Assembly: GCA_963701295.1 (NCBI GenBank)
Contig: OY969585.1
Span: 736,001 to 800,000, forward strand
Length of the DNA: 64,000 bases
Direction of reading: 5' to 3'
DNA from: Ignavibacteriota bacterium
GTDB lineage: Bacteria; Bacteroidota; Ignavibacteria; UBA10030
Shown here: positions 1 through 64,000 of the stretch, one piece after another
Layout of the letters: each line of letters begins with the position of its first letter
Numbering within the stretch: the stretch's first letter is position 1
The notes under the pieces: generated by a model
What the model saw: only the letters and a program-made list of their open reading frames with translations
Database searches by the model: none
What the model was told of the DNA's origin: nothing
Translations under genes and position numbers: made by a program

Positions 1-2
1 CG

Positions 3-806
3 CAAGTATGTATCATTAGTGGAGATGATGGACAACTGCAGCAGTCACTTCTCAACCTACTCATCAATGCCCGCGATGCAATGCCAGACGGTGGTACTAT
101 TACGGTACAGAGTCAAAAAAAGCACTTTGAGGAAGACACTACTGGTGCAGTGGAAATTCTGAAAGGTGATTACATTGCTATCTCTGTTATTGATACCGGT
201 ATTGGGATGGATAAGGACATTCAACAGCATATCTTTGAGCCATTTTTCACAACGAAAGATCGAGGGAAAGGAACAGGACTTGGACTTTCTGTTGTATATG
301 GTGTTGTAAACTCTCATAATGGTTTCATTTCGGTTCAAAGCGAACCCATGCATGGCACTCAATTTACCATGCACTTTCCCATATTGCCTGCATCAGAAAA
401 TCTGCGGAGCAGCATCCGGCATTCAAAACTCGAACGAGGCACTGAACAAATCATTATTATCGATGATGAAAAGGATGTTGCGGGTGTCATTGGCGGGATG
501 CTTGAAAGCCTGGGGTATCATATAACAATTGTTGACAGCGGGCGAAAAGCAATTAATCTCTTCAAGAAGAAAAAGAGATTCGACGTTGTCATCCTTGATC
601 TCAACATGCCAAAAATGAGCGGGAAAGAAACCTTTGAGAAATTGAAGGAAATTGATCCGAAGATTCCAGTGATCATCTCCACCGGATATAGTGATCGAGA
701 CATGGATGTCTCCCAATGGCGAGATATGGTCGATGCATTCCTCCAAAAGCCCTACCCGATTGAAGAACTCTCCAAAGCAATCCGTCTGATATTGGATAAC
801 AAATAA
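3..806 (+). CDS. Hybrid sensor histidine kinase/response regulator, C-terminal part (5' truncated by window edge)
   Basis: Frame open from position 3: N-box QSLLNLLINARDAM, G1 DTGIGM, F-box IFEPFFTTK, G2 GTGLGL, then receiver domain (IIDDE, VILDLNMPKMSG, FLQKPY). Confidence 0.95.
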   Translation, partial: QVCIISGDDGQLQQSLLNLLINARDAMPDGGTITVQSQKKHFEEDTTGAVEILKGDYIAISVIDTGIGMDKDIQQHIFEPFFTTKDRGKGTGLGLSVVYGVVNSHNGFISVQSEPMHGTQFTMHFPILPASENLRSSIRHSKLERGTEQIIIIDDEKDVAGVIGGMLESLGYHITIVDSGRKAINLFKKKKRFDVVILDLNMPKMSGKETFEKLKEIDPKIPVIISTGYSDRDMDVSQWRDMVDAFLQKPYPIEELSKAIRLILDNK

Positions 807-1096
807 GAAAAACCTGCTCACAGAACGCAATAAGTTCATGTTCCTTTTTTCTGTACAAAGTAATTACATGATTGAGAGGATTCAATGCGGATGAATCAGT
901 ACTACGAGTAAGGAGTCACCACAATGTTACAATTTCTATATTCGATTGGAATTGTTTCTAACGTTGATTATATAAGCCATTGTAGTTAGAAAAGTCTCTT
1001 GAGAGTAATGAGTTAAAACTCGTGGATATCCAACTATAACCGGAAGCCTGAGTCGACCACTGATAATTACGGAGTGAACCTTTGCAAATGGCACAC

Positions 1097-1803
1097 TCAC
1101 TTCCCTGTCAACCTAAATTGGAACGGTATCGATACCCACACAGTCACTGGTTTTCCTTGCATAAGTGCCGGAGTAAAGACCCATTTTTGAGCAGCCGCAA
1201 GAGCTGATTCAGTAAAAACTTCATCGCTTGTTTTCCCGAGCAATGCCTTTTTAACTTTTCCATCTTTATTAAGCAGTACCTGAACAATGACTGTTCCTTC
1301 TATTCCGGCACGTTTAGCAATATCTGGATATTCTGGAACTGCTCTGAAAATGATCATAGGCTCACACTCGGTTGGATGGTACTCAGTGGATAGCGGATCC
1401 TGATCTTTAATTTTGAGATCGACATTTTCAGAGACATCGCCTACTTGTTCCCACCCACGATCTGCTTGACGAGCCAAGTCTTCTTGACCAGCAAATAGTA
1501 TTTCCGGTTTCACATCACAATCAGGTATTGGAACCGGTACTCCAAAAGATAATTTTGCCGGTATGTGCAGAATGGCTGAAAATGCAGTGGGTGGATGAAT
1601 TGGGGGTGGAAGAAACATGTTGGATCAATAAGAATTGTTCTTTTGGGAGGATCAATCGGCTTTAACCATTCAGCAAGATGGTAGGCACCAATCACCATTA
1701 TCTGAACCGTAATGGCAATCAACATTGCCAGCATCATATAGCGATGATGAACTTGGCGAAGTTCCAGATATCCGTATGGGGTCGGGGCAATGAGCGTTTT
1801 CAT
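1097..1803 (-). CDS. tonB: Energy transducer TonB, split by a frameshift near 1620
   Basis: ORF 1510..1803 gives the N-terminal TM anchor (RBS GGAGAG). ORF 1097..1618 gives the Pro-rich linker and TonB_C (PEYPDIAKRAGIEGTVIVQV...WVFTPA...IPFQF). One extra base near 1620 joins them. Confidence 0.85.
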
Positions 1804-1910
1804 AACAGTCTCTCCTTTCCTATTTGAATGTGGACTTGATTGTTTGTATCATTTCGCTGCAATCTCCATTCACCTTCTTCTTATGAATGACATAAACAGA
1901 CGAAAGGTAA

Positions 1911-2495
1911 ATGCAAACACCTTTATTTTTTCTCAATAATGACTCGAAACTGCTGGATGCGTTACGAAACGGCAATGATCAAGTATTGGTGGAGCTTTTT
2001 CAGAAGAATCGTCGGTCCATCACCTCTCTTGTTCTAAGAAATCAAGGTACGGAGGATGACGCAGAAGATATTCTTCAAGAAGCATTGGTGGTACTCTGGG
2101 AGAAAATCCGCAGCGGTTCATTCGAATATCAGGCAAAAATGAGCACGTATATCTATGCTACAGCAAAAAACATATGGTTTCGGCGCTTGGCACGGCGACG
2201 GCGGGAAGTTCCTGCAACCAATGAAGCCTTTGAAGTGGCAGCGGAAGATACAACGCCTCAGGAAGAATTGGAGGAAAACGAGCGTATTACCGCTGTTCAA
2301 CATGCGCTGGAACAGATCGGAAATCCCTGCCGTAATATCCTTCTTCTTTATTATTGGGAGGAACAATCGATGGAAGAAATTGCATTAAAACTCGGTTTTG
2401 CAAATGCTGATACAGTGAAATCAAAAAAATATCAATGCAAGAAAATGCTGGGACGGCTCGTGAAAAAAGTGCTTGGAGGTAACAGCGAGCAATGA
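1911..2495 (+). CDS. ECF RNA polymerase sigma factor
   Basis: Region 2 (DDAEDILQEAL...STYIYATAKNIW) and region 4 (SMEEIALKLGFANADTVKSKKYQC). Confidence 0.93.
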   Translation: MQTPLFFLNNDSKLLDALRNGNDQVLVELFQKNRRSITSLVLRNQGTEDDAEDILQEALVVLWEKIRSGSFEYQAKMSTYIYATAKNIWFRRLARRRREVPATNEAFEVAAEDTTPQEELEENERITAVQHALEQIGNPCRNILLLYYWEEQSMEEIALKLGFANADTVKSKKYQCKKMLGRLVKKVLGGNSEQ

Positions 2496-3226
2496 AGGAA
2501 AAGAATTCGCAGCACTGGGCATCTGACCCGGAAAAAGTTGAAGCGTTTGTCCTTCATCGGATTAATGAATCGGAAAGAGTCTCCTGTACCACACACTTGA
2601 ATCAATGCGAAGGATGCCGTCGCGCTGTACAAGAAGAACGAGAACTTGTTGCGGGGATACGATATGTCGGCCGCAAAGAAATGAAACTTCGGCTGAAGCA
2701 ATGGATACAACATGATCAAGGAACACGATTTGATTGGACGCAAATAGCAAGCCTCGCTGCGGCAATTGTACTTATGCTCGGTGCGGTGTTTACCATCAGA
2801 TGGTTTACTGATTTTAATCAAATCAAAACACGGTTGCATGAAATTGTTCTTAAGAGCGATAATTCTTCACAGCGTTCAACATGGATAATCGGAAAAGTTG
2901 TAGAACAAAAAAGAGTTTTTCGAGGAACAATTTTAAAAAACAGTTCTTTGTTTATTCTTAAACAAGGAAATGTGACACGGACTGTTTCCATTCGGAGTGC
3001 TCTGACTGCCGAGCTTCCTTTAACAATGAGAACATCTGATGAATCGAATCTTCAAACGTTGTTCGAGCGAACCCCAGATGGTTTGCAACTAACCATTTAT
3101 TCAATTCCTGCATCAAATTCTGCTATAACTGGGATCGAAGCAGTAACAGCAGATTCGCTTATCGTGTATTTCCAGGGTCAACAGATTGCATATCATATCC
3201 CAGGCGGTTGGGCTGGAAAGATATAA
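2492..3226 (+). CDS. Membrane-anchored zinc-finger (HxxxCxxC) anti-sigma factor
   Basis: HLNQCEGC motif, one TM helix (IASLAAAIVLMLGAVF), ATGA overlap with the sigma gene. Confidence 0.8.
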   Translation: MKEKNSQHWASDPEKVEAFVLHRINESERVSCTTHLNQCEGCRRAVQEERELVAGIRYVGRKEMKLRLKQWIQHDQGTRFDWTQIASLAAAIVLMLGAVFTIRWFTDFNQIKTRLHEIVLKSDNSSQRSTWIIGKVVEQKRVFRGTILKNSSLFILKQGNVTRTVSIRSALTAELPLTMRTSDESNLQTLFERTPDGLQLTIYSIPASNSAITGIEAVTADSLIVYFQGQQIAYHIPGGWAGKI

Positions 3227-3233
3227 GAAACAC

Positions 3234-3267
3234 AAAGCCCGATTCCGTTTTCGCAGAACCAGGCTTT
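3234..3267 (-). terminator. Intrinsic terminator after the cyclase (between convergent genes)
   Basis: Minus strand AAAGCCUGGUUCUG-CGAAAA-CGGAAUCGGGCUUU stem (with G-U pairs) followed by GUGUUUCUU. Confidence 0.65.
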
Positions 3268-3299
3268 CTCAACTTTTCATAGTACTCATGTACTCAAAA

Positions 3300-5504
3300 T
3301 CATTTCGAAGTCATGACAAAGATACCGTTCCAATCATCCGGTGGCGGAGTCAATTTGTACAGGCTCGCACGTTCGGAATAAATCTGTGCGGCATAACAGG
3401 TTTCGTCGAGCGAATACGCTTGCTGCATGTAAGCATTCGCTTCTTCCCATTGACGTGCACGGTAGAGTCTCAACCCCTCGTTATACAACTCTAAAGATTG
3501 CCGCTTGCTGTTCGTCATCTCCATCTTGGCAGTTCCGAGTAGTTCATACACTTTCACCGGTTCATTTTTACCTTTTACCTGAATCAAATCAAGCTCTCGT
3601 ACAACTACTTTTTCTTTAACGTGTGTATATGTAAAATCACTGATCATAATATTCGACTTGTATTGCTTATTGGCGCCTTCGAGACGCGAGGCGAGGTTCA
3701 CACTGTCGCCGATTACGGTGTAGTCGAATCGATCTTTGCCACCCATATTTCCGACGATCATAACGCCGGTGTTGATCCCCATACGCATCGTGAGCGCTGG
3801 TTTCCCCTCCTTGGTCCATTTGATTCGAAGCACTTCTAACCGTTTTTGCATATCCAACGCTGCAAGGCATGTGCGAAGGGCATGGTCTTTCTGAGGAAGC
3901 GGAGCGCCCCAGAACGCCATGATCGCGTCGCCTTCATACTTATCCAATGTTCCTTCGTACTTCAGCACCAGGCGGGTCATCTCATCCAGAAATTCATTAA
4001 GCAACGCTACCAATCCTTCTGGCTTGCTATGATACTGTTCGGAAATGTTTGTAAAGTTTGCAATATCAGAGAAGAACACCGTCAGTTCACAGCGATCGCC
4101 TCCTAATTTTGCTTTCTCCGGATTCGCAACTAATTCATTCACGACTGCCGGATTGATATAGTGACCGAACATATTTTTGATGACAGCTTTTTGCTGGCGC
4201 TCCGTCAAGTACTGATATACCGCCGTGCCGAAGTACGCAAGCACGATCGCAAAGCTTGGATTCACTACATTCATCAACACATTACCATTGATAAAGGTTA
4301 TGATAGAAATTTCGAATACCGCACCGATGAGCAGGACCGTGAGCAAGAACGTACCAATCTCCATCAGCCAGACATGTCGTATATGAATCTGCTTTAACGC
4401 CAACAAACCGATGAAGACAAAGACCGAGAGGAATATAATTATGATACTTTCAATGATGGGATCCATTGTTGAAATAAAATTTTTATCGATCACGTTTTGA
4501 ATAGCGGTAGCGTGAATCTCGACACCATTCATCGCATAATTATTCTTTCCTCCTTCTTCTATGTACAACGGAATATTATGGAAATCGCGCTCATCCGGCA
4601 TCACAGAGCCGATCAATACAATTTTATTCCTGAACTTACTCATCATCTCTTCGTCGAACAGGTTAAGATCCGTTTCGTATTGGATCTCGTCCTTCGTTTT
4701 AAACGATGAATCGTCTATGACTTTTGAGAAATCGTAATAGGGGAATGATTTTACTGGACCATAGTAGTTAAGCAAAAATGTAGAGCTTTGATATCGTGGA
4801 ATAGAACGGTCTCGGTAATCAAAGAATTGATCTGTTAAGCCAACGCATGTCTCTGGCTTTAATTTGTAAACTCGATTGAGAGCTGCAAACGCGAGTGATG
4901 GAGTTAAATATCCCTTCACATCGAGCATTGGAAAATAGGAACGACAGACATCATCGTGGTCTTTATAAATATTCACAATTCCGATGCTTTTATCGACATC
5001 ATAGAAGATATTTCCATATGATCGTTCGGTAGCGCGTACATAGTATTTTTCACTCGTACCGCCGGTCTGGACTTTTGCGGCAAGCACAACATTATCATAT
5101 TTTTTTAATGCAGCCCTCATGCTGCTGTCTCCGGCGGCATCCTTAATAGATTCGAAGGTCAAATCAAACACAATGACTTTTGCTCCCGCCCTATTCAGGT
5201 TCTCAATAATATGGGCATAATACGACCGGGGGAATGGAAACGGTTCCGGTAACGCTACAAGATCCTCGTCGGAGATCCCGATGATCACGACATTACCATC
5301 CTTACTGAGATCGCGCCTCTGTTCTTCGCGTTCGTACTTACTCTGGTAGCGAAAATCAATCGTCAACAGATCGATGTTTTTCAAAAAGTTCAATTCGAAA
5401 AACCATCCTTGCCCGAGAACGACAACGAACACACCGATACCCAATCCGATTGCAACCTTTATAAGAAGGGGCAGAATTTTTTTCTTGAATTCATAGGAAG
5501 CCAT
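3300..5504 (-). CDS. CHASE2-domain class III adenylate cyclase
   Basis: CHASE2 motifs (VVIIGISDE, FPFPRSYYA, KIVLIG, MNGVEIHA), 3 TM helices, cyclase motifs FSDIANFT, DKYEGDAIM, RFDYTVIGDSVNLASRLE (K/D pair indicates ATP), TPR-like tail. Start moved to ATG 5504 (RBS AAAGGA). Confidence 0.95.
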   Translation of the reverse strand: MASYEFKKKILPLLIKVAIGLGIGVFVVVLGQGWFFELNFLKNIDLLTIDFRYQSKYEREEQRRDLSKDGNVVIIGISDEDLVALPEPFPFPRSYYAHIIENLNRAGAKVIVFDLTFESIKDAAGDSSMRAALKKYDNVVLAAKVQTGGTSEKYYVRATERSYGNIFYDVDKSIGIVNIYKDHDDVCRSYFPMLDVKGYLTPSLAFAALNRVYKLKPETCVGLTDQFFDYRDRSIPRYQSSTFLLNYYGPVKSFPYYDFSKVIDDSSFKTKDEIQYETDLNLFDEEMMSKFRNKIVLIGSVMPDERDFHNIPLYIEEGGKNNYAMNGVEIHATAIQNVIDKNFISTMDPIIESIIIIFLSVFVFIGLLALKQIHIRHVWLMEIGTFLLTVLLIGAVFEISIITFINGNVLMNVVNPSFAIVLAYFGTAVYQYLTERQQKAVIKNMFGHYINPAVVNELVANPEKAKLGGDRCELTVFFSDIANFTNISEQYHSKPEGLVALLNEFLDEMTRLVLKYEGTLDKYEGDAIMAFWGAPLPQKDHALRTCLAALDMQKRLEVLRIKWTKEGKPALTMRMGINTGVMIVGNMGGKDRFDYTVIGDSVNLASRLEGANKQYKSNIMISDFTYTHVKEKVVVRELDLIQVKGKNEPVKVYELLGTAKMEMTNSKRQSLELYNEGLRLYRARQWEEANAYMQQAYSLDETCYAAQIYSERASLYKLTPPPDDWNGIFVMTSK

Positions 5505-5597
5505 AATTCTGATTCCTTTTGAGATGAACGGGAGGAAAAGCTTCGTGTCTCTTCGCAAAAGAATAGACACGAAGTCCTCGTTATTTCACTTGGTCCG

Positions 5598-8082
5598 TCA
5601 GAACATAAATCGATATAAGATGCTAAAGACTACATCACTTGCGTTGTCCGAATTCTTGATAAAATCGAACTGGCTGACGAGATAATGATTTTCCCTTACC
5701 TGATACTCGGCGCCAGCTTGCAGAAGAAGCCGTTTAAAATCACCGAACGATGGGGCCACCGTTGCCAGCAGATTAAGCCGATCATGCATTATCCGATATC
5801 GTGCACCAAGTGAAATAGTTTGATAATTGAACATCTGTTTCTGTGTTGTATTTAAATATACTTGTTGCACTGAATCCCATGCAGAATACGAGGCAGTATG
5901 ACTCACAATGACTCCAATGGTTGTTTGCAGCGGAATAGAAAAGAACGAAGAGATCATTGTAGAAAAGTTAATATTGTCTTGATCACGCTTGTAAAATGTA
6001 TTGTCTTTTTTGTTTGCTATACTGACGGATGCCGTTAGGCTATTCCGTACAACCATCTGAAAATCGTAATTCATGGCAATAAAAAATCGGTCGGTCTTTT
6101 CTGAAGCAATGCTGAGTGAATCGATTTGTGTTGTATCGATAGATAGATCGATAGGGTTCTTTCGGGTATTCAGACCATACCCAATGGTGAACGATGGAAG
6201 CTCTGCACTTGGATACGCTGTTATAGATGTATTCAATGTATTGTACGTTGTTGTCGGTGTAAGTGCATCATTCTGCGTGTTATTGCTTTTGGTTTCGTAC
6301 GAAGCGCTCGCCATGATTTTATTGTTGAACATCCGAACACGATCGGAGATATTGATGCCGGCAATATCGTTCTGAACAAAATCATTGCCAAACGATGTAT
6401 ATGAAATACCTCTCCGGAACACCATGGCGCGAAGATAATTGTTCAAGTAATTCAAGGAAAGTTCCGATTCGAACGCAAGCGACGGCATTCCTTTTATCGG
6501 GTTCAGTGGCGACAGACCAGAATTAATAGTAATAATGGAACGTACGATCTTAGCAACCTTTTTTAAATCATCGGCTTCTTTCTTGGCATCCTCAATTTGC
6601 TCGGGTGTTTTCGTTGGATCATTGACACCTTCAAATTCATCAATCTCTTCATCAGTATAGCTGCCTGGTGAAATATCGTTGTTCTCAAGACTAAATACTG
6701 CCTGGCTTGCCCACCTCACCTTCTGATTATCAAATGCAAGCAGCAAATCAGCGCCTGCTACAACATTCTCCTTCGGATACGTTCCATAAGTAATAGAACC
6801 TTCATCATCTTTCGCTTTCATATAAGTGAGACCGAATTGGAAGTTTTCTCCGCTGCCAAAGCTTGGACGTATGGCTAAAAAGTTGCGCGCATATGCGCCA
6901 GAATTAAAGAGTCGGTACCTGAAGTCCGCCGAGCGGTATTGCTTCGTTCGGATGTGCGGCTGCTGAAGAAGAATCGGCATACACTGTATCTCGAATGTTC
7001 GTGCCCTCGATAGCGCGATCCGTTTTCCCGTACGATACATCAAGATTAAAAAAACCGAGTGTGACTGAACCTGTAATACCACGCACACGTTTGCCGCTCA
7101 CAATGAGCGAAGGAAACTGCGGATACGCATCGCCAATTTGCACTTTTGCATAATCAGCTTCTTGGAATGTTGCAAGAAATCTATCCTGCGGCTGTAAGTA
7201 CGGTTTTTCTTCATTCGTCAAGTGCATATCACCGCTGAAGAGGAAATCTTTATACGAACCTCCTACATGAGCGTCCCCGCGTACATATGTTGTCGTAGCA
7301 GAATCGACCTTCTCGTTCCGGAATTCAGCCTGCGCATTACCGGTATATTGAAGCGAAGATTTTTGTTCTTCTATGGCCGTGGCAGTGGAAAGATTAAAAT
7401 TCTCCTGTTTCGTATAATATATATTTCCCAGCGTATCTTTCAGTTCTATTCTAATTGAGTGTGCACCAAAATTGAGCGGCTTATCAAAATTCTTTGGGCT
7501 GTACAGCAGCACATCGTCTGATAGTAACGCTTCCCTTGTGACATCTGCCCCATCAAGGTAGATGCGAGTACGCTTTTTATCAACGATGTCTGAAGCATAC
7601 ATCAACGATACAGCAACGGCAAGATCTTCTGCCGCGAGTGTCTCACCGGGTTCGGGGCTTAGGAAACGCACTTCAAGATCTTTCACGTCTACTTCTTTGA
7701 CCTGAATTTTTAGCGGATTCGTTTCAGGGTTTTCAGAGGGAAATGTCGCTTGTTTGTTATCGGCAAGTTGCATGCCGATATAATACTCAATGTATGGCGG
7801 TGTCATTGCCTTAGCCGGTATTGTCGCAACTGCGGTGCGCCCGGAGAGGAGCATGTCCGTTTCTTTAAATTCCGACTTTCCAAATTCCCGATAGTGAAGC
7901 ACTACTCTGCGAATCTGAGTATTCTGTGTCAGTTCTACGCTGAGTGAAAGTGGTGTCTTCTCATTGGCTGTCGGTACTTTGACTTCGATAACATATTGGC
8001 TGACCTGCCCATATACAATCGGAAGAAACATCGTAATGAGGAAGAGCGAGAAGACGAGGGTTTTGGAGAGTGTCCTGTTCAT
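5598..8082 (-). CDS. Secreted Ig-domain plus outer-membrane beta-barrel protein, split by a frameshift near 6918
   Basis: Signal peptide from ATG 8082, two Ig-like N-terminal domains, amphipathic beta strands across both ORFs, C-terminal beta-signal (SILYRFMF). ORFs 6904..8196 and 5598..7088 overlap. Confidence 0.78.
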
Positions 8083-8131
8083 ATCAATTACCTTCAATGA
8101 TGTGTACTGCTCGAATTTTTGAATCGAAGAC

Positions 8132-8167
8132 AAAAAGAAACGGCGGGTTATGTTATGCCCGTCGTTC
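8132..8167 (-). terminator. Possible intrinsic terminator/attenuator between the FecR-domain gene and the barrel gene
   Basis: Minus strand ACGACGGG-N10-CCCGCCGT (one mismatch) followed by TTCTTTTT. Confidence 0.5.
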
Positions 8168-8216
8168 AATTTATAAAAAGCATCTATATGAAGCAAGACC
8201 TGAAAAAGTAGTATCT

Positions 8217-9230
8217 TTATTCATTCCATCTTAACACGATTACTTTCTCTTGTAAAGAGCCGGTTTGACCAGGTATGCGAAGTTCGTACTGAACCGCCTC
8301 TACCGGAACAGCGGCTGGTTTTGTTGTTCCATCCTGTGGCACTAGCGTTATAGAGCCATCATTCAGTTTGATAGAGAGATAATATTCAAGTTTTGGATAT
8401 TTTACTTTGTTCGCCGGCAATTGACCCGTTGCAACCTGCCCTGTAATGGTCAAGGGAAGTTCGGTATACGTTTGTTCATTCTGTTTCCGATAAAAGAGGC
8501 TGGCAGCTATTGCTTTTCCTTGAAACGAAGATAAGTTGGCACGCACTGAACCGGTTTGTTTTGATTTAAGTTGACTGAACTCCGGACCAATACCGCCAGA
8601 GTCGATATTTCCTAAGTTTTGGCTCTGTCTTATATTATTTAAAATCAACGCACTCGCTTTGCCGACATTGAATTTGCCGCTACTGTCAGCAACACCAGTT
8701 TGTCCTGCACCAACGGGTCCCTTCTTACCAGATATGGAATTTGTAAATTCGGCAAGACCCTCGGCAATAGTCAAAGAATCTGCTTTGCCGCCGGAAACAT
8801 AACCGCCGAGCGTTCCGCGAATGGACGCAACAGAAATGGGAGATGAGAACCGGAATTGTTCCGTTTCTGCTTTCTTCACATCGAAAATTATATCCCCGCG
8901 ATCCATATGAACACTGCGGCTGAGAATTTCTTTTCCCTTCACTTCACCTTTAATCGTGACAATAGATTTTTCACGGAGAATCAGTTTCGATTGATCCGCA
9001 AAAAGAATCATCGCCAAGGATCCTTTATCCGTTTTCACTTCATAACCGGACTTTAACGTGCTCAATGGAACTGCTTTCTGCCATCCCTTTGTAGGAGATT
9101 TCATGTTTACATCCCGAATGACTTTCACTACGTAGGCAGAGATATCTTTTTTGTCTTGTTTTCCTACTTGCCCCAGTGAAAACATTCCAAGGAATATAAA
9201 AACACCGATTACGATAATCTTCTTTGTCAT
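8217..9230 (-). CDS. Secreted FecR-domain protein with C-terminal Ig-like domain
   Basis: Signal peptide; FecR pattern (LKSGYEVKT...ILFADQSKLILREKS...SPISVASIRGT...IAEG...VGAGQ). Confidence 0.85.
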   Translation of the reverse strand: MTKKIIVIGVFIFLGMFSLGQVGKQDKKDISAYVVKVIRDVNMKSPTKGWQKAVPLSTLKSGYEVKTDKGSLAMILFADQSKLILREKSIVTIKGEVKGKEILSRSVHMDRGDIIFDVKKAETEQFRFSSPISVASIRGTLGGYVSGGKADSLTIAEGLAEFTNSISGKKGPVGAGQTGVADSSGKFNVGKASALILNNIRQSQNLGNIDSGGIGPEFSQLKSKQTGSVRANLSSFQGKAIAASLFYRKQNEQTYTELPLTITGQVATGQLPANKVKYPKLEYYLSIKLNDGSITLVPQDGTTKPAAVPVEAVQYELRIPGQTGSLQEKVIVLRWNE

Positions 9231-9248
9231 GGCCTTCTCCTTTAGCGC

Positions 9249-10376
9249 TTATTGGTTTTCAACACTCAGATCGAGTTTCACATCTTGCTGAGTGGAGAGC
9301 TCTTTCAGCAACACTTGCAGGTCGCTTTCTGAAAGCATAGTACCATTCAATGTAATGTTCCCATAGGGGGACCACGGTATCCATTTCGTTGGTTCTGCTC
9401 GAAGTGTGGAATAGGTTGCTGATGTGTTCCCTGAAACAGAATTTAAAAAGTAATCGAGGATGTTTCCGAGATTATCATTTGTGATCCGAAAAACGACCGG
9501 TTGACTTATGCTTTTCAATGGACCATGAGAAGATGAGACGTTTGCTTCTACTTGAAGAACGTATGCTTTGTCTTGTTGAAGCAGACGTTTAGCATTTGCT
9601 GGATATGTAAGTGTATTTGTTCCAATAACATTTTCTTCTAGACATGGATTACCTCCAGTGAGCACATCTTGAGGCGAGTGATGATTCAATCCTGCTTCAT
9701 AGACACGAACGGTGACATTGGGTTCTGTAGATGTCCAACTGAATGTCGGCGCTAAATTATTGGAGTAACTTCCATTCATGGGGTCATTGATTTCTACAAA
9801 AACTTCATCCACAGATGAATATGGAATGACAATAGTTTTCGAATCTGCTCCATAGACAGCATTCGGATTTGCAACACCCTCCATCACTTTCACTGTGATG
9901 TAATAGGTTCCTGGAGGTGCCGTACCAGTGGTTTGTGCAAAATCTGTTATCCTTTTCTTGAGATCCGAATTCTCGATTGAGTTCCCGGAAAGTGGATAGA
10001 GTACAGCACTTCCAGGTATTACAAAGTCAAGTGCAGTAAGCGTACGCCTTCCGGTAAAGTCGAAGGGGTTTGAAAGTCCTTCTAACAATTGCCCTGGATG
10101 AGCATCACCCCGCAGCTGAACGAGCACTTTCATATAGATGCGGATTTGTAGGTGCGGAATTTGTTGCGCTCCAACAAGATCCACAGAAAATCCAGAGACG
10201 GCAGAATTCAACTTCTGTGTCTTCGCATTAATAAGATCGGTAAGATAAAGAATATCATACTCATTGATGTTGATTGTAGTAGTTATTGTGTTCTGAGCAT
10301 CTGCTCGCGCGAACCACGGTCCTAAGGCGAGCACAGTGAATATGAACACAAGTAATTTCATACGGATGCTTTTCAT
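9249..10376 (-). CDS. Secreted hypothetical protein with Fn3/Ig-like module
   Basis: Signal peptide ending ARADA, RBS GGAG; pattern PMNGS...PTFSW...LTYP...LQQDKAYVLQVEA...SQPVVF. Confidence 0.75.
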   Translation of the reverse strand: MKSIRMKLLVFIFTVLALGPWFARADAQNTITTTININEYDILYLTDLINAKTQKLNSAVSGFSVDLVGAQQIPHLQIRIYMKVLVQLRGDAHPGQLLEGLSNPFDFTGRRTLTALDFVIPGSAVLYPLSGNSIENSDLKKRITDFAQTTGTAPPGTYYITVKVMEGVANPNAVYGADSKTIVIPYSSVDEVFVEINDPMNGSYSNNLAPTFSWTSTEPNVTVRVYEAGLNHHSPQDVLTGGNPCLEENVIGTNTLTYPANAKRLLQQDKAYVLQVEANVSSSHGPLKSISQPVVFRITNDNLGNILDYFLNSVSGNTSATYSTLRAEPTKWIPWSPYGNITLNGTMLSESDLQVLLKELSTQQDVKLDLSVENQ

Positions 10377-10467
10377 AGCCTAGAACTCCTTTGGATTATT
10401 GATTTGCCAACTTCATATTAATCGATGAAGCGATAATTCATGTTGACAACTATCACAGCGAGGTGTC

Positions 10468-11826
10468 TTAAAAATTTATGACGTCATTATACAGAACGAA
10501 CGCCATAAACACAAGCAATAATATAAATCCCGCTTGCTGAATAACAATTTTCACTTTACTTGGCACTTCACGTCGGAATACAGCTTCATACGCCAAAAAC
10601 ATAAGATGCCCGCCATCAAGCGCGGGAAATGGAAGAATATTAATCAAGGCAAGGCTAATACTTAACAAACCGATGAATCCAAAAAATTCTATCAATCCGA
10701 TGTCTGCTGATCTCTTTGCCATTTGGGCAATTTTTACTGGTCCACCCATCGATTTAAGCGAAGCCTTCCCAACAATTAATTGGTACATATTGGAAAGAAA
10801 GAGAACACTCGTAAATTGAAGTTCTTGGACACCAGCCGGAAGCGCTTCGAAAAAACCATATTGTCGTCGTTTGAACGGCCCTTGATAAACACTTGCGATT
10901 TGAATACCAATTCTGCCCTCCGAATTCGGAGTCACTTTTGCAGTCATCTTCTGTTCACCGCGCGCCCAAGTGAGGAGAATTTCCTTGCCTTTATTTAAGT
11001 GAATGAGTTCAGGAAGCATTCCGGCGCTGACTGGAATTCCATTGACCGCGATAACCGTATCTCCCGGCTGAAGGTCTATCTTTCCTGCAGGTTTTTCCTT
11101 ATCAACATCGACGATAAGTGGAACTTCACCAATCGGATTTATTCCGAATCGCTCTTCGGTAAGATCAGAAATGTCCGTACGGTGAATCGTAACAGTAATG
11201 GCTGCACCTAAACGCTTCAGGTGGAAGGTAAGGTCATGCGTCACTGATTCTGTATAGATGGAGCTCTCAATTTCATCCCATTGTTGAATCGGATGATCAT
11301 TAATTGAGAGAATCTCGTCACCAACATGCAGACCTGATTTCGCAGCGACACTATTTGGTGTTATGTAGCCAATCTCCGTTACCGGACGAATCGTCTTGCC
11401 CTGGTAATAAATAATTCCCCAGAAGATTAAGACAGCGAGAAGAAGATTCATAATTACACCAGCGGAAATAACGATCATGCGCTGCCATATTGGTTTTGAT
11501 CGGAATTCCCATGGCTGTGGTTCTTTATTTAAGAATTCCGTGTCCATGCTTTCGTCGATCATACCCGCAATTTTTACATAGCCGCCAATAGGAAACAGAG
11601 CAACGCGGTAGTCGGTATTCCCTTGCAGATCGAAATCATTTTTCAATGAACCGAATGTAAATTTACTGATCTTGTTCCAACCAAAAACGCGATTGCCCAT
11701 TCCGAACGCAAATACTTCGGCACGCATTCCGCATGCAATCGCCGCAAGAAAATGTCCAAACTCATGTACCAGTACCAGAATGCCGATGGTAATAATAAAA
11801 TAGAATAGTGTGCTTAGTATGGTCAT
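10468..11826 (-). CDS. rseP: RIP metalloprotease RseP (M50, two PDZ domains)
   Basis: VHEFGH, PIGGYVKIAG, INILPFPALDGGH; adjacent to dxr. Confidence 0.96.
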   Translation of the reverse strand: MTILSTLFYFIITIGILVLVHEFGHFLAAIACGMRAEVFAFGMGNRVFGWNKISKFTFGSLKNDFDLQGNTDYRVALFPIGGYVKIAGMIDESMDTEFLNKEPQPWEFRSKPIWQRMIVISAGVIMNLLLAVLIFWGIIYYQGKTIRPVTEIGYITPNSVAAKSGLHVGDEILSINDHPIQQWDEIESSIYTESVTHDLTFHLKRLGAAITVTIHRTDISDLTEERFGINPIGEVPLIVDVDKEKPAGKIDLQPGDTVIAVNGIPVSAGMLPELIHLNKGKEILLTWARGEQKMTAKVTPNSEGRIGIQIASVYQGPFKRRQYGFFEALPAGVQELQFTSVLFLSNMYQLIVGKASLKSMGGPVKIAQMAKRSADIGLIEFFGFIGLLSISLALINILPFPALDGGHLMFLAYEAVFRREVPSKVKIVIQQAGFILLLVFMAFVLYNDVINF

Positions 11827-11876
11827 AGGTTTAATTCATTCTTGCTCTATTCATGTATGCTTTTTAACGCTGGAGG

Positions 11877-13031
11877 TTACAATAAAGTTCGTACGTATTC
11901 CCGTGTTTTATGGTCGCTGTGAAAAATATGCTCTAAATCAGGTGAGAGATGGTTGGTCTGTTTGGTGAGCGCCTGTTCGATAAGCTCAGGAATTCGATGA
12001 AATGAGATTTTTCTCTCTAAGAATGCCTGCACTGCTACTTCGTTTGCCGCGTTCATAATAGTGGGAGCAGTTCCACCTAAAGCAATCGCATCATATGCCA
12101 ATTGCAGGCAGCGAAATTTTCCCCGATCCGGAGTCAAAAATGTCAACAAGTGAAGTTTAGGAAAGTCTACTCTGCCTCCACCGAGTTGAACACGATCGGG
12201 ATAGGTGAGGGCATACTGAATCGGAATTTTCATATCCGGCAAGCCAAGCTGTGCTTTGATCGAACCATCAATGAACTCAACCATCGAATGAATGATGGAT
12301 TGCGGATGGATCACTACATCGATGCGTTCCGTCGGCATGTCGAACAACCAGTGCGCTTCAATCACCTCCAACCCTTTGTTCATCATCGTTGCGCAGTCGA
12401 TGGTAATCTTATTGCCCATTTTCCAATTGGGGTGATTCAGAGCTTTCTCTACTGTAATCGATGCAAACTCTTCCTTCGGCATATTCAAAAATGGCCCGCC
12501 TGATGCGGTCAGAATAATTTTGGCAATGCGGCTCCATTGCTCGCCGGCAAGGCATTGTAAAATAGCGCTGTGTTCGCTATCGATAGGGAGAAGTGAAACA
12601 CCATATTCCTTTGCCATGGAAGTTACTAATTGTCCCGCTATGACGAGGGTTTCTTTGTTGGCGAGCGCAATGTTTTTGCAATGTTTGATAGCTTCGATAG
12701 TCGGCTTCAATCCAGCAAATCCGACAAGGGAATTGACGACAATATCGACATCATCCCGGCGAACTATTTCCAGAAGACCTTCGCGTCCGGTCAGGACCTC
12801 AACCGAATCATCCACAATTGTTCGCAGCGCTGCGGCTTTTGCTTCATCCAACACAACGACACCGCGCGGCTTAAATTGTGCTATCTGGCTTTGGAGCAGC
12901 TCGATATTAGTGTTGGTGGAAAGATAGGTAACGCAAAATCGGTCTGAAAGATTATGGATGACCGATAGGCTGTTGCGGCCTATCGAACCGGTCGAGCCAA
13001 GAATGGCTATATTCTTTGGAGTTTGACTCAT
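11877..13031 (-). CDS. dxr: 1-deoxy-D-xylulose-5-phosphate reductoisomerase
   Basis: ILGSTGSIG, LANKE, PIDSEH, TASGGPF, HPNWKMG, NAANE. Start placed at ATG 13031. Confidence 0.97.
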   Translation of the reverse strand: MSQTPKNIAILGSTGSIGRNSLSVIHNLSDRFCVTYLSTNTNIELLQSQIAQFKPRGVVVLDEAKAAALRTIVDDSVEVLTGREGLLEIVRRDDVDIVVNSLVGFAGLKPTIEAIKHCKNIALANKETLVIAGQLVTSMAKEYGVSLLPIDSEHSAILQCLAGEQWSRIAKIILTASGGPFLNMPKEEFASITVEKALNHPNWKMGNKITIDCATMMNKGLEVIEAHWLFDMPTERIDVVIHPQSIIHSMVEFIDGSIKAQLGLPDMKIPIQYALTYPDRVQLGGGRVDFPKLHLLTFLTPDRGKFRCLQLAYDAIALGGTAPTIMNAANEVAVQAFLERKISFHRIPELIEQALTKQTNHLSPDLEHIFHSDHKTREYVRTLL

Positions 13032-13177
13032 CACATTTAAATTTAAGGTAATCAAAATCGGTAGGCATGTCAAGGAAGCCATTTCCATCCCTTTTATTAG
13101 GACTGTTTCGCAAATCGTTTCTCCTTTTTGTATATTGATGGAAAGATAAGGAACAAACAATAAGGAGAAGGGAAGTC

Positions 13178-15007
13178 GTGAAAGGAAAAATCGAATATAT
13201 TGTTTTCTTGTTCACGTTTGCCTTTGGATTGTTCAACGCTGCCTTTTCCCAAGATGCTGACAAAATGATGAAGCTTCGGCTTGCGCAAAACTTTGAAGAA
13301 ACAGATGAATGGGAGCACGCAGCCACACTATACGAGGAATTGTACAAATCCGAACCTACGAATTTTAATTTCCTTGATGGCCTCCGGCGGAGTTACACCC
13401 AACTGAAAGAGTACGATAAAGCAATTGGCATAATTCGCCGGTGGTTCATCACCCATCCGCGCGATATCAACCTTATGACAACGCTTGGCGGTCTTTATTA
13501 TGATTCAGGGAATGAAACAGCCGCGGATTCTGTCTGGAAGGTTGTGCTGTCCGTTGATCCCAACAACATGCAATTCTACCGTATTGTTGCTAATGAAATG
13601 ATGCAGCACCGGTTATATGAACAGTGTATTCGTACATATATTGACGCGCGAACGATGAGCAAAAGTGATATCCTCTTTGCAGACGAACTTGGAACTCTTT
13701 ATGCTGCACTGCAACAATATACTTCGGCAACTCAAGAATATCTTCGTCTCGTGAAAAAAAATCCAGACCAAATATTGTTCGTGCAATCACGGCTCAGTAC
13801 CATCGTTCTCAAACCGGAAGCTCTCCAGACAGCGTTAGAGATCATGAAGGCAGAAGTGAAAATCTCGCCAGATAATATTGCGCTCCATCGTTTGTATGTC
13901 TGGCTGTTGATGGAAGAACGGCAGTATGATTCTGCTCTTGAACACTATCGAATTATCGACCGACTTGCCAACGCCAACGGCAGCGAATTATTCAACTTTG
14001 CACAACAGCTGAGTCAGGAACATGCTTCGCTAGCCGCGGCAGAGGCATTCAAGGAAATTATCAGCCATTTCGAGAAAAGCAGGTTACTTCCCTATGCACG
14101 CTTTGGGTATGCCCACGCTCTTGAAGAATTAAGCGATGAAGCCGACACTCTTGCGCCAGAATCGCAGCGAACATACAGGGATGCAATTCAAATATATGAA
14201 TCCATTATCGCTGACCGGGGTCATTCCGACCTTGCCGTACGGTCATTATTTCGCATCGGTGTTATAAAATTCGAAAAACTCTTTGATCTCGACGGCGCAT
14301 TGAGAGCTTTTAACAAGATCAAAGAATATCCCAATACAATGAACATTCTGTACGATGCTGCGATCAAAAATGGCGAGGTACAGATTGCGCGCAACGATCT
14401 TGTCGCAGCGCGTAAGGAATTCGAGAGAACCACAGAGATCCCGCTCGTCATCTATCAAGATCAGGCTGTATTCAAATTGGCTGAACTAAATTACTTTGAA
14501 GCACAATTCGACACATCACTTTCACTGTTGAAGCGATTCGACACAAACCTCAATACCGATTTTACAAACGATGCATTACAACTCCAATATTTTATTCAGG
14601 AAAATAAAACTTCCTCTTTGCCGGCATTGATAGAATTTGCAAAAGCCGATTTACAGATGCGCCAAAGGAAATATCCTGAATCTCTCAATCACTTCCGGGA
14701 TATCGTTAAGCAGTACCCAACTGCATTGCTCGTAGACGACGCAATGATGAAAATTGGTGAGCTTCATCTAGGATTGAAACAGACGAATGAAGCGATTGCG
14801 GTATTTCGTTTTATTGTTGACTCGATTCAGTTAAGTATTCTCAAAGACAAAGCTCAATTCCGCATTGCAGAAATAACCGAAAACGTTCTGCACAATAAAG
14901 CCCAGGCAATAACAACCTATGAAAAACTATTGGAACAATTTCCAAATTCACTCTACGCAGAGCAAGCGAGGAAGAGAATACGGTTGCTGAGGGGAGATGG
15001 TGTATAG
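13178..15007 (+). CDS. Secreted tetratricopeptide-repeat protein
   Basis: Signal peptide, many TPR-like helices, C-terminal QFPNSLYAEQARKR. Confidence 0.88.
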   Translation: MKGKIEYIVFLFTFAFGLFNAAFSQDADKMMKLRLAQNFEETDEWEHAATLYEELYKSEPTNFNFLDGLRRSYTQLKEYDKAIGIIRRWFITHPRDINLMTTLGGLYYDSGNETAADSVWKVVLSVDPNNMQFYRIVANEMMQHRLYEQCIRTYIDARTMSKSDILFADELGTLYAALQQYTSATQEYLRLVKKNPDQILFVQSRLSTIVLKPEALQTALEIMKAEVKISPDNIALHRLYVWLLMEERQYDSALEHYRIIDRLANANGSELFNFAQQLSQEHASLAAAEAFKEIISHFEKSRLLPYARFGYAHALEELSDEADTLAPESQRTYRDAIQIYESIIADRGHSDLAVRSLFRIGVIKFEKLFDLDGALRAFNKIKEYPNTMNILYDAAIKNGEVQIARNDLVAARKEFERTTEIPLVIYQDQAVFKLAELNYFEAQFDTSLSLLKRFDTNLNTDFTNDALQLQYFIQENKTSSLPALIEFAKADLQMRQRKYPESLNHFRDIVKQYPTALLVDDAMMKIGELHLGLKQTNEAIAVFRFIVDSIQLSILKDKAQFRIAEITENVLHNKAQAITTYEKLLEQFPNSLYAEQARKRIRLLRGDGV

Positions 15008-15261
15008 TGTATAGAGAGTTGAATTGCTATTGAAGAAATGTCACCAGAAAAAGCGACGGAATTCATTGATGGTATAAGATTTTTCTATTCATTCAAATAT
15101 TTTATAAGATCCCCGCTTTCACAAGAATGACCTTTCTCTTTCTGCTCAGTTATATCGACATCTTTTTCCCATAATCCCAGAACAAAAACACAAAAGACTT
15201 AAAGTAATCCGAGCCTTTTGGTACAGTATATCCTTTTAGAGAGACGTTCCATTGAACGGCT

Positions 15262-17097
15262 TTACATTGGTATTGAGTGAACGAGTGCCTTTTCCTTCTT
15301 CTTTGCTTCTCCGTTCGTTTTCCATACAAATATTCCACGCTTCGTATATGTTGTATGGAGAAGGTGATGTGACAATTCGCCTAACGGCTCTTTCAAAAAA
15401 TCTTTGTACAATGCAACGATTTGTGGATTCTCATGCGACTTGCGAATTTGCTTATTGACATCCTCGTTGTAAATCGATTCGGCTCTCTTTTTCCTGATCT
15501 CCCACGTTGTGGGAATCGGCTGACCGCCGCCGCCGAGACATCCGCCCGGACATGTCATCACTTCGACAAAGGCATACGGCGATTCTCCTTTTTCCACTTG
15601 CTCTAATATTCGCCTTGCATTTTTTAACGTGTGTGCGACCGCAACTTTTACTTTCGTGCCGTTCATATCTACTTCTGCTTCCTTAATTCCATCCATGCCG
15701 CGGACTGTTGTAAAGTTGATGTCTGTGAGTTTTTTTTCTGTGACTACCTCATATGCCGTTCGGAGTGCTGCTTCCATAACACCGCCGGTTGCACCGAAGA
15801 TGACCGCAGCTCCTGTCGATTCGCCCAAAGGATGATCAAATTCCTCCGCCGGAAGATCGGAGAACCGAATTCCAGATTCTTTGAACATCCGGGCAAGCTC
15901 TCTCGTTGTCAACACATAATCGACATCATAGAACGCATCGTCGTTCACCATTGCTTTTTTTTCTTTCCAGTATTCGAAGGCGCTCATCATCTCAGGGCGT
16001 TTCGCTTCATATTTCTTCGCTGTACATGGCATGATCGAAACGACAATAATTTTTCTTGGGTCAATTCCCATCTTTGCAGCATAGTACGTTTTCGCGATCA
16101 CACCGAACATTTGCTGAGGCGATTTGCAGGTGGAAAGATGTGCGAGTGAATTGGGAAAGAAATGTTCTGCAAATTTGATCCACCCAGGCGAACATGAGGT
16201 AATCATTGGCAAAACACCCTTATTGGTAATTCGTTTAATGAGTTCATGCCCCTCTTCCATAATTGTTAAATCGGCAGTGAACTGTGTATCAAAGACCTTG
16301 CTAAAACCGAGTCTCCGCAGACCGGCAACCATCTGCCCTGTCACAAGAGCGCCGGAATCCATCCCCATCGCCTCACCGATGCCGACACGAATTGCAGGAG
16401 CGGTTTGCACAATCACTACTTTATCCGGATTAATAATTTCTTCAAAAACAGCGTCGGTATCATCACGTTCAACGATTGCTCCGGTAGGACATACTAACGC
16501 GCATTGTCCGCAATTGATACAGGCAACATTGCCGAGTCCTTTTTCCATATATGTTGAGATTTTAGTCTTGATCCCTCGTTTAGAAAGACCAATAGCGCTC
16601 ACCGTCTGCACCTCGGCACATACAGCGATACATCTTCCACAGAGAATGCACTTATTTGGATCGCGGATAATGGAGGGTGAAGTTTCATCCAACGATTCTT
16701 CCTTCTTGGTACGGACAAATTGTTCTTCCTTCACACCCAGATCGGCAGAAATCGTTTGGAGCTCGCAATTCTGATTGCGTAAACACGACAGGCAATCTTT
16801 CGGATGATTGGCAAGCAATAATTCGATGTTTGTTTTTCTCGCATCACGAACACGCGGTGTGTGTGTTGCAATTTCCATTCCTTCGTTCACACAAGTTGAA
16901 CAAGACCGCACCAATGATCGTGCCCCTTTAACTTCAACCACACAAACACCGCACGAAGCATTGCGAGCAACATCTTCGAGATAGCACAGCGTCGGGATTC
17001 TCATCCCTGCACGTTTGCATGCATCCAGAATTGTCATGCCTCGAGGAACTTGATGTTCGTTTCCGTTAATTTTAATATTGACTATTTTCTTTTCCAT
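15262..17097 (-). CDS. hydA: [FeFe]-hydrogenase group A catalytic subunit (HydA/HndD type)
   Basis: N-terminal [2Fe-2S], HxxxCxxC and 2x[4Fe-4S] motifs; H-cluster motifs TSCSPGW, MPCTAKKYE, EVMTCPGGCLGGGGQP; RKSHENP...LLHT tail. Start at ATG 17097. Confidence 0.97.
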   Translation of the reverse strand: MEKKIVNIKINGNEHQVPRGMTILDACKRAGMRIPTLCYLEDVARNASCGVCVVEVKGARSLVRSCSTCVNEGMEIATHTPRVRDARKTNIELLLANHPKDCLSCLRNQNCELQTISADLGVKEEQFVRTKKEESLDETSPSIIRDPNKCILCGRCIAVCAEVQTVSAIGLSKRGIKTKISTYMEKGLGNVACINCGQCALVCPTGAIVERDDTDAVFEEIINPDKVVIVQTAPAIRVGIGEAMGMDSGALVTGQMVAGLRRLGFSKVFDTQFTADLTIMEEGHELIKRITNKGVLPMITSCSPGWIKFAEHFFPNSLAHLSTCKSPQQMFGVIAKTYYAAKMGIDPRKIIVVSIMPCTAKKYEAKRPEMMSAFEYWKEKKAMVNDDAFYDVDYVLTTRELARMFKESGIRFSDLPAEEFDHPLGESTGAAVIFGATGGVMEAALRTAYEVVTEKKLTDINFTTVRGMDGIKEAEVDMNGTKVKVAVAHTLKNARRILEQVEKGESPYAFVEVMTCPGGCLGGGGQPIPTTWEIRKKRAESIYNEDVNKQIRKSHENPQIVALYKDFLKEPLGELSHHLLHTTYTKRGIFVWKTNGEAKKKEKALVHSIPM

Positions 17098-17114
17098 AGA
17101 ATATTTTTTCTCTC

Positions 17115-20100
17115 TTAATCCTGATCTTGGCATTTGACATCACATCGCAAGCAGCGAGTAGCTTCTTGGAGTGCTTCTTCTCCGCTGTACCCGGAAAGAA
17201 CTTCCTGAAAGTTTGAAACTCTTTCTTTTACAGCAAGCATTTTCGGTTTCACCATTTTCCCGCCTTCTGGTTCCGGCATTACTTCATCTTTATATTTGAA
17301 GTCCCTGAACAATCGATGGAACCGTTTCTCCTTCATCAGATCGAAGTCAATCGCTTCAGAGGCATGGCGGGCAATTCCCATCGCTTCGGAAACTGTTGCT
17401 GGTCCTGTCACTGCATCACCGCCAGCATAGATTTTCGGCAGGTTGGTTCGATAACTCGGTTGATGCACTTTTACTGCGCCATTCTTTCGAAGTTCCAGAC
17501 CGATTTCTTTTGCCGATTCAAAGTCCACTTTTTCACCAACTGCAAGAATAACCGCGCTGCATTCAATAATTGCCGTTTCGCCTGTCTCAACAGGCCTCTT
17601 TCTTCCTGAGCTGTCGAAACCGTCGAACTTCATTTTATGAATTTCAAGCCCTGTCACTTTTCCTTTCAAGTCACCAATGATTCGGTGCGGCGCCGACATA
17701 AACATAAATCGAATGGTTTCATCGATGGCGTCTTTAATCTCATGTTCATTAGCCGGCATTTCATCTCTATCACGACGATAGACGACCGTTACATCGGCTC
17801 CCAATCGAAGACACGAACGTGCGGCATCGATCGCCACATTGCCCGCACCAACCACGACGACATTCTTGCCAAGATGGAGCTTTTTTCCGCTGGCAAATTC
17901 TTCAAGGAATTCGTAACCCTGAATGACTCCGTTAAGATGTCTGCCTGGGATGTCAAGTTCAATATCTTTCTGAGCACCGACGGCAAGGAAGATTGCATCG
18001 CTTTGTTTTTGCAGATTCTTGAAAGACAACTCTTTGCCAACACGCGTATTGAAGACAAACTTGACACCCAGTTTCTTGAAAAGATCGAGCTCTTTGTTCA
18101 GACTGTCTTTTGGCAACCGATATGCAGGAATGCCATATTGCAGAATTCCTCCTGCTTTCGCATGGCTGTCATAGACTGTAACATTGTGACCAAGACGAAC
18201 GAGAAAATATGCCGCCGTCAATCCAGCTGGTCCCGCACCCACGATGGCAATTTTCTTTCCGGTTGGTGAAAGTCTTTCTTTGATCAATCGTTGATAGATC
18301 GCTTTTTCTTTGCCCATCTTGTACATCGTGTCGGCAAGATAACGATGAATCTCTCCCTGCGAAACGGGATCGTCGATTGTATCCCTGCGGCATCGCATCA
18401 TACAGTGAAAGTAACAAATTCTTCCGACGGTTCCCGGAAGTGGATTGTCACGCAAGGTCAACTCGAATGCTTCTTCAATTCTTCCTTCCTTGAGAAGCTG
18501 CAAATAGCCGGGGATGTTCATATGGAGCGGGCAGCTGTTTTCGCATAGAGCCATAAATAAACTTTCGCACACACCAGCCTTGCATCGTTTTTGGATGATG
18601 TGCTTCTCGTACTCATCACGAAAATACCGCAGCGTGGATAGTACAGGATTCGAACTCGTTTGTCCCAATCCACAGAGTGAAGAATCACGAATCACGTACG
18701 CTAATCGTTCAAGCGTATCGAGATCTTTCATGGTTGCGTCACCGTGTGTAATTTTATTGAGAATAGCGAGCGCCTGCGCAAGTCCTTCACGGCATGGTGT
18801 GCATTTGCCGCATGATTCAGCATATGTCACTTCAACGAAGTACCGTGCAACATCCACCATACAATTATCCTGATCCATCACAACCATTCCACCGGAACCC
18901 ATAATCGTTCCAAGTTTTGTGAGGGACTCATAATCGACCGGGGTATTAAAATGTTCAACGGGTATGCACCCTCCCGAGGGGCCTCCCGTTTGTACAGCGC
19001 GGATCTTTTTCTTGTTACCTGTGCCTTCACCCATCTGATAGATAATATTTTCCAGCGGTGTGCCAAGCGGTAATTCCACTAGTCCGGTATTTTTAATTTT
19101 ACCAACAAGTGAAAAAACTTTTGTACCGGTACTGGTCGGCGTTCCGAATTTAGCAAATTCATTACCACCGATCATAACAATGACAGGAACATTGATCCAT
19201 GTTTCCACGTTATTGATATTTGTGGGCTTTCCCCACAATCCTTTTTGTGCTGGATACGGAGGACGAGGTAAGGGACGGCCTGCTCTTCCTTCAATCGATG
19301 CAATAAGTGCGGTTTCTTCGCCGCACACGAAAGCGCCAGCTCCTTCAACATAACAAAGATCAAAACTAAACGATGAGCCGAAAATATTTTTCCCGAGAAT
19401 GCCGTATTCTCTAGCAGCGGCAACAGCTTTCTTGAATCGCTCGACGGCAAGCGGGTACTCGGCTCTCACATACATCACGCCTTCAGATGCACCCATCACA
19501 TATGCACCGATCATCATTCCTTCGATGAGTGCGTGAGGATCGCTTTCGATCTCATTCCGGTTCATATATGCCCCCGGGTCGCCTTCATCTGCATTGCAGA
19601 TGATGTATTTTTGGTCGGCATCAACTTTTTTCATCATCTCCCACTTGATCGCTGTGGGGAACCCAGCTCCTCCTCGTCCGCGAAGTTTTGAATTCTTGAT
19701 CTCCTCGAGAACATTGTCTTTCGAAAGATGAGTGAGCGCCTTCATGAGTGCACTATAACCGCCAATACCGATATATTCTTCAATATCTTCTGGATTGATA
19801 AGACCAGAATCGCGGAGAACAATTTTCTTTTGTCCTTTGAAGAAAGGGATTGCCTTCCATAATGGCACAGTGCTTAATCCTGTGCCGAATTCAACCTTGG
19901 AAGTAAAGAAATCCCATTGCTCTATCCTGCACAGTGCTTTTTTTTGCGGTATCATTCCTCTGGATAAACCATAGACAATATTCTCGGCATCCTTTGGTTT
20001 CACTTTATGCAAGATGACCAGCGGCTGCCCTGGTATATAACAATTGACCAGAGTTTCTTCGGCACAAAAACCAAAACATCCTGTTATAGAGAGTTCGATC

Positions 20101-20270
20101 TTTGCCCTTTGTGCTTTTATAGCTTTCTGCAGACTTTCGTACACATCTTTCGCACCATTGCCCATCCCGCATGTTCCCATACCAACAGAAATTTTAGGGA
20201 CGTCAGGGAGAAGCTTCTTCAGCCCTTGCTGTTGGATTTTTTCTAATGTTGAAGCGTCAACAATCTTCAT
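17115..20270 (-). CDS. NuoF/HydB-like FMN/NADH subunit fused to a GltD/NfnB-like FAD/NADP(H) domain
   Basis: Thioredoxin-like N-domain, LRGRGGAGFP, NADEGDPGAYM, GAFVCGEET, GGPSGG, ESCGKCTPC; then CENSCP...NPLP..VGRIC, GAGPAG, YGIPAYRLP, GAGNVAIDAAR, VYRR, YAGGD, EATRCLRC. Confidence 0.93.
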   Translation of the reverse strand: MKIVDASTLEKIQQQGLKKLLPDVPKISVGMGTCGMGNGAKDVYESLQKAIKAQRAKIELSITGCFGFCAEETLVNCYIPGQPLVILHKVKPKDAENIVYGLSRGMIPQKKALCRIEQWDFFTSKVEFGTGLSTVPLWKAIPFFKGQKKIVLRDSGLINPEDIEEYIGIGGYSALMKALTHLSKDNVLEEIKNSKLRGRGGAGFPTAIKWEMMKKVDADQKYIICNADEGDPGAYMNRNEIESDPHALIEGMMIGAYVMGASEGVMYVRAEYPLAVERFKKAVAAAREYGILGKNIFGSSFSFDLCYVEGAGAFVCGEETALIASIEGRAGRPLPRPPYPAQKGLWGKPTNINNVETWINVPVIVMIGGNEFAKFGTPTSTGTKVFSLVGKIKNTGLVELPLGTPLENIIYQMGEGTGNKKKIRAVQTGGPSGGCIPVEHFNTPVDYESLTKLGTIMGSGGMVVMDQDNCMVDVARYFVEVTYAESCGKCTPCREGLAQALAILNKITHGDATMKDLDTLERLAYVIRDSSLCGLGQTSSNPVLSTLRYFRDEYEKHIIQKRCKAGVCESLFMALCENSCPLHMNIPGYLQLLKEGRIEEAFELTLRDNPLPGTVGRICYFHCMMRCRRDTIDDPVSQGEIHRYLADTMYKMGKEKAIYQRLIKERLSPTGKKIAIVGAGPAGLTAAYFLVRLGHNVTVYDSHAKAGGILQYGIPAYRLPKDSLNKELDLFKKLGVKFVFNTRVGKELSFKNLQKQSDAIFLAVGAQKDIELDIPGRHLNGVIQGYEFLEEFASGKKLHLGKNVVVVGAGNVAIDAARSCLRLGADVTVVYRRDRDEMPANEHEIKDAIDETIRFMFMSAPHRIIGDLKGKVTGLEIHKMKFDGFDSSGRKRPVETGETAIIECSAVILAVGEKVDFESAKEIGLELRKNGAVKVHQPSYRTNLPKIYAGGDAVTGPATVSEAMGIARHASEAIDFDLMKEKRFHRLFRDFKYKDEVMPEPEGGKMVKPKMLAVKERVSNFQEVLSGYSGEEALQEATRCLRCDVKCQDQD

Positions 20271-20788
20271 GATTTTTTCTTATCCTTAGAAATTTTACCG
20301 ATCAGCTTTTGCAGTTTTGCCGTGGTCACATTACTGTAAATAACTCCATCGATTGCAACAACCGGTGCAAGCGCACATTGGCCAAAACATGATACAGTGG
20401 AAATCGTGAACCGATTGTCCGGTGTAGTAAAGAACGGTTCACCTTCTTCCAGCGATTTGCTGCATCCCAGCATCAGTCCGATGTCATCAAAAAGCGCCTT
20501 TGATCCTTTTGTATGGCAGGCAGTTCCACGGCACACCGTAAGCGTGTGTTGGCCTTGCGGCTTGAGATTAAAGAATGAATAAAATGTAACGACATTGTAA
20601 ATCCTGGAAAGAGGAACACCCATTCTGAGTGCAACGTGGTTTAAGGCTTCTTCTGAAAGATATTTTTGCTCATTGAGGAGTTGCGTCTCTTCAAGAATGG
20701 TCAATAGTTCGCCATGTCGACCTTTATTTTTCGTGACAACCGAATCAATTTGCTGCAATTCCCGCGACAATGTCTGCGTTCTTTCCAT
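20267..20788 (-). CDS. NuoE/HydC-like [2Fe-2S] subunit
   Basis: VVTFYSFF, VCRGTACHTKG, CFGQCALAPV. Confidence 0.95.
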   Translation of the reverse strand: MERTQTLSRELQQIDSVVTKNKGRHGELLTILEETQLLNEQKYLSEEALNHVALRMGVPLSRIYNVVTFYSFFNLKPQGQHTLTVCRGTACHTKGSKALFDDIGLMLGCSKSLEEGEPFFTTPDNRFTISTVSCFGQCALAPVVAIDGVIYSNVTTAKLQKLIGKISKDKKKS

Positions 20789-21232
20789 AACCGTTCCTCA
20801 TTGAAAAAAAAATTTCGTTCGTATTTACGACAGTAAATATTTCCTTTGCAACTTTCATTCCATAAGAATAGACAGCGAAAAGCCCTCATTTTTGCTAGGA
20901 ATGATATAAAATCACGTTATGTTCTTGGTATTTGGAACTTAAGCGGCCGGCAATCTGCAGCGTAATACTTCCCTACAAGTAAAACGCAGTGTATAATATT
21001 GGTAAGATATGAAGGTTAGAATACTTCCAACTTCGCTTGCAATCACTATGTTTTAATAGAACACTTTATCATTGCTCAGAACGGAAATGGTTTCTTCATC
21101 AAAGTTCTTACAAAAATCACCAGCAAACTATTGACTCTTAAATACCCAAACATATAATACTAATATAGAAAAAAAAGAAATGAAAAACAGGAAAAACTCG
21201 TTTATGATGAAAAATAAACTATCTTGGAACAT

Positions 21233-21263
21233 GCTGCGGGGTATTAAACCCGAAAAAGAATAA
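21233..21263 (+). repeat. Short REP/MITE-like element end (GCTGCGGGGTATTAAACCCGAAAAAGA)
   Basis: Similar copy at 51867..51890 (GCTGTGGGGTATTTAACCTAAAGA). Confidence 0.45.
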
Positions 21264-21283
21264 GCGTTATGGTTTTCGACAAA

Positions 21284-21532
21284 TCACAGCAACCTGTTTG
21301 CCAAAATCAAAAAACAAATCCCGAATCCTGCTTGGTGTATGATTGATGCAAGATTGTTTACATCCGGCAGGCGATCGTTGATAATAACTCTGCCAATGGA
21401 TGTGTAAATATGCTTCACCGTTGTAGTATCTTGCAAATGAATAAGTGCAACGATGCCGCATGGTTTCAGCATTCGGAATATTTCCTGCATTGCTTTTAAC
21501 GGATCATCGAAGTGAGGATAGACCGCGAGCAT
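21284..21532 (-). pseudogene. C-terminal fragment of a class I SAM methyltransferase (paralog of 23009..23623)
   Basis: AVYPHFDD...FRMLKPCG...IH...LASIIHQAGF aligns by eye with SVWPHLMN...HSILKPSG...WH...AALLEQSGF; the SAM-binding N-half is absent and there is an in-frame stop just upstream. Confidence 0.65.
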
Positions 21533-21537
21533 TATCC

Positions 21538-22260
21538 CTAATGAGGAATCTCACTGCGTGATCTCAAAGAGAAATTACCAAGCAGACATTGTTCTGCATT
21601 TCTGCAATCATGAAATTCGCGAAGCTCGTTTTCGTATAAGACCAGAAAGCGGCTACACGTCCGCGACGCGAATTCGACATCATGCGTGGCAATAAGGATT
21701 GAGGATATTGCCACATGTAACACTTCCGCAAGGGAAATTCTTCCGAGCGGATCAAGCCCTGATGTCGGTTCATCAAGCAGCAGCACCACAGGGTTCGTGA
21801 CCAGCGCTCCAGCCAGTGCGATTCGCTGGCGCTGGCCGTGGGACAGTTGAAACGGTGAACACTCTGCGATGTCCGACACGCCCAGCGCCGCAAGCACAGA
21901 AATGGCTTTTTCATGCGCTGCTTTCGGCGGCGTTCCTTTGCGAATCAGGCCATATGCAACGTCATCAAGCACACGCGGAAACAGAATTTGATCTTCGGGA
22001 ATATTGAATAGGAACCCTGTCCGGTCACGTGCTTTCTGAAGGTTCTTTTTCTCCACAGGAATCCCATCGATGAAAATAGATCCGGTGAAGGGCACGAGCC
22101 CTACTGCAGCGAGCAGTAACGTCGTTTTTCCCGATCCGTTAAGACCGAAAAGCGCCACTTTCTCGTCGGGATGAACATGAAAGGAAACATCACTGATAGT
22201 GTTCCTAGAGTTTCCGGGATACCGAATAGTGACGGATTTAAATTCAAGTACGGGGTTCAT
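21538..22260 (-). CDS. ECF transporter ATPase (CbiO/NikO/EcfA family)
   Basis: Walker A GLNGSGKTT, signature LSHGQRQR, Walker B LLLDEP, ATHD. Confidence 0.92.
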   Translation of the reverse strand: MNPVLEFKSVTIRYPGNSRNTISDVSFHVHPDEKVALFGLNGSGKTTLLLAAVGLVPFTGSIFIDGIPVEKKNLQKARDRTGFLFNIPEDQILFPRVLDDVAYGLIRKGTPPKAAHEKAISVLAALGVSDIAECSPFQLSHGQRQRIALAGALVTNPVVLLLDEPTSGLDPLGRISLAEVLHVAISSILIATHDVEFASRTCSRFLVLYENELREFHDCRNAEQCLLGNFSLRSRSEIPH

Positions 22261-23012
22261 GTTATAATCCTCAACCGCATGAGAGCAGACCCAATGAGAA
22301 CAACAGATGTGCAGATGATCGTCAGTACATCAGCAATTGTCAATTTGATACTTTCACCTACCGTTACAGCATCGATTCCGTACCCTCGAACCGTCATTGC
22401 CGCTGCAGTTCGTTCTGCGCGAAATAGCATTCTCACCATCCACACGATCGGAAAAGAAAACAGAACCTTAACACCTCGCACTCCTGATGCGCTCCGCAAT
22501 CTGAGCACACTAATAATGCGCAACGTTTCTTCCGTCAGCAGCATAGTTTGATTTATAAGCTGGACGATCAGCACAACAAATGTCCGGGGGATCGGAAGGC
22601 ATGCGAGCCCGCGATGCACGTCCTGAATGGCAAGAGTGGCAATCGTCGATGCAGCAATAAAAAGACAGCAGGTGCTGCGAAGTGCAATAGCCCCTGCTTG
22701 TGCAAAGCGGTCGGCCATCAGTGTCGTCGTAGACGAACCAGCTGTCATCCATGGAGTTAATAGAAAAAACGGAAAGAAGAGAATGAGCGACGCAATGGCG
22801 CATCGGACAAGCATTTTTACAGGCATTACCGCTAGAACGCACCAGCAGATTGTGACAATGGCCATGAGAAAGATACCGGTAATCAATTGCAACGGAATCA
22901 GTAAACAACTACTGCCAACCAGAATTCCCGAAAGAATTCGAATATGCGCGTGCAGAGATTTCAGGGGACCCTTTCCGCACCCCCAGAATGTAAAAACATC
23001 TTTCATGATCAA
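22257..23012 (-). CDS. ECF transporter T component (CbiQ/EcfT family)
   Basis: Multi-TM; LRLR and RAERTAAAMTVRGY coupling motifs. Confidence 0.88.
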   Translation of the reverse strand: MIMKDVFTFWGCGKGPLKSLHAHIRILSGILVGSSCLLIPLQLITGIFLMAIVTICWCVLAVMPVKMLVRCAIASLILFFPFFLLTPWMTAGSSTTTLMADRFAQAGAIALRSTCCLFIAASTIATLAIQDVHRGLACLPIPRTFVVLIVQLINQTMLLTEETLRIISVLRLRSASGVRGVKVLFSFPIVWMVRMLFRAERTAAAMTVRGYGIDAVTVGESIKLTIADVLTIICTSVVLIGSALMRLRIIT

Positions 23013-23623
23013 AACTTCCGAGCAGATACCAAATATCCCGAATCGTCGTCCAGCGTTTCTTCGATGATAAAGCCGGATTGTTCGAGCAACGCTGCGGTTT
23101 GAGACGCCGGCGTCAGCATATGATTGCTTATGGCTTCGGACGCTTCTGCGTGAGTCTTGTTTATCGCTTCGCGTGATTTAGTATGCCAGACATGGAGCTT
23201 ACCACTAGGTTTGAGTATACTGTGAAACAATCGCGCCACTATTCCATGATTCATCAGGTGCGGCCAAACCGAATAGCAGATCACTCTGTTAAATACACTC
23301 TCGAAAGTAGCCATATGCTCGACTGAATCACATATCCATCGAACACGTGGATCTTTTACTTTCGTTTGGGCAATCTCGATCATCCGGCTAGAGATATCGA
23401 CAGCAGTGATTCTACCTGCTTGCGATAATTGACAAAGAATTGCGGCGGTCAGATTCCCGGTGCCGCATCCGACATCGAGTACATGCTCATCAGGTTTCAA
23501 GCCAAACTTCTTGAGCTCATTATCGAATTGGACTTTAAGAGATTCAATATCTTCCCATGAGTCCCATTTCGGGGCGATAGAATTAAAATATTTAACGCTT
23601 GATGGTTGACAACAATCACACAT
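23009..23623 (-). CDS. Class I SAM-dependent methyltransferase
   Basis: YFNSIAPKWD, VLDVGCGTG, AVDISSRM, LKPSG. Start ATG 23623 (RBS GGAG); N-terminus MCDCC. Confidence 0.9.
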   Translation of the reverse strand: MCDCCQPSSVKYFNSIAPKWDSWEDIESLKVQFDNELKKFGLKPDEHVLDVGCGTGNLTAAILCQLSQAGRITAVDISSRMIEIAQTKVKDPRVRWICDSVEHMATFESVFNRVICYSVWPHLMNHGIVARLFHSILKPSGKLHVWHTKSREAINKTHAEASEAISNHMLTPASQTAALLEQSGFIIEETLDDDSGYLVSARKF

Positions 23624-23625
23624 CT

Positions 23626-24150
23626 TTATACTCCTGTTTGCATATTTGAATGACCCACCATACGAGAAATTCGAATGATTGCCGGAATCGCTACAATCAT
23701 TAAAATGATCCCAGGCCATCCGCTGAAAAGTGATACTCCAACAATAAACATAGCGGGCAATTTCATGAATAAAGCCATCAGATAAATCAATCCGATTCCG
23801 ATGCAACGCCCTAAAAAAAGAACCGGGATGAGAATGATCAGTTCATTAATTTTCGGCAGTACCATCCGCACCGAAGCGATAATCCCGCACATTGTCCCGA
23901 GTTCAATGCTCATAATAAATGCTATCGGAGGGTAAAACGGCGGCATGCCTGTGATTGCACTGGAAAGCAGCGGTAACAGAAGTGCTGTTAGCGTGGCAGG
24001 TAACGGCCCAACGAAAAAGGAAAGGGTCACCAAGGGCAAATACATCGGCATGAACACCGATCCAATATGGAAAACATGAAATATCACCGGCAGCAGCATT
24101 GCAGCCGCACCGAAGACCGCACAATATGCGATATCACGTGGTTTAAGCAT
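23626..24150 (-). CDS. ECF transporter substrate-binding S component
   Basis: 174 aa, about 6 TM; GSVFMPMYLPLV, PLLSSAITGMPP, MSIEL, PGIILM pattern; in operon with T and A components. Confidence 0.85.
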   Translation of the reverse strand: MLKPRDIAYCAVFGAAAMLLPVIFHVFHIGSVFMPMYLPLVTLSFFVGPLPATLTALLLPLLSSAITGMPPFYPPIAFIMSIELGTMCGIIASVRMVLPKINELIILIPVLFLGRCIGIGLIYLMALFMKLPAMFIVGVSLFSGWPGIILMIVAIPAIIRISRMVGHSNMQTGV

Positions 24151-24351
24151 GGATTATACCTTAAATGCTAGTCTATCAAGAATGTTGAGACCAGGCATCG
24201 AGTTATATTCAATATAAGCAGATTCCTCACAATACAATATTACTCGATCTCAACGCATTTTACGTTTCGCTTTTTAAAGCATGCCGATCCATTGGTAAAG
24301 AAGACATCATTCATTGGATCGCACTGACGTTATTCGTAAGAAATCCTCTCA

Positions 24352-26199
24352 CTAGAGAGATGCCCGCACACCAGCATTCACAGTTCTTCCCGGCATTGGA
24401 TAACCATAAATAGTTTGGTACGACTCATTTAACACATTACGGCTTCCGATGGAAAGAGAAATCTTTGCTGTTACTTGTGCTGTAACTCGAATTTCCATGT
24501 TTGTATAATCGGGCAGTTGTTTCAAAGTGTAGTAGTCTGTTGCGTCGGTTCCGTAAATCGTATTAACATATTGTGCCGAAAGCAAGAAAGTCAAAAAATG
24601 CCAGCGATATTCTCCGCCGAGATATGCTTTGTGCTTTGGCACTGCCTGTACAACATCCGGTTTGTCGGTGAAGGAATAATTTGCATTGACTGTGAAGTTA
24701 TCAAAAGGAAATAAGTGAGCTGAGCATTCCACTCCGTCACGATGAAAACCGCCAGTGTTCCATGATGCTTTCATCGGGTACCAATTATCGACAATGGTGT
24801 TTTGCGCATTGATAACATATCCGGCAACATCGATTGATGCACAATGGCCGAATACGTGAGAGACCCCGATTTCATAATTCCATAGATCTTCCGGTTGTAA
24901 CGTTCCATTCCTTGGTGTCAATTGATAGATTTCAAAAATCTGAGGCGCACGGTATCCTCGTCCAACCGATGCTCGTACATTCGTTTCCTCTGTAAGTTTA
25001 TAAGTGATACCTGCCTGTGGTACGGCAATATCTCCGAAATAAGTATTGTGCGCGTACCGAATACCGGCATTTGCCAGCAGCTTGTCAAAGAATATCTGCT
25101 GCAGGCTGATATAACCGGCATAATCTTCAATGGAATGGGTTCCATAATCATTATATGCATCAGATCCGTTTCCACCGTTTTGTTGTGCATCAATGCCAGC
25201 ACTGATAGTATTGCCGGTAAACAAATTCAATGATTGATAAATCGTTGCGATAATCTGATGGTCATCGGAAATCCAACCTGCGTTATAATACGGATCAAGT
25301 TCATTGTGACCTAAATTATACACGATGTTGATGCCACCCTTTGATATTCCAAAATTATTTTCAATCGATGCACCAATATATCCGCGTTGAATGTGCATCC
25401 AATCATTCGTTTCAGGTTGTGTGATTTGTCCCGGATCAAATGTATTAAATTGAGTGCAGCTTCCATCTAAAGAGAACCGATATTGTTCATTCAATTGATA
25501 TGACGTTTTAAGATAACCGCTGTTGGCGGTATATTCCGACCAAGGTCGCGAACCGTCTGTATGCTCGTGCGTAAATGAACCCAAGATATTCCAACTGTTT
25601 TCTTGATAGCCAAGATGAATACCGTACTGTTGTGCATCAAAACTTCCATAAGAAATTGACGCATCACCTAACATTCCATCTTGCTGTGTTCTATGTGTAA
25701 TAATGTTAATAACACCGCTCATTGCATTGGAACCATAGAGCATCGATGCCGGGCCGCGGATGACTTCCACTCTCTCGATATTTGTAGCGAGGTAGCCGTC
25801 GTTTATTGGATGACCATACCATCCCATATATTGCGGACGACCATCGATTAACGTGAGCACTTCATTGTTCGGACTACCTCCAATGCCTCGTATATTGATT
25901 TGACCTGCTGCCGAATTGACACCGAACCCCAGCACATCTCGCTCCGTTACAAATACGCCGGGTATATTCTGGCTAATGAGGGAAAAAATGGATTTATCCG
26001 GGTTCTCTTTTATTTCCTCTGATGAGACAACGCTGATAGACGGCGAAACCAAATTGCGGGGAGTTTCTGTTTTTGTTGCCGTTACGGTTACCGGATTGAG
26101 GTTATAGGTTCGAGTCGAATCCGGAGAAGTATTCCTTTGTGAATACATACACGTAATGGAAACAACAGTTAAAAGAAATAGTTGCTGTATGTTTTTCAT
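24352..26199 (-). CDS. TonB-dependent receptor (BtuB-like size)
   Basis: TonB box VTVTATK, plug motifs INIRG, LIDGRP, IERVEVIRGPASMLYGSNAMSGVINIIT; C-terminal YPMPGRT. Confidence 0.95.
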   Translation of the reverse strand: MKNIQQLFLLTVVSITCMYSQRNTSPDSTRTYNLNPVTVTATKTETPRNLVSPSISVVSSEEIKENPDKSIFSLISQNIPGVFVTERDVLGFGVNSAAGQINIRGIGGSPNNEVLTLIDGRPQYMGWYGHPINDGYLATNIERVEVIRGPASMLYGSNAMSGVINIITHRTQQDGMLGDASISYGSFDAQQYGIHLGYQENSWNILGSFTHEHTDGSRPWSEYTANSGYLKTSYQLNEQYRFSLDGSCTQFNTFDPGQITQPETNDWMHIQRGYIGASIENNFGISKGGINIVYNLGHNELDPYYNAGWISDDHQIIATIYQSLNLFTGNTISAGIDAQQNGGNGSDAYNDYGTHSIEDYAGYISLQQIFFDKLLANAGIRYAHNTYFGDIAVPQAGITYKLTEETNVRASVGRGYRAPQIFEIYQLTPRNGTLQPEDLWNYEIGVSHVFGHCASIDVAGYVINAQNTIVDNWYPMKASWNTGGFHRDGVECSAHLFPFDNFTVNANYSFTDKPDVVQAVPKHKAYLGGEYRWHFLTFLLSAQYVNTIYGTDATDYYTLKQLPDYTNMEIRVTAQVTAKISLSIGSRNVLNESYQTIYGYPMPGRTVNAGVRASL

Positions 26200-26386
26200 G
26201 ATATTGTTTTTCTTTCTTCTATAAAGTGGAGTGAGATGTGATTAACTATCGTCATTCGTATAACTTATTAATAGTACGAATTCCAGATAATCGTCATCAC
26301 CCCACAGATAGAAGTCGATGGCATTGATAATTTTGATTCGTCATCACACAGATGTTCCTTCTACGATAAACAGGTTACTGTGTATC

Positions 26387-26424
26387 GTGCTACGAATATT
26401 ACTATTGTGTTACCATAAAAGCAA
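26387..26424 (-). promoter_or_regulatory. Sigma70-type promoter overlapped by a candidate NikR operator
   Basis: Minus strand TTGCTT-N17-TAATAT; plus strand GTGCTAC-N13-GTGTTAC (26387..26413) straddles the -10 element; nikR is adjacent. Confidence 0.75.
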
Positions 26425-26477
26425 GGAGATTCTGCTGCAATAAAAGAAATATATCAAATTACAGTACCACCTATGGA

Positions 26478-26951
26478 TTATTTCTCACGATGGTACTTAT
26501 GAGGTTTTGCTGATCCCGGGGAATGTTGATGATGTGCATGCTGCTGTAGCGCAGTTGTCAAGGTTAACCGGCCATGCTTAACACCTTTGAGGCTGAGAAG
26601 CTTTTCTGCAATGTTTTTCAAGACCTTTGCGTTGCCTTTGAGCAACACTACTTCAAGACAATGGTCGTGGTCAACATGAACATGAGAGGTAGAGATAATG
26701 TTCTGGAAATAATCGTGCTGAAGATTAGACAGTGATTTTTCCAACTCCCGTTTATGGTGGTCATAAATAAATACCAACGCACCGAAGACATTACCATGTT
26801 CCATCTCAATACTCTCTTCCACAAGCTTATCCCGCACAATATCCCGGACAGCTTCCGAACGGTTGGTGTACCCCTTGTGAGCGATGAGATGATCGAATTG
26901 ACGAAGGAGAGCATCCTCCATCGAAATACCGAATCGTATGAGTTTATTCAT
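26478..26951 (-). CDS. nikR: Nickel-responsive regulator NikR with His-rich tail
   Basis: Ribbon-helix-helix start IRFGISM, GYTNRSEAVRD, IYDHH, HVHVDHDHCLEV. Confidence 0.97.
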   Translation of the reverse strand: MNKLIRFGISMEDALLRQFDHLIAHKGYTNRSEAVRDIVRDKLVEESIEMEHGNVFGALVFIYDHHKRELEKSLSNLQHDYFQNIISTSHVHVDHDHCLEVVLLKGNAKVLKNIAEKLLSLKGVKHGRLTLTTALQQHAHHQHSPGSAKPHKYHREK

Positions 26952-27194
26952 AGTTTCCTTATGCTTGTATTAATAAAATGTAGCGCACTATTGAATAAAA
27001 GACAATGAGCATATTCTATTGAACGGCAGTTGTAATTTAATCCAACAGTAACATTTAATACACTTTTCCTCAACCTCCGTATGTATTGCCTACAGTTCAA
27101 ACGGTTCTTCATTGCAATCGTTGAGATATATAACTAAATTTTTCTTTATGGAAAATCATATTCACAGTTAAAATTCCAAGGTTGTCTTTTCATA

Positions 27195-29510
27195 GTGATT
27201 AAGCGAAAATATTTTCGTCGGATAAAGAATTTTGTGTTTCTATTTGCTACTTCGATATCATTGTCGCATTCACAAACCGTATCACTCACTGGATATGTTG
27301 TTGATGCCGCGACACATCAGCCGATCTCTCAGGCGATTGTCGTTCTTCTCGAAATAAGACAACAAACAAGTACTGATGAGAATGGACACTTTCATTTCGA
27401 TCAGATCGGGGCAGGCCAGTATACGCTCGCTATACGTCACATAGCTTTCGCAGCCATCGAATATCGAATATCCCTCTCTTCTGCCGACCATGATACACTG
27501 GTTATCGAATTGCAGTCGGCTCTTATTCCTTCGCAGGAGGTTATCGTTCGCAGCACACGCACAGCGGATTATCTCAAAAACACTCCCTATTCTCTGACTA
27601 TCGTCACAAACGACCGTTTGGTTGAAAATTCCAATATCACTGTTTCCGATGCATTGAGCCGCGAGCCAGGCATCGCACTCGTGCGTGATGGAATGTGGGA
27701 AACTCTTATTTCTATCCACGGCATGACACGGTATAATGTCGTCTTGATGATCGATAATACGCGTATAGAAACAGCAAACGATCATGCGGCAGCACTCTCG
27801 TTGTTGAATCCGTTTGATATTGATCGCATTGAAGTTGTGAAAGGAGCAAGCTCTGCTCTTGCTGGCACTGGCGCATTCGGAGGCATTGTCAGCATTATTA
27901 CAAAAAGCCCTTCGTTCAGCGATGAGCCCTATATGAATGGTGAATCGATGGTACGATACGAATCCGTGAATAATTCCCACGCGGAGTACCTTGCTCTGGA
28001 GGGTGGTTCGGATGTGTATCGGTTCCGCACGAGCGGCATGTTTCGCAAAGCGGACAATTATTCCTCACCCACGGGCACTGTTCCCAATTCGTATTTTGGC
28101 GACTGGGATTTTTCGGCAGATGCCGGTGTGAAATTATTCGGCAAACATTCTTTTGATTTTGTCTATCAGCGTTCGCAAACGGACGATGCAGGAATTCCGG
28201 GCGGTTCATCATTATTTCCACCGACAGCCATTGTAAAATATTCGCTTGCACGGCGGGAATTGTTCAAAGCAGAGTATACTATTCCTTCCGTCAGTGAATC
28301 GTTCTCGTCATTCGTGATACGGGCTTCGCAGCAAAACATAGAACGCGATGTCGACTTGATTGCGAGCCCACAACTTACGAAGACGCCGCATGCAGTTCAT
28401 AGCACTGGAACCGTGCAAACGGAAGCGACAATTATACCGTTCGAGGGACACTCTCTCACTGCCGGTGCCGAAGTGTGGCAAAGTTCAATAACCAGCGGTA
28501 GAGAAACTTACAAGCTCGGAAATGATACTATTCTCGAAGAGGTGCCGCTTCCAAATTCTACGTTTACAAGCACCGGAGTATATGTTCAAGATGAGTGGAG
28601 GGTCGTTCCTCAATATACGACACTGGTTATTGGAGCCAGGTATGACGGTATTCAAGTGCACAATGATGTAACGTACGACACTCTGTGGCTGAAATACGGA
28701 GGTCAAATCGTCACACCGTCCAATCGTACGGTATTGTGGCGAGAAAATACTTCAAACACACGAAGCTGGAGTGTCAATGCAGGTATTCAACAAAACATTT
28801 CAGAATTTTTGGATATCTCGTTTTTATCCTCGACTGCATTCCGGACACCATCATTAGAAGAGTTGTACGCGTATTTAACGAATACGTCACCTCCTCATGT
28901 CGGTAATCCGAATTTACAGCCTGAGAAAAGCATATCACTTGACTGCGGTGTTCATTTTCATATCCAAAATGTTTCATTGAGTACTGATATGTATTACAAT
29001 ACATATCAGAATCTCGTGGGAGATACACTCGGTTCGTTTGATGGCTCGCCGGCGTATGTAAAAGCTAATATTGGTAAGGCGCGTATTTACGGATACGAGC
29101 TATTCTTGGAAATAACCCCGATCGATGCGTTTAAAATCCAATCTTCGCTTTCATACACGCGCGGTGAAGATACAAAGAACAATGCAAATCTTGGACAAAT
29201 CGTACCAATGAAGGGAAGTCTTGCAGCGAATTATCTTGTCAAAGAAGTCGGAACCCTGCGTATTGATTGTGAAATTGTCGATGACAAAACAAACCGCGCA
29301 AAAAGTGAAACATCAACAAGCGGTTATGCGCTCTTCAATGCCGGTTTTACGACCACATCGATTGAAGGATTTGGTGCACTCTTTAAATTGTCTGCTGGTA
29401 TACAGAACATATTTGACCGAGCATACGTGAATTTTCTTTCGACACTACGCGGTAATCTAAACAATGAACCGGGGAGAAATTATTTCTTCACTGCAACAAT
29501 CGCTTTCTGA
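27195..29510 (+). CDS. TonB-dependent receptor with N-terminal carboxypeptidase-regulatory-like domain
   Basis: GYVVDAATHQPI...TDENGHF, IDRIEVVKGASSALAGTGAFGGIVSIIT, NPNLQPE, C-terminal EPGRNYFFTATIAF. Confidence 0.95.
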   Translation: MIKRKYFRRIKNFVFLFATSISLSHSQTVSLTGYVVDAATHQPISQAIVVLLEIRQQTSTDENGHFHFDQIGAGQYTLAIRHIAFAAIEYRISLSSADHDTLVIELQSALIPSQEVIVRSTRTADYLKNTPYSLTIVTNDRLVENSNITVSDALSREPGIALVRDGMWETLISIHGMTRYNVVLMIDNTRIETANDHAAALSLLNPFDIDRIEVVKGASSALAGTGAFGGIVSIITKSPSFSDEPYMNGESMVRYESVNNSHAEYLALEGGSDVYRFRTSGMFRKADNYSSPTGTVPNSYFGDWDFSADAGVKLFGKHSFDFVYQRSQTDDAGIPGGSSLFPPTAIVKYSLARRELFKAEYTIPSVSESFSSFVIRASQQNIERDVDLIASPQLTKTPHAVHSTGTVQTEATIIPFEGHSLTAGAEVWQSSITSGRETYKLGNDTILEEVPLPNSTFTSTGVYVQDEWRVVPQYTTLVIGARYDGIQVHNDVTYDTLWLKYGGQIVTPSNRTVLWRENTSNTRSWSVNAGIQQNISEFLDISFLSSTAFRTPSLEELYAYLTNTSPPHVGNPNLQPEKSISLDCGVHFHIQNVSLSTDMYYNTYQNLVGDTLGSFDGSPAYVKANIGKARIYGYELFLEITPIDAFKIQSSLSYTRGEDTKNNANLGQIVPMKGSLAANYLVKEVGTLRIDCEIVDDKTNRAKSETSTSGYALFNAGFTTTSIEGFGALFKLSAGIQNIFDRAYVNFLSTLRGNLNNEPGRNYFFTATIAF

Positions 29511-29531
29511 ATTTTCTAGGAATTTGATCGT

Positions 29532-30413
29532 ATGAGTTGGTTTCTCCTGGCATCCTGCTCTGCACTCCTTTCAGCATTAGCTGCGATCGTACAAAAGAAA
29601 ATCTTGTTTCGATTGACCGCCCTTGAATTTTCACTCTTGGTTTCATTTGTTATCTTAATCCTTTCGTTATTCGTCCCTTTCTCGGTCGATGTCACGTCCA
29701 TTTCTTCTACGACATTGATCATCCTGATCGGAAAAAGTATATTGGGCGGATTGGCATTTCTCTTGGTGATGATGTCACTGGAGCACAATCAAATCAGCAG
29801 TGCGCTTCCACTTCTCGGCACGACACCTGCAGTGACCGCACTTCTCGCACTTCCTATTTTGGGCGAGTCACTACAGCACTGGGAGTGGCTCGGTATCGGA
29901 TTGATGGTTGCAGGAACGTACATGTTAGAAAAACGGCCTGCGCAAAGGATCTTTCAACCATTCAAAGATGTTTTTTTCTCAACCAATCATTATTATATTT
30001 TTAGTGCAGTCGGACTATTTGCCGTCTCATCTATCGCCGATAAATTGCTTCTCAGCGGTTATAAAACCGATCCACTGATAATTCTTTTCTATCAGCATCT
30101 GATATACTGCTTAATATTTGGTTCGTTAGTTTTCATACGCAGAATGTCTTTCCGAGACTTAATGCACAAAGGGCAGAATCAACTTCCACTCATTCTTGTT
30201 ATTGCTCTGGTGACCATTGCCTATCGCTTCACTCAACTTGGTGCGACTCGACTAGCACCAGTAGCCTTAGTCTTGGCAGTAAAACGTACTTCGATACTCT
30301 ATGCATCATTCTTTGGCGGAAAACTATTTTCCGATGACCGGCTTCCGCAAAAACTTATCGGCGGGGCGCTTATTGTTGCATCCGGATTTATTATTCTGAG
30401 AAACGTTGCATAG
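29532..30413 (+). CDS. EamA/DMT family transporter
   Basis: 293 aa, about 10 TM, two-repeat pattern (PILGESL...WLGIGLM; AVKRTSIL). Confidence 0.9.
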   Translation: MSWFLLASCSALLSALAAIVQKKILFRLTALEFSLLVSFVILILSLFVPFSVDVTSISSTTLIILIGKSILGGLAFLLVMMSLEHNQISSALPLLGTTPAVTALLALPILGESLQHWEWLGIGLMVAGTYMLEKRPAQRIFQPFKDVFFSTNHYYIFSAVGLFAVSSIADKLLLSGYKTDPLIILFYQHLIYCLIFGSLVFIRRMSFRDLMHKGQNQLPLILVIALVTIAYRFTQLGATRLAPVALVLAVKRTSILYASFFGGKLFSDDRLPQKLIGGALIVASGFIILRNVA

Positions 30414-30531
30414 AAATTCATAAGAATGATTCCCCCATTGGCTATACGCTTATTATGAACTATATTATTTCCACACATGAGCGTTGTGTAATTTAGATAG
30501 ATATCAAAGACAACGAAAGAACAAGTGATTT

Positions 30532-31878
30532 ATGGTTCAGAAACAATATTGGTGGTTTTTCAAGGGTTTTGATGTTAGAAATAACAAAGTTTGGTCCCGT
30601 TCTTTTCATAAGTTTCATTTAGATGAGTTAGCCAAGTCAAATTCTACTCCTTTATATTTTACTAATGGCAAAAGGATTGAAGACAAGGCGAAACTTATCA
30701 GGGATGCATTTGCAAAGAATTATCCTGGTGTTGTTGATATCAATTATGCTGTGAAAGCAAACTATTGCCCTCAGATTCTCGATCTCATTGCAATGCTTGA
30801 TTTGGGTGCGGATGTTGTCTCTCCGAACGAAGCTATTCTTGCGGAGCAGCGTGGAATCGCGAGGCAAAAAATCATGTTCACTGGGACATCTGTTTCCAAA
30901 GATGATCTTGAAAAGCTTGTAAAATTCGGCAGTTACAAAATTAACATTGATTCCAATTCTCAACTTAAAAAACTTGGAGAGCACAGAGATGAATGGAATA
31001 TTCATGGCTTAAATCTTTCAATCAAGTTGAATCCGAATGTTGGTGCCGGCCATAATCCTGATGTCATCACTGCCGGTTTAAAAAATGAGGGTGGTGTTCC
31101 TATAAAATTCGGCATCGAGCAGGATAAGATTGTTGCTACTTTCTTAGCCGCCCGTGAGTATGGTTTTCATCCTGACACCTTGCATATACATATTGGTTCT
31201 GGCTGGCTTGGCAATGATGTTGATAGTTTCAAGATCGCTTTGCAAAATACTCTTGATGTCATGAATGAATTAAAGAGGCATGGTTTTGCAAATCTGACTC
31301 TTGATGTTGGCGGAGGTCCTGGCATCAGGCATCGAGAGTCTCAAGAGTCTTTCCCCTTCAATATGTATGCCAAAATTATCAGCGAAGAGATGCTGATGAG
31401 CAATGTGAAGATAAATAAATTAATCATCGAGCCTGGCAGGAGCTTGGTTGGTGATTCAACAATCCTTTTAACAAGGGTGAATACAGTTGAAGAGAAAAAT
31501 GGCATTCTCCATGCCTTTACTGATGCAAGCATGGGAACATTAATCCGGCCAAAACTCTATCATGCATATCATGAGATCATTAATGTCTCTAATCCAAATG
31601 GCCCTCTCATGGTGTATGCTGTCGATGGTAATGTGTGCGAAACCGGTGATACCTTCACACAGAATCAGCCTCGGGAAATTCCCGAAATTAGAGAGGGTGA
31701 TGTTTTAGGCCTTCTTGACACTGGCGCCTATAGTGATGTGATGTCCTCTCCGTATTGTCTGAGAGGCAGGGCAAATATTTTGTTAGAGCACAAGGGCAAA
31801 CTTGTCCAGTGTTCTAAAAGTGTTGAAGATTTAGATCAAATGCTGCACAGATTTCATGTTGACTCTAAATTAGATTAA
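30532..31878 (+). CDS. lysA: Diaminopimelate decarboxylase (fold III PLP enzyme)
   Basis: YAVKAN (PLP Lys), KFGI, HIHIGS, DVGGG, IEPGRSLV, GNVCETGD, DTGAY. Confidence 0.85.
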   Translation: MVQKQYWWFFKGFDVRNNKVWSRSFHKFHLDELAKSNSTPLYFTNGKRIEDKAKLIRDAFAKNYPGVVDINYAVKANYCPQILDLIAMLDLGADVVSPNEAILAEQRGIARQKIMFTGTSVSKDDLEKLVKFGSYKINIDSNSQLKKLGEHRDEWNIHGLNLSIKLNPNVGAGHNPDVITAGLKNEGGVPIKFGIEQDKIVATFLAAREYGFHPDTLHIHIGSGWLGNDVDSFKIALQNTLDVMNELKRHGFANLTLDVGGGPGIRHRESQESFPFNMYAKIISEEMLMSNVKINKLIIEPGRSLVGDSTILLTRVNTVEEKNGILHAFTDASMGTLIRPKLYHAYHEIINVSNPNGPLMVYAVDGNVCETGDTFTQNQPREIPEIREGDVLGLLDTGAYSDVMSSPYCLRGRANILLEHKGKLVQCSKSVEDLDQMLHRFHVDSKLD

Positions 31879-32164
31879 TTATTGGCGCGCAGACAGTGTT
31901 TGGCATTTCTCTTAAATATCTGTCCGTAAAATCAAACGTGGAATCAAGAAAATCAATGCTCTAATCCGAAACGCGTATAGATATTTTTTAAGTAACAAAA
32001 ATCTCGAAGAATTACCCACCCTGATATGACACCTGCTAGAGTCAGAGACAAGGGTGAGAACATTAATCCTTTCTTTACGAATCTCTTTTAAAGAATTATT
32101 TCCATTATATTGAAAATATTGTTATACTTTATTGAAACGAGTTAAACCACTATCGGAGGAACCC

Positions 32165-32728
32165 ATGTCATTCTTTATTCTTCTCGCTTTCGTTATCGTT
32201 CTCATTCTTCTTTTCGTCGGAATTTACAATTCTCTCGTCAAGATTCGCAATCAGGTACGTAATGCATGGGAACAAATTGATGTGCAGCTCAAACGCCGGC
32301 ACGATCTCATACCCAATCTTGTTAATGCAGTAAAAGGACAAATGGAATTTGAAAAGAGTACGCTCGAAGGTGTTATTCAAGCCCGTGCAGCGGCTGTCGG
32401 CGCAAAAAATATTACCGAGAGCATTGCGAAAGAAGACTTGCTCTCATCGGCGCTTTCAAAGCTTTTTGCCGTCGTGGAAAACTATCCTACTTTGAAAGCA
32501 AACGAGAGTGTACAACCACTCATGGAAGAATTGACAACCACGGAGAATCAAATCTCATTTGCACGCCAATTCTACAACGACATCACGACGACGTTTAATA
32601 CCAAGCTCGAAATATTTCCCACCAATCTTTTTGCATCAGCATTGGGCTTTAAGCTGTTTCCTTTGTTTCAGATAAAAGATGCCGCCGAGCGTGAAGTACC
32701 AACTGTCGATCTCTCGTTAAAAAAATAA
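32165..32728 (+). CDS. lemA: LemA family protein
   Basis: TM then YNSLV..RN, QIDVQLKRRHDLIPNLV, ENYPTLKANE, ARQFYND; RBS GGAGGA before ATG 32165. Confidence 0.96.
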   Translation: MSFFILLAFVIVLILLFVGIYNSLVKIRNQVRNAWEQIDVQLKRRHDLIPNLVNAVKGQMEFEKSTLEGVIQARAAAVGAKNITESIAKEDLLSSALSKLFAVVENYPTLKANESVQPLMEELTTTENQISFARQFYNDITTTFNTKLEIFPTNLFASALGFKLFPLFQIKDAAEREVPTVDLSLKK

Positions 32729-32800
32729 CTTTCAGTATATCCTTCGCAAGGTTTTCTCTTTCCAAACCAAGAGACCTTGCGAAGAGTATCAAGGCAATCC

Positions 32801-33790
32801 ATGTCTGAACCCATTCTCTTACAATCGCGTAACATCTACGAACAGCAGGCGCACAACCGACGGATGACATGGCTTGTCATGGTATCAGTTGTTCTTTTGT
32901 TTGCAATCTTGGGATTGGGATTTGATTATTTCTATCTTGGGATTTTTAGTAAAAATAGTGCAAATTTTCCTGTTATAACTTTCGGCGCAATAATTTTGAG
33001 CGTTGCGTTTGCTTTTTTTACTCTTCAAAATGGAGCATCTACTGTGCTTACATCTGCAGAAGCGTTTCCTGCCGACCCAAAGAACGCTAATCATCGTCAG
33101 CTTTTCAATGTTGTTCAAGAAATATCTATCGCTTCCGGATTGCCGGCACCTCGCGTGTACATTATTCCCGATGATGATCCGAATGCATTTGCGACAGGGA
33201 AGGATCCACAGCATAGTTATATTGCAGTTACACAGGGACTTCTTACAATTCTTGATCGTGATGAATTGCAGGGTGTGATTGCGCACGAGATGAGTCATAT
33301 TCGATATTATGACATCCGATTGATGACGGTTGTGGCTGCATTAGTCGGCGCTATTGTTTTATTGGCAGATATAACTCTTCGAGGATTGCGGTTTGGATTA
33401 TTTTCCGGAAAAGGCAGTCGGTCAAAAGGAAAAAATCCTTTGGGCGCCCTGCTCCTTATTCTTTGGCTGCTAACGGCAGTACTTGCACCAATTATCACAC
33501 AATTGATGGCTATGATGATTTCACGGAAACGGGAATATCTTGCCGATGCATCAGCTGCTGAACTTACAAGAAATCCTATCGCACTTGCAAAAGCACTTCA
33601 AAAGTTAGAGAATGCCTCGGCACCAACCGTTGCCATCAAACGAGGCATCGCACATCTTTGTGTTGTAGACCCACTTGGGAAAAAAGTGAATGAAAAAGAA
33701 GGATTCTGGGCAGAACTCTTTGCCACGCACCCACCTATGCAAAAACGTATTATGCTCCTGAAGGCGATGTCATATCAACAAGTTTCTTAA
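32801..33790 (+). CDS. htpX: HtpX-like M48 zinc metalloprotease (copy 1)
   Basis: PNAFATG, AHEMSH, SRKREYLAD, THPP. Confidence 0.92.
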   Translation: MSEPILLQSRNIYEQQAHNRRMTWLVMVSVVLLFAILGLGFDYFYLGIFSKNSANFPVITFGAIILSVAFAFFTLQNGASTVLTSAEAFPADPKNANHRQLFNVVQEISIASGLPAPRVYIIPDDDPNAFATGKDPQHSYIAVTQGLLTILDRDELQGVIAHEMSHIRYYDIRLMTVVAALVGAIVLLADITLRGLRFGLFSGKGSRSKGKNPLGALLLILWLLTAVLAPIITQLMAMMISRKREYLADASAAELTRNPIALAKALQKLENASAPTVAIKRGIAHLCVVDPLGKKVNEKEGFWAELFATHPPMQKRIMLLKAMSYQQVS

Positions 33791-33835
33791 ATAGCTTTCA
33801 GGTATATGAAACCATCGTTTTTTTTATCGACATTC

Positions 33836-33864
33836 TTGCTTTTTTAAGTAAATAGTTATACACT
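33836..33864 (+). promoter_or_regulatory. Sigma70-type promoter
   Basis: TTGCTT-N17-TACACT upstream of the barrel gene. Confidence 0.55.
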
Positions 33865-33941
33865 TGACCAGAAATTTTACAGGATTTTATAGCAACATTA
33901 TTGTTGCACTTTCACACTATCACAATCAAAGGAGAAGTCTC

Positions 33942-35369
33942 ATGAAAAGAACCATTTCCCTGTTTTTGTTGGCCTTCGTTCTGCTTGGTGTTGCCCAAGC
34001 GCAGGAAACAAAGTCTGTTCCTGGCGGTTTAGCCCGCGAAATGGCGCTGGGCGGAAGCCCGAACAATGCATACTTGATGGACTATACCGATGTGTATACA
34101 AACCCAGCATGGGCAGTGAAGTACGGTGACCTCATCTACTCAGAACTTGGTTACAGCTTTGCAGGATATAGTGCAAGCGGACAATCTGCTGGATTTACCT
34201 ATGCCGTATGGAAGGGGCTTTCAATTGGTTTATCCGTAGGCAAACAAGAAGGACCAATATTTGGCCAAAATTCATATGGTTCTCAATTTGGTGGAAACGC
34301 AGCAAATGCAGATAATTTCATGGTTCCTTTTAACACAATTTTATCAGCACATGGTTACTCAGCGCTCTCGACGAATACGTTGCGTCCCTTTCAAGTGTAT
34401 GGTGCGTTGAAGCTTGCTAACCTTACCCTTGGTCTTGCATTCTATCGTGTCGGTTATTCTACCACGGATGATTATACAGCCGCCGCAGGTGATGCCACCA
34501 ATACAACAGATGAGGTCTCCATAGGTCAAACTGGGCTTAAAGCTGGAGCTCTTTTAGATATGGATGTTATGTTGCTTGATGTGTCTGCATTATTACGCAT
34601 TAATAGTGCGACTGCAAAAAACACTCCGCCAACAACTCCAGCAAACCCTTCACCAAATGAAGAAGTTGATGCGACTGGAACGGAACTTGGTTTGAATGCA
34701 CGACTCTTCATGAAACTCAGCGATAAATTCTCGCTGGTTCCAATGGCTCGCTTTTACACATTTGGATATGAACCAGAGGAGAAAAGTATAGGTCAAGCTG
34801 TACCTGCCGGTGATAAATACAACTCGAAACCAGACAAATACAGCCGTACAGATATTGAATTTGGCCTCGGCTCCAATATAACGGTGAATGGCGGACGTGT
34901 GTTCGCTGGATTGAGCCTTGAATCAATTTCCTTGAAATATGTAGCTACATCGTTTGTAGGTGGGGTAACTGGTTTTGTCCCAGTTGCAACCCAGACGCAA
35001 ACAATAACATACACGAACAGCGTTCTTTCTCTGCCAAAAGTGAATCTCGGTGCCGAGTTTGACATTGCAAGCTGGCTCACTGGTCGTCTCGGGTTCTTTA
35101 AAGCGTTTGCAACCCAGACAAACACAACAGAAGCTCCTGCACCAGCAAGGAAGCAAGAATCTAAACAGACATTTGAATTTCAATACATGCCGGCATGCAG
35201 TTTAGCTGTCGCAGATCAGCTCTTGTCTCTCGGAATTGGTCTTCACTTCGACAGGTTATCGATCGATGGATATCTCTGTGAAGAATGGCTGGCTGATGGA
35301 ATTTATATAGCCAGCGGCAGGGCAAATGCTATGTTCGGTGTTCTTTCAATGAGTTATAGCTTTAATTAA
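33942..35369 (+). CDS. Outer-membrane beta-barrel protein (FadL/PorV-like N-terminal motif)
   Basis: Signal peptide ending AQA, AREMALGG...D.YTNPA motif, alternating beta strands, ends SMSYSFN; RBS AGGAG. Confidence 0.8.
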   Translation: MKRTISLFLLAFVLLGVAQAQETKSVPGGLAREMALGGSPNNAYLMDYTDVYTNPAWAVKYGDLIYSELGYSFAGYSASGQSAGFTYAVWKGLSIGLSVGKQEGPIFGQNSYGSQFGGNAANADNFMVPFNTILSAHGYSALSTNTLRPFQVYGALKLANLTLGLAFYRVGYSTTDDYTAAAGDATNTTDEVSIGQTGLKAGALLDMDVMLLDVSALLRINSATAKNTPPTTPANPSPNEEVDATGTELGLNARLFMKLSDKFSLVPMARFYTFGYEPEEKSIGQAVPAGDKYNSKPDKYSRTDIEFGLGSNITVNGGRVFAGLSLESISLKYVATSFVGGVTGFVPVATQTQTITYTNSVLSLPKVNLGAEFDIASWLTGRLGFFKAFATQTNTTEAPAPARKQESKQTFEFQYMPACSLAVADQLLSLGIGLHFDRLSIDGYLCEEWLADGIYIASGRANAMFGVLSMSYSFN

Positions 35370-35393
35370 GCTGTTGTATGTTTCATTTTTCTC

Positions 35394-35426
35394 AGGCGAT
35401 TCAGTTTCTGCTGAATCGCCTTTTTT
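35394..35426 (+). terminator. Rho-independent terminator
   Basis: AGGCGATTCAG-tttctg-CTGAATCGCCT perfect 11-bp stem followed by a T run. Confidence 0.9.
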
Positions 35427-35491
35427 ATTTTCGTTCTTATGAGTATCATGAAGGTAATGAAACCTCATAGGTCTCGATAAGGAAAAGAAAA

Positions 35492-36733
35492 ATGTCCGAA
35501 TCTATTCTCACCCATGCACACAACATCTACGAACAGCAAGCACACAACCGCAGAATGACATGGCTGCTCATTGTGACATTCATACTTCTGGTTGCTGCTG
35601 TCGGTGTGGGATTTGATGTCTTCTTAACAGTTGATTCGCCAGCAAGATTCATCATGCTTCCGTTCGTTCTCCTGATGGTTGTATCCAGCATCTGGAATTT
35701 CCGTCAAAGAGCCGCGGAAGGATTATGGAAAAAACCACAAGCATTTGCCGATGATGACGATAATTCGGAATTTTTCAAGTTACCCTTGTACATTGTTCTT
35801 GGGACTATGATGTTGATTACCTTGCTTATGTTACAATTTTTTCCGCATAAGTTGTTTCCCGATTTTTTTAACTACCATCTATTACGCTACCTGCCAATAG
35901 GAACAATTTTAGCTGTTATAATCTGTATAGGATCAATTCTTACAAGCTTACATTGGGGAATGAACTCTGTGCTCTGGTCTGTTCAGGCAACAAGTCTGAG
36001 CGAAGAAACCAATGATACACCCGAGTTATTCGATGTTGTCAAAGAAATGAGCCTTGCAGCCGGTATCCCAACTCCTTCGATCTATGTTGTCAAAGATTCC
36101 GATCCTAACGCTTTTACTGTTGGAACAGATCCAACAAAAAGTTCTATTGTTGTAACAACGGGCTTACTTGCAATACTTGACCGTGAGGAACTACAGGGCG
36201 TCATCGCACATGAAATGAGTCATATCCGTAATTCTGACACACGACTTATGACAACCATTACAGTTCTTTTTGGAGCCGTGCTTTTGCTTTCTGAGTGGAT
36301 GAAGAAGAGCGCACTTCTCGGCGGATTTGCAGGGAGTCGCGTACCTGGTGCAGGAGGGGCTTTACGTGTTGTCTTTCTAGTTGGGTGGCTTCTTACATTG
36401 ATCTTGGCTCCCTTAATCGCACGCATTGTTGCAATGGCAGTGTCGCGTCAGCGTGAATATCTGGCAGATGCAGGCGGTGCCGAACTCACACGGAATCCCA
36501 AGGCACTCGCTACTGCATTGATAAAAATCGAGAATGTCGCAGAACCGACGACTTCCTTTCAGAAAGGAATTGCCCATATGTGCGTTGTCGATCCTCTAGG
36601 GAAAAAAATCAACGAGAAAGAAGGCTGGTGGGCAAATCTCTTTGCGACACACCCTCCGATGAAGAATCGCATTCTGTTGTTAAACGCAATGGCATATAAT
36701 TCGATAGCAGTTTCGGAACATACTACCAAGTAA
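35492..36733 (+). CDS. HtpX-like M48 zinc metalloprotease (copy 2, with extra TM insertion)
   Basis: PNAFTVG, AHEMSH, SRQREYLAD, THPP; N-terminus NIYEQQAHNRRMTWL identical to copy 1. Confidence 0.9.
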   Translation: MSESILTHAHNIYEQQAHNRRMTWLLIVTFILLVAAVGVGFDVFLTVDSPARFIMLPFVLLMVVSSIWNFRQRAAEGLWKKPQAFADDDDNSEFFKLPLYIVLGTMMLITLLMLQFFPHKLFPDFFNYHLLRYLPIGTILAVIICIGSILTSLHWGMNSVLWSVQATSLSEETNDTPELFDVVKEMSLAAGIPTPSIYVVKDSDPNAFTVGTDPTKSSIVVTTGLLAILDREELQGVIAHEMSHIRNSDTRLMTTITVLFGAVLLLSEWMKKSALLGGFAGSRVPGAGGALRVVFLVGWLLTLILAPLIARIVAMAVSRQREYLADAGGAELTRNPKALATALIKIENVAEPTTSFQKGIAHMCVVDPLGKKINEKEGWWANLFATHPPMKNRILLLNAMAYNSIAVSEHTTK

Positions 36734-38077
36734 ATGTATCGAATGAAAAAGATGAATAACTTAAGTATGAGAGTGACGAAGTATCAAAAGAGATTTTTAA
36801 CATATAGCTTTATACTATGTTCCATGTTTATTCTATTAAGCACCTGTTGTTCAGTTCTCATCGCCCAATCCAAGCTTCTTATCCCGATGGATCTTAAACA
36901 AACCGATCATCTTAAATCGTATGGTGTTGCATTTTGGCTGCTGGAAAAAAACGGTGAAGTCGATTGGCTGCTCAATTACCGCGGTGGTTCATTCATGATG
37001 GATTACAGCGATGTGTTGGCTCGGGAATGCCGCATTCGCGGTGTATTCTTCGAATCACTCGCGGCCAGCGATGCCGCATCGATTTATGCCGAAGTCCAAC
37101 GTGAAGACAACAATCAAGACGTGGTTCGGCTGGAAAAAGCACCAAGGATTGCGGTCTACGCCCCGCCGGGTTTCAAACCGTGGGATGACGCAGTGACAAT
37201 GGCCCTGGAATATGCAGAGATCCCTTATACAAAAGTGTGGGATGAGGAAATCCTCTCCGGAAAACTTTCCGAATATGATTGGCTTCATTTACATCACGAA
37301 GATTTCACCGGTCAGTATGGAAAATTCTATTCCAACTTCCGTAATGCGCCATGGTATATTGAACAGCAAATGCTGTACGAGCGCGAAGCAAAGCGGCTCG
37401 GTTACAAAAAGGTATCAGAAGAAAAAAAAGCAGTTGCGCGTTCAATTAAGGAATTTGTAGGTAACGGCGGATTTATGTTTGCGATGTGCTCTGCAACAGA
37501 CAGCTACGACATTGCCTTAGCGGCAGAAAACGTTGACATCTGTGATGTAATGTTCGATGGCGATCCGCCGGACAGGAACGCACAATCGAAGCTTGATTTC
37601 AGCAAAACGCTTGCATTCGAGAATTTTACGATCGATATGAATCCATTCCGATATGAATATTCCGATATCGACATTCCTCCAAGCGATCCGCCTCCGATTC
37701 GCGATCCAAACACTGATTACTTTACGCTCTTCGAATTCTCCGCCAAGTACGACCCCGTACCGACGATGCTCACGCAAGATCACGTCAATATTATCAAAGG
37801 ATTTATGGGGCAAACAACTGCGTTCAAAAAAAGCTTGATCAAGAAAAATGTTACCATCCTGGCGGAACGTGAAGGAACGGAAGAAGTGAAATACATCCAC
37901 GGCAACTTCGGGCGAGGCACATTCACATGGTACGGCGGACATGATCCCGAGGACTACCAACATGCCGTCGGCGACCCGCCAACCGACTTGAATCTGCACA
38001 AGAACTCACCTGGTTACAGGTTGATCCTCAACAATGTCCTTTTCCCTGCGGCAAAAAAGAAACAACAGAAAACATAA
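36734..38077 (+). CDS. Conserved secreted Bacteroidota-type protein with a class I GATase-like fold (often labelled 'asparagine synthetase B'); true start may be downstream
   Basis: LIPMD..QTDHLKSYG, PWDDAVT, DWLHLHHEDFTGQYGKFY, FAMCSATD, GGHDPEDYQH, PGYRLILNN. Confidence 0.75.
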   Translation: MYRMKKMNNLSMRVTKYQKRFLTYSFILCSMFILLSTCCSVLIAQSKLLIPMDLKQTDHLKSYGVAFWLLEKNGEVDWLLNYRGGSFMMDYSDVLARECRIRGVFFESLAASDAASIYAEVQREDNNQDVVRLEKAPRIAVYAPPGFKPWDDAVTMALEYAEIPYTKVWDEEILSGKLSEYDWLHLHHEDFTGQYGKFYSNFRNAPWYIEQQMLYEREAKRLGYKKVSEEKKAVARSIKEFVGNGGFMFAMCSATDSYDIALAAENVDICDVMFDGDPPDRNAQSKLDFSKTLAFENFTIDMNPFRYEYSDIDIPPSDPPPIRDPNTDYFTLFEFSAKYDPVPTMLTQDHVNIIKGFMGQTTAFKKSLIKKNVTILAEREGTEEVKYIHGNFGRGTFTWYGGHDPEDYQHAVGDPPTDLNLHKNSPGYRLILNNVLFPAAKKKQQKT

Positions 38078-38209
38078 TGGAGATGTATCTGTAGAAGAAA
38101 TTAAAAGATAGTAAAACACGAAGACGAAAAAACCTTCATTTCTCTTTTATTTTTTAGTCTCAATTGTATGAAATTTCATACTTGAAATGCCAGCAAAGGA
38201 GTACCTCTT

Positions 38210-38280
38210 GTGAAGAAAATTATAGTCGGGATTTCGTTCGAAGCAATCGCTGGAATTATCGATATCATTCCAATGATTGC
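38210..38280 (+). pseudogene. 5' remnant of a small membrane-protein gene
   Basis: RBS AAGGAG, GTG start, MKKIIVGISFEAIAGIIDIIPMIA; the frame then runs into the antisense strand of the CDF gene at its stop codon. Confidence 0.4.
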
Positions 38281-39642
38281 TCACCTCGGTTCTGCATGTA
38301 TCGTAATTCGCCGCAATTGTTTGAAGTGTTGGAAGAGAACAGTCTCAATCTCAGAAATAATCTGGTGTACTTCGTCAAGTGTTTTCGTTTTGTCGATCTG
38401 ACATGTTAGTGTTGCGTTGTACTTATTTCCTTCCTGCAGCAGCATCAATTCCGTGCATGACAACACATCTTTCTGCTTCTCGGTGATCGAACGAATCTCT
38501 GAGGATAACGCATTTTCTATCTTTGTAACATCATGGAGAGGGTGCTCGTTCGCTTCATACTCCTCCATATGAATCGTCACCTTACCGACCGATGGAAGTT
38601 GATTCTGAATCTGGCGCTCAATGTCCGAAGATATTTCGTGTGCTTCAGCAAACGAGAGTCCTTTCGCATATTCAACATCGAAATCTATGTAATATTTTCC
38701 ACCAATCAGATGCACTTCGATGTTATGCGGTGCGCGAAGTCCTCTGTCCATCACAACCATTCGAATTTTATCGATGATGGTCTCATCCCTCGTTTCAAAC
38801 GGCTCCGAGTGAACAACCACATCGGCATTCGCATGGACTACATGGACGCTTCGTTCAATGCTGTCCATAATAGCATGAGCGCTTTGAAAGGGAATAGTCC
38901 GACGGATAGCAACAACCGTATCTATAAAAATATGATCGCCGGAAGGGCGAATGCGAAGTTTACGCAGTTCTTCTACTCCGTCCACTGAATTTATTGCCTG
39001 CTCAATTTCTTTTACCAAATCCTTTGGCACACGATCCATCAGCGCATCGATCGTACGACGGCCTAACCGATAACTGACAAAGAGAACCAGCAACGCAACA
39101 GCAATGGCAGCGAGAGCGTCGAACACCGGATATCCGATCCACACAAAGAACAAACCGCAGATAACAGTGAGCGACGTCCATACATCGCTGGAAAAATGGA
39201 GAGCGTCGGCCTCTAATGCCTGACTGTGATATTTTTTCGCAACTCGGTAGAGTGCCCGTGACCGACTGACATCTATGACGATCGCTGTGCCCATCACAAT
39301 GAAACTCCAAATGTTTGTTTCAACATGGTGCGTTTGGACAAGAAGACGGCTGACACCTTCCCAGATGATCCAAGCACAGGTGATCACGAGGAGAAGTGTT
39401 TCGACAAAAGCAGAGATGTTTTCCAGTTTCCCGTGGCCATATTGATGGTCTTCATCAGCAGGACGGTCGGCAAAGGTCACGGCAAACAACGTGATGATTG
39501 CGGCTATCAGATCAAGACCTGAGTGCGCTGCTTCAGAGAGAATGCCAAGACTGTCCGTCCGCCATCCAATATAGAGTTTGAACCCCGTCAGAAAAACTGC
39601 AGCGGCAACAGAGGTTAACGCAATGAATTTCTTTTCTTTCAT
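38281..39642 (-). CDS. Cation diffusion facilitator with extra C-terminal dimerisation domains
   Basis: EAAHSGLD, ADEDHQYGHGKLE, ALEADALHFSSD; three AH/VH...(V/I)(T/V)(I/V)HxE repeats. Confidence 0.93.
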   Translation of the reverse strand: MKEKKFIALTSVAAAVFLTGFKLYIGWRTDSLGILSEAAHSGLDLIAAIITLFAVTFADRPADEDHQYGHGKLENISAFVETLLLVITCAWIIWEGVSRLLVQTHHVETNIWSFIVMGTAIVIDVSRSRALYRVAKKYHSQALEADALHFSSDVWTSLTVICGLFFVWIGYPVFDALAAIAVALLVLFVSYRLGRRTIDALMDRVPKDLVKEIEQAINSVDGVEELRKLRIRPSGDHIFIDTVVAIRRTIPFQSAHAIMDSIERSVHVVHANADVVVHSEPFETRDETIIDKIRMVVMDRGLRAPHNIEVHLIGGKYYIDFDVEYAKGLSFAEAHEISSDIERQIQNQLPSVGKVTIHMEEYEANEHPLHDVTKIENALSSEIRSITEKQKDVLSCTELMLLQEGNKYNATLTCQIDKTKTLDEVHQIISEIETVLFQHFKQLRRITIHAEPR

Positions 39643-39832
39643 GACAGCAAAGTTCTGGTAAAGAATAATTATCCGTGCGAGTTAATATACCGCGCGTTTA
39701 CATAGAGTTCAACCATAAACAGACACGATGCAATCGTTGCCTCCATGAAGAGAGAATTCATCGTTTAATGTATACGGAAGCAACTCCGGTTGCACTCCAA
39801 TTGACGTTTTTCTATATTCACTTATCAGGATA

Positions 39833-40534
39833 ATGAAATACGCAATCATCTCCGATATTCATTCCAACCTTGAAGCGCTGACAAAAGCGCTGGAAATCAT
39901 CGACCAGCGATCTGTGGATGAAATTATCTGTCTTGGCGATATCGTCGGTTATGCTGCGAATCCGAACGAGTGTCTAGCACTCGTTCGCCAGCGATGCAGC
40001 ACTGTCATCAAAGGAAATCACGATGAAGCACTCCTCAACGACAGCATTACCATGCACTTCACAGAAGATGCCCGTTCAGCCATTGAGTGGACACGCAAGC
40101 GGATCAACGAAGAATATATTTCCTACCTTCGTACACTTTCCCTTTCTATAAAAAAAGACGATCTTCTCTTTGTGCATGCTTCACCGTGCCATCCGGAACA
40201 ATGGAAATATATTCTTGAAAACAAAGCCGCGGCAAGCGCTCTTCAATGCTTTTCAGAACCTCTCTGCTTTATCGGACATACGCATACACCTGCAATATTT
40301 TCCACTGCTGGGCGAGTTCGCAACGTGATGAAAGGCGAACGCTATCTCATTAATGTTGGAAGTGTTGGTCAGCCGCGCGACCGGATAACGGATTTAAGCT
40401 TTGGTATATTCGATACGGACACTTGGACATATGAAAACATACGAAGTCCATATGACGTAGAACTAACGGTGAAGAAGATTCTTGCCACGGATTTACCATC
40501 CGCTTTGGGTTATCGATTGTTGACGGGAAAATGA
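39833..40534 (+). CDS. Calcineurin-like metallophosphoesterase
   Basis: SDIHSN, LGDIVGY, GNHD, VHASP, GHTH, NVGSVGQPRD. Confidence 0.93.
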   Translation: MKYAIISDIHSNLEALTKALEIIDQRSVDEIICLGDIVGYAANPNECLALVRQRCSTVIKGNHDEALLNDSITMHFTEDARSAIEWTRKRINEEYISYLRTLSLSIKKDDLLFVHASPCHPEQWKYILENKAAASALQCFSEPLCFIGHTHTPAIFSTAGRVRNVMKGERYLINVGSVGQPRDRITDLSFGIFDTDTWTYENIRSPYDVELTVKKILATDLPSALGYRLLTGK

Positions 40535-41673
40535 TAAATGTCATACGCTTGGATGGAATGAGTATGAACAAACAGCGATTGAACTTCTTCTTTATTATTT
40601 TTAGTACGTGGATTATCTTCGGCCTTTTTTTAGCCCTGGACATGTATCTTTTTTATCCGTTTCCACGGCAATCGTTTAATCTTTACAATGAACTTAGCTG
40701 GGAACTAACATTATCGTTGATATGGGCGTTTTCGACACCCATCGTTATCGCAATTTCAAGACGATTTCCCATTGAACGCAAAACATGGATCCGACGTGTC
40801 AGTTTGCATCTTATCGTTAGCTTTACGCTAAGCTTTTTTCAGTGTTTAGCGCATGGGTTAATAAGAATAGTAATTCTCCACCCGGCTTTCAGTGAGAACA
40901 CATCTATTTTACGCCAATCGCTCTTTTACAACATCGATAAAATGATGATGGTATATTTCATAATTCTTTTTGTGGATCACGGAGTTTCGTATTCCCGCAA
41001 ACTAAAAGAGAATGAAGTTCGCGCATCAAAACTTGAAGCACAACTGATGCAGGCACAACTCCAGGCATTGAAAATGCAACTCCACCCTCACTTTCTTTTC
41101 AACACGCTGAACGCGGTGACAACCTTGCTCCACAAAGATCCGATGGCTGCAGAGCGTATGATTGTCCGTTTGGGTGACTTGTTGCGTTTTACATTGGAGA
41201 AAGCCGGAACGCAGCTTGTCCCTTTACAGGAAGAAATCCAATTTCTTAAAAGCTATCTCGAAATTGAACAAATTCGTTTTCACGACAGGATCTCTATTGT
41301 CTTCGATGTTCCACTTGATACTGTCGACTTGCAAGTGCCTATTTTTTTACTCCAACCGTTAGTGGAAAATGCCATCAAACACGGATTTGCGCCATCCTCT
41401 GCCCCGGGGAAGATTGAAATCATTGCACGACGTGAAAATAGCGCTCTCCGATTACTTGTGAAAGACAATGGAGCAGGAATTCGATCCAAAACAGGATCAG
41501 GAGTTCGCGAAGGAGTTGGGATTTCAAATACAAAAGCTCAATTGCGTCAATTGTACAATTCATCTTTTAACTTCGAATTGATAAACAGTGAGAATGGAGG
41601 AACAACTGCAAGTATTAGTATTCCACTGAGACATGCGGAAAAAGAACTTTCAACCGGAGCTTCCTCCCAATGA
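40531..41673 (+). CDS. LytS/YehU-family sensor histidine kinase
   Basis: Membrane N-domain; ALKMQLHPHFLFNTLN, YLEIEQIRF, LQPLVENAIKHG, DNGAG. Confidence 0.95.
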   Translation: MINVIRLDGMSMNKQRLNFFFIIFSTWIIFGLFLALDMYLFYPFPRQSFNLYNELSWELTLSLIWAFSTPIVIAISRRFPIERKTWIRRVSLHLIVSFTLSFFQCLAHGLIRIVILHPAFSENTSILRQSLFYNIDKMMMVYFIILFVDHGVSYSRKLKENEVRASKLEAQLMQAQLQALKMQLHPHFLFNTLNAVTTLLHKDPMAAERMIVRLGDLLRFTLEKAGTQLVPLQEEIQFLKSYLEIEQIRFHDRISIVFDVPLDTVDLQVPIFLLQPLVENAIKHGFAPSSAPGKIEIIARRENSALRLLVKDNGAGIRSKTGSGVREGVGISNTKAQLRQLYNSSFNFELINSENGGTTASISIPLRHAEKELSTGASSQ

Positions 41674-42437
41674 AAATCAGAGCGATGATCGTCGATGACG
41701 AACCTCTTGCGCGAGAGAGAATTAGGCAATTGTTGAATGATGAGCGCGGTATTACTGTTGTAGCTGAGTGTTGCAACGGCTTAGAGGCAATTGCACTACT
41801 TGAAAGACGTCGAGTTGACTTAATGTTTTTAGATATACAAATGCCTGAGCTGGATGGATTCGGAGTCCTGGAGGCACTTGATCTCCACAATATGCCTGCT
41901 GTGATTTTTGTGACGGCGTACGATAAATTTGCCCTTAGAGCATTCGAGGTACATGCTCTTGATTACCTTTTGAAACCGATTGACCGCTCTCGGTTTGCAC
42001 AATCGCTTGTACGAGCACGCAAGGAAATTCTTCATCCTAGTGAAATGAAAATGAATAAACATCTCCTTGCGCTTTTAGACGATCTGCGAGCAGAGCAACG
42101 ATTTCTCGAACGGCTTGTAATTAAAACTAGAAAAAGAGTGTTCTTTGTTCTGGTTTCGGAAATAGACTATGTGATAACTCAAGGAAATTACTTAAAAATC
42201 AACGTTCACGGTAAATCCCATTTGTTACGTGGTACGATGAGTCGTCTTGAAAGCAAACTTGACCCGAAACAATTTATTCGGATTCACCGTTCGACACTCG
42301 TTAATATAGGTCAATTACTGGAATTGCAGCCATACCGTAAAGATGAAGTCCTTGCGATCATGAAGGACGGAAAGAGTATTCCGGTAAGTCGTAGATATCA
42401 CCAACAAATTTTATCGCTGATTAGTGATCTTTCCTGA
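41670..42437 (+). CDS. LytTR-family response regulator
   Basis: VDDEPLAR, FLDIQMPELDGF, VTAYD, DYLLKP, FIRIHRSTLVN, VSRRY. Confidence 0.96.
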   Translation: MKIRAMIVDDEPLARERIRQLLNDERGITVVAECCNGLEAIALLERRRVDLMFLDIQMPELDGFGVLEALDLHNMPAVIFVTAYDKFALRAFEVHALDYLLKPIDRSRFAQSLVRARKEILHPSEMKMNKHLLALLDDLRAEQRFLERLVIKTRKRVFFVLVSEIDYVITQGNYLKINVHGKSHLLRGTMSRLESKLDPKQFIRIHRSTLVNIGQLLELQPYRKDEVLAIMKDGKSIPVSRRYHQQILSLISDLS

Positions 42438-42508
42438 TTATTCTTCCCTTTGTTGTCGTAACTTCCTGCGCTTAAACATTTTAATTATTTCATCCATACT
42501 AGAACCTG

Positions 42509-42540
42509 CCGTTCATCACTAAAAGGGCACCGTTCATCAC
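42509..42540 (+). promoter_or_regulatory. Candidate LytTR direct-repeat binding site
   Basis: CCGTTCATCAC at 42509 and 42530 (21-bp period) between the regulator and the T9SS cargo genes. Confidence 0.75.
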
Positions 42541-42620
42541 AGAAGTATTTCATCAGAAGGTGAATATTGTATTTTATGAAAGGTGTTAAACTATGTATCA
42601 AAAACAACATGGAGAATTTA

Positions 42621-44039
42621 ATGAAAAAGACATCTGTGGTTTACCTTTTGTTGGTAGTAATAATCCTCTCTTCGTTTACATTTGCAAATATTCGGAATGT
42701 TCCTGGTGATTATCTGAAAATTCAATCCGCAATCAATGCTTCATCGAATGGTGATACTGTTGCCGTGTATCCGGGGACGTATTATGAGAACGTGATTTTA
42801 CGTGGAAAGAAGATCGTTTTAACCAGTCGCTTTTACGAAACGGGCGATGTTCATTTTATTCCATCAACAATCATCAACGGAAGTCAACCAGTAAATGTGG
42901 ATACCGCCAGTTGTGTACTTGTCATTAACGGCGAAGATTCTACCGCGGTACTTCAAGGGTTCACCTTGACAGGCGGTCAAGGGACGGTCTGGCGTGATCG
43001 ACATATTGGCGGCAATTATCGGGAAGGGGGAGGAATATTAATTGATGGAGCATCTCCAACCATTCGCTATAATAGAATTATCAGCAATCAAGCTATGAAC
43101 AAGAGTGGTGTCAGTAGTGCAGGAGGTGGAGCAATTCGAGCTGATGGAGGGACGCCGCGAATTCTCAATAATGTCATCGCATATAACACAGGACATTACG
43201 GTGCTGGGATTGTTTTCAATTTCTGCGGAGGTATTGTTCGAAATAATATTATCTATAAAAATACTGGCGGTTCGGATTTCGGAGGTTCAGGTGTATGGGC
43301 TTATTCGAATGGTCCCTCTCCGATCATACTTGAGAATAATACCATTGTTGGGAATCAGTCATCAACGTATGGTGGAGGACTTCTCGTTTGGTCTACCTCG
43401 ATGACAGTGCGGAATACAATTCTCTGGGGCAATACTTCTTCAACCGATCCACAAATACATTTGATTGGTGGAACTGTCAATGTAAGTTATTGTGATGTTC
43501 AAGGTGGATATGCAGGTAAAGTGGTAATCAATCAAGATCCATTATTTGCCGATACTACTAGTTTTATTCTGAATGATACTTCGCCTTGTATCGACGCAGG
43601 AGATAGCAGTGTATTTTATAATGATCCGGAAAACGTCTCGAACCAAGGAATAGCACTTCCTCCTTCAAAAGGTGCTGTTCGTAATGATATGGGTGCCTAT
43701 GGCGGACCAGAAGCGGCATTGTTTCCGGATTTTAGTTTACCAACAGGAGTTGGTTCACATAGGAATTATATTCCGACTGCTTTTTCTCTTCAACAAAACT
43801 ATCCTAATCCGTTTAATCCTTCAACAATAATTCAATTTGCACTTCAAAAAAGAGAATTCGTTCGATTGAGAATCATGAGTATTACAGGTCAAGAAATTGA
43901 AACACTTGTAAATAGTGAAATAGAGGCGGGATCCCATAGTGTGGTCTGGAACGCTTCAGCATATTCCAGTGGCATATACTTTTATCAAGTAGAAACACGA
44001 AACTATCATGAAACAAAGAAGATGATTTTACTGCGTTAG
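42621..44039 (+). CDS. Right-handed beta-helix (pectin-lyase-like fold) protein with T9SS C-terminal domain
   Basis: VPGDYLKIQSAIN...PGTYYE, repeated GGGI/N-ladder units, SPCIDAG, DMGAYGG, QNYPNPFNPST...TKKMILLR. Confidence 0.88.
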   Translation: MKKTSVVYLLLVVIILSSFTFANIRNVPGDYLKIQSAINASSNGDTVAVYPGTYYENVILRGKKIVLTSRFYETGDVHFIPSTIINGSQPVNVDTASCVLVINGEDSTAVLQGFTLTGGQGTVWRDRHIGGNYREGGGILIDGASPTIRYNRIISNQAMNKSGVSSAGGGAIRADGGTPRILNNVIAYNTGHYGAGIVFNFCGGIVRNNIIYKNTGGSDFGGSGVWAYSNGPSPIILENNTIVGNQSSTYGGGLLVWSTSMTVRNTILWGNTSSTDPQIHLIGGTVNVSYCDVQGGYAGKVVINQDPLFADTTSFILNDTSPCIDAGDSSVFYNDPENVSNQGIALPPSKGAVRNDMGAYGGPEAALFPDFSLPTGVGSHRNYIPTAFSLQQNYPNPFNPSTIIQFALQKREFVRLRIMSITGQEIETLVNSEIEAGSHSVVWNASAYSSGIYFYQVETRNYHETKKMILLR

Positions 44040-44166
44040 CGGTGCGAGGAACCATTATCAGTAATTTCGATTGCAAAGGAATTAAATTTTCGGGAATAGA
44101 TGCATAAGAGAATCAAACATTTCAAATGATGTATTAGCAATCAAAACAACTAAAATGGAGATTGAT

Positions 44167-45165
44167 ATGAAATATTTACGGTGTCAGGTTTTTATGTTTT
44201 TCTTTTACATTATTTTCACAGGAATAGGAAGATGCGAAATAGGTTCTAATTCTGATTCGCTTAAATATCTGGGACACGCAAGCATAAAAATTAAAACCTC
44301 GGAAGGGAAAGTAATCTATATTGACCCATATGCAGGTACTGACTACGCCGACTCAGCAGATATCGTTCTCATCACGCATGAACATAGCGATCACAATGTG
44401 CTCACTCTCGTGAGACAAAAGGTAACTTGCCAAGTTATTCGCAGCGCGGATGCAATGAAAATCGGTGTCTACCAAAGCTTTACAATTGGAACCATCAAGA
44501 TTACAGCTGTCGCAGCGTACAATAATCAACCACGTAATCTCTCTTATCATTTGAAAAGTCAATGTGTTGGATATGTTCTTGAGTTCGATGGCATCAAACT
44601 TTATCACGCTGGCGACACTGGAAACATTCCAGAGATGGCAGATCTTGCCAGTCAGAATATTACTTATGCTCTTTTGCCAATGGATAGCATCTATACAATG
44701 TCACCAGCAGAAGCAACACAAGCTGCAACAATGATCCAAGCAAAACACGATATTCCGATTCACACAATGCCTCTACCAGATACATATAGCGATGCTATGG
44801 TGTCACGATTTACTTCGCCTCATAAATTGGTTGTTCACCCCGGTGAGATTATTGCGTTGAACGCAAACACAACCTCTGTTAAAGGGACTTCCGCAATTCC
44901 ACTCATGCACATTCTCAAACAGAATTATCCTAATCCATTTAATCCAGGTACACAATTTGAATTCACTCTTATTACATCTTCTTTTGTATCGTTGACAGTA
45001 TTTGATATATTAGGGAAAAAGGTCGCAACATTGATTTCAGAGAAAATGTCAGCAGGAGACCATTCATTATACTGGAATGCGAGTAGTATCCCAAGCGGCA
45101 TGTATTTTTACCGATTGGAGGTGGGGAATAATGTTGAAACAAAAAAGTTGGTCATGATCAAATGA
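44167..45165 (+). CDS. MBL-fold metallohydrolase with T9SS C-terminal domain
   Basis: LGHAS, IDP, ITHEHSDH, YHAGDT, IPIH; QNYPNPFNP...TKKLVMIK. Confidence 0.92.
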   Translation: MKYLRCQVFMFFFYIIFTGIGRCEIGSNSDSLKYLGHASIKIKTSEGKVIYIDPYAGTDYADSADIVLITHEHSDHNVLTLVRQKVTCQVIRSADAMKIGVYQSFTIGTIKITAVAAYNNQPRNLSYHLKSQCVGYVLEFDGIKLYHAGDTGNIPEMADLASQNITYALLPMDSIYTMSPAEATQAATMIQAKHDIPIHTMPLPDTYSDAMVSRFTSPHKLVVHPGEIIALNANTTSVKGTSAIPLMHILKQNYPNPFNPGTQFEFTLITSSFVSLTVFDILGKKVATLISEKMSAGDHSLYWNASSIPSGMYFYRLEVGNNVETKKLVMIK

Positions 45166-45274
45166 ATTTAGATAATCAAATGTTCATGAGGAGACATTTA
45201 TAAAAATTTAATAAAGAGAGCAAAAAGGACATTGTATGGCACTTAGGTGTTACTGGTCTTGATTAGTATATAGT

Positions 45275-45901
45275 CTAATCCAGATACTCTTCTTTCACCA
45301 GTCCGCGCTCCTTAGCGTAATCGTAGAGCTTCTCTTCCAACATCTTTCTGCCTCGATGAAGCCGTGAGCGAACAGTTCCGATAGGACAATTGAGAAATTC
45401 AGAAATTTCGTCATACATCAATCCTTCAATATCACATAAGATAACTACAGTGCGAAAATCTTCCGGCAGCGATTGTAGCGCTTCTGTCACTTCATCGCTC
45501 AGCATATTGCTGTACATTCTCTTTTGAAGGTCATTGGAATCTGTGCTGTCATCGCGGATTAAATCATAAAAATTTTCAACGTCGTCATAATCCACCATTC
45601 CCGGCTCACGCGTTTCTTTCCGATACCGGTTGATGTAAGTATTTTTCATAATGCGGAAAAGCCATGCGCGGATGTTGGTTCCTTTCTCGTACTTATCCCA
45701 GAAGCGGAACGCTTTCATGAAGGTTTCTTGCAGCAAATCATGCGCATCATCCTTGTCGCCCGTAGTACGTAATGCAAAATTAAATAAAATATCCTTGTGT
45801 GGAAATGCCTCCGTTTCAAATTCTTTCTGTCGTTTGAGCAATGCTTTAGAGACAGCCGGTACAGACAAGTGGTTTGGAAGTTTGCGAGCCATGCCATTCA
45901 C
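45275..45901 (-). CDS. ECF sigma factor (SigH/SigR-like)
   Basis: DAHDLLQETFMKAFRF...GTNIRAWLFRIMKN; LPEDFR...CPIGTVRSRLHRGR. Confidence 0.95.
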   Translation of the reverse strand: MNGMARKLPNHLSVPAVSKALLKRQKEFETEAFPHKDILFNFALRTTGDKDDAHDLLQETFMKAFRFWDKYEKGTNIRAWLFRIMKNTYINRYRKETREPGMVDYDDVENFYDLIRDDSTDSNDLQKRMYSNMLSDEVTEALQSLPEDFRTVVILCDIEGLMYDEISEFLNCPIGTVRSRLHRGRKMLEEKLYDYAKERGLVKEEYLD

Positions 45902-47094
45902 ATTCGCTTCAAGAGTAACCCTACTTTGTCCATTGAGAGTGGATAGTCCATTTTAATGAGATCAGCATCTAACTTAGCACCGTTGGCATTGACTTCCTTC
46001 TCCAGTGCCGTGAATGCATTGAGATCGCCGATTTCCACGATCGCCGCATAATTAATTGTTTGACCTGTCGTAGTATTCATGCGTATGTCAAAGTTAATTC
46101 CAATATCGACTCTGGTAGAAACGATCTGATCTGATATTTTAAGTACCGCATTTCGAATGATATAGTCGTACCCTAATTTCAAATTGAATGGAATTTGCTC
46201 GTACATAGCAACATCTACTTTACTGATTTCTCCCGTGGCAATCGCATACAAGGTTACCAACAAACCGATACAATTGAGCTTGCGAATATAAAATTTATTG
46301 GGATCCCCGCGCCATCCGCCAGATTCTATCAGCACTGTGCTTGTTCCCCACTTCTGAATGTTGTCACCAAACGCGGTTGGAGAGAATGTATCGTCCCACT
46401 TCGCAAGATATTCAGGAATAAAAAGATTCAATACCTGAGCAACGGTCGAAGCGACTCTCTTTGCCCGCAGCCGTACCGGATTGTCTCCGCGCGATTCATC
46501 TGCAGCCGGAGCAAGCAATGCAATGGCAGTAATTTTCCGTGTTGTCCCAACCGTATACCTTGGTTCCTGATCATGAAGATTGAATCCATATTCCGGTTGA
46601 TATTTATCGCGTGTATTTTTTAGAATCTTTGCTTCCGGTGTTGCCAATGCCAATGCATCGCGATTCATGTCTATCATCTGAGCAGTGCGGCGGATAAAAC
46701 GGTCGGCCCCATCCGGATTGAGCATCGGAATCACCAATAGTGTGAGTTTCTCGCGGATGGTTTTTGTTGCGATGTGTTCCGGATTCTTTGCAAAGAAACT
46801 GAAGATGTCTATGAGCGCCATCGTTGCCGTTGGTTCATCGCCATGCATTTGAGACCAAAGCATTACTTTTGCAGAACCATCTCCTACGCTATAGAGGGCA
46901 ATTTCTTTTCCTTCGGCAGATGTGCCCAATACAGATTTTCTAAAGAGATGCTGATTTTTAAATGGATGCAGCCATTGCAGCATTTCTACCTGTGTGAAGC
47001 GGCTGGACACAATATTGCTTGCTTTAAAGAAGTCGTACGAATCGAATAATTCGCACGCAAGGCTTTGTATTGTTGACTGAAAAAATGTTGTCAT
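45898..47094 (-). CDS. M14 zinc carboxypeptidase family protein
   Basis: WSQMHGDEP, MLNPDG, DMNRD, FNLHDQ, LIESG. Confidence 0.92.
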   Translation of the reverse strand: MTTFFQSTIQSLACELFDSYDFFKASNIVSSRFTQVEMLQWLHPFKNQHLFRKSVLGTSAEGKEIALYSVGDGSAKVMLWSQMHGDEPTATMALIDIFSFFAKNPEHIATKTIREKLTLLVIPMLNPDGADRFIRRTAQMIDMNRDALALATPEAKILKNTRDKYQPEYGFNLHDQEPRYTVGTTRKITAIALLAPAADESRGDNPVRLRAKRVASTVAQVLNLFIPEYLAKWDDTFSPTAFGDNIQKWGTSTVLIESGGWRGDPNKFYIRKLNCIGLLVTLYAIATGEISKVDVAMYEQIPFNLKLGYDYIIRNAVLKISDQIVSTRVDIGINFDIRMNTTTGQTINYAAIVEIGDLNAFTALEKEVNANGAKLDADLIKMDYPLSMDKVGLLLKRM

Positions 47095-47358
47095 TTCGGG
47101 AACTATTTTCCGAGAGATAGTTTATTTTAAAGTTTCTCTATCAATAAGATAGTGCATTCTTTCGTTCTTTGCACGGATTATTTTACTCCTACCCTCGTAG
47201 GCGGTCCATTCCATCATAGATTTGCCGAGAGACGTCTTTTAAATTGTGGGGTTAATAAGATTTTGAGAAGATAAGTAGTGAAACCCCTGCACCGTTAAGT
47301 GGAACGGCTTATTAAAAAATATTTTCAAACAATAAATACTTTGCTGGCGGACTAATTA

Positions 47359-48279
47359 TCAAAACGTCATCGACAATGTTGCACCTGTTCCTATCGGTGT
47401 GATGTTGGGAAGAATATGTACTTTCAATCGACCATCACCCGATTCCATTACCGGCACTCCTTCTGGATGCGCAGCGAGCATACCAAAGTAATACCCGATA
47501 GACAACCCAAGTGGATAATCGCTCACCCAGTGAATACCATTGCTTAGCATTCCAAGTCCGACAAGTGTTGTAAATATGTACCCTGCAGGGCGAATCCATT
47601 TTACATCGGGATAGTTTTCAGCGATCACGATTACTGTTGCTATGGAAGTACAAATATGTCCGGAGGGATATGCATCGAAGCATGGAACATGCCGATGATA
47701 ATCGATTTGGTTAGGAAGTATCTTCCATACACCGGTTGGTGTTGAGCGCACAAATGGACTTTCACGACCGGTGACATGTTTGAGTAGTTGAACAACTGCA
47801 CCAGAGGCGAGTACAGCTTGTACGATTTGGCTTCCAGTTTGCAACGATTTTTGATCTTTGAACATAAGACCGTACGCACCCATCGCTCCAGCAAGCGCAA
47901 ATTGTGTGGTACCATCACCGATGTTTGCACAGAAATCGCTCCACTTTTTTGCCTCAGGAGAACTATTGTAAAACCGTGCTGCCGGAGTGTACGTAATGTC
48001 ATCGGTAAAAAATGTTGCAAGTGTCAATCCGCCGATGACAATCCATTCGTTCGCTCGTTCTTTCCGAAAGGAAATATCGTACCATCTGCCCCAGTCACGC
48101 GGGATATTCTCAAACATGGTATACCAACGAAAATCATTTTGATTGACTTCATTTCGCAGCTGAGTCGTATCTGATGCAACCGGCTCTTGTGTGACTTGTG
48201 CTTTAACGATATCAAACGCGAAGATTATAATCACTACTATTATTCCAAGAAGAATGAATTGTTTCACTTTCGTCCTCAA
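47359..48279 (-). CDS. PAP2-family phosphatase-like protein (divergent motifs)
   Basis: KHVTGRESP, AYPSGH, HWVSD; signal peptide. Confidence 0.85.
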   Translation of the reverse strand: MRTKVKQFILLGIIVVIIIFAFDIVKAQVTQEPVASDTTQLRNEVNQNDFRWYTMFENIPRDWGRWYDISFRKERANEWIVIGGLTLATFFTDDITYTPAARFYNSSPEAKKWSDFCANIGDGTTQFALAGAMGAYGLMFKDQKSLQTGSQIVQAVLASGAVVQLLKHVTGRESPFVRSTPTGVWKILPNQIDYHRHVPCFDAYPSGHICTSIATVIVIAENYPDVKWIRPAGYIFTTLVGLGMLSNGIHWVSDYPLGLSIGYYFGMLAAHPEGVPVMESGDGRLKVHILPNITPIGTGATLSMTF

Positions 48280-49077
48280 AATTTTACACTAAGAAGAAGA
48301 CCATATTGGTGTTCATCTGCTTGTGGTAAGAGAGAAATACTGCTTGAACCATAATTTAATTTTTCTACTAACCGTGCCCCGTAGTGACCGATGATAGCGC
48401 CAACAAAGCAATCACTTAACCAGTGAGTCCGCTCCATCACTCTGCTGATTGCAACACATGAAGCCAGAGAATAGCACGTATAGGAAACCCACGGCTCTGA
48501 ATAAAAATCAGAAATGGTTGTGGCTGCCGCAAATGCTGTCGTTGTATGCCCGGATGGAAATGAATCGAATGCAGCAAGTCCTCGGTTTCCTCTTTTGTGC
48601 ATATCGAAGTAAGCAAATGGCCCATGCCAGAAACCGCCTGGCCGTGTTGCATCGCTCGGCCGTTCACGTCCGCAGAGATACTTGAAGAGTTGAACAGAAA
48701 TTCCAGTTAAGAGGAATGACTCAAAACCAATCTTTCCGACCTCACACGCTTTTGCATCCGTGAAAATCAATCCATACCCGACAAACCCGCCAAACAATCC
48801 CACGGAAAAAGATCCATCGCCAAGATTCGTAATTATGGGGCTAATTTTTTTCACTGACGGATTGCTCATCTTCCACCTGTAAAGATCGTCGTAGATCTGC
48901 TGATCGGTACTGAAACATCACAGCAGTCATGAGCACTGCACTACCAACGCCGACATAGACCCAGGTTTGAGAAGAGCAAGAAGAATCCGTCCTTAGTTGT
49001 GTTACGGATTGGGCAAAGGTTGATGGTGCGAGATACAGCACAAGTAGAATTGCGATTACGGATATTCTGTCAGGCAA
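48276..49077 (-). CDS. PAP2-family phosphatase, split by a frameshift near 48906
   Basis: ORF 48841..49077 (signal peptide) continues as YDQQIYDDLYRWKMSNP if one C is removed; KYLCGRERP, SFPSGH, SRVMERTHWLSD. Confidence 0.85.
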
Positions 49078-49188
49078 AACGATTTCCTGAATTAATGATC
49101 ACATAGTTGCAGCAGTCGAGGATATCTCTACAACACGCTATGTGTGTATCCAATATGGCAGGAAATGTTCTTCCGGTCAAATACGATT

Positions 49189-51720
49189 TTAAAATTCTAC
49201 TTCTATGCCTCCAACCGGGAAGAATGCGAATTGATATACAGTCTCGATCGTTCCATCGCTGCGGTATTCGTAATAAAATACATTCTTGTGGTTCAGAACA
49301 TTCATTAATGCTATATAGACATTGATATTCCAGTTTTTCATGTAGAAGCGGCTAATCCACTGGATATCGAGGCGACTGTAGTTGGGATATCGCTCGCCGT
49401 TGATATCATTTTTATCTGATTCCCATGCCCCTTTTGACCATTGCATTCCGCCTTCCCAATTTTGAATATATGGAGTGAACGTTTGCCGTGTATACACTCC
49501 CCCAGTCTGATACCGGTACTTTATACTGATTTCCATTTCATTAGAAAACGGCAAGATATAGAATGGATATTTGATGAAGAACGGCTGTTTGTCAAACCAT
49601 GAACGAGCCCCTTTTACAATTTTTCCACCAACCAAATTTATTATCACTGGATAATCATACTGTGATGGGTACGTGTTCCCTTCCCTGCCGATGCGAGGGT
49701 CGTCATCAGTTGTCTTAGAAAGGGAGATACTGATTGTGCCATAGTAATTGGTTACCTGCTTTTTCTGCAGAAGAAATTCCAATCCATACGAACGCCGCGT
49801 GCCTATTGCAAGGTTTCTATCAGTCCAGTTTGTGTCAATCAACGAATGGACGTACGTTTCTTCCACGCTAATATTGGAGAACTTCTTATCATACGTTTCC
49901 ACACTCAGTTTCACACCATCATCCAAAATATGCTGCAGTCCAAGGACAACATGCTGTGATCTGGCATTCGCTAACTCTTTATTATATCCAACATTTTGTC
50001 GATCAGCGTAATCCGGCAATGGCTGTGTTTGCCAGTAATCGCCTGCTGAAAGCGAAAGTGTAGTTGTCACTGGAATGAGATCATACGCAATACTTCCACG
50101 CGGGCTGAATTGCCCTTGTTTGGAATAAGTAAAGTAATCATAGCGAATACCGAGCGTTACATTCAAACGCGGTGTTATACGATATTTATCGCTGAGGTAT
50201 GCAAACAGTTTGCTTGCATCGCCAAACTTGAGAGAATTAAGAATATTGCCATCAGGTGAGCTTGTATATATGTAAGATGTATCAGCTGGACTTTGAGTAT
50301 TAATCTTATAGCGTGTCTGATTTCCTAAAAATGTTGTCGTTCCCATCCAATGGTTCGTCGTTTGAATCTGTGCACCTGCCAAGAGATCGTGCTGAGGATG
50401 AATTTTATAAAACACATCATACTTCAGCGCGTAGAAGGCTTCGTCATTGTGCTCATTAAAGGCATTGCGAGGATTTCCTAGTGTCTGGGATGTATCTACG
50501 TTTCCCTGATGATCATAGACACTACGCATAAAATTATCCTGCACATCTACATTATACTGATTACCGACTGTATAGAGCGAAAGAACTGAGTATCCCTCTT
50601 TTCCCCACAAACTCTTTAGATTTATGCCTAGAACATACTGCTTATTGTGTTCATCCACATTTTCCAGACTCGAGAAAACAGTTGAATCAGCGCGAAGCGG
50701 GTCGTTCTGTTTTGGATCGCCTTTAATATAGATACGGCTGTCTCCATAAAGACCGTTCAGCGTGAGTTTTTGTGTTGGAGAAAGATCGTATACGATTTTT
50801 GCCTGTGTATCCCAATATTTGGGAATCGCTGTCAATGAGATAACAGACAAGCCAAACAATTTGTCTATAACTTCCAGCAAACTCTGGCGCGCGGAGAAAA
50901 TCCACGAACCCTTTCCATCTGCTAATTTTCCCTCCATTAGCGTACCGATACCCGCCATATTGAAACCGGTGTTGGAAGCAAAACCTTTGTTCCGGTCACC
51001 TTCCCGAATTGAAATATCCATAACCGATGACATCTTATCGCCATACTGCGCCGGAAATCCTCCTGCAGAAAACTGGACATCTTCGACAAGATCGATGTTT
51101 ATCATGTTAATAGGGCCGGCAGAATTAAATTCATTTGGATAATGATTGATCGAAGGAATTTCCATGCTTTCCATTACCGTTAGATTTTCGTACGGTGCAC
51201 CGCCTCGGACAATCAACTCGTTGACATTATCATTGGAACTTGCTATACCGGGTAGGTTCTGCACGACACGCTGAACATCCATTACAGAACCGGGCTGACG
51301 TTTCACTTCTGCGCGATCGTAATTGTTCACACTTAACGGACTTAATTCATTGTTGCGGCTGAAGTATGTCGCGTTTACCATCACACTGTCAACCTGCACC
51401 GCCTGTTCGTTTAGCTTGATGGAGACTTTCGTACTACGTCCTGTTGTCACAACAATGTTAGTTAGAATGATGGCTTCATATCCAACAAGAGTTGCTTTCA
51501 GACGGTACGTGCCGACCTCAATTCCTTTGATATTGAAGTTTCCGGAAGTGTCCGTGACCGCGCCATAGGTTGGCTGTTCCACAACTTGTATATTAACGAT
51601 CGGTAGCGGTTCCCACGTCTTCGCGTCGATAACAAATCCAGTTATGTCTCCTTTATACTGCTGAGCAAGAACTGTCAGTGAACAAAATGAAAGAAGAATA
51701 TTGAAGTAGATGAATTTCAT
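49189..51720 (-). CDS. TonB-dependent receptor with N-terminal carboxypeptidase-regulatory-like domain
   Basis: GFVIDAKTWEPL...TDTSGNF, LIVRGGAPYEN, GGFPAQYGDKMSSV, C-terminal FFPVGGIEVEF. Confidence 0.95.
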   Translation of the reverse strand: MKFIYFNILLSFCSLTVLAQQYKGDITGFVIDAKTWEPLPIVNIQVVEQPTYGAVTDTSGNFNIKGIEVGTYRLKATLVGYEAIILTNIVVTTGRSTKVSIKLNEQAVQVDSVMVNATYFSRNNELSPLSVNNYDRAEVKRQPGSVMDVQRVVQNLPGIASSNDNVNELIVRGGAPYENLTVMESMEIPSINHYPNEFNSAGPINMINIDLVEDVQFSAGGFPAQYGDKMSSVMDISIREGDRNKGFASNTGFNMAGIGTLMEGKLADGKGSWIFSARQSLLEVIDKLFGLSVISLTAIPKYWDTQAKIVYDLSPTQKLTLNGLYGDSRIYIKGDPKQNDPLRADSTVFSSLENVDEHNKQYVLGINLKSLWGKEGYSVLSLYTVGNQYNVDVQDNFMRSVYDHQGNVDTSQTLGNPRNAFNEHNDEAFYALKYDVFYKIHPQHDLLAGAQIQTTNHWMGTTTFLGNQTRYKINTQSPADTSYIYTSSPDGNILNSLKFGDASKLFAYLSDKYRITPRLNVTLGIRYDYFTYSKQGQFSPRGSIAYDLIPVTTTLSLSAGDYWQTQPLPDYADRQNVGYNKELANARSQHVVLGLQHILDDGVKLSVETYDKKFSNISVEETYVHSLIDTNWTDRNLAIGTRRSYGLEFLLQKKQVTNYYGTISISLSKTTDDDPRIGREGNTYPSQYDYPVIINLVGGKIVKGARSWFDKQPFFIKYPFYILPFSNEMEISIKYRYQTGGVYTRQTFTPYIQNWEGGMQWSKGAWESDKNDINGERYPNYSRLDIQWISRFYMKNWNINVYIALMNVLNHKNVFYYEYRSDGTIETVYQFAFFPVGGIEVEF

Positions 51721-51746
51721 AGAAATCTCTCATAATAATAATAACC

Positions 51747-51890
51747 ACCTCGGAGCAAGCTTCGAGGTATTCTATTTGTTTTTACTGATTCCCAATTAAA
51801 ACATTCAGGAATGACTTTCCTTTCATGTCCATGGAGTTTTTAGTGGGCGTCCATTTAATGCTTCGAGCTGTGGGGTATTTAACCTAAAGA
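51747..51890 (+). repeat. Degenerate composite REP/MITE-like element
   Basis: Hairpin ACCTCGGAGC-AA-GCTTCGAGGT, internal GATTCCC...GGAATGAC, and an end GCTGTGGGGTATTTAACC similar to 21233..21263. Confidence 0.45.
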
Positions 51891-52266
51891 TATATGAAAA
51901 TACGAATTTTTTAAATTTTTGGAAACTGAATTCGGCAGATAAAAGCGAATAGACGGTAATTGACCGAAATAACTGTCTTAGTTTCACCTCCAAACCTCGG
52001 TCTGCAACTCCAGCTGTATTCGAGTCCGTTCTTCTGAGAGAGAAGAGAAAAGTTTCAATTCTATCATAGGAAAAATAATAGGGGGAAAAAAGTATTAGAA
52101 CAGCGGTACATCGAATTGCTAACGCATAAGATATGAGAAGTATCTGTGGTACACTTTCAATGTGCGCCATAGGTTAGTTCCCTACACCAACCCTTCTTAT
52201 GGAATACTTCCTGAATATATATCCTTTTTCGGTTATAGTACCGTGAAGTTTACTTCGAGTGATGCT

Positions 52267-52983
52267 TTATTTTTTTTCCATCAACCCTATCATTTCCCGA
52301 ACCGCTACTTCTAATCCCACAGAAAGTGCATGTACCATGACAGCATGGCCGATGCTGACTTCATCAATTTCTTTAATGGCTGCAACCGGTTTGATGTTGG
52401 AATAGTCTAATCCGTGACCTGCATTCACGCCGAGCCCAAGAGATCTTCCAAGAGCTGCCGCCACCTGAATTCTTTCGAGCTGCACTTTTACCTCCCCCAC
52501 AGTCTTCGCTTCAGAATACTCTCCAGTATGAATTTCAATCATATCTGTACCGATATCCGCCGATGCTCGCACTTGTGCTTCAACAGGATCGATAAAGAGA
52601 CTAGTAAGAATGCGATTCTGATGAAACTGTTTTACAACGCCGTCAAAAAACTTCTTTTGCATTGCGATATCAAGTCCGCCTTCGGTTGTAAGTTCCTGGC
52701 GTCGTTCCGGCACAAGTGTAACAAGATCAGGTTTGGTCTTTATGGCAATACCAATAATTTCTTCAGTTGCTGCCATTTCAAGATCAAGTTTCTTTTTTAT
52801 GATAGAACGCAGCCGGCGAACGTCATCATCTTTAATATGCCTCCGATCTTCACGCAGATGGCACACGATGCCAACCGCTCCTGCTTTTTCGCAGACAAGC
52901 GCCGCTTTCACCGGATCGGGATCACTTCCGCCTCGTGCATTGCGTAGTGTTGCAATATGGTCGATGTTGATTGCCAGTCTCAT
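52267..52983 (-). CDS. pdxJ: Pyridoxine 5'-phosphate synthase
   Basis: NIDHIATLRNAR, HLREDRRHI, LTTEGG, EIHTG, NAGHGL, SIGHA. Confidence 0.97.
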   Translation of the reverse strand: MRLAINIDHIATLRNARGGSDPDPVKAALVCEKAGAVGIVCHLREDRRHIKDDDVRRLRSIIKKKLDLEMAATEEIIGIAIKTKPDLVTLVPERRQELTTEGGLDIAMQKKFFDGVVKQFHQNRILTSLFIDPVEAQVRASADIGTDMIEIHTGEYSEAKTVGEVKVQLERIQVAAALGRSLGLGVNAGHGLDYSNIKPVAAIKEIDEVSIGHAVMVHALSVGLEVAVREMIGLMEKK

Positions 52984-53499
52984 GGATTGTTTTTCCTCTA
53001 TTGTCAATCTCCATCGTAAATATAATCATTTTCAAGCAGGAATTGAATTGAGAGAAGTGTTGGAAATCGAACGAAGCTTCTTCTTAATTCTACCAATCTG
53101 TTGTGCAAATTCGATAAAGCTTGTTTACAAGCGTTATATCACATGCGAAGGTTGATGAATATCTTAAAAACAGCATCAGCGCGGTTAGTTCGAAGATGGT
53201 GGAGAAAATGAGGGCACATTTTCCCGCAGGCGAGTCGATTGAGTTCATTATTCTTGACAAATCCGACGAAAAACCTAAAAAAAACTAAATCTTTAGCTAT
53301 ATATGCTTTCGAGGACGATTACGACCTCGAGCAGTACACTGAACTTTCAATGGGGCGGTGGCAACTCTCTTCCCACTATTTCAAATCCCAATTTAGGCGT
53401 ACACAGATGAAATAATCTTGCGTCACGAGTGGAGAAATCGTATCTTCCTTTCAAAGGAATGTATGATTCATCCTGGAACTCGATTCAGGAGGCACGCTT

Positions 53500-53892
53500 A
53501 TGGATCAAAAATTGAAGCTTCGTCTACTTGACGATAAATTCGTCATCAGCAAGTTGCCGCAATTTGCTGAACTTCCTTCTGTCTTTGCTAAAGGCGAGTT
53601 GTGTTTCGTGATGCGAACAGACGAAGATCTCACTGTCATCAGTCCGGAGTTTATGGCGCCAAATAATGTTCAACAAGAGATCGGTTATCGCTGTTTTCGT
53701 ACCAGCACAGAAATTCCTCATGATGCAGCTGGTATTCTTACCGCTCTTCTTAAACCACTTTCAGAAGCCGGCATCAGTGTGTTTGCAGTATCTACCTTTC
53801 ACTCTGACTATATCTTTTTATTGGAAGAACATCTTGTGAAGGCAACTCAAGCACTTCAGCATGCAGGACACGAGTTTGTGTACGAAGAATAA
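53500..53892 (+). CDS. ACT-domain protein (CASTOR/ACT_7 type)
   Basis: RTDEDLTVI...GILTALLKPLSEAGISVFAVSTFHSDYIF; RBS AGGAGG. Confidence 0.88.
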   Translation: MDQKLKLRLLDDKFVISKLPQFAELPSVFAKGELCFVMRTDEDLTVISPEFMAPNNVQQEIGYRCFRTSTEIPHDAAGILTALLKPLSEAGISVFAVSTFHSDYIFLLEEHLVKATQALQHAGHEFVYEE

Positions 53893-53917
53893 ATGCCCTC
53901 ATGCACTTTATTTTGAA

Positions 53918-53946
53918 TTGACAATATCTTTTATGCAGTTTATATT
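53918..53946 (+). promoter_or_regulatory. Sigma70-type promoter
   Basis: TTGACA-N17-TATATT upstream of 54039 (RBS AAGGAGG). Confidence 0.7.
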
Positions 53947-54038
53947 GATGTAGTTTCTTTTCATCGTTGTCTACCTAAAAAATACAGAAACCTTTCCTCG
54001 TGAGAGAAATATAATTTCTTTATACAAAGGAGGTCGTC

Positions 54039-57000
54039 ATGCAATCATCGTTAAAAAAACCTATCAGAATTCTTCTAATTGCAAGTACGATCATTGTAAT
54101 ATTCACCTCTAATTTAAGCGCGCAAATGCCAACTCAAGGTTTAATCGGGTACTATCCGCTTAATGGAAACGGATTAGATGTGAGCGGTTATAATAATAAT
54201 GGCACGGTCATAGGAACACTTCCCACAAAGGACAGATTTGCCCGTGACAATTATGCTATGTTTTTCAATGGGGTAGATGATCAGGTGCAACTACCAGATG
54301 TATTTAGATTGAGTTCGTTGACTATATGTGGTTGGATTTGCCCCAATAATGTCGATCAATATGAAAAAGAAGCTTTTACTATTTACCAAGATGCAGATAA
54401 CTACTTTCAAATTTTTCAAACGATGTCTGTCAATAACCTTGCTATTCAAATGCGTTACAATAGAGATGTTCCTTGGGAATTAACCGCAACTAATTCGTCT
54501 TTGCCTCTAAACCAATGGACATTTTGTACTGTTGTAATCGATTCCGCCGGCGGGAAAGTGAGTTTGTACATCAATGGTGAGTTCTCTCAGCAAGTGGATC
54601 TCAACGGAGTGTACCTATCAAATTTCTCCGGAGCGATGGTCACAAGTATTGGTGGCGGGTCGAAGAATTCAACCGACTACTTCAGTGGTAATCTCAATGA
54701 TTTTAGGATTTTTAATCGAGCGTTGAGCGCAAGTGAGATCAACACTTTATACCACGAAGGTAGATGGGATCCAATAGCAAGCGGTTCGATTGCAGGCAGT
54801 TTGGAGGATATTACTTTCGATTCAACAACTGGCGATTCGACTGCAATTCCACTTTCATCTGGATCATCAATCAATTTGTTCCGAGGAACACAGAGTGTTG
54901 GGGCAGTTAGTCCGTCATCAAATGGAACTTTTTTATTTTCTGGACTTGACAGCTTACAGACCTATAGTATTACAATAGATGCTTCTGAGACATTGGTCCC
55001 TACCAATCGTTTCTTCTCATTAGCTCTTTCTAAAACTAGTATAAGCACCGGAACTAATACTTATTTTAATATCCCAATTTCGCTTTTTGGGTCGAGTTAC
55101 TTAATGGCCGATACACTTCTTGCTAGTCCAACACTCAATTCTAGCATACTTCTTGGCTGGGTGCCATTAAGTAGATCCTTATTTCAAGGATATGACGTTT
55201 CTGGAGTTTCAAACTTATTATCGAGTTGGACATCTGTTACAGATAATTACGACCAAATTTCTTCATCTTTGATTCACCTCAATATAGCAGAATGGCAGAT
55301 AGGCAATTATTGTCAAGATGCATCTCTTATGACTATGGAGACTCTTCAATCACTATATCCATTTGCACAACGTATTTTTGGCTTAGCTGGTATTGGGGAA
55401 AAGATCGAGGAATATTCGAAAGACAAACTAGAACTTATCTTAGGAGATGACATAATTAACTATGCCCTAGATGGTATAAATGTGGCCCTTAATTTGATTT
55501 TTTCAAGAATTCCTCCACCTGAAGGTGTTCGCTACCAAGCAGCTTGTGATCAGTTGATGCAAACGACGGAAGCAGCCGGCAAATCTGGTAAAGATCTTTT
55601 GACGGATGAGGCATTCGAGGCATTTTACATTCCTATTGGCGCCAATCTGTTCTTGAGTTACGTTTATGTTCCGGGTACTCAACACACTTTTGATTGGGCA
55701 ATTCAACAATCAAAGTCGTACAATTTCACGGGATCTTACTCGTCTTCATATTCAACGTCATCATCATTATATAATTCCAGCCATGTAAGCACACTCACGG
55801 CTCAGAGCGCAGGTATCGGATTGCGGGCTACATCTGATTTTTTCGATACTGGAAGCGAAATGCTTGCAATAGGGGCATTAATAACCGCACCAGGCGCTCC
55901 ATTAGCCGCTGCATTATCGACTTTATCAACAGTGATGGGAGTCGCCTCACTTGTCACTGTTACGGGGGCCGTTGTTGTTGATGGTGTAAGGTTGGTAAAT
56001 ATTCCGATTGATCTATCAAAAACTATTAGCAGCATATATGGATCAAGTATGAAAAAAACATCTCGCCTGTCTAAGACAGTAGCATTGGGAAAAATGTCTG
56101 GTCTTTCAGGTCTGGCTAATAACCTTCACAAGAGCTCAACTAGCTATAATGACGCGCTCAATATATTAATTACTGACGTAAAAGCTGACAATCGTCAAAA
56201 TGTTCGATTAGATATAGAGACATTGCTTAACTTGGATTCGGTCCTCAATCGCCAGTTACGTATTACTAATTTGTCACTGCAAGCCGTAGCGTCGCTAGGC
56301 GACTCAACTATGGTTCAATTTGATAGTCTTTACTCTCAACATATTGATAACTTTTTTACGTCATCGAACACTAAGCAATCAACATATCTTAATCTTCTGG
56401 CATACTTAATAGACTCGCTGAATGTATCTTACGTTGACTCGATTAAAAAATATGCTACTGCTGCAATTAAGGCAAACAACAGAGTCGATAGTCTCTCAAA
56501 TGAATTGTTGGCATCTGTGCAGAACACTCCTATACCCGGGTATGTTGCTTCTGTCTCAACTTCCGCACCTACAAATGTCAGTGTGAATTCTGTCTTCACA
56601 ATTAAAACGCGATTTCAGAATTTTGGAGGAACTTTGGCAAGCAATCTCTACGCAAAAATTTCACTTTTAGGCGGATTTAGTACAGGAATAGATTCAGTGT
56701 CAGTAGGAAGTTTGAGCCCAAGTGGACAGGATAGCGTCCAATTTGTTGTTACCGCGCCAACAACTGACACTGTCGGTGTCTATTCAATTATTTTTATAGG
56801 TGATAATACATCTTCTGAGCCAGTCGGAGGGGTTATTGTGGCAACGAATTTGATAAGCGTAGGAAATATTGTGCAAACAATTCCAAGATCTTTTAACTTG
56901 TATCAATCTTATCCTAATCCGTTTAATCCGGCAACGACTATTTCTTATGATCTTCCCCAAAAAGAACATGTTACACTTGTCATTTATGATATTCTAGGGC

Positions 57001-57149
57001 GGCAAGTAGAAACTATTGTAGATAACATACAACAACCTGGGAAATATAAGGTCACATTTAATGGATCGAATCTATCAAGTGGTGTTTATTTTTGTCGGTT
57101 GCAGGCTGGTCTATTCGCAGAAACTAAAAAACTTATTTTACTCAAATAG
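54039..57149 (+). CDS. Large secreted protein: LamG-like domain, unknown helical core, CARDB-like domain, T9SS C-terminal domain
   Basis: GLIGYYPLNGN..D.SG...FSGNLNDFRIFNRALSASEI (LamG), FQNFGG...VGSLSPSG (CARDB-like), QSYPNPFNPAT...TKKLILLK. Confidence 0.85.
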   Translation: MQSSLKKPIRILLIASTIIVIFTSNLSAQMPTQGLIGYYPLNGNGLDVSGYNNNGTVIGTLPTKDRFARDNYAMFFNGVDDQVQLPDVFRLSSLTICGWICPNNVDQYEKEAFTIYQDADNYFQIFQTMSVNNLAIQMRYNRDVPWELTATNSSLPLNQWTFCTVVIDSAGGKVSLYINGEFSQQVDLNGVYLSNFSGAMVTSIGGGSKNSTDYFSGNLNDFRIFNRALSASEINTLYHEGRWDPIASGSIAGSLEDITFDSTTGDSTAIPLSSGSSINLFRGTQSVGAVSPSSNGTFLFSGLDSLQTYSITIDASETLVPTNRFFSLALSKTSISTGTNTYFNIPISLFGSSYLMADTLLASPTLNSSILLGWVPLSRSLFQGYDVSGVSNLLSSWTSVTDNYDQISSSLIHLNIAEWQIGNYCQDASLMTMETLQSLYPFAQRIFGLAGIGEKIEEYSKDKLELILGDDIINYALDGINVALNLIFSRIPPPEGVRYQAACDQLMQTTEAAGKSGKDLLTDEAFEAFYIPIGANLFLSYVYVPGTQHTFDWAIQQSKSYNFTGSYSSSYSTSSSLYNSSHVSTLTAQSAGIGLRATSDFFDTGSEMLAIGALITAPGAPLAAALSTLSTVMGVASLVTVTGAVVVDGVRLVNIPIDLSKTISSIYGSSMKKTSRLSKTVALGKMSGLSGLANNLHKSSTSYNDALNILITDVKADNRQNVRLDIETLLNLDSVLNRQLRITNLSLQAVASLGDSTMVQFDSLYSQHIDNFFTSSNTKQSTYLNLLAYLIDSLNVSYVDSIKKYATAAIKANNRVDSLSNELLASVQNTPIPGYVASVSTSAPTNVSVNSVFTIKTRFQNFGGTLASNLYAKISLLGGFSTGIDSVSVGSLSPSGQDSVQFVVTAPTTDTVGVYSIIFIGDNTSSEPVGGVIVATNLISVGNIVQTIPRSFNLYQSYPNPFNPATTISYDLPQKEHVTLVIYDILGRQVETIVDNIQQPGKYKVTFNGSNLSSGVYFCRLQAGLFAETKKLILLK

Positions 57150-57154
57150 CGGAA

Positions 57155-57191
57155 ATAACAAAGAAGAAGGGACGTATTATTCTACGTCCCT
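57155..57191 (-). terminator. Terminator of the his operon (between convergent genes)
   Basis: AGGGACGTA-N6-TACGTCCCT perfect 9-bp stem; minus-strand tail TCTTCTTTGTTATTT. Confidence 0.7.
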
Positions 57192-57792
57192 ACTTCATCC
57201 TGTTTCTTAATTCTTTTGTTACATCAGCAAGTGTCAAATCCTGTTGGCGAAGAAGTACAAGAAGGTGAAATAAAAGGTCAGCCGATTCTTCGATAAGGCG
57301 TTTTTTATCCTCCAACACTGCAGCAAGCGCAACTTCTACACCTTCTTCACCAACTTTCTGCGCAATACGAGGAGTTCCTTCCTTGAATAATTTCGATGTG
57401 TACGATCCTTCCGGCATCTTTTGTTGACGATCACGAATAATTTCTTCCAACCGATGAAGGAGACTTCCAATATCTACACTTTCATCTTCACCGAAACACG
57501 TAAATTGATTTGTATGACAGACGGGTCCATGTGGAATTGCTTTAATGAGAAGCGAATCATCGTCACAATCCTTTTGTATAGAAACATATTCAAGAAAATT
57601 TCCGGAGATTTCCCCCTTCTGCCATAACCGCTTTTTTGTGCGGCTCCAGAAAGTCACTTTTTTATCGGAAACTGTTTTCTCAAGTGCTTCCCGATTCATG
57701 AATCCCATCATCAACACTTGATTTGTCCGCGCATCTTGTATAACTGCAGGAACGAGCCCATTCAACTTTTCAAAGTTTAGTTTATCAATCAC
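57190..57792 (-). CDS. hisIE: Bifunctional PR-AMP cyclohydrolase / PR-ATP pyrophosphatase
   Basis: WSRT..RLWQKGE.SGN, DCDDD, CHT, SYTSKLF, KVGEEGVE, ADLLFH. Confidence 0.97.
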   Translation of the reverse strand: MIDKLNFEKLNGLVPAVIQDARTNQVLMMGFMNREALEKTVSDKKVTFWSRTKKRLWQKGEISGNFLEYVSIQKDCDDDSLLIKAIPHGPVCHTNQFTCFGEDESVDIGSLLHRLEEIIRDRQQKMPEGSYTSKLFKEGTPRIAQKVGEEGVEVALAAVLEDKKRLIEESADLLFHLLVLLRQQDLTLADVTKELRNRMK

Positions 57793-58545
57793 AGTCGCAC
57801 CGGAATATTATTATTATGAAGAAATGATTTTAGTTCTGAAATCGATATTTTGTTATAATGAAAAATACTCGCCGCCAATACTGCATCGGCTTTACCCAGA
57901 AGAATTGCGTCTCGCACATGTTCTTGCGTGCCAGCTCCTCCGGAAGCGATTAACGGAATAGAAACCCGGTCTGAAAGAGCACGCAACAATTCAACATCAT
58001 ATCCGGCTGTTGTACCATCGCGATCCATAGACGTTACCAGCAATTCTCCTGCACCCCGCTGAAACACTTCATTTGCCCACAACAGTGCATCTCTTCCGGT
58101 AGGTTCTGTACCGGCTTTCGTCCATACTGTCCATGAAGTCTTTCATGCGCTTTACATCGATAGCCACAACAACTGATTGTGAACCAACACGCCTGCTTGC
58201 TTCATCAACGAGCGAAGGACTCGCAAGTGCTGCAGAGTTGAGCGAGACTTTGTCTGCACCGGCTTCCAGTGCACAGCTCACATCGTTCACGGTGCTGATT
58301 CCACCGCCAACGGTGAATGGAATTTGAATGGCCGCCGCAACGCGTTCCACCATTTGCAAAAATGTCTTTCGTCCCTCAAGCGTTGCGCTAATATCGAGAA
58401 ATACCAATTCGTCCGCACCTTCGTCTGAATAACGCGCCGCAAGTTTTACCGGATCTCCTGCATCGCGCAATTGCAGAAAATTCGTTCCCTTAACTGTTCG
58501 GCCATCCTTCACATCAAGACATGGGATAATTCGTTTCGTCAGCAT
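57789..58545 (-). CDS. hisF: Imidazole glycerol phosphate synthase cyclase subunit, split by a frameshift near 58142
   Basis: [24 protein letters not shown]; removing one base gives [10 protein letters not shown]...WANEV...[28 protein letters not shown]. Confidence 0.95.
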
Positions 58546-59267
58546 TCAACACCATTCATCTTTGCCAGTTCTTCTATCGAAAGCTTACCTTCGTAGATAG
58601 CTTTTCCGACGATGACCCCAGAAAGCTCAGATTGCTTTAATACTTGAATATCTGCAAGTGTGGATATACCTCCCGACGCGATAATAGAGATTTGCGGAAA
58701 AGCCGATTTGAGGTTTAGAAAAAATTCAATGTTCACTCCACCAAGCATACCGTCACGCGAAATGTCTGTGCAGATGAATATCTTTGCGCCGCGTCTTATT
58801 AAATCGAACACAAAGTCCATCGGCTCAAGATGACTATCTTCCAGCCAGCCGCTGATTGCTACCGAGCCGTTTTTCACATCCATACCGACAACAATACGAT
58901 CGGCGCTAAATCGCTGGATCCAATATTCCACCAACTCCTGTGATTTTGCCGCCACGCTGCCGATGATAACACGCGATGCACCAATTTCAATTAACCGCCG
59001 AATGTCCTCCGTTGTGCGGATTCCGCCGCCAATTTCCACCTGTAATCCAGGCACTGCAAGAATAGAAGTGATAGAATCCCAATTGACGACCTTCTTCTCT
59101 TTCGCGCCCTGCAAATCCACAACGTGTAAGAGTTGGAAACCAGCACCTGCAAATTGCTGAGCCACTTCTTCAGGAGATTCAGCATAGACAGTCTTCTGCT
59201 CGTAATCGCCTTGACGCAGGCGAACACACTTGCCGTCATAAATATCGATTGCGGGGATGATCAGCAT
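58539..59267 (-). CDS. hisA: ProFAR isomerase
   Basis: [37 protein letters not shown]. Confidence 0.97.
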
Positions 59268-59854
59268 AGCTCAACAAAATTTTTTAAGAGTTGTAATCCG
59301 ATCCTGCCTGATTTTTCCGGGTGAAACTGAACACCGTAATAATTCTTTTGCTGCAATGCTGATGTAAATTGCACTCCATACTCTGTCGTACCGATGGTCG
59401 CCGACACAATCGGTGCATAATAGGAATGAACAAAATAAAAATATTTGCCTGTAGCAATGCCCGCAAACAATGAACAATTTTCTTTATGTTGAACTTGATT
59501 CCACCCCATATGCGGCACTTTCAGAACTGATTGCTCACTGTTGAACCGTTCATTTGTACCTGTAAGTAAACCGAGACAATCGGTACTGCGCTCCGTTGTA
59601 CGATCAAACAGCAATTGCATTCCGAGACAGATTCCGAGAAATGGTACGTTCACTTCCTTCAGCCAATCCGTAAGACCAACGCGAGTCAGCGCATCCATCG
59701 CACTCCGGGCTTCACCAACTCCAGGAAAAATGAGTTTATCGGCTTTATTCAACTCATGGTGTTCATTGGAAATGAAATGCTGCACACTGAGACGATTGAG
59801 AGCATTGCTCACAGAGCGAATATTCCCGGCACCATATTCTATAATTCCAATCAA
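59261..59854 (-). CDS. hisH: Imidazole glycerol phosphate synthase glutaminase subunit
   Basis: YGAGN, FPGVG, GICLGMQ, PHMGWN, YFVHSY, QFHPEKS. Confidence 0.97.
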   Translation of the reverse strand: MIGIIEYGAGNIRSVSNALNRLSVQHFISNEHHELNKADKLIFPGVGEARSAMDALTRVGLTDWLKEVNVPFLGICLGMQLLFDRTTERSTDCLGLLTGTNERFNSEQSVLKVPHMGWNQVQHKENCSLFAGIATGKYFYFVHSYYAPIVSATIGTTEYGVQFTSALQQKNYYGVQFHPEKSGRIGLQLLKNFVELC

Positions 59855-59950
59855 TAAGTTCTCAACTTTTAGTAATCAGTTTTCAGTATCGAACATTTAA
59901 TTTATGAGTTTATTGTTTATCGTGAATCGCTAAATCGACAATCTTCATTC

Positions 59951-61042
59951 CTATAGCACTCCTTTTGTCGAGGGCAGCACATCCGCATTCTGTTCGTATT
60001 TTGTAACCGCCTGACGCAATGTGCGTGCTACCCCTTTGAAGATTGCTTCAATCTTATGGTGATCGTTTCTGCCAGTAACAGTGATATGGAGATTTGCGCG
60101 CAATCCATCTGCAAAAGCACGGAAGAAATCCTCTACCAGTTCGGTCGGAAACTCGCCAATTTTCTCACGCTCAAAAGACGCAGTGAACGAACAAAACGGA
60201 CGCCCGCCCAAATCCAAAGCCACCTCTGCCAAGGATTCGTCCATTGGCAGAAGAAATCCGTACCGCCCGATTCCGCGTTTATCGCCGAGTGCCTGCCAAA
60301 TTGCTTCACCCAGAGCAAGTCCCGTATCTTCGACACTGTGGTGTTCATCCACTTGAAGATCGCCCTTCACACGAATATTCATATCGATACCGGAATGTTT
60401 TGATAGCAAGGAGAGCATATGATCGAAGAATCCGATGCCGGAAGAAATATCGTAACTGCCTGTGCCATCTAAACTGACTTCTATAGAAATATTTGTTTCT
60501 GAAGTTGTGCGTTGAACGGTCGTTGAACGAGCTTGCTGTACTATGAAATTACATGCTTCTATAAATCTTTCCGTTTTAAAATCAGCTTTCGTCGATGCAT
60601 CCGTCGTTAAACGTACGGATTTGCATCCAATGTTTTGAGCAAGCTGAATATCTGTTTCACGATCTCCAAAGACAAACGAACAAGCAAGATTGACATTATT
60701 GGTTCGGATGAATTCGCTTACTAAACCGATTTTTGGTTTTCGGCAAGCACAAGTATCCTTAGAACTGTGAGGACATATGAACACTCCAGCAAACTGAATA
60801 CCTTCTCCGTTGAGCAGACCCATCAACTTCTTCTGAACAAGATCATAGGATTTCTGCGGATACGCCGCCGATCCAAGATTATCCTGATTCGATACCATCA
60901 CCAGCACATAACCGTATTTTTGAAGAAGCTGCAATCCATGAATGGCACCAGGAATCATTTCTAATTTCTCCAGTGTATCTATTTGCTCATCAGGCGGTTC
61001 GACAATAATAGTCCCGTCTCGATCAAGAAAGACAACGTTCAT
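59951..61042 (-). CDS. hisB: Bifunctional histidinol-phosphatase / IGP dehydratase
   Basis: FLDRDGT, CRKP, GDR; GFFDHML, DEHHSVED, PMDE, NDHHKIEA. Confidence 0.97.
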   Translation of the reverse strand: MNVVFLDRDGTIIVEPPDEQIDTLEKLEMIPGAIHGLQLLQKYGYVLVMVSNQDNLGSAAYPQKSYDLVQKKLMGLLNGEGIQFAGVFICPHSSKDTCACRKPKIGLVSEFIRTNNVNLACSFVFGDRETDIQLAQNIGCKSVRLTTDASTKADFKTERFIEACNFIVQQARSTTVQRTTSETNISIEVSLDGTGSYDISSGIGFFDHMLSLLSKHSGIDMNIRVKGDLQVDEHHSVEDTGLALGEAIWQALGDKRGIGRYGFLLPMDESLAEVALDLGGRPFCSFTASFEREKIGEFPTELVEDFFRAFADGLRANLHITVTGRNDHHKIEAIFKGVARTLRQAVTKYEQNADVLPSTKGVL

Positions 61043-62085
61043 GCATAGTACTCCTTCACTGCTTGAATAAGCATTTCGTTTTCACGGTGTGTACCGACGG
61101 TAATCCGCAGACAGTTTTCCAAGAGTGGCTCCGTGCTGCGATTACGAACAATAATATCCTTTCCAGCCAGAATACGATAGAGCGCTATTGCATCTGTGCA
61201 TCGGACAAGAATAAAGTTCGCATCCGTCGGATAAACTTTTTGAACACATAAGAGTTGGCCCAACTCCTCAAAGAGCCACTTGCGTTCCTGAATGATCGCA
61301 TCGACCGTTTGATGAACCTCGACTCCTTTACTCAGTGCTTGGAGAGTCGTGCGGCTTGTCAGTGCATTAATATTGTAAGGCGGCTTCACTTTCATCAGAT
61401 ATGAAATAATAAGCACATCCGCGATGCAATACCCAAGACGAATTCCTGCTAATCCCCAGGCTTTTGAAAGTGTACGAAGCACGATAAGATTCGAATGGTC
61501 GAGAACAAGTTTCGCCATAGACTCTGTTTGTGCAAAATCGATGTACGCCTCATCAACAACAACAATAGCTCCAAGTCTGCACAATGTTAAAATATCTTCA
61601 GCATGTAAAAGATTGGCAGTCGGATTATTCGGTGAACAACAGAAAATAAGTTTTGTAGTGGCGTCGACTGTTTTCTTTACTGTCTCAATATCAATTTGGA
61701 AATCCTCGGTCAGCAAACACGAACGAACTTGAACATCCTGGATAGAAGCGGCAACACGATACATGCCATAGGTCGGCTCTAACAATACAACGGAATCCCA
61801 TTTCGGTTCGCAAAACACACGAACGATCAAATCAATCACTTCATCAGATCCAACGCCGACAAACACATTCTCTAAAGCGACGTCATTCATCGCCGCGAGT
61901 ACCGTGCGAACTTCACGCTGATACGGATCGGGATAACGGTTCAAAGACAGATTATCGGCAGTGATGACGCTGCCGAAAGAATTTTCGTTTGCATCAAGCA
62001 GAATGCCCGAAATATAATCCTGCCGCGCGCTGTGATATGGTTTCAAAGCACGGATATTTTCGCGTATGAGCGATTCAATGTTCAT
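61039..62085 (-). CDS. hisC: Histidinol-phosphate aminotransferase
   Basis: DANEN, NRYPDP, GSDE, SPNNPT, DEAY, RTLSKAWGLAGIRLGY. Confidence 0.97.
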   Translation of the reverse strand: MNIESLIRENIRALKPYHSARQDYISGILLDANENSFGSVITADNLSLNRYPDPYQREVRTVLAAMNDVALENVFVGVGSDEVIDLIVRVFCEPKWDSVVLLEPTYGMYRVAASIQDVQVRSCLLTEDFQIDIETVKKTVDATTKLIFCCSPNNPTANLLHAEDILTLCRLGAIVVVDEAYIDFAQTESMAKLVLDHSNLIVLRTLSKAWGLAGIRLGYCIADVLIISYLMKVKPPYNINALTSRTTLQALSKGVEVHQTVDAIIQERKWLFEELGQLLCVQKVYPTDANFILVRCTDAIALYRILAGKDIIVRNRSTEPLLENCLRITVGTHRENEMLIQAVKEYYA

Positions 62086-62094
62086 GAAATCATC

Positions 62095-63387
62095 TCACTT
62101 GGATGAAAGTCGGGAAGTCACTGCACGTGCATGCGCTTGAAGACCTTCTGTGTCGGCAAAGGCAGTTAACGTAGATGCAATACCTTCAAGTCCTGATTTC
62201 GAAATAGATTGAAACGTAATATATTTCTGGAAACTATCAAGCGACACACCGCTTGCCCAGCGTGCTGTACCACCAGTCGGCAAAGTATGGTTCGTCCCGG
62301 AAGCATAATCACCTGCAGTGACCGGCGCAAATGATCCAACAAACACAGAACCGGCATGAGCGATAGATGGAACAATGGTCTCTGCATTACGAACGTTCAC
62401 GATGAGATGTTCAGGCGCATAGTCGTTAGAAAATTGAACTGCGGATCCTAGCGATTCAACAACAAGGATATAACTTCTCTCCAGTGATGCTGTAATGAAT
62501 GCACTGCGGGGAAATTCGGATACGCGTTGCGGCAAGATACGCAATACTTCTTTTGCCAAAGTTTCGCTGGTCGTGACAAGCACGGCTTGAGCATCTACAT
62601 CATGTTCGGCTTGTGAGATTAAATCATACGCGACAACATCCGGATTTGCTGCATCATCGGCAATAATGAGGACTTCGGACGGCCCTGCCAGTAAATCAAT
62701 CGCAGCACCATCAGGATCTATCGAAATAAATTGCTTTGCTGCTGCCACATAACGATTACCAGGACCGAAGATTTTGTCCACCTTAGGAATCGTCCCGGTT
62801 CCATACGCCATTGCTGCGATTGCCTGTACGCCTCCAACTTTATATACTTCATCGATTCCGATCATTGCCGCAGTCGCGAGTACGAACGGATCGACTGAGC
62901 CATTCACTTTCGGCGGCGAAGATAAGACAATTTGTTTACAACCAGCAAGCTTTGCGGGAATACCGAGCATTAATACTGTTGATGGTAACGGCGCTGAACC
63001 TGCGGGGACATATAAGCCAACCCGCTCAATGGAACGCGCTTCACGCCAACACGCAACTCCTTCCATGGTTTCTGTTTTCTGTATGCTGCATCGTTGAGAT
63101 TTATGGAACGTTTGGATATTCTTTGCAGCAATCGTTAGTGCACTCTTAAATTCGGGAGAAAGAGATCGTTTTGCTGATTCACATTCTTCCGCTGACACAC
63201 GAAATGCTTTCACTTCTGTCTTATCAAACTTCTTGCTATACTCACGCACGGCTATATCACCACGCCGTTTGATATCAAGACAGAGATTTTTAACGGTCGC
63301 ATCTGTCTCATGCTGAAATTGGCTTACACGCCGTAAAAGAGCGTGACGGTCTTCTTTTGTCAATTTATTTTCGAGAAAAATCTTCAT
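62095..63387 (-). CDS. hisD: Histidinol dehydrogenase
   Basis: GLYVPAG, GPGNRYV, AGPSE, QAEHD, YAPEHL, GDYASGTNHTLPT. Confidence 0.97.
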   Translation of the reverse strand: MKIFLENKLTKEDRHALLRRVSQFQHETDATVKNLCLDIKRRGDIAVREYSKKFDKTEVKAFRVSAEECESAKRSLSPEFKSALTIAAKNIQTFHKSQRCSIQKTETMEGVACWREARSIERVGLYVPAGSAPLPSTVLMLGIPAKLAGCKQIVLSSPPKVNGSVDPFVLATAAMIGIDEVYKVGGVQAIAAMAYGTGTIPKVDKIFGPGNRYVAAAKQFISIDPDGAAIDLLAGPSEVLIIADDAANPDVVAYDLISQAEHDVDAQAVLVTTSETLAKEVLRILPQRVSEFPRSAFITASLERSYILVVESLGSAVQFSNDYAPEHLIVNVRNAETIVPSIAHAGSVFVGSFAPVTAGDYASGTNHTLPTGGTARWASGVSLDSFQKYITFQSISKSGLEGIASTLTAFADTEGLQAHARAVTSRLSSK

Positions 63388-64000
63388 CGGATAATGGTTT
63401 CAATCGGTACAACAATGATATCGCTGGCACCTGCTTTTTTGAGTTTCTCCATGACATCCCAAAATACATCTTCTGCTACCACTGTATGAATGGCAACCAT
63501 GCCTGCTTGAGCAAGAGGTACCACTGTCGGACTTTTCAAACTCGGTATAACACGTTTCAATTTCTGGACCGAATCGGAAGGTGCGTTCATCATAAGATAA
63601 CGTTTCCCACGCGCTTCCTGAGAACCACGCACACGAATCATCAATCGGTCAACCAGTGTCCGCTTCTTTTTGTCGCGTATTGCTGCCCGATTCGCTACCA
63701 ACACCGCCTGCGATTCTAACACAGAGCAGAGTGTACGCAAGCCATTCATCTTTGCTGTCGTTCCGGTTGAGACAATGTCGCAGATGACATCGGCAACGTT
63801 GAGACTGGGCGCTAATTCTACCGAACCGCTGAGTTCGATAATCTCAGCTTTCACTTTATTTGCTTTAAGAAAGGACTTGAGAATAACGGGATAAGTCGTA
63901 CCAATGCGCTTACCCTTCAGATCGGACACTTTACGAACAGACGACCGCTGTGGCACACTGATCATCAGTTTACACCCTCCGAATCCAAGCGACGCAAGTG
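63384..64000 (-). CDS. hisG: ATP phosphoribosyltransferase, long form (5' truncated by window edge)
   Basis: Frame open to the edge (LGFGGCKLM), TTYP, SGSVELAP, DIVSTGTT, C-terminal regulatory domain ending IIVVPIE. Confidence 0.96.
   Translation of the reverse strand, partial: LASLGFGGCKLMISVPQRSSVRKVSDLKGKRIGTTYPVILKSFLKANKVKAEIIELSGSVELAPSLNVADVICDIVSTGTTAKMNGLRTLCSVLESQAVLVANRAAIRDKKKRTLVDRLMIRVRGSQEARGKRYLMMNAPSDSVQKLKRVIPSLKSPTVVPLAQAGMVAIHTVVAEDVFWDVMEKLKKAGASDIIVVPIETIIR

Follow-up and report, generated by a model that had tools for sequence, protein, structure and literature searches.

Two neighbouring genes of an Ignavibacteriota bacterium raise the question of why an outer-membrane barrel and a FecR-domain protein share a domain. 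Both lie in the window, i.e., the whole stretch of 64,000 nucleotides that was analysed, and belong to a cassette of four genes encoding an upstream partner protein, the FecR protein, a predicted 26-strand plugless barrel, and a CHASE2 adenylate cyclase (Table 1). Of 59 barrel loci, 53 have the FecR gene immediately upstream and 56 have the cyclase gene immediately downstream, and the partner and FecR genes are adjacent in 5/5 genomes with a split cassette. Cyclase motifs were found at residues 499, 543, and 614, which we take to be the catalytic motifs. Neither the barrel protein nor the upstream partner matched a Pfam or NCBIfam family, and the partner has no solved relative by sequence. On balance, we consider it probable that a PPAD-type Ig module, which is single at the barrel N-terminus, was likely copied into the linker of the FecR protein as an optional spacer, and that the FecR protein is predicted to dock by a hairpin on the upstream protein.

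Table 1. Genes and features of the cassette, in window coordinates
Feature	Position	Strand	Remarks
CHASE2 - class III adenylate cyclase - TPR protein, 756 aa	3300..5570	-	PF05226 E 7e-44, PF00211 E 7e-26
Outer-membrane beta-barrel gene, predicted 26 strands, no TonB-type plug; split in assembly	5598..8082	-	828 aa in intact G001 ortholog
One extra base versus relatives, shifting the barrel frame	6918..6919	.	Probably assembly error
Barrel D2, second N-terminal beta-sandwich domain, residues ~133-233	7384..7686	-	DSSP, model of intact ortholog P0002
Barrel D1, N-terminal Ig-like domain = shared module, single copy, residues ~27-130	7693..8004	-	Right behind signal peptide; conserved YRxFGExE loop
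FecR-domain protein gene, 337 aa	8217..9230	-	
C-terminal beta-hairpin of FecR protein, residues 314-337	8220..8291	-	Two strands in model; predicted docking element
FecR-protein copy of Ig-like domain, residues 212-312	8295..8597	-	Likely spacer; 0 to 4 copies in relatives
FecR core domain, residues ~30-205	8616..9143	-	Preceded by signal-peptide-like N-terminus
Upstream partner gene, 375 aa, signal-peptide-like N-terminus	9249..10376	-	
Partner C-terminal domain, residues ~300-375	9252..9479	-	Predicted receiver of FecR hairpin, between strands 332-344 and 366-375

The similarity had been noticed by eye as a gapless alignment of 54 residues with 15 identities, and was taken for the same Ig-like domain in both proteins. 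Both 54-residue strings were found on the minus strand of the window, and the count was confirmed. The segments are in place, with exact positions of 7738-7899 (barrel residues 62-115) and 8337-8498 (FecR residues 245-298), and only the lower bounds originally assigned to them (7699 and 8301) overshoot by 12-13 codons, still within a module whose full length is about 100 residues (barrel 27-130, FecR 212-312). Homology is supported on several grounds. A Smith-Waterman comparison of the barrel N-terminal half with the whole FecR protein scored 96, a value reached by 0/2000 shuffles (mean 36.5, sd 5.2, maximum 63), and BLASTP found 19/70 identical residues between the barrel and FecR segments (E 2e-8 in a single comparison); chance similarity is thereby ruled out. 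Among the genome's 28,041 six-frame ORFs, the two segments are mutual best non-self matches (E 5.9e-5 and 3.8e-5), and the next match follows at E 2.3. In the two AlphaFold models, seven of the eight DSSP strands of the domain coincide once the numbering is shifted by 182-183 residues. The genome contains only these two copies, a third candidate having an E value of 0.23. DNA identity between the segments is only 77/162, so the duplication is old, and recent gene conversion between the two genes is ruled out by the same value and by the placement of the copies in separate groups (93/97).

The shared domain is an ordinary mobile Ig module. The best PDB match of its profile is the IgSF domain of PPAD (E 1.5e-4, with chain residues 346-417 covered by profile positions 14-86), and PPAD is also the best fold match of the FecR copy (5ak7; Z 10.0, rmsd 3.1, 98 aligned), with CBM56 and SiiE domains tied within 1 Z and carbohydrate-binding and amylase N-terminal domains among the related folds. 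The PPAD paper describes its Ig domain as a 106-residue beta-sandwich, about 50 Å long, between the catalytic domain and the secretion signal (PMC4487231). In Porphyromonas the domain is part of a secreted enzyme, whereas here one copy forms the N-terminal end of an outer-membrane barrel protein and the other lies within the linker of a FecR protein; the residue in profile column 44 is Ala here and aromatic in PPAD.

At E<=0.001 the module family comprises 2485 sequence clusters, with as many as 18-20 copies in a tandem array. Among the best 150 of these clusters, 127 are classed as neither barrel nor FecR proteins (two of the 127 being FecR C-terminal fragments), and most of them are multi-copy; within the phylum the module is carried by, among others, secreted peptidases, deiminases, and proteins with T9SS-type tails. 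The earlier note had conceded that its interpretation would fall if the domain were a promiscuous spacer, and such promiscuity is seen outside this genome, in the clusters and tandem arrays, but not within it. A widespread Ig repeat that is absent from Pfam (~2,500 clusters) has now been defined. None of 45 members passes for a Pfam name, the best hit being Alpha-amylase_N at E 0.005, and the scores of tandem arrays against GlgE_dom_N_S and Big_7 are summed ones, nearly always without any one stretch that is significant by itself. In the ESM Atlas, the nearest clusters are unnamed for the module and for the partner alike.

Sequence comparison indicates that the FecR copies are likely derived from the barrel domain D1. 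Alanine occupies profile column 44 in 69% of the barrel and 73% of the FecR copies versus 3% of 573 other copies, at least 515 of which have Tyr, Trp, or Phe. By median pairwise score, 23/23 FecR copies are closer to barrel copies than to copies of unrelated proteins, while by best single match a barrel copy outranks the 573 others for only 15/23. The copies of the database protein P0292 score 66 and 70 bits with the barrel HMM versus 45 and 52 with the FecR HMM. The residues shared by the barrel and FecR copies also belong to the family-wide core, except for A44, P56, and P83. Domain trees of 88 columns, some with four long rows of other proteins dropped and another with near-identical genus rows pruned, resolve neither the direction nor the number of captures, and a single origin of the FecR copies is compatible with the data (p-AU 0.744).

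The FecR core is recognised by PF04773 (E 4.5e-8, above the cut-off) and resembles the PupR CCSSD (6ovm; Z 17.8, rmsd 2.5, 139 aligned), with the alignment ending at residue 207. The Ig copies are always inserted between this core and the C-terminal hairpin, and their number varies: 34/56 genomes have none, 14/56 have one, and 8/56 have three, the genomes being kin and hence not independent. This count leaves out G008 (broken frame, one split copy), G023 (truncated where its contig ends), and the second FecR of G150. Two and four copies were seen in the database proteins P0292 and P0256, respectively. The distance past the core is ~50, 158, and 380 residues for zero, one, and three copies. Ig-bearing FecR proteins form three groups in the FecR-core tree, where the starred branches force at least 2 changes. 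Since the FecR protein carries none to four copies across relatives, the module is there likely a length-setting, optional spacer. Where present, the copies are well conserved, more so than a purely passive spacer would need.

The hairpin can be seen in the aligned tails of 52 FecR proteins, whether or not they carry Ig copies. Modelled from alignments built in this analysis, its complex with the partner reached an ipSAE of 0.73 (runs 0.73, 0.74, and 0.37, i.e., one of three weak), and the best of three controls reached 0.02; in a benchmark, the ipSAE mark was reached by 116/157 solved complexes and 2/215 mismatched pairs. The runs share at least 65% of contacts, and the partner pLDDT is at least 66. 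The hairpin is predicted to pair with two partner strands and thereby to complete the beta-sheet of the C-terminal domain.

The barrel contrasts with this variability. Located by a query without D1, 42/43 strong barrel loci have exactly one copy of it, and the remaining locus is cut by a contig end. Barrel-specific D1 residues (F27, E31, E36, and Y74 in profile numbering) are conserved in 64-89% of the barrel copies and in 7% of the FecR copies. With its conserved FGExE loop, E36, and Y74, D1 likely has a binding role, judging from these residues.

The reading first proposed for the module, a common docking or ligand domain by which the copies would connect FecR with the barrel, through mutual docking or through a ligand that both bind, is probably wrong, and we regard it as unlikely. 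The copies are indeed closer to one another than to most family members, they are the sole two in this genome and lie in adjacent genes, and the FecR copies are conserved within their own lineages. However, the obligate co-occurrence that such docking entails is missing, given that the domain is absent from 34/56 FecR orthologs in which the cassette and the barrel D1 persist, and the FecR copy number ranges over 0, 1, 2, 3, and 4. Moreover, the residues conserved in the barrel are lost in the FecR copies, those that are shared are family-wide core apart from the three exceptions above, and docking on a third protein is predicted for a separate, always-present element, the terminal hairpin. Similarly improbable in our view is molecular mimicry, in which D1 would bind a third component (the partner, CHASE2, or peptidoglycan) and the FecR copies would offer extra or competing sites in some lineages. 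The conserved barrel-specific residues do suggest a ligand, carbohydrate-binding and amylase N-terminal domains are among the related folds, and capture into FecR appears in three or more groups, the P0292 copies still being barrel-like; but exactly those residues are lost in most FecR copies, and a tandem expansion to 3-4 copies is the usual behaviour of the family in unrelated proteins.

Slightly less credible still is a neutral passenger, i.e., a local duplication that placed D1 in a tolerant linker where copy number has no functional effect. The absence of the domain from most lineages and the coexistence of one-copy and three-copy forms within one genus would fit, but the fold-defining residues are kept over long branches, and positional identity is kept as well, the last copy of the three-copy forms grouping with the single copy of the one-copy forms (99/99). 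The optional, length-setting spacer remains the interpretation that we prefer.

The barrel model has 26 strands (counted from the DSSP list) and two N-terminal beta-sandwich domains. Its top Foldseek match is MtrB (6r2q_B; E 2.9e-10, TM 0.42/0.52), at 7% identity and an rmsd of 12.7, and ushers and TonB receptors score nearly as high. MtrB has 26 strands as well, with its lumen filled by MtrA, but no haem-binding motifs were seen in the partner proteins here. The likeness to MtrB and other large plugless barrels is one of shape only. A TonB-dependent receptor has a 22-strand barrel with an N-terminal plug, from which the present barrel differs in both its strand number and the two beta-sandwiches at its N-terminus.

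Gene order suggests how the parts might cooperate. The partner-FecR pair may be held at the outer-membrane barrel, in the unplugged lumen or on D1/D2, and the FecR core may reach the CHASE2 domain that the inner-membrane cyclase exposes to the periplasm, so that a signal at the barrel would alter cAMP synthesis. Each Ig copy would replace a short flexible linker by up to ~5 nm of stiffer reach. Taken to its end, the idea is an undescribed Bacteroidota four-part trans-envelope relay, in which the partner fills the lumen of the 26-strand barrel and clamps the FecR arm by beta-sheet completion, the arm being a periplasmic ruler that was retuned several times by copying D1 (0-4 units) and sets the reach to the CHASE2 cyclase; this full version is speculative, and we would not expect it to hold in all its parts. 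The cassette divides the proposed relay into separable parts with a specific joint, a hairpin of 24 residues by which the partner fold is predicted to be completed, and the FecR arm is a natural length series. A search of the open full-text literature on FecR with CHASE2, Ignavibacteri, and Leptospira found no description of the four-gene cassette.

The closest known arrangement is that of NsrA with CyaK/CyaD1/CyaD2 in Sinorhizobium meliloti, which combines an outer-membrane beta-barrel receptor with inner-membrane CHASE2 adenylate cyclases (PMC7529298, PMC13001267). Common to both systems are an inner-membrane CHASE2 class III cyclase and a linked outer-membrane barrel, which is predicted in our case. 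The N-terminal half of NsrA holds FecR and TPR parts. NsrA is a single chain of ~1200 aa, of which residues 600-1200 form the barrel, whereas the present cassette encodes FecR as a secreted protein of its own with a hairpin as tether, adds a fourth protein, and has a barrel that looks unrelated. Even for NsrA-CyaK, the way in which an outer-membrane barrel signals through the periplasm to a CHASE2 cyclase is an open question, and CHASE2 inputs are called poorly known in PMC5192318.

The CHASE2-FecR gene clusters of Campylobacterota and Burkholderia likewise combine FecR and CHASE2 with a variable envelope anchor, a recurring pairing; their anchor is a fused outer-membrane part or LysM, in contrast to the predicted non-covalent hairpin on a separate protein and the spacer of 0-4 Ig copies found here. 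A FecR label for IsmP of P. aeruginosa was dropped, the word being absent from the paper. The FecR core fold is also shared with the FecR/PupR anti-sigma factors of cell-surface signalling. These have an N-terminal cytoplasmic anti-sigma domain ahead of a membrane helix and a C-terminal STN-like FecR_C domain. In the protein studied here, only a 20-residue hydrophobic leader precedes the FecR core (start at about residue 30), and FecR_C has no Pfam match at E<=0.1, the model showing the Ig domain and the hairpin in this region. Unlike those systems, the cassette is without a TonB-dependent transducer, and its output is a cyclase.

In this assembly, the barrel gene is broken by a frameshift at 6918-6919, which is probably an assembly error. 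The extra base is absent from G001 and contig X2/24, and contig X1/2, identical over 200 bases, continues without it. Sequencing runs contain at most 0.17 of the words, too small a share for conclusions on habitat or expression. A programmed frameshift is not favoured, as 30/35 barrel orthologs are open. The breaks in the 5 others are at differing places, in assemblies of 1-20 contigs, and 2/5 of these assemblies also have breaks in other cassette genes.

The barrel protein and the neighboring FecR-domain protein share one domain of about 100 residues. The gap-free alignment with 15 identities in 54 positions that the earlier note had counted by hand was confirmed at 7738-7899 (barrel) and 8337-8498 (FecR); its score of 96 was reached by none of 2000 shuffles (maximum, 63), and the two segments are reciprocal best matches among the six-frame ORFs of the genome (E about 5e-5). 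BLASTP aligned the FecR copy with the barrel copy at an E value of 2e-8, and seven of eight strands are in register in the AlphaFold models (pLDDT of 85.7 for FecR and 89.3 for the intact barrel ortholog). The homology is real, and as a fold the domain is ordinary. No Pfam model covers it; the best PDB match of a profile built from 45 copies is the Ig domain of Porphyromonas PPAD (E 1.5e-4), on which the FecR copy superposes with a Z score of 10.0, further Ig and fibronectin-type domains scoring close behind.

Genes of the run holding both segments, and the two domain copies
Feature	Position	Strand	Remark
RseP-type protease	10468-11826	-	
Partner	9249-10376	-	secreted protein without name
FecR-domain protein	8217-9230	-
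Shared domain, FecR copy	8295-8597	-
Barrel gene	5598-8082	-	large, without database name
Shared domain, barrel copy	7693-8004	-	N-terminal
CHASE2-adenylate cyclase-TPR protein	3300-5570	-

Among 1.84 billion representatives, 2485 clusters match the profile at E<=0.001. The best 150 of these comprise 19 barrels or barrel fragments, 4 FecR proteins, and 127 others, including 2 C-terminal fragments of FecR. Most have multiple copies (up to 18-20), and the set is biased to repeats because scores are summed over copies. Pfam companions (39 of the best 150 scanned) include PKD, beta-helix, lamin-tail, vWA, fn3, and C25 peptidase domains. Within the phylum, 50 of 121 genomes have a match. Outside the cassette, 18 carriers were examined; S8 peptidase, deiminase, and GH67-type proteins are among them, and 13 of the 18 have a T9SS-type or FlgD-Ig tail. 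This spread over clusters, companion domains, and secreted carriers marks the domain as a mobile Ig unit carried by secreted proteins. Three database giants of 3000-4000 aa (P0242, P0243, and P0244) contain 16-20 tandem copies spaced by about 110 residues, which in P0242 and P0244 follow beta-helix and PKD domains, and a deiminase of genome G078 (L129:2751-4520) has the PPAD layout of catalytic domain, shared Ig domain, and C-terminal Ig tail. In the genome of the window only the barrel and FecR copies pass the profile search; a possible third, weak copy (E 0.23) lies toward the C-terminal end of an open frame of 684 aa (G000:C1:867447-869498).

The names under which close homologs are deposited indicate Ignavibacteria-related Bacteroidota. 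The gene order is conserved: of 59 barrel loci, 53 have FecR upstream and 56 have the cyclase downstream. In the window, partner, FecR, and barrel proteins each start with a hydrophobic leader and then Gln, the pattern of a cleaved signal peptide in the Bacteroidota phylum. The model of the intact barrel ortholog has two N-terminal beta-sandwich domains, 26 barrel strands (hand count of the DSSP list), and no TonB-type plug, and a TonB receptor was accordingly rejected; the top fold match is MtrB, closely followed by ushers and TonB receptors. In the window, one extra base at 6918-6919 splits the barrel gene; this base is missing from the relative G001 and from contigs X2/24 and X1/2, the latter without differences to the window over the 200 preceding bases. 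The frame is open in 30 of 35 orthologs, and the extra base is most likely an assembly error. Breaks at other positions occur in genomes G002, G006, G008, and G012, affecting several cassette genes in the last two.

Searching the 121 genomes with the C-half of the barrel, which excludes the shared domain, gave strong matches in 43, with the domain at the same locus in 42; the remaining locus is truncated by a contig end. Two weak matches (G074 and G077) showed no domain match at the locus. FecR proteins form a copy-number series, with no Ig copy in 34, one in 14, and three in 8 of 56 genomes, and with two and four copies in the database proteins P0292 and P0256. Copies are always inserted after the FecR core and before a terminal beta-hairpin, which can be seen in 52 of 52 aligned tails. 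The stretch following the core measures about 50 residues without a copy, about 158 with one, and about 380 with three; where the Ig copy is absent, it is often of low complexity. Ig-bearing proteins fall into three groups of the FecR-core tree, which forces at least two changes.

At profile column 44, about 70% of barrel copies and likewise of FecR copies have Ala, compared with 3% of the 573 copies in other proteins, which are nearly always aromatic there. Each of the 23 FecR copies tested scores higher, by median, against barrel than against other copies; judged by the best single match against the larger set of others, this holds for only 15 of the 23. Both Ig copies of P0292 (residues 256-444) are a closer fit to the barrel HMM than to that of FecR and are possibly a separate, more recent capture. 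These sequence features favor derivation of the FecR copy from the adjacent barrel gene, perhaps more than once. In an order-level tree, barrel and FecR copies split at 93/97, and a single origin of the FecR copies was not rejected (p-AU 0.744); trees of 88 columns leave their origin unsettled.

In five of five genomes with the barrel apart from FecR, the partner gene still adjoins the FecR gene, and this pair was therefore chosen for complex modeling (partner residues 28-375, FecR residues 300-337). The hairpin-partner model passed with an ipSAE of 0.73 (runs, 0.73, 0.74, and 0.37; best of three controls, 0.02). Of 157 solved complexes 116 reached the mark, as did 2 of 215 mismatched pairs; these figures are approximate here because our own alignments went into the model. 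At least 65% of contacts agree between runs, and the pLDDT of the partner is 66 or higher. The predicted pairing joins hairpin residues 314-337 to strands 332-344 and 366-375 of the partner, an arrangement we read as completing a sheet of the partner. Sequence search found no solved relative of the partner, and recall of a known complex is thus unlikely at the level of sequence, as distinct from fold. The model supports, but does not show, binding of the partner by the hairpin.

Probably, then, the FecR Ig copies are a spacer and docking is left to the hairpin. Partner and FecR would be held at the barrel, the FecR core would touch CHASE2, and a signal at the barrel would lead to cAMP output; each Ig copy might make the FecR arm longer and stiffer by up to about 5 nm, the PPAD domain length according to PMC4487231. 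The earlier note saw in the domain common to both neighbors a docking or ligand module linking them, an idea that is mostly unsupported and improbable, the copies being absent from more than half of the FecR genomes. Just as doubtful is mimicry of a ligand site of the barrel copy: F27, E31, E36, and Y74, present in 64-89% of barrel copies, are found in 7% of FecR copies (dereplicated sets of 45 barrel, 15 FecR, and 20 other copies), a residue loss. A neutral passenger is the least probable.

The cassette would work like NsrA-CyaK of Sinorhizobium, in which a barrel of the outer membrane is described as acting by way of CHASE2 cyclases (PMC7529298, PMC13001267), and resembles the FecR-CHASE2 clusters reported from Campylobacterota and Burkholderia (PMC9239204, PMC5192318). 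Another FecR-domain protein of S. meliloti is described as not required for signal perception (PMC5498481), and a FecR protein near a cyclase therefore need not be a relay. The literature searches found no description of the cassette, which, with its predicted hairpin joint and natural length series, would be a new form of barrel-FecR-CHASE2 signaling.

RseP cleaves FecR-type anti-sigma factors in other systems. Of 35 order-level loci, 27 have it next to the cassette, which may be ordinary synteny; a FecR anti-sigma system was rejected. In the window, the protease and a presumably Dxr-like gene, named from its sequence, lie directly upstream (10468-13160), and a TonB C-terminal protein, an ECF-type sigma factor, and a probable anti-sigma gene just beyond the cyclase (1097-3226). 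Three loci (L109, L110, and L124 of G054, G126, and G150) have the barrel without nearby cyclase or FecR. G054 also carries a second, longer partner-like gene (524-aa open frame) directly after FecR (L149:6169-7740), and G150 a second FecR gene without hairpin that overlaps the end of an opposite-strand cyclase-like gene (L150:3521-5884). Finally, three genes at 15262-20788 of the window resemble, in sequence and motifs, a multi-subunit [FeFe]-hydrogenase, with a 1051-aa subunit fusing NuoF-like and glutamate-synthase-like parts.
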